Part shown: positions 1 to 64,000 of the stretch, piece after piece | How positions within the stretch are numbered: the first letter of the stretch is position 1 | Layout: every line of letters starts with the position of its first letter | Source of the DNA: Eledone cirrhosa | Lineage: Eukaryota | Direction: 5' to 3' | Assembly (NCBI GenBank): GCA_964016885.1 | Contig: OZ024742.1 | Span: forward strand, 305,660,001-305,724,000 | DNA length: 64,000 nucleotides | Program-made: the position numbers and the translations under genes | The notes under the pieces: generated by a model | The model's input: only the letters and a program-made list of their open reading frames with translations | The model's database searches: none | Told to the model about the DNA's origin: nothing

Positions 1-457
1 TAAGTTTGACAAGCCTTGTGAGTGAAATTTGATTGATGGGGAAACTCTCCGAAACCCTATTGTATGAACTATCTCTGTAATTCAAAGGTTCAGATTTGTC
101 ACATATTGTATCATACTGATTTGAGTTCGGACTTACATTATAAGTACACGTATGTGTATGAGTGTGGAATACTCAGCCAATTGTATGTTCGTTTAACTAG
201 TAAGACATTCAGTTGATTAAAGAACTGATTTCTCATGGAAAATGCCGGCAGATTGTCCATCATTCTACTATATTATGGAAAGTATATTTCTAGAATGATA
301 CTAGCCACCTTGACTAGCCTAGGGGTGGGGTTCAGTGTGTATTCAAACTACAATATTATTATTACACACTGCAGTTGGAATGCCGCATTAGGGAGTATAA
401 ACTTAAGTATATTTTACATGAGAACAACTTGAATATTTAATAGGTGGAATGGTTTTA

Positions 458-504
<47 letters not shown>

Positions 505-550
505 CGCTGCTGCTGCTGCTACTACCACCACCACCACCACCACCACCACC

Positions 551-606
<56 letters not shown>

Positions 607-646
607 CGCTGCTGCTGCTGCTACTACCACCACCACCACCACCACC

Positions 647-708
<62 letters not shown>

Positions 709-781
709 CGCTGCTGCTGCTGCTACCACCACCACCACCACCACCACCACCACCACCACCACCACCACCACCACCACCACC

Positions 782-828
<47 letters not shown>

Positions 829-941
829 CGCTGCTGCTGCTGCTGCTACCACCACCACCACCACCACCACCACCACCACCACCACCACCACCACCACCAC
901 CACCACCACCACCACCACCACCACCACCACCACCACCACCA

Positions 942-990
<49 letters not shown>
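458..990. repeat. Compound trinucleotide microsatellite (ACT)n/(GCT)n/(ACC)n with higher-order periodicity
   Basis: Read directly. GCT blocks start at 506, 608, 710 and 830. Explains the poly-T and poly-V ORFs. Confidence 0.95.
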
Positions 991-2577
991 AGCTGATGAT
1001 GCAGCAGCAACAGCGTGTTGGACCTCCGCCGGTTCCTTCAAGTGCTCCAGTTGTACAAACAACTGAAAAGTCTGCTCGTTAAATCAATGTGCACGTGGCT
1101 GATCATTCCATCATTTCACACATGTATACATGTATCCGTAGGGATATTTAGCGTGACATAATGTGCAACAGGGCTTACCCTTTTTATTTACGGGTACCTC
1201 ACCTCTTTGTTAGCTACGTCGACTGAAGCGATATGAAATAAAATGTCTTCTTCACGGGCACAACATGCTGCCAGAATTCACAGCCACGATCGTGAGCAGA
1301 AGACTCAAACTACTACGGTAAGCTACGTACCATCACTTAAAATAAGCCTCGGCTGCAGTATTCACCCAGAAGCTAGCATTAGTATCAACACCACTTTTAT
1401 TACCACTGTTACCAGTATCACATGTATCACCAATTAACATTTGTCATGAATAATAACTTAGTTTTATAAGCAATGCTAATTGCATCGACATTATTTGTCG
1501 TTTCATATGTTAGTGAATTCTTCATTTCATTACACCAACATAAGCAACAGCAATATCACCAACATCAACACCACCATCAACTCCAGCATCAACCCCAACA
1601 ACAACATTATCACCAACATCCTCCCCAACACCACCAAAAACACTAGAATCAGCACCAACATGGCCACCAGCATCAAAATTACAATCAACACGAAAAACAT
1701 AACCAATACTATCACCAACACCACAACCCAAATTAACACCAACACCACTATCAACGCTTAAAAACCATCACTAATATCACCACCACCATAGTCACCATCA
1801 CCAACTGCCAAACCCTCACCTACACCGCCACCACAATTAAAAACTTTTAACACAAACAACAACACCACTAAAATTTCCTTCACTAACATAAGCACAACCA
1901 CTACAACTATCATTACAATAATCAATATCATCCATCACAACCAATGCCACCACCGCCATCATCAATATCCCCAACACCATATTGAACAGCATCTCTCAAA
2001 AACAGCATCACCCTCACAACTATCATTAAAATCATCAAAATCATCACCACTACCATCATAACCTCCACCAACGCCAACAGAACCGACACAAGACCATCGC
2101 AATAACACCATTGCCACCACTATCAACACCACAGTGTGTCATAATTAAATACATCTGCAATACAACTCTGACCTTTCACCCCAATAATTAATCACCATCC
2201 TTTCGATGCCATCCTCTATTACTGTTGTAAATATCACCAACTGAAACCATGGTAACATAATCATCTTCACAGTCGCAGCACCATCAGATCTAGCAAACAT
2301 CACCGACACCACCCAAGACTTCAATGTAACGACTTAATTAGGGAACTCTCTATGTGGCGTTATGTGAACCTGCTAGAAATGGCAGTCAAATATCCACATC
2401 TAACCAGCACCACCAACATCTAAACCAATATAAAATCATTATTTAACACTTTTTAAACTAAAACCGCCGGAAAACTCCACTGTTTAATATACAAAGCTAT
2501 TTTTTTAAACGTTTATATTAATCTCGAGAACTTCCGCCATAACCCTTTGTGAGAACTTTTGTTCTAAACATATGTAT

Positions 2578-2857
2578 TACTAGCAGTGGTACCCGGCGTT
2601 GCACGGGATAAGATATTTTGCTCACGGTATGAAGAAGAGACTGGATAATACATAGTTACACTTTCAAGGAAATCGGTCTGACGTAACGCCTCAAAAAACC
2701 CCTGAAAAGCTGAAAAAACGCAGTTTTTCACCTAATGCGAGCCCCAGCGGATCATAAAGTTGAATTTTTTATGTGCCTAACACTTCCTTAAACATAAGTA
2801 ATACACATGTAAAGTTTGAAAAAAAATCGGTTGGGTACTTCTCGAGTTCTAGGGATT

Positions 2858-2940
<83 letters not shown>

Positions 2941-2962
2941 CCTCAGTTTTATATATATAGAT
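2578..2962 (+). mobile_element. Non-autonomous Helitron/Helentron-like element (Lep1/DINE-1-like) with internal (CA)n
   Basis: 5' ACTAGCAGTGGTACCCGGCGTTGCACGGG hairpin-like end, AAATCGGTTGGGTACTTCTCGAG, internal (CA)n, and 3' TTTTATATATATAGAT. A homologous inverted copy lies at 39054-39665. Confidence 0.6.
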
Positions 2963-4341
2963 AATACTTTCTCATTTTTGAAAGGGAAGGGAAATACGAT
3001 TATATCGACAAAGTTCTTGTCTGGTACTTTCTACCAGATAACAGCTGTTGACTGGTAATTTGTTTATCGAACACATAAGCTGAACGTTAAAGTAGAATTT
3101 GAACTGAGATAGCAAGACGCGTATAAATAGGGTAAAAATACATTTTGTTTTACCCATCTATTGTATCTTAAACAAAAAATGGATATTCATATCGGGAATA
3201 ACTATCCTCATCGGCGTACATGGTTAGGTATTAGCTGCGGCTAAACAACAACTTCAACAACATTGAACTAATCATCGTAATTGACAGAATATACTGATAC
3301 ACCAAAATATATTAGACTAGGGATAAAGTCTAGACGGTAACACTACACCCCATAAAATCCATTATCGTGTGTCAGTGTATGCAGCGCGGTGCTCACATAA
3401 TTGAGGGCATGGTTTTGCTGACTGTACGTTGTTGTTCGGCCAACTACTTGCATATCAAGAGACTATTCAATCAAGAATGACGTGGGCCTGCACAATCAGA
3501 TCAGCTAACATCATCATTATAAATACTGATACCGTCACATTAACCATACAGCACAGACCCTAATTTCCACTGTAGTAACACGATCTCAGCTGTCGTAACC
3601 ATATGCAACATTAACCTACCCACTACAGAGTTTTCATTACTTCCACCAATACTACCACTACCGACAATATCACTACCATCACTACCACCACCACTGCTTT
3701 GACATTATAACCATCATTGCAACTACCACCACTGCTACCCATACTAACACTACCACCATCACTGCAATCATTACCAATACAACCAGCAACATTGCTACTA
3801 CGACTACGAACATCACTGGTTCTACTACCACTGCTACCATTTCGCCACGGAGCAAATGTGACCACAATTCATAACCTACATTTTGAAACTTAAAGAATAC
3901 AATAGATAATATAATCCTGACTGAAATACAAAAGACATAATTGTCGCAGATGAAATATATCTAAAAATACTACCACAAACACCATTTAATAAGATCATTA
4001 CGAAGCACATATTACACCGTGACAGGACATCACAAGCATCATTAAATAACATCAATAACAGCACCATTTAACAACATCCCTGACCCAATTAAATATGACC
4101 CTGATAATCATCATTAAAATAACGCCTCTACAACTACCATTAAACAAGACCTTCAACGCTATTAAACGACACCATTGGACAACAAAAAAAAAACATTACA
4201 CAACACAGCACCATTAAACAACACGAATATACTTTGCATTAAATAACACAGTAAACGCGATGGTGTTTCCAGGATCTCCAATCTGACATAGTGTGGGTTG
4301 CGCCAGAAACAGAATTTGAACGTATAATGCTAAAAGAGTGA

Positions 4342-4523
4342 AATAATTGTTTCTACTTTAAGCACAAGGCCAGCAATTACCCAGTACATTACTGGTACTT
4401 TATTTTATCGACCCCGTAAGGATGAAAGGCAAAGTCAACCTCAGCGGGATTTGAACTCAAACCGTAAAGGGACGTATCTATGCTAGAAAGCATGGCGTCC
4501 AACCCTCTACAGATACTGCCAAT
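4342..4523 (-). mobile_element. tRNA-derived SINE, family 1
   Basis: Reverse complement of the multicopy unit with B-box GAGTTCAAATCC, core CTTTGCCTTTCATCCTTACGGGGTCGATAAAATAAAGTACCAG and tail GTAGAAACAATTATT. Confidence 0.85.
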
Positions 4524-4574
4524 AAGAGGGAAATAATATTGCATTGAGCGTTCCACCAAGACCCCTAAAATCAT

Positions 4575-6309
4575 ATCATCATCATCATCATCATCACCGT
4601 TTTACGTCCGTTCTTCCACGCTAGCATGGGTTAGACGGGTTGTCCTGTTGTGAGCAGTGTCTGGTCGGCTGACCATGCCTTGCTCATACAGGAACTGATT
4701 TGGCTTGATTTCTACAGCTGGATGCCCTTCCTAATACCAACCTCATTTACAGTGAGTGCTGCGTGCTTTTTCGTGGCGCCTACACGTCCACTTTACAGTG
4801 TGGGCTGGGTGCTTTTTTGCCGTGGCACCTCCACGACCACCTTGCAGTGGGGGGTGTGGGGGCATATTGTCTATATGCTTCAGCTTGTACCCATGGGAGG
4901 TCGGGTACTCTGTATTACTGCGTAACGCCAGAGGTCACGGTCGTGTGTCATCGCCTTTGAGAGGTGTAATTGGGTAAGGTCGGCTTTTATCACCTCATCC
5001 CAGGTCATCTTGGGTCTCCCCACTCCGCGGTTTCCATCGACTTCTAGTGCTCTGAACCTTTTTATGCAGCTGTCATCCTTCATACGTATCACATGTCCAT
5101 ACCAACCCAACCGCCTCTCCTGCATACAGCATTTGATTCCTCTTATGCTCAGTCTCTCTCTCAATTCATTTATGCTTTGTCGTTCGCGTATATTACTATT
5201 ACACATCCATCAGAGCATGCAGGCTTCGTTTCTCTCTAATCTACGTAAGTCTTCCACCTTCAGCGCCCAGGTCTCACTACCATGCAACATCGCTGTTCGG
5301 ATACACGCATCATACAGTCTGCTTTTCATTTTGAGGGAGAAGCCTTTTGCAGCTAGCAGTGGTAGTAGTTCCCTAAATTTCTTCCATCCCGTTCTTACCC
5401 TAGTTATTGTACTTTCTGAACACCCACCTCCGCTGCTAATTCGGTCACCTAGGTAGCAGAAGCTGTCTACTGTTTCTACAGAGCCCTCCCAGAGATTGGT
5501 GGTACTTGTTTCCGGTGGCTGTTTGCTGCTTGCTGTCCCAGCACAGCTGCTGCATGTGAAGCCTACATTCTTTATTAAGCTTCCTGAGATCCCGCTACAT
5601 CTCTTGTGTACCCATTGTTTGCATTTGGGGGAGAGAATGGAGTTCCTACCTACACCTTTCCCACATACTGAGCAAGGCCATTTCCCTGAGGGGATCTGGG
5701 TTCTGCTTTCTCGTCTACTTACAAGGACCTTAGTCTTTGTCATGTTGACTTTGAGACCCTTTCTTTCTAGTCCCTGCTTCCAAGTTTGGAATTTCTTCTC
5801 TAGTTCTACCATAGATTCAGCTATAAGTGTGAGGTCATCAGCATACAGGAGTTCCCATGGGCATCCGGTCTTAAACTCCTCCGGTATTGCCTGCAGGACT
5901 ATGATGAACAAGAGGGGGCTAAGAACAGAGCCCTGGTGGACCCCAACCTGTACGCTAAATTCCTCGCTATACTCATTGCTAATCCTAACTTTGCTGACTG
6001 CTCCTCTATACATGGCTTGTACCGCTTTCACAAGTCATTCATCTACTCCTAGTTTTCTAAGAGCCCACCAGATTACAGCACGTGGGACTCTGTCAAAGGC
6101 TTTCTCAAGATCGACAAATGCCAGGTAGAGTGGCTTACTTTTAGCTAGGTACTTTTCCTGTAACTGCCTGACAAGGAAGAGGGCATCAGTGGTGCCTCTT
6201 CCTGGTACAAACCCATTGCATCTCGTCTAGTTTTTCCCGGTCCCTAATCAACTGTGCTATAACTCTTTCTGTTACTTTCATAACCTGGTCCATCAGCTTT
6301 ATACCTCTG
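4575..6309 (-). mobile_element. 5'-truncated RTE-clade LINE: RT, PHD-like finger and C-terminus, with (GAT)n tail; disrupted
   Basis: ORF 5210-6031 has GVHQGSVLSPLLF and LLYADDL, with AFVDLEKAFDRVPR just upstream. ORF 4880-5206 has the RTE C-terminus RLGWYGHVIRM...RGVGRPKMTW. (TCA)n at 4575-4596 is the 3' tail. The 5' end abuts (TA)n. Confidence 0.92.
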
Positions 6310-6874
6310 TATATATATATATATATATATAAATACATATATTGGAAAATGTGTGAGATCCTTGGTACAGTTAAGTATATTTGAAAAAAAGGAAAAGAAT
6401 GACTTCACTTGTAGTGTTAAAAAATGTTTGATTCAATTTTATAAAATTATAATATTATGAGTTGGCAGATGTAAAGTTCTTTGTTAACTTCGGTGGGACG
6501 AATTATAAAGATTCCTAGTTAACTTGGGTTGGAGAACTTTCTCGCATTCATCTGTGGCGATTGTCATGTATGAACATTAACACACCGTATAAGCAACCAA
6601 AACGTTAAAAAAATGACATCAGTATGCTAAAATAAGATGTGTGGGCTTGTTTTTGCGTTTGCTGATGCCAATTTCTCATTTTGAGAGCTTATGTACTCTC
6701 TTATTACTATTTGATTATTTTCTGCAGTCAGAAATAAGGGGAAAGTTACTGACTAATTCAATTCAATTTTGAAATTTCACCGCCGTCTTCTAATCACATG
6801 TATACATCCATCCAGATTTATACATGTATATATACATATATGTATATATATGTATATATATGTATATGTATATA

Positions 6875-6924
<50 letters not shown>

Positions 6925-6931
6925 ATGAAAT

Positions 6932-8481
6932 ATATGAACACACTATGGACACGCAAGGATACGCACAACAACTTCGACATAACCATGGGATCTAGTGACT
7001 CGGCGCAGGTCACTGATTTGGTCGGCCTATACCTCCTCAATGAAATCCATAAAGACCTCCCTTACCTCAACGGTGGTTTGTACCGCGATGATGCACTTCT
7101 ACTCATAGAATATAAAAAATTTAATATAGAAAGAACTAGAAAACAACTGCATAAGACATTCAAAAACTTTAACCTTAGTATCACCATGGACAAAAACACT
7201 AAAAATGTTAACTTCCTAGACGCCACACTATACCTAGACTCAAAAATATATACACCTTTCCATAAGCCTAATGAGAAACTTATTTACGTAGATACCAAGT
7301 CTAATCACCCTAGATCAATATTAAACTCTATCTCTAAGGGGGTGTCCAATAGAATCTCTAGTCTGTCCTATGACGCAAACATATTTAGCAAAAACTCACA
7401 ATATTACAATCAAGCATTAGCTAGCTCCGGCCATAATATAGAAATAGAGTTCCTACCTAAGAAAACACATAGCTACAACATCATCTCGCACAACATGTCC
7501 ATGAGGAAATCTAATAATAGGAATAGCAACCACAAGTACACCAAAGCGGAGGGTGCCACCGGAAGTAACCATTACCATGGAAACTACTGTGAGGCCTTAG
7601 GAGGAAGCAACACACCAAACACTAAAAGCAAAAATAGAAGAAGAAATAATACATTTTTCAACCCTCCTTTCAACCTAAATGTCTCCACCAACATACCTAG
7701 GGCTTTCTTCTCACTACTAGATAAAAACTTCCCTCTAGGACACAAGTACCACAACCTCTTAAACAAAAACACCATTAAAATCTCATACTCTACGACGCCT
7801 AACTTAGCATACCACATAGCTAGCAGCAATAATAGTAAAATTAGTTCTTACTTACAACAAACAAAATCACAACGGGATGCAAACCCTCTAAATACCACTG
7901 TAGCAAGCAACAATAGCAACGGCAGTAACAATAGAAATAACACTAGTATAAGTAATAACACCAGGGTTGTCAACCTGAACACCCAAAATCCTATATCCAC
8001 CACACAGACTTCCGCATTGCATTATAACCAGCGGACTAACGCACAGAATAATTGTAACTGTAGAGCTAATAGAACCTGCCCTTTAGATAAAAAATGCCTA
8101 ACCAAGGATGTCATATACTCATGCACAGTCACGACTAATAACTCTTCAGAAACCTATGTAGGCTCCACTTCTAACTGCTTCAAAATTAGATATAACTCGC
8201 ACATCCACTCGTTCAAAAAGCACAGCCTAGCCAACTCCACCTCACTTTCTAGCTACATACACTATCTAAAATCTAAAAATAAACCATACACACTCAAATG
8301 GGAAGTGATAGGCAGCGCGACCTCGTACAAACCACCTAATAAATTCTGTAACCTCTGTATACTAGAGACACACAATATTATCTTCTCCAACCGTAACCTA
8401 CTTAACAAAAAATCTGAGGTGTTTGCAACTTGCCAGCACCGCCTCAGACATTCCTTCCAAAACTTTAAGCCCTATATATAG
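6932..8481 (+). CDS. Penelope-like element polyprotein: C-terminal RT half, linker and GIY-YIG endonuclease (N-terminally truncated)
   Basis: FDITMGSSDSAQVTDLVGLYLL, GLYRDD, VNFLD, SNHP, FNPPF, CNC..CPL..C, VIYSC...TYVGST, KIRYNSH and CNLC..E motifs. The first ~55 aa of ORF 6769-8481 are spurious flank and TA-repeat translation. Confidence 0.9.
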
Positions 8482-9924
8482 CAATGTCGGACTGGAACCT
8501 AACACCACATCTAGCATCAAACACCAGAGACACACCCTATACTACATACCCAACACTAGCTGATCCATTATAACACAAACAACGACATCCCTCTGGAACC
8601 CTTCGCAGGGAAAATACCCATTTATACCTCTACGGCAGGTGTGACAACATCCACCCACCTGGACGGCACTACACCGCTCTAAGGGTAATTTGAGCATGAA
8701 TTGATCGGTTGGATGGTGTTGGGCAGAGGAAACACCTTCCTTAGACAGATGTAAAATAATTTAATCGAGTAGCGCTGTTGACCAGTAGGACCGGGCTGCT
8801 GAGCGCAGTGAGTGAATGCAATGCAACTGCCGTGCGGGTTGTACGTATATGGATGATCTGACGGTCAGAGAGGGGTCGCGAGGACTGCGGATTGACCTTT
8901 GGCCTGCCTGGGGACGATTATCTTTCGACATCCAATGTAGCAAGCGATGACCCAGATCTTACCCGAGATCATTGGGTCCTGAAGCAATCCTGCAATCACC
9001 GCGCCTGGTCATATGAGCAGACTACAACCACAGAGATCATTAATTTAGAATCCTCGCTCATCATCTATAATTTCCATTTGTAGCACCTTAAGATGGGTTA
9101 ATCCACCTTAATAATAATATGATCACCTTCAGCATAATTTAGTTAAACTACTCTATAGTTAGTACACTTTATGCTTTAAAAGTCTCTCTTGGAAGGTGCA
9201 CCTCACCATAGAATTTAGGGTCCATATTGGGACACATTTTAATGGCTAGATATAGAAACCCCAGAGTTACCTCCCCGCATGCATTAACTCCCCTTAGCCA
9301 CACACACACTTCCGGTATTCAATGGCGTCTCTCGAAACGTAACAACCTCCTGTATCGAACTAAAGAACACCAGACTACGATCTCTAACTGGATTGTCGTG
9401 GATTATGTGAAAGGCATATAATCGAAATATACACTCCCTTGACCATGAAAATGCCGAAGTACATGAATTACTTGACATCCCTGCGTTGTGCATCTCCAAT
9501 ACTTATAACACTTTTAATGCTTGCACTATCTTTAATGCTTATAATATTTCTCCACACACAGACTACATCAATCATATAAAGACTTTGCCACCAGATCTAC
9601 CAACCTAACACTCTTATTTACCTACCTAAGTGCCTCTACCACACATATCTCTCTGCCACACTATATAAACAAGACGCACATGCGTGCCACACATATAACA
9701 TTTGCACTATATAACCACTTATCTTCATGTTGTACTTTAACCTATATCTTTGATTTTTGATTGTACCTATTAATATAAATGTAATCTCGAAGTGTGTACT
9801 GCCACTCTAAATTTTGTAATGAATGTTGACCCACAATGTTTGAATATGTATCAATGTTTGAATATGTATTGGTATGTCTCTCGGCTGAAAAGGAGGTCAT
9901 ATAACTGTCCATGCATTAATAAAT

Positions 9925-9971
9925 TGCTCCGAAGAATCCAAACCTCGGTTTGGAGGAAACAGCTGTAAGCA
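9925..9971 (+). ncRNA. Minimal hammerhead ribozyme variant in the PLE 3' region
   Basis: TGCT-CCGAAGA-a-TCCAAACC-tc-GGTTTGGA-g-GAAA-CAGCTG-TA-AGCA. Carries U4>C and a mismatch at the base of stem II. Confidence 0.6.
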
Positions 9972-10172
9972 CAATAATGTTTTGAACAGTTCTTTGATTC
10001 TTATATTTCATATAACTGCTCTGTAAATCATCTGATGTTTTTACATTGAGCTACTTAACTTACTGGTAATAAGGTAGTAATACATTACTGCCTACCACTA
10101 TTTAGGGTGTGTGTAAGATACTTACAACTGCTTAAGGTTTTGTGTCTACATAACCATAAATAGTATAACTAA

Positions 10173-10861
<689 letters not shown>

Positions 10862-10863
<2 letters not shown>

Positions 10864-11055
10864 CGAAGGAAATGTGGTAAGGAACCAGGTCGACCATAAC
10901 GCACCAAAGTCCTCAAAACCTAGGGTAGTAGAGTGGGTAATAGGAACGAGTAAGACCCCGACGGCTGAGCTCAACCCGTTTCGACGGCTAATTCTGGACT
11001 GAATTAGCCGTCGAAACGGCTTGTGCTCCGCCGTCGGGGTCCTACTGGTTCCTAT
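10862..11055. mobile_element. Fold-back element, family E (half-hammerhead on both arms)
   Basis: Inverted repeat 10940-11055 plus ~78 nt tail ending at (TA)n. Homologues at 38688, 48208, 48463 and 55094. Confidence 0.85.
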
Positions 11056-11972
11056 ATATATATATATATATAAATATGCATACATATATATATATATGCA
11101 TACATAGATACATAGATGTATATATATATATAAATATATATATATATGCATACATAGATACATAAATGCATACATAAGTGTGCCTGTGTGTTAATGTTTT
11201 TACACATTAGAGATGATGTTATACAAAATATCTATAAACACCATTAAATAATACCTCTAGCGCTATTAAGTATCACCATCAACACTAACAATAAAAATAC
11301 CACCACTACAACAATACTTTTATTACAATACCACCTCCACCACCACAACCACCACTTACACAAACACCAACGACACCATCACCACGACAACGATGATGAC
11401 CACCACCACCACCACCACAACAACAACAACGACGACCAGCATTATTACAATCAACACTAAACCTACAACCAATATCACCCCTACGCCCATCAAAAACAAC
11501 AACACTACAACCAACAACACCACTGCAGCCAGAACGCCACCTCCACTACAACCAAAACCACCACCCCAAACATTATAACCAACAACTCAATCACCAGCAG
11601 ATCAACAACGACTAGAATAAAAACAAAATAGTGAAACCAAGAACTGCGCACCACCACAATAACCATGACCACCACCCCAACCACCCGAACCACCAACACC
11701 ACCAAAAATAACAACCATCACTAGCTTAACCACTAACACCACAAAATATCTAAACAACACCAATAAACTCGCTCCCACCTCATTTCATTCTCTATTCTGC
11801 CACGACAACACGACGACTCCACCATACCAGTATATCAGCATAAATCCTGAAGCAACACAATGACGTGTAGAAAAGACAAATATATGAAGACAACAATAAC
11901 AACAACATTACAAATATCAACTCAAACGTATTAGAGAAACATTCATTCATACATAAATACAAATATGTATAA

Positions 11973-12200
<228 letters not shown>

Positions 12201-12607
12201 TTTATTTATATGTATATGTGTATATATACATATGCACGATTACAAATATACATTTCAATAAAAGAAAAGAGAAAAAATGTTGACAAATAAACAAACAAAG
12301 GAGAAATCTCACAAGAAAACAAGCAAACAGCCAATAGATAATATACAAAAATGCATCTAACTAGAATAACAATACAAAGGGAGGGGGAGTAAACTGAAAT
12401 CTTGAAGTAACCACTCAATCACAGACACACAGACCTATACACGTTTTTATACATAGTCACATTACACATACAGAACAAATTTACAATTATACACGCATAT
12501 ATCCATAGAAACATACAAGTACACACATATATATATCTGTGATCATGTTTAATATATATTTCACATATATGTAGGTGTGTTTGAAATATATATATAAACA
12601 TATATAT

Positions 12608-12693
<86 letters not shown>

Positions 12694-12694
12694 A

Positions 12695-12738
<44 letters not shown>

Positions 12739-12739
12739 T

Positions 12740-12830
12740 GCATACCAATTATAGCACATATATGCCCTGGAAACGATCGTTAAATAGTGAACTTTTTTTG
12801 TTTAATATAAGGAATTGTTTGTTCATTATT

Positions 12831-12837
<7 letters not shown>
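12740..12837 (+). mobile_element. Partial family C copy (3' half of the hammerhead)
   Basis: GCATACCAATT...GAAACGATCGTTAAATAGTGAACTTTTTTTGTTTAATATAAGGAATTGTTTG matches 10716-10810. Flanked by (TA)n. Confidence 0.8.
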
Positions 12838-12868
<31 letters not shown>

Positions 12869-12932
12869 ATATTTATATATATATATATATATATATATGC
12901 CTGTATGTATATGTTTATATGTATTAATTGAG

Positions 12933-13032
<100 letters not shown>

Positions 13033-14395
13033 TGTATTTTACTGTAGAGTTTTAAAATAACCAGAATAGTTAATAATGCGTTTTTGTCACTGTTCTTGTT
13101 GTAGTTATTGAGGTTGTTGTTGTTATTAATGGGAGATGTGCTGTTGTTTGTGGTGGATAAGCTGATGAAGATGAAGGGTTTTGTGTTGCTCTTGTTGATT
13201 ATGCTAATCATGGCCACGTACGTGGTGTTTGCGGTGGATATGTTTGTAGCATTGAGATTTAAAATGTTTGTTGGACTGGCTTTTGTCATTGGTGGTTGTG
13301 CTTCTGGTAATTTTACATATGCTGATATAGAGGATGATAATGGATGCCTTGTTTGTGCCGATAGTAGTGTTGTTTGTTGATGTTTGCAGTATTAGTGCTT
13401 GTAGTTTTGTTGGTGGTCGTCTTGTCGTGTTAGTGCTGGTTGGTGTTAGTAGCACTGTTTTTTTGTTTGTTTTAGTTTTAGACGCTGATCGCTGAGTATG
13501 TGGTTGTGTTGTTGGTTGTGACGTAGGTGTCGTGTTTGAGTTCATGAAGTTAGAGTGTAAATTGGCGGTGGTTTCTTAGTAATATTGGTTTCCTGTTGCT
13601 GGTACAGTGTTTGTATGGTTAGTGTTGGTGTTTTATTGTCAGTGTTGGAGTGTGTTTGTCAAGAGTGTTGCAGTATGTTTTGGCGATGTTAGTGGTTTTG
13701 ATGGTGGTGATTGTAGAACAAAAATAACTTGTAGATGATATGTATGTTAGTGTTGGAAATGTTGGAGATGGCTCTGATACTGACACTCATAAAGAGGATG
13801 AGTGGGTGAGAGTGATGGTAGCAACAATGACAGTTGTGATGCTTTAAGGATGATGGTGATGGCAAGAATACTAATTGCTATGATGATGTTAATGTTCACA
13901 GAGGAGTAGGAGGCGGTGATTGTTAGTGATAGTCGTAGTGGCTGTAGTACTTACAGAGGTGACGATGTTAATATTGGAAATGGCTGGGATGGTAGAAGTA
14001 GTTGTTAGCAACAGTGGTAGCAATGGTTGTGGTGGTGGTTTATTGTGGTGGTGGTGGTGGTTATAGGCGTGAATAACTAACAGGTAATAAATCAAGATAG
14101 ATGGCGCGCTACACAATTATTTTGTCCTGGTGGCTGTTTTCTATTATTGCTAATTCTTTTTGTTTACGTTGGTTTTGTTGTTTTTCTTGGTTTCGTCTCT
14201 GTTTTATTATTATTATATATTATACTTTATATGTTTCCTTTATCATTATTTCTATTATTATTATTATTATTATTATTATTGTATTTCAAAAAATTAAAAG
14301 TAAAAGTAATCATTACTATTATTATTAGTTTTTCTCTTTCATTTCTTTGTTTATTGATTATTTGGATGTTACACACTCACACATACATGTATGTG

Positions 14396-14427
<32 letters not shown>

Positions 14428-14584
14428 TGTATGTATGTATGTATGTATGTATGTATGTATGTATGTATGTGTGTATGTATGTATGTATGTTTTACGTGTC
14501 TGATGTCTCTTAGTCATTTATTTTATCTTCTTAATGTTTCAACATTCGTTATGTTCTTATTTTATAAATCATACTATTATTTCT

Positions 14585-14626
<42 letters not shown>

Positions 14627-14711
14627 TATAGATATATAATTACATACACATACCCATCGATATATATTTGGTTTGTTTGATTTTTACAGGGGTTTGAATA
14701 TAATTTTTTTC

Positions 14712-14779
<68 letters not shown>

Positions 14780-15328
14780 CATAGTTGTTCTTGTAATCTT
14801 TGTTTAGTTGGTCTCGATTTTATTTTATGAATTTGTTGTATCGCTTGTTATTATCATTGTTGTTGTAGTAGTTGTGGTTGTTTTCTCTCCATAGCTCATA
14901 TTTTCCTTGAATAATTAAAATTGCGAAGAGGGGGAACGACAAATCAATATTCATTTTTATTTATTTGTTTATTAATTTGTCTATTTATTTTTGAAATGTT
15001 ATTTATTATATTTTTAAAGAAAAACTTCTTCATTTTTTTAATATATTTGTTTATATATTTTAAAGATTTGAACTACTTCGTTCTCTGCGACAATGGACAT
15101 TTTTAACATTAATTTGTTTTTCCTGAAAAATGTCCCCTTCACACTCACTCATTTAATTGTATCTTCTCTGGAACCAAAATCTATATTCGATCTCTCTCTT
15201 CCCCTCTCTATATAGATGGTCTATTTCTCCATCTATCTATATTTTGATCCTCACCGTCTCAATGAATCATTGCTCAAATTGTCTTCATAAAATTTCTGTC
15301 TTGTTACATGTATGTATGTGTGTATGTA

Positions 15329-15389
<61 letters not shown>

Positions 15390-30209: not shown

Positions 30210-30970
30210 AATTCAAATCCCGCCGGTGTTAAATAGGCCGACAAAATACAGTACCATTCAAATACGGGGGTCTATATATCCAAATTTGTATTCCTCCCTA
30301 AATTGCTGGCCTTGCGCCTAAATTAGATATCATTATTAGTATTAAAGGGCGGTGGATTGGCAGTATCGGTAGAGGGTCGGACGCCATGCTTTCCAGCATA
30401 GTTACGTCCCTTCACGATCTGAGTTCAAATCCCGCCGAGGTTGACTTTGCCTTTCATCCTTACGGGGTCGATAAAATAAAGTACCAGTAATGCACCGGGT
30501 AATTGCTGGCCTTGTGCCTAAAGTAGAAACAATTATTAGTGTTAAAGCGGTGGATTGATAGTATCGGTAGAGCGTCAGACACCATGCATTACAGCGTAGA
30601 GTTATGGCCATTTACGTTCTGAGCTCATATCCCGCTGAGGTTAACTTTGCCTTTCATCCTTATCGGGCCGATAAAATAAAGCTCCAGTAACATACTGGCG
30701 TAAATGCTAGCTTTATGCCTCATTAGAAATGATTATTAATATTGAGGTTAGTGGATTAGCTGAGTCGGTAGAATGTCGGACAAATTCTTAGCACTGTTTG
30801 ATCCGGCTCTTTGCGTCCTCAGTTCAAACCCCACCGTGGTTAAATATGTTATTCCTTAGCGGTCAACAAAATAAAGTAACTGTCAAGTACTGGGGTCGTA
30901 ATAATCGCCGACTATAGTCCTCGTAAAAAAAAGTGCAGACCTTATATTAAAATTAGAAATCGATATTATT
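30210..30970 (+). mobile_element. Head-to-tail SINE family 1 array (partial 30210-30340, 30348-30537, 30547-30740, degenerate 30746-30970)
   Basis: Repeated GGCGGTGGATTGGCAGTATCGGTAGAG heads, B-boxes and tails. Confidence 0.85.
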
Positions 30971-31206
30971 ATGAATGTTGTTATTTAATAAGATAAATTC
31001 TATTCACGCTAGTATTATTTTCAAAATCCTTCATCATCATCAACATAAGTATCATCATCACCACAATTATATCTACCATTTTCTTCATCAACAACTTCAT
31101 GATTATTATTCTCAGCATCAACATTCCTATCATTATCACCATTAACGTAACGATCATCATCCTTATCAACATCATCATCAACACCATGATCATATAAATC
31201 TAATTT

Positions 31207-31245
<39 letters not shown>

Positions 31246-31409
31246 TTTGCTGTTGTTATTGTTTCTCCTCTATTGCTGTCATTTCCACTCAGATATTTTC
31301 TATTCACGCTTCATATACCGATATGTTTGGCAAGTTGTTGTTATTCTCCTGTTTTTAAAAATTTTACTTCAAATCAACTCTGTGCCACCCTAACCACCTT
31401 CCTCCCCAC

Positions 31410-32300
31410 CAAAAAAACAACCACCACCGCCACCATCACTATCATCAACAACACCCACACTGCCCTCACTAGTACCACCATCACCACAGCTACCACCACT
31501 ACCACCATCAACAACAACATCAACAAAACCACCAACATCACCAAAAACAACAACTTTAACAGCGCTACAACCACCAATAACACCGCCACTACCACCATCA
31601 CCACTACCATCACCACCACCACTATCATTACCAACAGCACCACAAACAACAAATTCAACCACGCTACAACCACCATACCCCCACCAACATAATCACCACC
31701 ACTAACATCACCTGCACCACCGCAACCATCAACTTCAATAGCGTTAATATCACAACTACCACCCTTCCCACGACCACTTACACTGCCACTACCACCATCC
31801 CCACCACCATCGCACCCAAACCCACCACTACCATCACCAACACCACCACAGCCAACAAATTCAACAGCGCTACAACCACCACGACCACAACCCCACCACC
31901 ACCACTATCACCATCACTACCATCGTCACCACCACCACTATCACCATCACAGCCACCATTACCACCACCACTACCACTATCCGCACAACCACGATCACCA
32001 CCACTACCACCATCACCACGACCGCTATCACAACAATACTAATACCACCATTTACACCGGCACTACCAACATCCACACCGCCCACTGCCCCCACCATTAC
32101 CATCATCCACACCACCACTATCACCACCACTACAACCATCCGCATCACCATCGCCATCACTACCACCATCCCACCACCACCACTATCACCATCACCACTA
32201 CCCCCCACCAAAACTATTACCACCATCACCACCACAACTATCACCACCACCACAACTATCACCACCACCACAACTATCACTTCCACCACCACAACAACCT
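31410..32300. repeat. Degenerate (ACC/ATC/AAC)n low-complexity region. Similar tracts at 1530-2130, 3640-3840 and 11270-11760
   Basis: Read directly. Gives Thr- and Val-rich spurious ORFs. Confidence 0.9.
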
Positions 32301-32421
32301 CTACACATATTTCCTTATTTCTCAGCTAAAATTGTTTTGTTTAATCTTTTCTACTTAGCTTGCCCTTGTTTATATATTCCAACTTTTATCCCAAACACAT
32401 GCATACATACATATATACATA

Positions 32422-32511
<90 letters not shown>

Positions 32512-32803
32512 TTTATATAAACTAAAACCCACATAGAAGCTAACTTTCAATTTCATTTTTACTTAAACATTTGCCTGACACAGACGTACATACATACATA
32601 CATACACACATATATAAATGCATACATATATACATACATACATACATACATGCATACACACATATATATACATACACACATACATACATTTTCAATGCTT
32701 TTCTCTCTCTCACCTCTCTTTTTCTTTCTATGTCTCTATCCCTCTATCTTACACTCACAAACTCTCTCTCTGTTTTACTTTTGTTCGTCTACCTTCTGTA
32801 AGC

Positions 32804-32906
<103 letters not shown>

Positions 32907-33400
32907 CATGTAATTTATATGAATGTATACGTGTATGCTAACATATATATATTTATACATATGCTAATATATATATATATATGTATATATGTTTGTGAGT
33001 GGAGTGTGTGTATGTGTCTATATATACGATATTCCCATGGCGTATATTAATACATCACATCTATGCCCACTAACACCTCACCCTCTTACACCCCGCTCTC
33101 TCTCTCATTCTAAAAGCTACCAATATAGCCTCATCATACTTACATTTCCCCTTGACACACACACACACAAATATATGCATATGCACACTCTCCCACTAAC
33201 ACATACACACATATTTATACACACACATCTATTTGTCAACCTTACTTTATACCTCCATTTTTAACTTTCTAGTCTAACACAACTCTGTCTAATATTATAA
33301 TATTTGCAATGTTTTTTCAACTCCTCCCTGTTGGTTTATCAAACTTTATGTAGATAGAAAGATCTACATTATACATGGATATAGATTATATATATATATT

Positions 33401-33440
<40 letters not shown>

Positions 33441-33527
33441 ATTATACAGATTATATAAATATATATATATTATTTATCTCTCTCTCTATCTCTCTCATAG
33501 CCTCTCTTATATATATATATATATATA

Positions 33528-33612
<85 letters not shown>

Positions 33613-34692
33613 TATGTATATATATATGTGTAGGTATATATATATATATATATATAAATATATATATACACACACACATATATATATATGTTAACTGTAT
33701 ATTCATGCGCATTATACATACATATATGGCTCTGTGTGTGTTTAGCTACTCATTCTACTTGTTTTGCCTTCAGTTTATCAGTTTTTCACGTTTTTCTTTT
33801 AAATATTTTTCTAGATGAAGTATATTTCTTTATTTTGTTATTTTATATTATTTCAATTTTAATTTTGAAATTTCTTCTGCTATTTTCTATCTTTCTTACA
33901 TCCATCTTCTAATAATTTTTCTCACTCAAACCCCAGCCATATCACCCACCCTCTCTCTTCCACACCCTCTCACCTTTCCCCTCTCTCTCGCCATTGCGTT
34001 ACTTCTCCGCTCTTTTTCACTCTTCCTCTCTCACTCCCCCCTCTCTCTGCTTTCCGTCTTACACTCTCCCCCCCTCTCTCTCTCACTCACTCTTTCAACC
34101 ATACCATTATTCTCGCCTTTCTCATACTTTCATCAGCCTCGTTCTCATGTTTATTCCACCTGTATCTATCTTCCTCCCTTCGCCGTCTCGCCCCCCCCCC
34201 CTCTCCTTCACCCTCCACACTCTCCCTCTCACTTTTTCTCTCTTCACCTTCTCCCTCACAGTCTGTCTATCTCTTCTCCTGCTCTGCTGTTTCTCACTGT
34301 TTACCAACTTTTTCTTATAAAACGTACATTTATTTCTAACAACCATATTCTTACATTTTCTCTCACCAACCCACCCATCCATAGATATTCATACAACAGA
34401 GCGAACGTACGCCGCGTACGCTCTTAAAGGCACACACACAAGCACACACACACACACAAACACGCACACACTCACACATATACACAAAGACAGAGAGACA
34501 TTAAGATAATTTTGTATATTATGTTTTACGCGTGTATGTACATATGTGCACACACACATACACATATGTACAGATGTGTGAGTACATATACGTGTACATA
34601 TATATATACACATATATATATATATACACGTATATTTACTCACATATTACAGATAGATAGATAGATAGATAGTAAAATAGATAGACAGACTG

Positions 34693-34775
<83 letters not shown>

Positions 34776-34963
34776 AAACCTATCTATATTTTTATATCTC
34801 TTTCGCACCATTTCACATTGTTAATATCAATCTTATTATTCCACTCCTATCTTACTACACTATAATCTTTCGCCAAAGCTACATACGCCATTCTTGCATT
34901 CTTGAATAATTATTTTATTTTAACCGCCTGTACACAACACAGAGACACACATATATGTATTCA

Positions 34964-35022
<59 letters not shown>

Positions 35023-35098
35023 TTCGAGATTAAAAAAGACAAACACTGAGGTACAATTACACGTCTTATGTATATGTGCGTGTGTGTGTGTGCACATA

Positions 35099-35134
<36 letters not shown>

Positions 35135-35170
35135 TGTGTATATATATATATATATATATATACATATATG

Positions 35171-35317
<147 letters not shown>

Positions 35318-35463
35318 TAAAAACTACATTATATATAGTTACGTATATACATACACATATACTTATCAATATATATATATATATATATATGTTTTATGTG
35401 CATTTTTGCCTTATAGAAATCTTTTACCAAACTGAAATAGAAGACATTATTTTCTTGTTTAAC

Positions 35464-35510
<47 letters not shown>

Positions 35511-35720
35511 GTGTGTGTGTGTTTCTGTAAGTATATCTCATCTATGTACAAATTTAGATGTGTGTATTGTTGAAATAATTGGCTAAGACATTTCTTTAAC
35601 GCGATTAACATACACACAATCACACATACTTATACGCTTAGAAACATAACTAATTTTGTATTCTCCTACACAGGGTATGCAAAGGAATGTAAATTTTCTT
35701 GCACATATTAGTGGCTTTAT

Positions 35721-35773
<53 letters not shown>

Positions 35774-36113
35774 TGTGTGTATGTGTGTGAAGGGTTATAT
35801 TTCTGTATGTCTTTTCGATTGAAATTCATCTATAGTTACAGTCACACAAACACAGGTATACATGTGTCATTTGTTTGTGCATTTTTATATAGTAATCCTT
35901 TCTCTTCACTTATCCTTCATACTGGCACACTGTTGTACTCACACCACGTATATAAACACATACAGAGGAATATTTACAAGTATGTTTATATACATGTTAT
36001 ATATATATATATATATATATGTATGGATATGTGTTATGTAGGTATATATTTGAGTATATATAAATATATATATATATTTGAGTGTATATCTATCTATCTA
36101 TCTATCTCACTTT

Positions 36114-36186
<73 letters not shown>

Positions 36187-36199
36187 GATAGATAGATAA

Positions 36200-36299
<100 letters not shown>

Positions 36300-36560
36300 G
36301 GAGATGGGCCTACAGAGTCGTCGTCTGCAGGCCATTTCTCCACCAATATATTTCATGAATTTGCTGGTATGTTTCGCATCTGTTCTGCTTCCTCATTTAT
36401 GTATAGGATATATTTTACCGTCTTTTAAATTTGTAAGTAATTTTCCATATGTAAGGGAACCTTGAAAATAAAATCTACAATGGTCTTGCTAGGCCCGTTT
36501 ACATGCTTTTAAAAAATTGCTCGGAAACCTTATTGATTCCGTCGGATTACTCCTTGTTGA
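36300..36560 (-). pseudogene. Decayed LINE ORF2 fragment just upstream of the RT domain
   Basis: FPSNFLKACK...FQGSLTYGKLLTNLKDGKIYPIHK*GSRTDAK...RPISL resembles the conserved pre-RT segment of APE-type LINEs. Confidence 0.55.
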
Positions 36561-37801
36561 CATGGGAGAAACTGATTTATTCTTGTAATAAATGTTTTCA
36601 GTAAAATCCGTGAACGTATTATGACATTGTTTTACTGTTTGATAACATCTGAAACTCTTCCATCCTCCGAGGTTGTACTACGTTGATTAATATTATATAG
36701 CCTCACTCAACCCTTATGTTAGAGTGAGCGAAGCATGGTCGTATGGGTAAGGAGAATGTTTCACTATCACTATGGTTCGGGTTCAATAACCACTGTGTGA
36801 CATTTAGGGCAATGAGTGAAATTTTACATATGGAACCTGTTCGGAAATCCATCGGATGGACTGTGGCTCTAATTCAAAGAGCAAACCTTGCAACACAAAA
36901 TGCCACACTGAATCTCCCTAAAGATACTAGTTATGGGTACACATGTCTGTGGAATAATCAACAACTTTCATCTTAATTTCAGGAGCAGGCTTATATGTTG
37001 ATACACCCACTCACGCACCAATCTTTAACTATCGAAACCCTCTCAAATGTCCTCAGGGTTGTAGTCATCTCAAATATTATAGTCACCACTGTTACCCTCA
37101 CAATATTAGATGGCATCCAGTTTGATATAGCCAATGAGTTTATGAGTAGATTTATCCAGCATGTATACATCATTAGGTTCGGGACCAGAAAAAAATTCAT
37201 CCTCATCATCTCGTCTTATTTATTGTCTCCGCGACGAAGGACACCCCACCCCAACTATTGGTGTATCAATGAGAGGGCACCTCGTTACTGCCGTGCAGAC
37301 CGCTACTGTAGGCTTTGCATACATTACAAGAACAGAAAAAAACAGAGGAGATACTTTGATATCATCATAGAAAACCCTTAGACACAAACACCGGAAATCC
37401 CTTAAACTCCCTCTTAGCTCCATCTAGTTTTGTGTCTGTGTAGAGCGGGCATTCACCACCCTCAAACTAGAAAACCATGAAATAAGATGAATGCTATTGT
37501 TTAATCTAAATCCGACCGCCCACGACCAGTGGAAATACCAGAACAATATAGAATTTGAACCCCTAGCAACCCCAGAGCTCTATTTACAGACAACAATTTA
37601 TCAACTTTGACAGAAGAGATGGTTCGGATCAATGAGATTGTTGTTATTTCATGTTACAATAGTTGATATAACATGACGTATTGTTAAAACACCATTAATT
37701 GTGGCCATGCAACACTTTGATAGAAAGACGTCAAACATTTAATATGCACACAAACACATATGCACTCACATATACACATAAACACGATGGCATACTTAGA
37801 T

Positions 37802-37863
<62 letters not shown>

Positions 37864-38284
37864 CGGCCGTCGATCTTTGCTTGACCGAACTTATTCCACG
37901 CGCACGCGCACTCTGCTGAATACCTCAGATATTCAAAACAACGAACAGCAGGGGACACGTATCGTTCCTCTCCGACAAATAACCCCCCCCCCCCACACAC
38001 ACACACCCGGAAACCCCCCCCCCCAGTTGATGGATGTGAATCCGAAATATAGGGATAATTAAATCTCTCCCAAGGTAACTCTATCTCGTGTTATTGTTTT
38101 TACCCTCTTTCTTACGTTCTTCTACACACTATACATCTCATTCTACATTCACTTACATCTCTCTCTTCACCACCGGATATTGTTACCCGGAGAATTACCC
38201 ATCTGCATTGTTGAGGCTTCTAAAACGACCAAAAGAAAATAAATCTTATTATTCCACAATGCTTCAAGCAAATTTCAATACTCT

Positions 38285-38336
<52 letters not shown>

Positions 38337-38338
<2 letters not shown>

Positions 38339-38628
38339 TTTATCCCGGGTTCAATCGGGGGTAACCACAGGTAAGTAGGGTACTCAATACATAGCAGAGT
38401 ATAAATATTTAATATTGAAATGGCTTTGTTCTCTAAATATAGTTTTTAAAGAATTCCCTTTTCTTTAAATCCATCAACCAATGACCTCTACTCATCCCAA
38501 TCACCACCCTGTCCTATCAGCAGAAAATGTATAAATACCACCACATTACTTGGACAGTCGACTTCCTGATGATTTCTCCCAAATGAAACACTTCTAGTCC
38601 TGTAGAATCCATTTCAATATTAAATATA
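38337..38628. mobile_element. Family D hammerhead element with partial inversion
   Basis: Degenerate HHR CTTC-CTGATGA-tttctcccaaat-GAAA-...CCTG-TA-GAAT at 38562-38608. 38405-38425 is inverted relative to 38607-38627. TA-rich flanks. Confidence 0.65.
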
Positions 38629-38650
38629 GATATATGGATGTATATATATA

Positions 38651-38687
<37 letters not shown>

Positions 38688-38689
<2 letters not shown>

Positions 38690-38868
38690 CGAAGGAAATG
38701 TGGTAAGGAACCAGGTGGACCATAACGCACCAAAGTACTCAATACTTAGGGTAGTAGAGTGGGTAATAGGAACGGCTGAGCTCAAGCCCTTTCGACAGTT
38801 AATTCTGAGTCCAGAGTTAGCCGTCGAAACGGCTTGAGCTCAGCCGTCGGGGTCCTACTCGTTCCTAT
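38688..38868. mobile_element. Fold-back element, family E
   Basis: Homologous to 10862-11055. GAAA-CGGCT-tgagctc-AGCCG-TC-GGGGTC at 38826-38854. Confidence 0.85.
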
Positions 38869-38898
38869 ATATAAATATATATATATATATATATGTAC

Positions 38899-39008
<110 letters not shown>

Positions 39009-39011
39009 ATG

Positions 39012-39044
<33 letters not shown>

Positions 39045-39053
39045 TGTGTATAT

Positions 39054-39663
39054 ATCTATATATATAAAACTGAGGATGTATGTCTGTGTGTGTGTGTGTG
39101 AGTTTGAATCCCTAAAACTCGAGAAGTACCCAACGGACCTTTTTCAAACTATACATGTGTATTACTTATGTTTCAGGGACTGTTATGCACATTAAAAAAT
39201 TCAACTTTTTGATTCCATAGGTGAAAAACTGCGTTTTTTCAGGTTTTTAGGGTTTTTTTGAGGCGTTACGTCAGACTGATTTCCTTGAAATTGTAACTAT
39301 GTATTAGTCAGTCCCTTCTTCATACTGTGATCAAAGAAAATCCAACTTATTTTATGACCTAGGGCCCGCATTAGGTGAAAAACTTCATTTTTTCAGCTTT
39401 TTAGGGCTTTTTCGAGGCGTTACGTCTAGCCGATTTTCCCGAAATTTCAAGGCATATTATGCACATAAAAAAAAATTCATTTTTTTGATACCCTAGGGCC
39501 CGCATTAGGTGAAAACCTGCATTTTTCCTGCTTCATCGAGGAAAATCGTAAAGATTATCCAGCCATCAGAGTATTCGGTTTATTTTCTTTACATATTGTC
39601 CACGCATGCAGTTTTTTCACGATTAGGTCTGTTGGCGACCCGCGTTCCAAAATACCTTATCCC

Positions 39664-39665
<2 letters not shown>
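39054..39665 (-). mobile_element. Helitron/Helentron-like non-autonomous element, second copy, with internal direct repeats
   Basis: Reverse-complement homology to 2604-2962. GGGCCCGCATTAGGTGAAAA and GAGGCGTTACGTC are duplicated internally. Confidence 0.65.
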
Positions 39666-39725
<60 letters not shown>

Positions 39726-39745
39726 ATATATATATGTATGATATG

Positions 39746-39818
<73 letters not shown>

Positions 39819-40215
39819 GCATAAACAAGACACCATGTACAGTGTATTGGTCAAACAATAGGGCCTAAAATCTATGTATAGTAATAAAAGTCAAAACGAT
39901 AACTGCTTGTATTTCACATTGACTTCCTCCTAGTGATGTGCCTCGTTCCCGCGCTTCTTGTTTCCACAATCACTATGACAGCGATAACTTCGTTAAAGAT
40001 ATCTAAATTACTTCAGCTTTGAGTTGCTGACTGTGAAATTAAAGCTTCTTTTCCTATATTCCTGAAAGCCGATCTACTCCAATACTGGCCTACTTTCATT
40101 TTCATTTAAAGTAATTAGACGAAAGACGAGATGATATAATTTCAATATTTGTTACTCTGTTTCTGCTTCTGCATCTCTATTGTTTAATAAAGGTATCATA
40201 TATGTTGTAGGTGTT

Positions 40216-40262
<47 letters not shown>

Positions 40263-40347
40263 AATGTGTGAGTGTGCTTGTGTGTCTGCTTATTTCAATG
40301 TGTTTATATGGAAATATTTATGTGTAAGCATGTTTTATGCACATGGT

Positions 40348-40386
<39 letters not shown>

Positions 40387-40395
40387 ATGTATTTA

Positions 40396-40446
<51 letters not shown>

Positions 40447-40899
40447 GCATACGTACATATACTTATACTCATGTACACGCTTACATATATATAGAAATAT
40501 AAATACTAATGAGTACATAAACACATACACATTGAATGACACACACATCTGAATACAGATGCCTTTACAGGCAGGCACTCGTATACAAAACACGTCTACA
40601 ATCACATGCACAGGTACGCATGCGTGCGTATGTTGGCACAAAGCTGCACACATATAATTACGGTAGATTCATTTAAATGTAGAAAACAATCACGCACATG
40701 GCATGCATGCACGAACCTCTAAAGGATAATTATATATGAGCATATATGAAGGTATTTAAATGTGCCTGCCCTCAGTTTCTTAGGTACACATTCACATAAA
40801 CACAAACATATGTGTGTTTATGTGTGCATACACGTTTCTAATATTTCATTCGTTTTCTTTGAAGGAAAGTGGACTGTGTGCATGGCTTTTACAATCCCC

Positions 40900-40933
<34 letters not shown>

Positions 40934-40950
40934 GTGTATCTGTGTGTGTA

Positions 40951-41022
<72 letters not shown>

Positions 41023-41976
41023 TAAGACCGTGGTTATGGGATATTTCTTAAATCTGTTAAAATTGCGAAGAATTGAGAATACTGAAGTTGAAATTATATT
41101 CACTATAATGCATGTAACTTTGATAATAGTTGACAATTTTATTTATAGTTATCTACATCCTGTGGACGATATTTTCAAATGTTCCAGTTAGTCTCAAACC
41201 CTATCATCATCAGCAACATACTCGTATTCCTATTCAGTGTTGGTTATTTAAAATTTATAGTAAATGGTTTTGACATAGAATCAATAGCTGTAGTTATGTA
41301 AACCCACCATCAATACATGCATACGGACATCTAAAGTCTAAAAAGATCTAAAGTCTGTTTAACCCAGAAGGCTCGTTAGGCTGGTGCTTATCCTGATTTC
41401 ATGTCGTGAAGCGACTGAGAGTGCAAGACCCCCTTCCTGGACAGGACGCCAGTCCATCGCAGTATTAATCCCTTCAGCTATTGCTGATACTCATTTACAG
41501 CCGAGTATACTGGAGCAAAGTGAAATGACGTGTTTTGCTCAAGAACACAACACACAACCCAGCCCAGGAATTGAACCCCACGAAATTTTGATCGTAAGTC
41601 CAACACACTTACCACTAGGCTACGGACCTCTCCATACGTACATAATGTATATAAATACGTACATGCATTCATAAATGTTCATACAAAATTTAACTATTTA
41701 TCCGATGGTCTAATTGAAGGTGTCGATGGTGGTAATGATGTTAAAAATATGGGTAATGTTCCGTGCAAATCGAAGTTTATTGATAAAAATTAAATATGGA
41801 AATTCACAGAACTGTTTCTAAAGAATATATTTTTCTTTAACACATACAAAATATATGGTACATCAAGGAGCAACAAATTGACTTTTTAATAGTTTGTGAA
41901 TTATCAAACATATTAATATTCTCCATATAAAGCATACATTTTATGAATATGTTTGTGTAGTTAGAATTACAGGGGT

Positions 41977-42052
<76 letters not shown>

Positions 42053-43108
42053 CATATATACATACATATATATATATATATATAACGAGTGCTGCCGAAT
42101 ACCGTGGTTGTGATTGATATTTTCTTTATCAAGTTTGGGTCACGTTATTCTGGAGTTTCTTTTTCTGTGTATTGGGGGAAGAGAGAAAGTGTGTAAATTA
42201 ATGCATGTATATACATAATCTTTTGTTATAATCAATCAATCCGTAAAACATATATAACTAAAATCTCCTTTCTGTACCACATAGAAATTATTGTTTTTCA
42301 GATTAAAGAAAAATAGATTTTTTAGATACAGTTCTATGCATTTCCACATTTTTTATTTACATATAAACTTCGGTTTGCACAGAACTCTACCTCTGTTTTT
42401 AATATTTTCACCACCATAGTCCTCATCATGTCGCCCATCGCATAAATCGTTAAATTCTGAAACGTAGTTTTCATCTGTCTCCACCGTGTTCCATACCGCA
42501 CACAAGAATTGATCCTTCCCTCTCCTTTTCCGCATCATATATGTTAACTACAATTGCTCGTATTTTGAAAATATATAAATATTTGTCATTACCAAGTGTA
42601 ATATATATGGTGTTATTTAGCATTCTTCTTTTTATAAAAGTAAATGATTGTTTGTGTCAATGCTATATATGTGAGTGCCTGTGAATTTGCTAGCTAAGTG
42701 TCATTGCCGAACCGTCGTAGTCAAATCCTAATCAGCATCATTCTTCTTCTAAGTTGCCCATTTATTCCTGGGAGGGGAGTGGAGGCAGAATCCTCAAACA
42801 CACCATCTAACAGTTCCTGTCAGAAGAAACTATCTCTAATTGATGGACAATGTAACACCTTCTTTCCTAGAGAATTCAGAAGTTTAAATGAAGTAAAGGT
42901 TTTTCAATTAAATATTGAACCAACATTTCACAGTCAACGCACTGTAGACCCCTCTCTTCATTTACACGTTTTCATTATCCTTTAGGTATGAGACACTTTC
43001 GTGTTTACACAAATGTTATTGTTTATTTACTGATAAATTGCTGACAGTGTGTCTGTTTGCATTTTATCTGTCTTTCTCCTTCTCTCCCATACACACACGC
43101 ACACATGC

Positions 43109-43233
<125 letters not shown>

Positions 43234-43645
43234 CAGAATAAATGGAGTAGAAGGCAATACATTTAAAAACAAACTCTACTTCTTACAGTGTTTCATCTAA
43301 GCATTGAGCACACTTCGCTTCGGTTATTGGCGTCTAGAATACTGTATCACAATTCTTTCTCGCCTACATCCTTATGATACATATCTCTTCTTTAATATTT
43401 ATATATTTACATATATATATATATAGCCGCTCTGTCTATTATCTACGTAGATGTTCATCGTTTATTAATTCGTTATTTCCTGTATATATCGCCTATGGAA
43501 GTAATAAATAGCTATCAACTAATAATTGTTATTATTGACTGGTGAGGTCTACTGAATTCTTGACCCACTTCTCATTTAAGTATCTACCATCCTTACTGGG
43601 GTCGATTTGATTGACTTTCTCCACCCCTGGGGTTATTGCTCTTGT

Positions 43646-43830
43646 GATTGACAGTATTGGTAGAGGGTCGAACGCCATGTTTTGCCGCAAAGAGTTACGG
43701 CCATTTGTGGTCTAAGTGCAAATCCCGGCGCGGTTAACCTTTGCCTTTCATCCTTACGGGGTCGATAAATTAAAGTTCCAGTAATACGCTGAGATAATTG
43801 CTGGCCTTGTGCCAAACGTAGAAACAATTT
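43646..43830 (+). mobile_element. SINE family 1
   Basis: Family core and tail. Confidence 0.8.
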
Positions 43831-44128
43831 TGTTATTATTATTATTATTGTTATTATTATTCTCTGAGTATGTGTCTGTAAATTAAAGGTGGAAAACTGG
43901 GAGAGGGCACTTGCCCTGGTGGTCAGGGCCACTGTGGTCTTTTAATGGGCTTTCTCCACAAATGTCCCTTGGAAGTCTCCCCCCTATTGGGGAATTTTTC
44001 TTTGTTATTTTATTTCAACCTCTGTTTTTTTACACGCAGAAATGCCCTTTTGTACCGTCCTGTATTATCCTGTACTGTCCTTAATGTCTACTTTATGTGA
44101 ACCCTTGTGGTTAATAAAGAAAACATTA

Positions 44129-44176
<48 letters not shown>

Positions 44177-44248
44177 GAGATTTTCATGTTTTTGTTGGTC
44201 TTAATAACTATTAAATAAACACCTTTTCTCCTCCTCTTTCCTTTACAG

Positions 44249-44389
44249 AGTTCAACAAAAGCAAGTGAGAGTGGCATTGTAGATGACTTACAAGCTGTCA
44301 GAGATGATAACGACGATGATGATGATGACGAAGACGACAAACTGCCATCCGGACATGAATATGACACTGAAAGATTGAAAGCCTTTAAC
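44249..44389 (+). CDS. NOL4: Internal exon of a nucleolar protein 4 (NOL4/NOL4L)-like gene
   Basis: Polypyrimidine tract-cag acceptor and gtaagg donor. 141 nt, phase 0: SSTKASESGIVDDLQAVRDDNDDDDDDEDDKLPSGHEYDTERLKAFN. The acidic run plus ERLKAFN directly precedes [13 protein letters not shown] in NOL4 proteins. Absent from the ORF track. Confidence 0.88.
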
Positions 44390-44438
44390 GTAAGGGATTC
44401 GACAAAAGTTTTCTCTCTCTCCTCTCCCTTCTCGCTCT

Positions 44439-44530
<92 letters not shown>

Positions 44531-44534
<4 letters not shown>

Positions 44535-44638
44535 GGCTTCTACATGACTAGAACTGTTTCATTCGGGAGAAATCATCAGAAAGGGCTTCCTGATGATTTC
44601 TCCCGAATGAAATAGTTCTAGTCCTGTAAATGCCATTT
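44531..44638. mobile_element. Minimal fold-back element, family D: two back-to-back hammerheads
   Basis: + arm GGCTTC-CTGATGA(44590)-tttctcccgaat-GAAA-tAGttctagtcCTG-TA. - arm CTGATGA...GAAA-CAG...TG-TA-GAAGCC. (TA)n flanks. Confidence 0.75.
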
Positions 44639-46166
44639 CTATATTAAATATATATATATAAGCTATAAAACGAATTGTTTGAGGCAGTCTTAAAGCACTC
44701 AATGGTACGAAAAGTTAATACATTTTCCGTTCAGAGTTAACACATAAAGTTGTAAAAGTATGACGCTATGAACAAATCGACCAGATGTATGTGCCCATAA
44801 TATATCAAATATCAAATTACTTTACATTTCATAAACTATTCTCAAATAATAGTATATATGACCAATTTCTTTTTAAACATAGTTTAGTCAGAGGAAATGC
44901 ATAGCTTAAGAAATTTTCCATCGTCTCGGGAAATAGCGCTCGGAAGGAAGGAAGCTTACCCCAGAATGAAAATCTTGGTCGAATATCTGCTACAAATTGG
45001 ACTTCGGAAATTGCGCCGAAGATTGAGTTGGTGCTTTCAAAATAGGTGATGCATTAACCACGCCCACACCACCAATTCAATAATAGAAATATCCTCTCAG
45101 ACAATATTCTACATAATTTATGTCTAGCAAATTTCACTCATAAAGCTGTCACCGACTTATAGCAACACAGCCATACCAGCTTGTGTTACTCATAGTAGTA
45201 AAATAACGATTATATGTTTAGCAAATCATCTATGGTTTGGTTTCAAATCAGCACGCTAAGTAAAGAAATATAATTCTTTAATTTATTTTTCGCTGATGTT
45301 CTACACTTCACTGCCAGCGCAAAGCTATTTGCTAGTGAAACTGACCAAGAGTTCTACTGACAGATTTTGCCATTGATAAAAAATACATAGCAATATGTCC
45401 TTCTATCGCCACTCCAGTCACCTACTCCAGTGTTTCTCATTATATACGCTTTTTAGTATTTGAGATATAAAAACAAAAATGTTTACTAGTGGCAGATCGA
45501 TTGCTTCTCTATCTCTGTATATTATGCCTTCTAATTTCAGCACAAGGCCAGCGATTTGTGGGGCAGGTCAATTCGATGATATAGACCCCATTTTTTAATT
45601 GGTATCTTATTTTATAGACCTCGTCGGGATTCGAAATCAGAACATAGAAAGTAGCAATTAAATACTTGATCAGAGCTGGCTTAGGGTTCAATAGTAATAC
45701 TAACCAAAGATTCTAGCAGTTGGTTCTTACATACAATTGCTTGGGATAAATATTCATTTGCAATTGAAAATGCTTTAGACTTCAGCGTATCTCAGGTAGC
45801 TCACATGTTTTAGATAACTAAATCTAGTTTTCCTGACGATCGCTGCTTCATATCGTGAATCTGTGAAGCATGTTATGTGATTCATGAACGCCATCATAGT
45901 TCCATCACCGAAGACGCGTGGCTTAGTGGTTAGGGTACTCACATCACGTTCCTAAGCTACTAAGTTGCATTCCTACTGTTTCTTAAATGGGAGTTGAGTT
46001 CTTTACCAAATATCTCTTAAATTAGATAATCCAAATTTATTTACAAATAATTATTAAACTCACTTACTATATGAGCCTTTTTTCTCTGATTTCTAGAGAA
46101 AATTAAATAATAATTTCTGTATTTGTAATTTGAGATAATCTATCTCTTTCTCTTTCCCTATTGTAG

Positions 46167-46370
46167 ATGTTCGTCCGTTTGTTTGTCGATGAAAATCTCG
46201 ACAGGATGGTACCCATTTCTAAACAGCCTAAGGATAAAATTCAGGCTATATTAGAAGCATGTGACAGACAATTTCCGGAATTTCACGAACGATCCCGAAA
46301 ACGGATTCGGACATATTTGAAATCCTGCCGCCGAATGAGAAGGTCAAAGGAACAAAATGGCTGGGAACCG
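46167..46370 (+). CDS. NOL4: Internal exon of a NOL4/NOL4L-like gene (conserved helical domain)
   Basis: ttgtag acceptor and gtaagt donor. 204 nt, phase 0: [68 protein letters not shown], recognised as the NOL4 conserved block. Confidence 0.93.
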
Positions 46371-46849
46371 GTAAGTTTTTTTGTTTTTTTTCGTCATCAT
46401 TAGCACCACCACCACCACCACCACCCCCACCATCGCTACCACCACATTCATCATATCAACGTTACTGTCATCGATACAGCATAGCTCTCATCAACACACA
46501 ACGTTTTCTTAGTACGAGTTGTTAAGATAATCAATATTACGGTGATAAAGTGGAAAATATTAGGTGAATTAAATTTACGATCAAATTTCCATCCTCATAG
46601 TAAAAAAAAAAAAAAATTGTTTCGATTGAACATGCCACAATTTCCCGTTGCACCTCAATAAATTTGAACAGTTTCATGTGAACTTTAAATGAACTCTATA
46701 TTTTGAAGGAGGTGGTCGCCCTTCACTATTATGGTTATATATATAACCTACTTAGATGTACATCTTGTAATCTGTCTCTCTATTTCTCTCTTAATATATA
46801 TATATATATATATATTAATTAGAAAGTGAACAACACAATATATAACTAC

Positions 46850-46915
46850 TCCATTATCAAAGGTTTCTGGATCCTAGACAATATTCATATACGTCTGGAT
46901 CGTTCATCAGACAGA
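46850..46915 (-). ncRNA. Degenerate hammerhead candidate between TA tracts
   Basis: TCTGT-CTGATGA-acGATCCAGAC...GTCTaGGATCca-GAAA-cctttga-TA-ATGGA. Stem I relies on G-U pairs and stem III is poor. Confidence 0.4.
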
Positions 46916-46951
46916 AATGTCATCATATACATACATATATATATATACATA

Positions 46952-47008
<57 letters not shown>

Positions 47009-47015
47009 TTATATA

Positions 47016-47383
47016 ACAGAAAAAAGAGAATCAGTGTTGCGACGAAAGGAATTTATTGGACATATTACAATTGTATCTCGGGCGACCAACTCGAGGCACG
47101 ATCGATGTGGTGATCAAACCTGACTCTGAAATCGCGCGGTCCTCGGATACGGTCCTAGAATCGAGACGTATCCGAGGTCCGCGCGATTTCAGAGTCAGGT
47201 TTGATCACCATATCGATCGTGTCTCGAATTGGTCGCCCGAGAAATAATTGTAATATATCCAATAAATTCGTTTCGTCGCAACACTGATTCTCTTTTTTCT
47301 GTGATCTCATACTCTGCTCTTTGAGGGCATCGAGTGCTCATACGGCCTACCGCATAATGACGCTTTAAGCATCCAACACCAAT
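47016..47383. mobile_element. Fold-back element, family F
   Basis: 136-bp inverted arms 47016-47151 and 47167-47302, ~80 nt tail, (TA)n flanks. Arm consensus contains GAAA-CAATTG-TA (47241-47252). Confidence 0.85.
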
Positions 47384-47679
47384 TATATATATATAAAGAG
47401 AGAGAGATTGAAAGATAATATATCTCGGTAGGTTGTATAGTTATATACGAAAGTGAAAAATACACTGTAATTTCTGAATTTTTATATTATGCAAAAACTA
47501 TTTTTGATTTTTTTCTAATCTAAATATTAAATATGTACAACACTGAGACGACTTATCCTAGAAATTGTTTGTCATTTCCGGGCTTGTAACACACCATTTT
47601 TGTGACTTTATCTTGATTATATTTCTCCCCTTTATCATCTAATTTGTTTTCATTTTATATGTATATGGGTATATATATA

Positions 47680-47776
47680 CAGGGTGTCGCAAAAAATATA
47701 TACACACCTCAACAACATTCAATAAATATTGCCGTTACCGGTAATAAAAGTGTGTACATTTTTGTCGGACACCCTG
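47680..47776. mobile_element. Tc1/mariner-type MITE
   Basis: TA-CAGGGTGTC...GACACCCTG-TA with ~30 bp imperfect TIRs. Related copy at 55204-55291. Confidence 0.8.
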
Positions 47777-47789
47777 TATATATATATAT

Positions 47790-47867
<78 letters not shown>

Positions 47868-48207
47868 AAGTGCAAAGGGTAGCGGAACTCGGCAAATAGG
47901 AGTGAGAGGCTCCCAGTTGTTACAACATCTTTCTAAGAGAGGCAAACACTGAAAAAGAAAACCTGCGGCTTCAGAAGCATCCGATGATGTTGACCAGTTC
48001 TCCTTTTCGGGTAGTGTTTTCGATGCTGAGAGAGTGCGATTGGTCGAGTGCAAGGCATTTCCAACCTTCAAAGCACAGGCATTGCTTGTTCAGAATATGT
48101 TACAGGTTCGTGTGGCTGGCCGCACTAAAAGTACACCATTTTCTGTAATTTGACAAGCGATTGCAATAATCTTAGAAGAGTTTGCAGCCATCATATATAT
48201 ATATATA

Positions 48208-48408
48208 GGAAAATGTTTGACCCCGACGGCAGAGCTGGAGCCGTTTCGACGGCTATTTCTGGACATAATAGAGTCCAGAAATAGCCGTTGAAACGGCTTG
48301 TGCTCTGCCATCGGGGTCAAACATTTTCCTATTACTCACTCTTCTACCCTAAGTATTGAGTACTCTAGTGCGTTATGGTCCATCTGGTTCCTTACCACAC
48401 CTCCTTCG

Positions 48409-48464
<56 letters not shown>

Positions 48465-48526
48465 CGAAGTAGTCCAGAAATAGACGTCGAAACGGCTTGA
48501 GTTCTGCCGTCGGGGTGATACATTTT

Positions 48527-48530
<4 letters not shown>
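48208..48530. mobile_element. Family E element (48208-48410, opposite orientation) and an internally deleted copy (48463-48530)
   Basis: Homologous to 10862-11055 and separated by (TA)n. Confidence 0.85.
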
Positions 48531-48568
<38 letters not shown>

Positions 48569-48829
48569 TATATAGAGAGTTGAAAATGAACGAACAAAAC
48601 AATATATCTTTGAAACAGAAGAATGATTTCGCTGGTAGTTGGTGTACTCTTTAATAATTCAAATCTTTACATTAAGTCGTTATTGATATTAGTTCTGTTA
48701 ACTTCGCTGGAGAACTTTGTCTTTGTTAACATTCTGGGGGAACTTTCTCGCATCCGGCAGCGATTATCACACTAGTGTATTGTGGTATGTTCATAAACCC
48801 ACGCACGCACACACACACACACACACATT

Positions 48830-48906
<77 letters not shown>

Positions 48907-49070
48907 TCATAGAGGGGGATGGGGTTCTGGGAGTTAGCAAGGACTTACCCGAATTAGTATAAATAACTTTTAACTGTAAACACCAAACATCAGTGAAGTT
49001 ATTCTTCACTTTTTTCAAATATATCTTACCGTATCAAGGAATTTTCTTTATTTTCCACTATATATATATA

Positions 49071-49322
<252 letters not shown>

Positions 49323-52093
49323 TTAGGCAAGATTTGATGGCAGTTGATTTATTTCTAATGTGCAAACAAATTCTAAAGATATGTGTAGACAATACAATCA
49401 GGGAAATGGTTCTATGGATATGAAAGAAGTTAAAACAAGATAATCTTTTTTTTTCTTTCGCCAGCTGGCTTAATAGTTTAAATCACTGATGAGGCCCCAA
49501 TAATACAGACCACCCTTTGTATGTCTATTTGTATATTATTATAGTCTGTCTAAATAAGATATTATGTTTAGAGAGCTGAAATTGACATTAAAAATCGCAA
49601 GACATTACATAATGATTCTATTGCATTAGACATAATGCCGGTTTTATTTATTTATTTATTCACAAATTTATTTATTTATTCACAAATATATATATATTAC
49701 TAACACGTTAGCAGTGTTTTTGTTTAATACATTATCGGACAAACGTACAGAATTTAGCCGCTACTAAATATGTAAGCTAATTATAATTAGTTAAACACAT
49801 TCGATAGTCGTGAAAGCTGTCTTTTTGATTATTCTATTTGACTGTAGAGAAGAAGGATCAGCAGCGGTATAGTTTGAAAGGCTATTTCATTCTCATCAGT
49901 TCTCTATTTCTTAATCGATTACTGCGGAAATTTATTTAAACTCAGTATTAATAAACGCTTTATTAAACCAGGTACACTGATTTGAGGATATGTCAAATCT
50001 TAGATGTGTATTAACATCACCACCTGGTCTTTTGGTGTATTTCTCAGAGCACACTAGTGGCTCTATCACAACCACATCATTTTCCTTCAGTAGACACAAT
50101 TTGAAGGCGAGTGGGTTAGTTTTTAAGGTGTTAAACATACGATCATAATGTCAGGGTTTCAATTCCTGTACCGGGCTGTGCGTTAGTGTACTTGTACAAA
50201 ACCTTTCAGTTAACATTGTTCCATTATAATGTAGCTGATAATGAGTACCAGCAGTAGCTGGAAGTGTAATCCTACCATGAACTGGTGTCCTGTCCAAATA
50301 GGAGTCTTGTACTCTCAATCGTTTAACGCAAAAGAAACCAGAATAAACACTAGGAAAATTAGCTCCGGGCTAGAAACTGACTTTAGATTTTTGGACACCA
50401 TTTCCAAGATTAACCGTCTGAAGAAATGTGATGTGATTTTCTTACGTTTCCCAATATTAAGATAATTCCATTTAACACAACGCTCAACAACATATTTTCC
50501 ATTTACGAATACCACTAACCTTTTCGTTACCATATTTCCAATGAAAGGTACTGCTTATGGTTTTTAAATAATTTTGAAAATAACCAGGAAATTGGGAGGA
50601 TTTAGGTATATATTTAAACTATTCCTCATTTAGCTGCTGTATGAAACAAAGGATCGTATATTAAAATATGAATGTTTTTAGATATATATAAACACGTTAA
50701 AATAAACAGCATATAAATATCATAGAACCAGGATTGAAAAGGGTTAAAATTAAAAGAATGAATCATTTGAAGGGGCAGAATCTCTGCTTTTGCTTATACA
50801 TATCAATTAAACACAGTGAAATTAAACCCTAAACCTACTTAATATGATCTAAATTAAATCTCATACTGGCGTTTCTTAATCTGTAATTATTGATTCACCA
50901 GTTTCCACCACGGAGCCATCTATAATTGATTCCTCCCCCTCCTCCTCTACCTCGTTTTCCATTCTCCTAATCCACCTTCAACCTCATACCCCCTCCTTCC
51001 TCATCCACATATTTGACCTGTTCCTTTTATAAATCTTTTTCTTAATTGACTAATAGTTATTTCGATAGCTTACCACAACCTCCCCACACCACCACCACCA
51101 TCTCATACGCTCCTTCCACTATTATGATTACTACTTCTACCGCTAACAAATTCTGCTACCACCACCACCGCTACTACTTCTACTGGTGCTGCAAGTGGTT
51201 TTATTAGAGCTGCTTCTAATAGTGCTATTACTACAGCTACCTATCCCCGTCAGTTCACCAACACCACTACCACTACTACTACTATTACTGCTATTACTGC
51301 CGTTGACAGTACTGTTCATGTTGATGCTGTTACCACAAATCCTGCCACTACAACAATTATTTATGATTTGTATTATTAGAAAAAGTGCACCAAGGGAAAT
51401 TAGCAAGAAATTAATTGTGATTTTTAAAGAAATTATCTCCCTTTTTCCTTTGAATATTGCTAACGATTGCCGTTAGGTTTTTGTATTCTTTCTGCAACTT
51501 GGAGACACATTTTTATATACGCAACCGAGAGGAAGCCTCCATAAGGCTGGTTGCTTTGTTAGAAATAACACCTAGGACTTCCTCATAGTTCACCAGCTAC
51601 TGTACACCGAAAGCACATTCATAATACACTATGGCTGAGGCCAGTGTGCCTTTGAGCCCAGTTGTGTTCGTTTTGTTGAATCAGAGCAAATCTGAGTTTA
51701 AGCAACATCATCTATAACTTTTTACCACCTCTTCTACTATAAATCATTTTGAGCCCTTCATTTGTCAGGTTAATCTTTATTGGATGTTAATATGTTGCTT
51801 ATGAGAACCTCTCTGTAGGATATCTCATTGTAGACGCAAAGTAAGCTATGTCTGTGTTTCACAGGTTTGCTTCACAACATCATGGTTTAAAATATGTTCT
51901 AGCTGCGAAACAAGAGTATTCCAATATAGTCAGGACAGACCAAATACTTTTGAGTTGATTTAGGAGGTAAAACTTGCCTGAAAATTTGCCCCCCCCCCCC
52001 CCCTCTCTCTCTCTCTCTAATGCGTGCATTATTTCCTATCCACTCATTACCCATTGACTTTTTATTTTATTTTGCCTTCCGCAAAACCTCATG

Positions 52094-52147
<54 letters not shown>

Positions 52148-52268
52148 CCAACTTCCGATGAAAAGACTAGCACCAGAAACATAAAGGCTCTCTTCTAATT
52201 ACATCAAACTTTAAACTAATATACATTCATTGCATTGTATTGGTCACCTGTGTTTCTTTAACTTGTTG

Positions 52269-52309
<41 letters not shown>

Positions 52310-52374
52310 ATAGATAGATACATGTATACATACATACATACATACATACATACATACATACATACATACATACA

Positions 52375-52403
<29 letters not shown>

Positions 52404-52405
<2 letters not shown>

Positions 52406-53309
52406 CAACACGAAATACCTGATTCACAAAAGAGATAGGGATGCAGGAAAAACACCTAGATGTGATAACAAGTGCAGACTCTGCAGAATTAACATCGTAG
52501 ATTTCACCCATGTCACAAGCAGCTGTCCAAAGATGTCATCGCGGTACTATCTACCTATGAGGCACGATGTAGTGGCCAAAACACTGTACAATGCAATCCG
52601 TAGAAAAGATAGCCCCGACAATAAAAACATTAAAAGCTACAGCAATGTGGAAGACATACATATATATAATATGAAAGAGTACTGGTGGAATGTTCTAGTC
52701 AAAACCCCAATAAAATACAGGCATAACAGACCAGATATTATTATATGGGACAGGGAAAAGAAGGCATGCACAGTAGTGGAAGTTAGCTGTTCAGCAGATG
52801 CCAATATAATGTCAAAGATTAGCGAAAAGGAGAATATTTATGCAGAACTGATGAGAAATCTGCAGATACTCCACCCTGATTATGCCTTCAGATTTAAACC
52901 TGTGATTATTGGGACACTGTGATTATATGTTAGTAACTGCCTCAATACAAATCTTGAGAAGCTAGGCTTCACAGGAACAGAAAGAACACAACTAGTTAGG
53001 AAATTACAAGTACAATCCATTAATGGAACAGTAAAAATATGTAAAACATTCCAAAAATGTGCATCTAATAACTGCATATACACATGTACAGATACTAAGC
53101 ATATACACATGTACACATACAACTCAAAACATACACATCCACACATACAATAACATCCATATCTACACATGCATGCATGCATGCAGACATGCATACATAT
53201 CTATCTAGTTGATGTTGTGTAAAGTCCAATGAGAGAGTCTTGTGTCTATGTTAGAAACTGACTCTCTCTCTATTGGCAAACATTTGTGAAATTTTAAAAC
53301 CCAGAAGAA
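52404..53309 (+). mobile_element. 3' portion of an R4/Dong-like non-LTR retrotransposon (CCHC knuckle plus restriction-like endonuclease)
   Basis: KCRLCR..D.TH..SSCP knuckle, RHD, HNRPDIIIWD, EVSC and KENIY motifs. Premature TGA at 52920. (CATA)n on both sides. Confidence 0.88.
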
Positions 53310-54137
53310 CATACATACATACATACGAAGTTCAGGTTTCTCGGTTGCAAAGCTCTATGGTAAACAATATATACTAGATGAAAAATCATTAGTGATCTCA
53401 ATATCTGTTCCCTATACAACTCTTTCACTTAAGTCACAGCTAACAATGACTAGTCACAAACAAAAATTAGCTCTTGTGAAATGATGTAAAATTCAAATGT
53501 CTTCACAACCACATTAACACTGCCTTCTAAAAAGAAGGAAAAACGCATGACAACACTACTTCATTCCAAAGATATAACTGAGAAGATCTAAATAAGTTAA
53601 GGATAGATGTTATTTTAGTGTTATTTTTATTTTTTTTAAAAACTGCAAGACACGCTTTATATAAAAGGCAAAAATGATTTTTAATAATATATTTTGAACA
53701 AATAACTGGTCTCTATTTAATTAATTTACAATTACCTATTGCAATCCACAGCCTCATATATTGGACCAGGTAGCCATAATATCGATATGAAAATAATGAA
53801 ATTGTTATTGTTTGATTGCAAAAAGGCAGAAACTTAATCGTGAGTTGGAAGAGAGGGCGCATTTTGTTCCGGCAATCTGCGCTTTGAATCCCAAACTAAA
53901 CGATATCAAATTTGCTTCCATAGTTTCAAAGTTGATACGTGCAATTAGTGGAAATGTTAGAGCGTCGGACTTGATGCCTCACGGTATCTCTTCCAGCTAT
54001 GAGTGTTCTGAGTTCAAATCACACAGTCTAATATTGGGTCGAAAGCCTGACTTAACAAATATATTTACCTTTCAAACACTCAGCCTATGCGTATGTTCAT
54101 AAGCGTAGTTGTGTAACCTATACGTCTGAATATGAGA

Positions 54138-54175
<38 letters not shown>

Positions 54176-54178
54176 ATT

Positions 54179-54204
<26 letters not shown>

Positions 54205-54209
<5 letters not shown>

Positions 54210-54602
54210 ATATTAAATAAATGGAAACTATATTTCTAAAACCATATTTATTTTATTATATATATTTCAAGGGTACCAAGACACATTGATACGCTTTCAT
54301 CAGATAAAATACAAAATTTGTTTTATAACTAGAGACATACCCATGAAAATCATACCTTATCGGTTGGAAATTCACTGGATAGTCTTAAAAGTTAAAACAA
54401 ACTTTGTATTTTATCTGATGAAAGCGTATCAATGTGTCTTGGTACCCTTGAAATATATATCATAAAATAAATATGGTTTTATAAATATAATTTCCATTTA
54501 TTTAATATCATTGAATATTACTCCAATAAACTGTTGAGTGCGCTAAATCAATTATAAACATTTATATTTGTTGGACTTCCAACAAATTAAATACCCCTTC
54601 TA

Positions 54603-54604
<2 letters not shown>
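54205..54604. mobile_element. Fold-back hammerhead element, family B
   Basis: Arms ~54205-54331 and 54389-54513, ~57 nt spacer, ~90 nt tail, (TA)n flanks. Confidence 0.9.
54407..54469 (+). ncRNA. Minimal type-I hammerhead ribozyme, family B (mirror copy on - strand, 54249-54311)
   Basis: TATTTTAT-CTGATGA-AAGcGTATCAA-tgtgtc-TTGGTACcCTT-GAAA-TATATA-TC-ATAAAATA. Confidence 0.85.
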
Positions 54605-54653
<49 letters not shown>

Positions 54654-54665
54654 ATATATATATAT

Positions 54666-55070
54666 CTAAGGCGGGTAAAATTCCCGAGATCCATGGACGA
54701 GTTCTCTCCAGTGGTCCCTGTCCCTCATTAGTGCTGCCATATCCTGCGTCTCCAACAGACCGGTGTCTGTCCTTAGGGCATCAACATACGTTAACCTTGG
54801 TCTTCCTCTTCCAGTGTGTCCATGCAGGGGCTCCCACAGGGGCACTGAGTGCAGTATCAACTCTGGATGTCAGTGAGCATGTCCAGCTAACCTCAGTCTC
54901 CTCTGTGTCACTTTTGAGCTGACTTTGGGGAGGCTCCCATACAGCTCTGAGTTTTTCTTCCTCAGTGTAAACTGTTTAATGTTCAGAACCATCCTCAGCA
55001 TTCTCGTGTAGCACCCATCCACCATCTGAGTGAGTTTCAGCAGCACTGATGAGGCGGATCTTCATGTCTT
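54666..55070 (-). mobile_element. 3' end of an RTE-X-like LINE with (TA)n tail
   Basis: DGCYTRMLRMVLN, LRLAGH and LWEPLHGHTGRGRPRLTYVDAL...MRDRDHW. Confidence 0.8.
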
Positions 55071-55203
55071 CACATATATGTATGTATATATATAACAAAG
55101 AAAGTGTGGTAAAAAACCAGGTGAACCATAACGCACCAGAGTACTCGATACTTAGGGTAGTAAAGCGGGTAAAGAATCAGGACTCTTTTCACATATATAT
55201 ATG

Positions 55204-55291
55204 CAGGGTGTCCCCCAAAAATGTATAAACACTTTGATTAGCTGTACAGGAAATATTTATTAGAATGTTGTATACATTTTTGGAACACCCT
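55204..55291. mobile_element. Tc1/mariner-type MITE, second copy
   Basis: CAGGGTGTCCCCCAAAAATGTATA...TATACATTTTTGGAACACCCT. Confidence 0.7.
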
Positions 55292-55734
55292 ATATATATA
55301 TATATATATTCATACTCTATAATTCACTAGATAGTTCGGATGATTGAACATCTGGAATACACGTTCGTCAAAACTGACATTTCATTCATTCATTCACCTA
55401 CCCATAAACACTAAGCAGCACTAGAGACAAATTAAATGCATGCACACGTACACATGCGTACGCACACACGCACACAGAAATGCACGCTCACAAATACTCA
55501 TGCTTGCACACACATTGCACGCCGCAGTCCACATATAGTGCAGTTTTGAAACACACTTCACTAGTTATAGTTGGTTCTCAGGCATCTACTGCTATTGCAT
55601 TAATAGACAAACACCACGTGATTGTTCATCCACTGACTGCTTTGCTTATCATCGCGTATATAAATACATGTAAAACAATTACAAACACATATACACATGC
55701 AATATCTTGTATTTATAAATGTATATATATATAA

Positions 55735-55801
<67 letters not shown>

Positions 55802-57279
55802 CATACAAATAGATACACCTTGGAATAGCATAAACACGGTATACTCATATGTATAGTGATGTAGATATAATAATTTGTAATATACATCTCTGTTACTCTC
55901 TCTCTCTCTCTCACTCGTTCTGTGTCTCTCTTTACATACACACAGACATGAATATGTTGGTATATATATATATATATATGTTGGTATATATATATTTTTG
56001 TGTGTATGTGTGTGAGTGTGTGTGTATGTGTTTATGTGTACATATACATACACGTGTGTGACATTCTGTGTAACATATGGTGTTGTTTTACTATATATTC
56101 CTTCTCAAAGAGTCATATTTTACGTCCCGACTTTACTGGTTCCGTTTTTACACAACTGTCCCCTCCTCTTCATACACTTAATACAGCGGAGAGGAACGTG
56201 TCTTGCTGCCTGTTCTAATTCCATTCCAAGTTTTTGAGGCTGCCAAATCGATTTTACCATTTCCTTTGTTAGTTAAACTGTGTCCTATTTTTAAAGCATT
56301 TTTCCCTGGTGAAGAAGATAACTAAAGCAGGAAGTTCTGCAAGGTGGTGGAGGAATTGACGGTGGAGTGGCAAGGAATGATGAATGAAGATGGAGGGAGC
56401 TTTAGGCGGCGTGGGGCGTGGTAGGGATGGGAGGGCTAACGGTGGTGGATTTTGTTCACGACGTTCATTCTTTAAGTGGGCGGGTGATGGTGCTGTTGGT
56501 GGTGGTACACTGGTATTCATGAGGGTGAATGAAGGAGTTGATTGTGATGGTGGTTTTCGTAGTTGTGGTTGTGTTAGTGTTAGTGGTGCAAGTGCTGTCG
56601 GTGAAGATATGACGGATGCGAATGTGTAGTTGGTGTGGGTGTTGTAATGAATGAATGAACGAGGAACAGCAGTAGGAGTAAAAAATGACGTAAGAGACCA
56701 AACTATGAGGAACAACAAATCTTTTGACGTCGGCGATGACGATTAAAAAGCAGAAAACCAGTATGAGAAGTAAAGAGAGTAAATACGAGAAAAATGTAAT
56801 TGTTATCTTTTAAACAGATACAAGTTCAACATTTTGTAAGCGGAGTATCTCAGATGAAATCTCTATAGTATTCGGTTCAGTTTCTTTGCATTCTGTGTTC
56901 AAATCCCACCAAAGTCAACTTTATCCTTCAAACTTTAAAACCAATAAATCATGAGACCTTTCTCTACTCAAATCAGTTCGACTGGACTTTAGTTATCCGA
57001 TACACAATCATAGCATCCTTCTTAGGTTAAAAATCGATTGTTGTTTTTTTTAGAGTGGTTGGCTATCATCGATTCATTCAATCTCAGCATATTACTGGTA
57101 CTTATTTCACTGACATTAGTTCGGTCAAAATCAGAATTTACCTACGTAGGTGAATGAAATAAATATTGCCTTAAGACGATATTGTTTAAGTCAACTTAAA
57201 AATGATAGAATAAAAAAAGAAGTTTTGTTTAAGTTGCTATAATTATGTTGCTACCTCACTACCACTATTTATATTGGAG

Positions 57280-57467
57280 GGCGGTGAATTGGCAGTATCG
57301 GCAGGGGGTCGGACGCCATGCTTTGGCGCATAGAGTTACGACCCTTGCCATTCTGAGTTCAAACCCCGCCGAGGTTAACTTTGCCTTTCATCCTTACGGG
57401 GGTCGATAAAATAAAGTACCAGTAATGCACTGGGATAATTGCTTGCCTTGTGCCAATAGTAGAAACA
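57280..57467 (+). mobile_element. SINE family 1 with 15-bp target-site duplication
   Basis: ACTATTTATATTGGA at 57264-57278 and 57468-57482. Confidence 0.92.
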
Positions 57468-58424
57468 ACTATTTATATTGGACTTAGGTAATTTGTTTTC
57501 TTTCCTCAATCTGGCGTTAGTGTGTTTCTTAGGGGAAACTTCTTGAGTATTTTAATGATAAGAGCCATAGTTCTAGCATGTCCCAATTTTTTGCTGTGTC
57601 AGGAGGTATGTTTTGAACTCAAAGCACTCTGAGGCGGAACAGATAGCGTAAGGTTTCCCGTATAACACTCAACCAACTCTGGCAACATCTTATCGTTGTT
57701 ACTTATTTAGGATTACATTATTTTTTCTGTGTTTCTACTTTCCAAGACAATATGGAGTAATTTGAAGGATATTTGGCTATCATTTCTAGTTTGTTGAGTG
57801 ACTTTTTAAATCATTCTCTGGCTTGTAGGGGTTAGCATATATTCCTATAATACATCATAGATGTGAATGGAATTTTGATGGAAGGTGCAGAAGGGCGTTT
57901 AACAGTCTATACCGCGTTTTAAGAAGAAAATTTAAAAGAAAGAAAACAGCGATTAAGGATGATGGCTTGATGAGGGTTAGCGACAGATCAGAACATCTGT
58001 CTCTCTCTAGTCTCTCCCCTCTCTCTCGTTGGCTGAAGGTTTATTCTCTTGGTATTCTGGTTTATTATAATGGAGTCTCGCGTGGGCGTGAAATCGTGAA
58101 GAGGTTTTGTGATTTAATTAATTTTTCGATGTTAGTCTCCTCTATCGTTATGATGGGTTGAACGCATGACTAATTATAAAGCTGGTGTTTTGATAATGTT
58201 GTATTAGAATTGAAGAGAGACAGACAGAGAGAGGGAGAGGGACAGAAGGAGTGGGAGGGAGGGAGAGAGAGAAAATTAGCGAGAGAAAGTTAGTGAAATA
58301 AAGAAAGTGTAAGACAATGTGTATGTGTGCAGGAATTCTGCTCAAATTCTCTACAATCATTGATGTAATGTTATACACAATAAACACAAACACAAACACA
58401 CACATACACTCATATATATAATAC

Positions 58425-58500
<76 letters not shown>

Positions 58501-59279
58501 GGAGGATGTGTGTGAGTGCGTTTAGATTTTGGTTTAAACTTGCATATACGTTTCTAATATTTTTCCAGAAGTATGTACTGAGTACAGTTTCTACCACGTT
58601 TATATATATATATATACGCATAGGTTTGCATATACACGGGAGATAGACTAACACTGTGTTGCTAAACTTGGTATTTAGGAATTACCAGTGGTCCATACCA
58701 AGATTTTGACAGTCAATAAAACTCTCATGAATTGCGTTAACCACTTTGACAGGCTTTTTTTTTTGCCTCGATAGACCAGCAGAAACTGTACTGAACATAA
58801 TTATCTTCACCCCAATCTTTCACTCTACCGCCTACCTTTTAACACTACTTTTACACAATGCCGATGAAATAATATTCAATTTATCTGTTGCACCTGATTA
58901 ATTGTATTTAATATTACCTAGAAGCCTCTAGAAATAAGTAGTGAATCATTTTCCTTTGCCCCCCTCTCTCTCTCTCTCTTAAAATATATGAAATATACAT
59001 CATGAGAAAATCGGAGTAGCAACGCAGGATGTAGCAGCTGCATAGAAGAAATAATTGTACTCTGTATACTTGCTTCTCTTGATTTTGTTTCAAAATGCCC
59101 ACAACGGAAATAGATAAATATAAATTAGCCAGATGTAATATATATGCATGTATCACATAATCTTAAGATTAACTATAGGCAGAGTCGTAAGAACGTCGGA
59201 TAGAATGCTGTGCAGTATTTGTTCTAATTCTCTTCATTCTGAGTTGAAATCCCGGTGAGATCAACTTTTCCTCTCATCG

Positions 59280-59343
<64 letters not shown>

Positions 59344-59493
59344 CATTTTGAGTATATATTGGTTGTATACCAACACCTCAGTATGCAGATTGGAGCACTA
59401 GACGAAATGCGCAGGTTGGTTTGGTTACTCCGGAGTAATGTCAAATAAAATAAAATAAATAAGTCAGATGTTTAAAATTTAGCTTCGTTTATT

Positions 59494-59548
59494 ACTGCTA
59501 TATATATTTCGGTGACAGCCATCTTTGGCTGTGACCTCATCAGGCAGT
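59494..59548 (-). ncRNA. Hammerhead ribozyme, family A (CUGAUGA core)
   Basis: Reverse complement: ACTGC-CTGATGA-GGTCACAGCCA-aaga-TGGCTGTCACC-GAAA-TATATA-TA-GCAGT. Confidence 0.85.
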
Positions 59549-59742
59549 CCGAATTAGTGTGGTATAGGCAAGTACATATGTTGTTGAGATGTATAACCTT
59601 GTCAATACTCTGATATGCCCAGTTCCTGGTTGGGTTGTTATTTCACTGAGGAACTGGAATCATATGATTCCATTTCCTCAGAGTATTGACAAGGTTATAC
59701 ATCTCAACAACATATGTACTTGTCGCTACCACACTAATTCGG

Positions 59743-59797
59743 ACTGCCTGAAGAGGTCACAGCCAAAGATGGCTGTCACCGAAATATATATAGCAGT
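59743..59797 (+). ncRNA. Hammerhead ribozyme, family A (CUGAAGA core)
   Basis: ACTGC-CTGAAGA-GGTCACAGCCA-aaga-TGGCTGTCACC-GAAA-TATATA-TA-GCAGT. Confidence 0.85.
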
Positions 59798-60114
59798 AAT
59801 AAACGAAGCTAAATTTTAAACATTTGACTTATTTATTTTATTTTATTTTATATATATATATATATGACTAAATTGAAACTTCAAAATCATTATCTCTTTT
59901 TTTACATAGGAAATAAATTTCTACAATATTGAGTGTTCACTCGGTTAATATGCGAAATAATTCGGTATTTAAAACATATTCTGAGAGAACAAGATTAGAA
60001 GCAATAAATACCTCTATGTTCTGTTGGTGCAACCTATTTTGATAGATGGAAGAATTTTGAAAGTTGTTGGCTTTAAAATCACTGGCTGTAGGTTTGCGCC
60101 GCTAACTGTGCATT

Positions 60115-60712
60115 GTATCGTTATATAGATGTGTGATGTTACACTGCTCCAGAGTTGTATATTTTCATATCACCATATAGATGTGCTATTACTCGATTGA
60201 ATGGTTGCCTGTTTGATGTTGTATTGCCATATAGATGTGTGATATAACAATGCTCCATAGCTGTAACCAGTTCCATCGCTATATATGTCTGTGATATTAC
60301 ACAGCTGCATAACTGCCTGTGCGTTGTTGCATCGGCTCCATAGATGTCTTTGGGTATTTGTATCGTTATTTAGATGTGTGATATTGCACAGTTGAATAGC
60401 TGTCTATGTTTTGTTGCGTCGCCATATATGTGTGTATTATTATAAGGGTGGTGGATTGACAGTATCAGTAGAGGGTCGGACGCCATGCTTTGCAACATAG
60501 AGTTACGTCCTTTTACGGTCTGATTTCAAATCCTGCCGAGGTTAACTTTGCCTTTCACCCTTACGGGTGTCGATAAAATAAAGTACCAGTAATGCACTGG
60601 GATAATTGTTGGCCTTGTGCCCAAAATAGAAACAATTATTAGATGGTTGTCTCTGGGTAGTTATTTCACTGTATAGATGTGTCTTATAACACAACTGCAT
60701 ACCTGTCTGTCA
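60115..60712. repeat. Degenerate ~52-56 bp minisatellite interrupted by a SINE
   Basis: Recurrent ATATAGATGTGTGATATTACAC-like unit, about 8 copies. Confidence 0.7.
60446..60640 (+). mobile_element. SINE family 1
   Basis: Full-length unit. Confidence 0.88.
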
Positions 60713-62418
60713 CTTTTAAGCCTGTTGACAGCAGATATGACCAATCTATCTGCAATTACGTACAATTCTTCATAGACATGCACACTAATCATTGGTTGAA
60801 AAGAATTTACTTAAATTAATTTTCCAACGAATTAAATCAGTAAGCGCGAGTTTGCATCAGTCTCACGAAAGGAATATAGTTTTACCATTTTCATGAGTGG
60901 TTCACTATATACTAATTCACGCTCGAAGAGAAAAACTTCCAATAGATGTAAAGAACATGGTATACGATAAGGTGAACGTAGTTTTTAAAGTTTCAGTTAA
61001 TTCCATCCAGTGACTTATGTCCCTTTATCATACTTAGATCTCACTCTAGATTCTATTTTGCTTTTTGTTCTCCGGGGTTAGAAAAGCAAGCATCGGTAGC
61101 ATATCACCGTCTGTTTAAGCAGATATTACCTTTTCAATATATATCAGCCCTTATGGAATTATCATTTGTTATTCTTCTTATTATTATTATGTTCATGATG
61201 ATTTTGACTCTAACACAACAGGATTAATAACGATTTTTTTACATTGAAATGAAGCCAATTTTCATCGTTGGTCGTGTATAATTGATTAATTCTACCTCAA
61301 CCTTTATTTTTCTTATTCACTCAACACCGAGCTTATTTATGTCAAAAACGTTTCGTATGTGACCATCACTTCTTTATTTTCAGATATAGTGCATCTAGGA
61401 CTACTTTATCGAATGTCGCATTTATTTTTTAAAGAGAGTAAAATGCGATTTAAGAAAGATTTGGTTGCCATCTCTAGCAGGTCAAGTGACCACAAAGAGA
61501 CTCTCTCGTTATTTAGATGTTAGTATATTATGGAAATATAAAAAGCAAAACCAATCTTGGGGAGATTTTAAAATCCGAAACATAAAGGAACAAAGTACGT
61601 ACTTGACTATTTCAAATACGATGCAGCAAGTCATGCAGTCAAACAAATAGACATGCATTGTCATCTTTCTAGTCAACATCATTCCACAATCCAGCTTGCC
61701 ACACTCTAATACTAATAATACTGATACAAATACTAATTACTAACCGCCATAAACTGCACCAACGGCATTTAAACGACTCCGCCCACTAAATTACATATCT
61801 CTTTAAATATGACCACATCACACCACTCTACACCATTCACAGTCACACACATCTCACCATCGCCACCACTACCTAATCTTACCGATTTTATTTTAAATAT
61901 TTAATTTTAACTTGAATTTATTTATTTTATTTTTTCTTTGGTGAAAACGGAAAGAGAGTGGAAGGGAGAGAGCGGTAGGGGGTGGAATGGATTGAGAGAC
62001 TGAAAGAGTAATTCTGCGAAAGAAAGAAGTCTTTAGGACATATCTGTTAGATTTATTCACTTTATCAAAGACTTACTATAGTGAATAGTACACTTTTACC
62101 GCCCTCTCCTACAAATTTTGCACCGCTTAATATCTCGCCTAGCTTATATCCATTTTTGCTTTCCCCCTCCTTTGTCATTCTTCATTTTTACCATCTTCAC
62201 TTCGTTACTTCTTTCCCCCTTCTCCTTTTATCATTGTATGAAGGAATGGTAGACAAGTAAAGAGAGACTACGCATGCGTTGATCTGTATATCCACACATA
62301 CACACACCCACATACACACTTCCACTGCATCATAAAATTATAAATGTACTTTTATCGAGAAGTGTATTTATGAACGGATAACACACACACACACTCATAA
62401 ACTCACACACACACACAC

Positions 62419-62502
<84 letters not shown>

Positions 62503-63294
62503 TATACATGTATGTGTGTATATATAAATATACTATTTTATGTACATATTTGTATAAACTCATGAATTGCACATGTTATTATAAATACATATTCATTGTA
62601 CGTTAATAATGTATAATGAGTGTGTTCGCACTTGTTTCCATTTATGTTAATTTCTACTGATTTTCCGTATTCCAATGCATGTATGTATTTGCTTCAGTGT
62701 AGTTTGTATAAGATCTATAAACTACCATTTTAAAGTGATGCATTCGCATAATATAAACAAATGCTCGCACAGATACGCATGTATAGATTTCCACTAAACA
62801 CATAAGGTTTCTTTCGTCACAAATATAATAAAAGAGTTATTTATTTCATCGGCACAGTGAGAAGCTGCGTGGCTTAGCGCTTAGGTTGTCGAATTAACAC
62901 TCAGAAAGGTCCTAATTTCGATTATAGGAACGGGTGTCGTGTCGTGTCCTTGAACAAGACACTTTATTTTACTTTGCCCCAGTTAACTCAGATGGTTTTA
63001 TCGGTCTTTGCCTTTGCTTGGGACAATATCGTTGGCGTGAAAAAGTGAAACTGGCATGGATGTGCTTAGGCTCCCACATTGGAGGAGTGTGTTCCATGTG
63101 CAAACCCAGGGTCTGTAATGCCTGGAAGAATCACTTATGCATTGTATGGCTTAAACAACCTTAAAAGGGAATTTGAAATAGATATGTGCAATAATTGGTT
63201 GAGTTAAACATATTAGAGTATGGTTTTGTTCTAGCAATAACTTGTGATATTATTTTTGAGCCACTGGTCAGTTATGATCGGGTTAACAAATAAT

Positions 63295-63487
63295 TGTTTC
63301 TACGTTAGGCACAAGGCCAGCAATTACCCAGTGCATTACTGGTACTTTATTTTATCGACCCCGTAAGGATGAAAGGCAAAGTTAACCAAAGTTAACCGGG
63401 ATTTGAACTCAGAATGGCAAGGGCCGTAACTCTATACGTCAAAGCATGGCGTCCGACCCTCTCCCAACACTGCCAATCCACCGCCCT
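63295..63487 (-). mobile_element. SINE family 1 with ~18-bp target-site duplication
   Basis: ATCGGGTTAACAAATAAT at 63277-63294 and 63494-63511. Confidence 0.9.
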
Positions 63488-64000
63488 TAACAAATCGGGT
63501 TAACAAATAATGGAATGCAATCATGCCGTGATGATCTCGTCATAAAAGGCAATGCTTAAAATGGTAACAACTCCTCTTTCCACTTTTTCGCCATCTGGTC
63601 TCTTTCCTTCCTTGTTGCTGAGAGTTGGGGAACATGGATAATTGCACCATTGCTAAATAATACTATTTGTGTATGATTATCATCGGGAAACAGTGCTGTG
63701 GTTGAGTTCCGAATCCTCATCTGATCATTTTTAGGAAACCGTCTCTCTAGCTGCAGCTCATTTGCCTTCATCGAAAGGATGATGACATAGGCCACTTGAA
63801 AAGTGGTTAAGGAGTCTCATTTACCTCGGATTTTAAATCAGAGTGATCTTTCTTCTGTCAGTCAAGATGATCTTTGTATATATCCACGCATTCATATTTT
63901 TTGTTTTTTGGTTTCATCTTTTATCAGCGATGGCCCAACATTGTGACAGGTTGTACTGGGTCACATGTTACCAGAATCACTCGCGAGCAACTTGACATAT

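What the first reader, a model, noticed from the sequence alone, without database searches (positions are those of the whole stretch)
59494..59797. Two intact opposite-strand hammerheads differing only at the free N7 core position
Seen: the 55-nt motifs at 59494-59548 (-) and 59743-59797 (+) appear identical except CUGAUGA versus CUGAAGA. Versus the + arm of copy 1, the only other change is in the stem II loop. Known: N7 and loop II tolerate substitution in minimal hammerheads. Inference: this pattern fits selection on catalysis in the source element, though the number of changes is small. The TATATA stem III palindrome implies dimer-dependent cleavage.
Basis: partly seen in the sequence, partly recalled or inferred. 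Interest (0 to 1): 0.7.

Follow-up and report, generated by a model that had tools for sequence, protein, structure and literature searches.

The report
Penelope stub with two hammerhead ribozymes
This is a short, mirror-image, likely dead copy of the end of a common Penelope-type jumping gene; each arm carries a predicted self-cutting RNA and the one-letter difference between them is likely a chance mutation, but tiny sister copies that stop exactly at the predicted cut suggest the ribozyme likely does cut in the animal's germ line.

Summary
Observation confirmed: two type-I hammerheads on opposite strands, identical except N7. They are the head-to-head arms of a ~505-bp stub of a Hydra-clade Penelope-like retrotransposon inserted in (TA)n. 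One end carries a ~98-nt tail and the other lacks it; the arm is the 3' end of an RT + GIY-YIG element. At least 3,493 such arms occur in this genome. Opposite-strand hammerhead pairs in Penelope-like elements are published.

The N7 change is not evidence of selection. It is private to one arm, and genome-wide N7 (52 copies), A6 (33) and G5 (58) are hit about as often. Selection does show between source subfamilies: shared changes at 1 of 48 constrained sites against 16 of 76 flank sites (p=0.002). The two arms cannot form a cleaving dimer with each other; they are predicted to pair into a ~170-bp duplex.

One addition: in 9 of 31 tiny sister insertions both arms stop within 1 nt of the predicted cut (about 2% expected), a likely footprint of germ-line cleavage. 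This scan noted such footprints before in other genomes. Verdict: new family of a known kind.

The parts
59284..59343 (.). Left target microsatellite (TA)19 followed by (GA)11; the (GA)n likely grew at the tail-end junction
   Evidence: (CT)n after the tail end also in L005, L006, L008, L021, L031, L035, L047
59345..59442 (-). One-sided ~98-nt tail: 5' leader of the next unit, lying between the two inferred reverse-transcription start sites
   Evidence: matches L031/L032/L033; in tandem copies L036, L050, L052 it runs on into the ORF, with the ATG 257 nt after the hammerhead start in L050 and L052
59443..59667 (-). Left arm: 3' end (pLTR) of the element, 5'-truncated about 119-123 nt upstream of the hammerhead
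59494..59548 (-). Type-I hammerhead, CUGAUGA (private U7 at 59539); predicted cut between 59499 and 59498
59660..59667 (.). TCATATGA palindrome at which the two arms are joined head to head; lies in a family-wide truncation hot spot
59678..59681 (+). TCAG direct repeat at which 36 nt (a hairpin arm) are missing from the right arm
   Evidence: comparison with L009; hairpin predicted
59660..59850 (+). Right arm: tailless pLTR end
59743..59797 (+). Type-I hammerhead, CUGAAGA (family majority); predicted cut after 59792
59784..59791 (+). Self-complementary AUAUAUAU (positions 15.1 to 16.1): unstable 2-bp stem III as a monomer, 8 bp in a double hammerhead
59849..59865 (.). Right target microsatellite (TA)n; TA microhomology with the short end

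Best explanation
This is a 5'-truncated, head-to-head insertion of a Penelope-like retrotransposon with Hydra-clade motifs in a (TA)n tract, likely made when both ends of a nicked target primed reverse transcription at two fixed sites ~98 nt apart on an uncut element RNA, so the ribozyme was likely copied twice and is now likely decaying neutrally. SHOWN: the arm is the 3' end of an RT + C-terminal GIY-YIG element; the tail is the leader of the next unit; one tailed plus one tailless end is the rule in the family; rare substitutions are uniform; shared substitutions avoid the ribozyme. INFERRED: (1) two separate priming events rather than fold-back of one cDNA; (2) both cDNAs ran to an RNA 5' end about 119 nt upstream of the hammerhead (possibly the pLTR transcription start) and were joined at the TCATATGA palindrome, the right one skipping 36 nt between TCAG repeats; (3) U7 arose at or after insertion; (4) in source elements the ribozyme is selected and cuts a minority of RNAs in the germ line, probably as a double hammerhead between same-sense pLTRs or with help from the element's protein; (5) this stub itself is not cut, because a read-through transcript would pair the arms.
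For: Element identity: GIY-YIG E=8e-4, below Pfam's gathering score; 814-aa open frame in L044 with DKT, GLYRDD, CNCRNPESC, YIG, CKLC and a final CRH; RWK in L042 and L046; RT-like Atlas clusters, score 0.96; 57 relatives, best 50% identity. These match the Hydra-clade description in PMC8557442. End rule: 21 of 22 head-to-head pairs (one automatic mislabel, L078, corrected by eye) and 45 of 48 tiny ones have one tailed and one tailless end. In 8 of 19 mixed pairs the tailless arm reaches further 5' than the tailed arm, so each arm holds sequence the other lacks. PMC11167929 shows cutting and extension of both strands and two internal RT starts bracketing the tail. 30 arms of the 93-copy set stop 101-119 nt upstream and none at 120-137. 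Selection. Cut footprint: 9 of 31 main-subfamily tiny insertions have both arms within 1 nt of the cut, against 1.5-2% for simulated joins; their flanks differ. Arms pair: forcing the active fold costs about 78 kcal/mol.
Against: No cleavage assay and no RNA data. N7 does show a surplus of transversions over A6 (35 vs 12; total 52 vs 33, p=0.05), and an older subfamily has U7 (L062, L012), so some N7 tolerance in sources is real. This window's insertion alone also fits fold-back copying, since the right arm holds nothing absent from the left. Core-breaking changes shared by both arms of single insertions (C3U in L017; A6U and A6G pairs; an A9C pair) show either that dead-core RNA gets inserted or that arms convert each other. 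4 of the 9 cut-site joins (L164, L188, L197, L199) involve a 2-nt GC overlap, and the null assumes independent, uniform breaks. PMC11167929 found no RNA-seq reads ending at the cut in Anolis. Clade placement rests on motifs, not on a tree. The 93-copy set is not a random sample.
Confidence: 0.8

Rival explanations
1. One reading: the two arms are live ribozymes kept intact by selection here, and they cleave as a dimer.
For: Both cores are intact and the single change is at the free position; N7 transversion surplus over A6.
Against: 5 differences in 171 nt, 1 in the ribozyme where 1.6 are expected; core and flank decay at equal rates in copies; opposite strands cannot share one RNA in sense, and the arms are predicted to pair into a ~170-bp duplex; at least 3,493 near-identical arms make intact copies the norm.
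Confidence: 0.05
2. The inverted arms come from self-priming or fold-back at the central palindrome, as proposed for rotifer Penelope elements, not from two priming events.
For: Palindrome TCATATGA at the junction; PMC3846280 reads such junction palindromes as self-priming on an antisense template; this insertion's right arm is a subset of its left arm.
Against: In 8 of 19 pairs each arm holds sequence missing from the other (e.g. L032: tail on the short arm, 3.5 kb on the tailless arm); the strict one-tail rule.
Confidence: 0.12
3. The pile-up of arm ends at the predicted cut is a by-product of microhomology (GC overlap, TATATATA against the (TA)n target), not of ribozyme cleavage, and the invariant TATATATA is kept as a TATA box or target-pairing sequence.
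For: 15 of 30 (TA)6-GCAGT matches are truncations that TA microhomology explains equally well; 4 identical ACTG-microhomology joins recur; PMC3846280 describes a TATATATA box in a rotifer pLTR.
Against: Blunt joins with no overlap at 0/-1 (L177, L182) and joins with filler at 0/0 and 0/+1 (L164, L188); simulated joins restricted to microhomology of 2 nt or more still give only about 2%; stem I covaries across families.
Confidence: 0.25
4. A non-autonomous retrozyme or a MITE that happens to carry hammerheads.
For: Short, non-coding, inverted arms, many copies.
Against: No tandem direct units; asymmetric ends; the arm continues into a 3' UTR and an RT-endonuclease ORF in longer copies.
Confidence: 0.03

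Closest known systems
Hydra clade of Penelope-like elements, including Hydra-1_Obim and Penelope-13_HM (Craig et al. 2021, PMC8557442; passages, section 11 and supplement part 2 of 59 read)
   Same: RWK, DKT, CxCx5C linker, CxxC and CxH around the endonuclease E and N, C-terminal GIY-YIG, (TA)n target, hammerhead near the 3' end. Penelope-13_HM is listed with a 5'-truncated inverted copy and a hammerhead on both strands.
   Different: A different family: the listed Hydra-1_oBim hammerhead has another sequence and stem III (ACCA/UGGU, here AUAUAUAU). The unit is about 4.2 kb by my estimate (about 916 aligned residues, ~1.3-kb 3' UTR, 257-nt leader) against 'generally <3 kb'. The tail is ~98 nt against the 30-40 bp given for PLEs. 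The sequences themselves were not compared.
[quoted passage not shown]
   Same: Type I, long stem II, short stem I, small palindromic stem III, proposed dimer cleavage. The paper reports dual motifs 100-700 bp apart on opposite strands and thousands of solo motifs from truncated PLEs.
   Different: This family pairs G10.1 directly after A9, with a C-C mismatch in stem II. That paper had no in vivo evidence and saw only low in vitro cleavage; here a genomic pile-up of arm ends at the cut is added.
Poseidon element PAc of Anolis (Frangieh et al. 2024, PMC11167929; parts 1-2 of 4 read)
   Same: Two internal RT start sites bracketing the tail, both strands cut and extended, AT-rich target, unprocessed RNA as the main template.
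   Different: Other clade. There the ORF starts inside the hammerhead; here the ATG lies 257 nt downstream of it. That paper found no RNA-seq ends at the cut.
Metazoan non-LTR retrozymes (Cervera and de la Pena 2020, PMC7229834, passages; Li et al. 2026 preprint 10.64898/2026.07.22.740005, part 1 of 5)
   Same: Type-I hammerhead, non-coding, related to PLE pLTRs.
   Different: Those are same-strand tandem units of 150-450 bp; this is an inverted two-arm stub of a coding element.

Membership tests
Type-I hammerhead | Core CUGANGA, GAAA, UH with stems I and II | tested here: met
   stem I forms 4 or more of 5 pairs in 36 of 40 hand-picked cross-family hits, slid controls 0-3 of 40
Type-I hammerhead | Stable stem III as a monomer | tested here: not met
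   probability 0.006, +2.7 kcal/mol; an 8-bp intermolecular duplex gives -3.2 kcal/mol; as in PLE minimal hammerheads
Type-I hammerhead | Self-cleavage | not testable with these tools
   indirect only: cut-site pile-up of arm ends
Type-I hammerhead | Match to an Rfam hammerhead model | tested here: not met
EN+ Penelope-like element | Single ORF with RT and C-terminal GIY-YIG endonuclease linked to the arm | tested here: met
   L032, L044, L052; Pfam GIY-YIG E=8e-4, below gathering; no Pfam RT hit; Atlas and homologues are RT-like
EN+ Penelope-like element | pLTR in partial tandem, inverted 5'-truncated copy, one-sided tail | tested here: met
Hydra clade | RWK and DKT motifs | tested here: met
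   RRMRWKAF in L042 and L046; ADKTNN in L044
Hydra clade | CxCx5C linker; CxxC and CxH flanking E and N; no CCHH | tested here: met
   CNCRNPESC, CKLCLNE, final CRH; no cysteine pair between the GIY- and YIG-like halves, judged by eye
Hydra clade | (TA)n target | tested here: met
Hydra clade | Groups with Hydra families in an RT tree; no IFD, no CxC domain | not tested
   published protein sequences were not on hand as tool sequences
Non-LTR retrozyme | Same-strand tandem units, each with a hammerhead | tested here: not met
MITE | Symmetric terminal inverted repeats unrelated to a retroelement | tested here: not met
   asymmetric ends; the arm is the retroelement's 3' end

The most novel reading that the evidence does not exclude
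The family records both fates of its RNA in germ-line DNA: most insertions are twin-primed copies of uncut RNA, while a small class of two-armed stubs ends exactly at the hammerhead cut. That would be fossil evidence that a Penelope ribozyme with an unstable stem III cuts in vivo and that both target ends prime on the same element RNA; the ribozyme would be selected for a step before insertion (for example trimming the 5' end 207 nt ahead of the ATG), not for insertion itself.
Probability: 0.55. Interest if true: 0.55.

Novelty: new member of a known kind. Interest (0 to 1): 0.33.

Why it matters
The pair itself is ordinary. What matters is that the role of hammerheads in Penelope-like elements is still open: PMC8557442 calls it unclear, and PMC11167929 found cleavage dispensable for insertion in vitro and saw no cut ends in RNA-seq. 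This young, abundant family gives three usable handles: purifying selection confined to source lineages, a one-tail rule in 66 of 70 two-armed insertions, and a predicted cut position with a genomic pile-up. Together they make in vivo cleavage and twin priming directly testable. It is also a caution that an intact ribozyme in a young transposon copy is not evidence of selection on that copy.

Tried and rejected
Rfam: no hit at gathering scores in the window, and only chance miRNA/sRNA hits in 59300-60000.
Sequencing runs: no RNA holder listed. Laying four contig sets of unknown kind from one study covered the unique flanks but could not resolve this copy from its sisters, so it says nothing on U7 or on expression.
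Pfam gave no RT hit on L044 or L046.
U7 as a multiplying sublineage that includes this copy: rejected, because U7 sits on several unrelated backgrounds and the partner arm has A7.
(TA)n-GCAGT stubs as evidence of cutting: set aside, because TA microhomology explains them (15 truncated of 30; the other 15 are stem III slippage).
(142 matches, 100 listed) was read by eye only, as a lead.
In the cut-site count, 17 of 48 insertions were left out: 9 of a subfamily with a 15-nt insert for which I had no template, 7 rows of a subfamily with a 7-8-nt insert (two of them one duplicated locus), and 1 tandem duplication. Over all 48, 10 have an arm at the cut and 9 have both arms within 1 nt.
No host gene was evident among frames of 110 aa or more in 44000-64000 (read by eye, not scanned).
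No target-site duplication can be read in (TA)n.
Five literature searches listed no paper on this family or on cut-site pile-ups in PLE insertions; listings only, and subscription papers are not held.
Searches of earlier findings by this sequence and near this place were empty.

Full report
OBSERVATION. Both fold with stems I and II (z -3.1 and -3.4). The cut after 59792 follows standard hammerhead numbering (recalled). They lie in inverted arms 59438-59613 and 59678-59853; over 171 aligned nt the arms differ at 5 positions, one inside the ribozyme. Rfam has no hit.

WHAT IT IS. The window lies in a 3.0-Gb, microsatellite-rich animal genome; an octopus is likely, but that is my inference and was not tested. 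The right arm matches 43 places among 40 scored candidates at 94-100%. Longer copies extend upstream through a ~1.3-kb 3' UTR into a coding region. A 991-nt RT piece has 2,107 first-look candidates. L044 has an 814-residue open frame with DKT, GLYRDD, a CNCRNPESC linker, a GIY-YIG-like endonuclease, CKLC and a final CRH; L042 and L046 add RWK. Pfam gives GIY-YIG at E=8e-4, below gathering, and no RT hit. The Atlas returns RT-like clusters at 0.96, and 57 relatives reach up to 53% identity. These motifs and the (TA)n target are the stated diagnostics of the Hydra clade of Penelope-like elements (PMC8557442 section 11). Its supplement lists an octopus Hydra family with a different hammerhead, and Penelope-13_HM with an inverted truncated copy and hammerheads on both strands (part 2 of 59 read). 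Opposite-strand pairs 100-700 bp apart were described in PMC4209133. In tandem copies the arm runs through the ~98-nt tail into the next unit, with the ATG 257 nt after the hammerhead start. The insertion therefore reads: (TA)n(GA)n, tail, left arm, TCATATGA junction, right arm lacking 36 nt between TCAG repeats, (TA)n.

HOW IT FORMED (inferred). 21 of 22 head-to-head pairs have one tailed and one tailless outer end (the script scored 19 of 21, L078 was corrected, and L047 comes). So do 45 of 48 tiny two-armed insertions found independently. In 8 of 19 mixed pairs the tailless arm reaches further 5', in 4 the tailed arm does, and 7 are equal. The first class cannot arise by fold-back of one cDNA, the model of PMC3846280 (passages). 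It fits two priming events, one from each target end, at two RNA sites, matching the two internal starts and two-strand extension shown in vitro for a Poseidon element (PMC11167929). 30 arms of the 93-copy set stop 101-119 nt upstream of the hammerhead and none at 120-137, which suggests an RNA 5' end there; a transcription start is a guess, prompted partly by an earlier AI note. Both arms of this insertion reach that point, and both span the cut site intact, so the template was uncut or re-ligated.

SELECTION. 3,493 arms match the exact flanks of the core. Single changes number 52 at N7, 33 at A6 and 58 at G5. N7 vs A6 gives p=0.05, with a transversion surplus at N7 (35 vs 12, counted from the listings) and equal transitions (17 vs 21). 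In 93 copies from 66 insertion clusters (best BLAST hits, RT hits, N7-pattern hits and the window; not random; pattern-fixed columns dropped for pattern hits), rare changes hit the core in 11 of 942 cells and the flanks in 93 of 6,507 (p=0.66). Changes shared by 4 or more insertions occupy 16 of 76 flank sites but 1 of 48 constrained sites (C11.1 to U, which leaves a G-U pair; p=0.002), plus one loop II site. U7 occurs on several subfamily backgrounds; here only one arm has it. An older subfamily carries U7 (L062, L012). Across families, a loose pattern gives 48,502 hits against 124 reversed. In 40 hits hand-picked for diversity from the first 100 listed, 36 form at least 4 of 5 stem I pairs that the pattern did not ask for (slid controls 0-3 of 40; cross-family control 120 of 754), with U-A, C-G, G-C, G-U and A-U swaps, and N7 is U in 30, A in 9, G in 1. 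Against a strict need for catalysis at insertion: core-breaking changes shared by both arms exist, though conversion between arms could explain them.

DIMER. Monomer stem III has probability 0.006; AUAUAUAU is self-complementary and gives an 8-bp duplex of -3.2 kcal/mol. Dimer or protein-assisted cleavage is therefore plausible for same-sense tandem pLTRs, as in PMC4209133 (low activity) and PMC11167929 (protein-assisted). It is not available to these two arms: a transcript of either strand holds one sense ribozyme behind its complement, and forcing the active fold costs about 78 kcal/mol.

FOOTPRINT OF CUTTING. L041 and L051 begin at the cut, which prompted a search. (TA)n-preceded stubs are uninformative. 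Among the 48 tiny two-armed insertions, 10 have an arm ending exactly at the cut and 9 have both arms within 1 nt. In the 31 of the main subfamily (17 left out, listed under Tried and rejected) the counts are 9 and 9, against 1.5-2% for both-within-1 and 2-8% for one-at-cut in enumerated joins, with or without a microhomology requirement. The 9 have different flanks. Two are blunt 0/-1 joins without overlap; 4 involve a 2-nt GC overlap; 3 end at +1/+1 around short filler. The null assumes independent uniform breaks. The simplest reading is that both cDNAs ran off the 5' end of a ribozyme-cut RNA. Such stubs are a very small share beside at least 3,493 arms with the core region present. This scan noted the same footprint in other genomes; those are unchecked AI notes and not independent support. 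My searches (listings) showed no paper reporting it.

VERDICT. The family-level data (one-tail rule, source-only selection, cut-site pile-up) bear on an open question and set the interest at 0.33. Supplement files of PMC8557442 beyond part 2, which I did not read, may hold consensus sequences close to this family.

Noticed in passing
window 19905-20417: Second insertion of the same family (subfamily with a 15-nt insert after the cut), tailed left and tailless right; its minus-arm ribozyme has a stem I G>U at 20113.
   Followed up: yes
window 54249-54311(-) and 54407-54469(+): Inverted pair of hammerheads of a different family (8-bp AU-rich stem I, U7, same GAAA-TATATATA); the + arm ends in C17. 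The same family often flanks this one in other loci (L005, L010).
   Followed up: partly
G000 genome-wide: 48,502 matches to a hammerhead pattern with the same TATATATA stem III across many families whose stems I and II differ; the pattern demanded that sequence, so its invariance is untested. It could double as a TATA box or target-pairing sequence.
   Followed up: partly
L043, L045, L047, L049, L050, L052, L053: An amplified subfamily carries U11.1 (G-U at the base of stem II) and includes tandem, ORF-linked copies.
   Followed up: partly
L005, L006, L008, L021, L031, L035, L047; window 59322-59343: A (CT)n run often appears between the tail end and (TA)n, suggesting slippage at priming that seeds new microsatellites.
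   Followed up: no
L044:1354-3795: The ORF carries two long low-complexity inserts (after the RT thumb and inside the linker) that lengthen it beyond typical Hydra proteins; poly-G and poly-C runs there break most copies.
   Followed up: no
L004 (about 800-1490 on its minus strand), L010, L052 flanks: Insertions sit inside (TA)n tracts of, or next to, other Penelope-like elements with GIY-YIG remains (nested targeting).
   Followed up: no
window 57278-57473, 60445-60640, 63397-63489, 30299-30743: A dispersed ~200-bp SINE-like repeat, tandem at 30.3 kb.
   Followed up: no
window 52314-52922: Open frame resembling the zinc-knuckle and restriction-like endonuclease end of a non-LTR retrotransposon (recalled resemblance, not scanned).
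   Followed up: no
window 60095-60405 and 60643-60708: Five diverged ~66-nt direct repeats around a TAGATGTG core.
   Followed up: no
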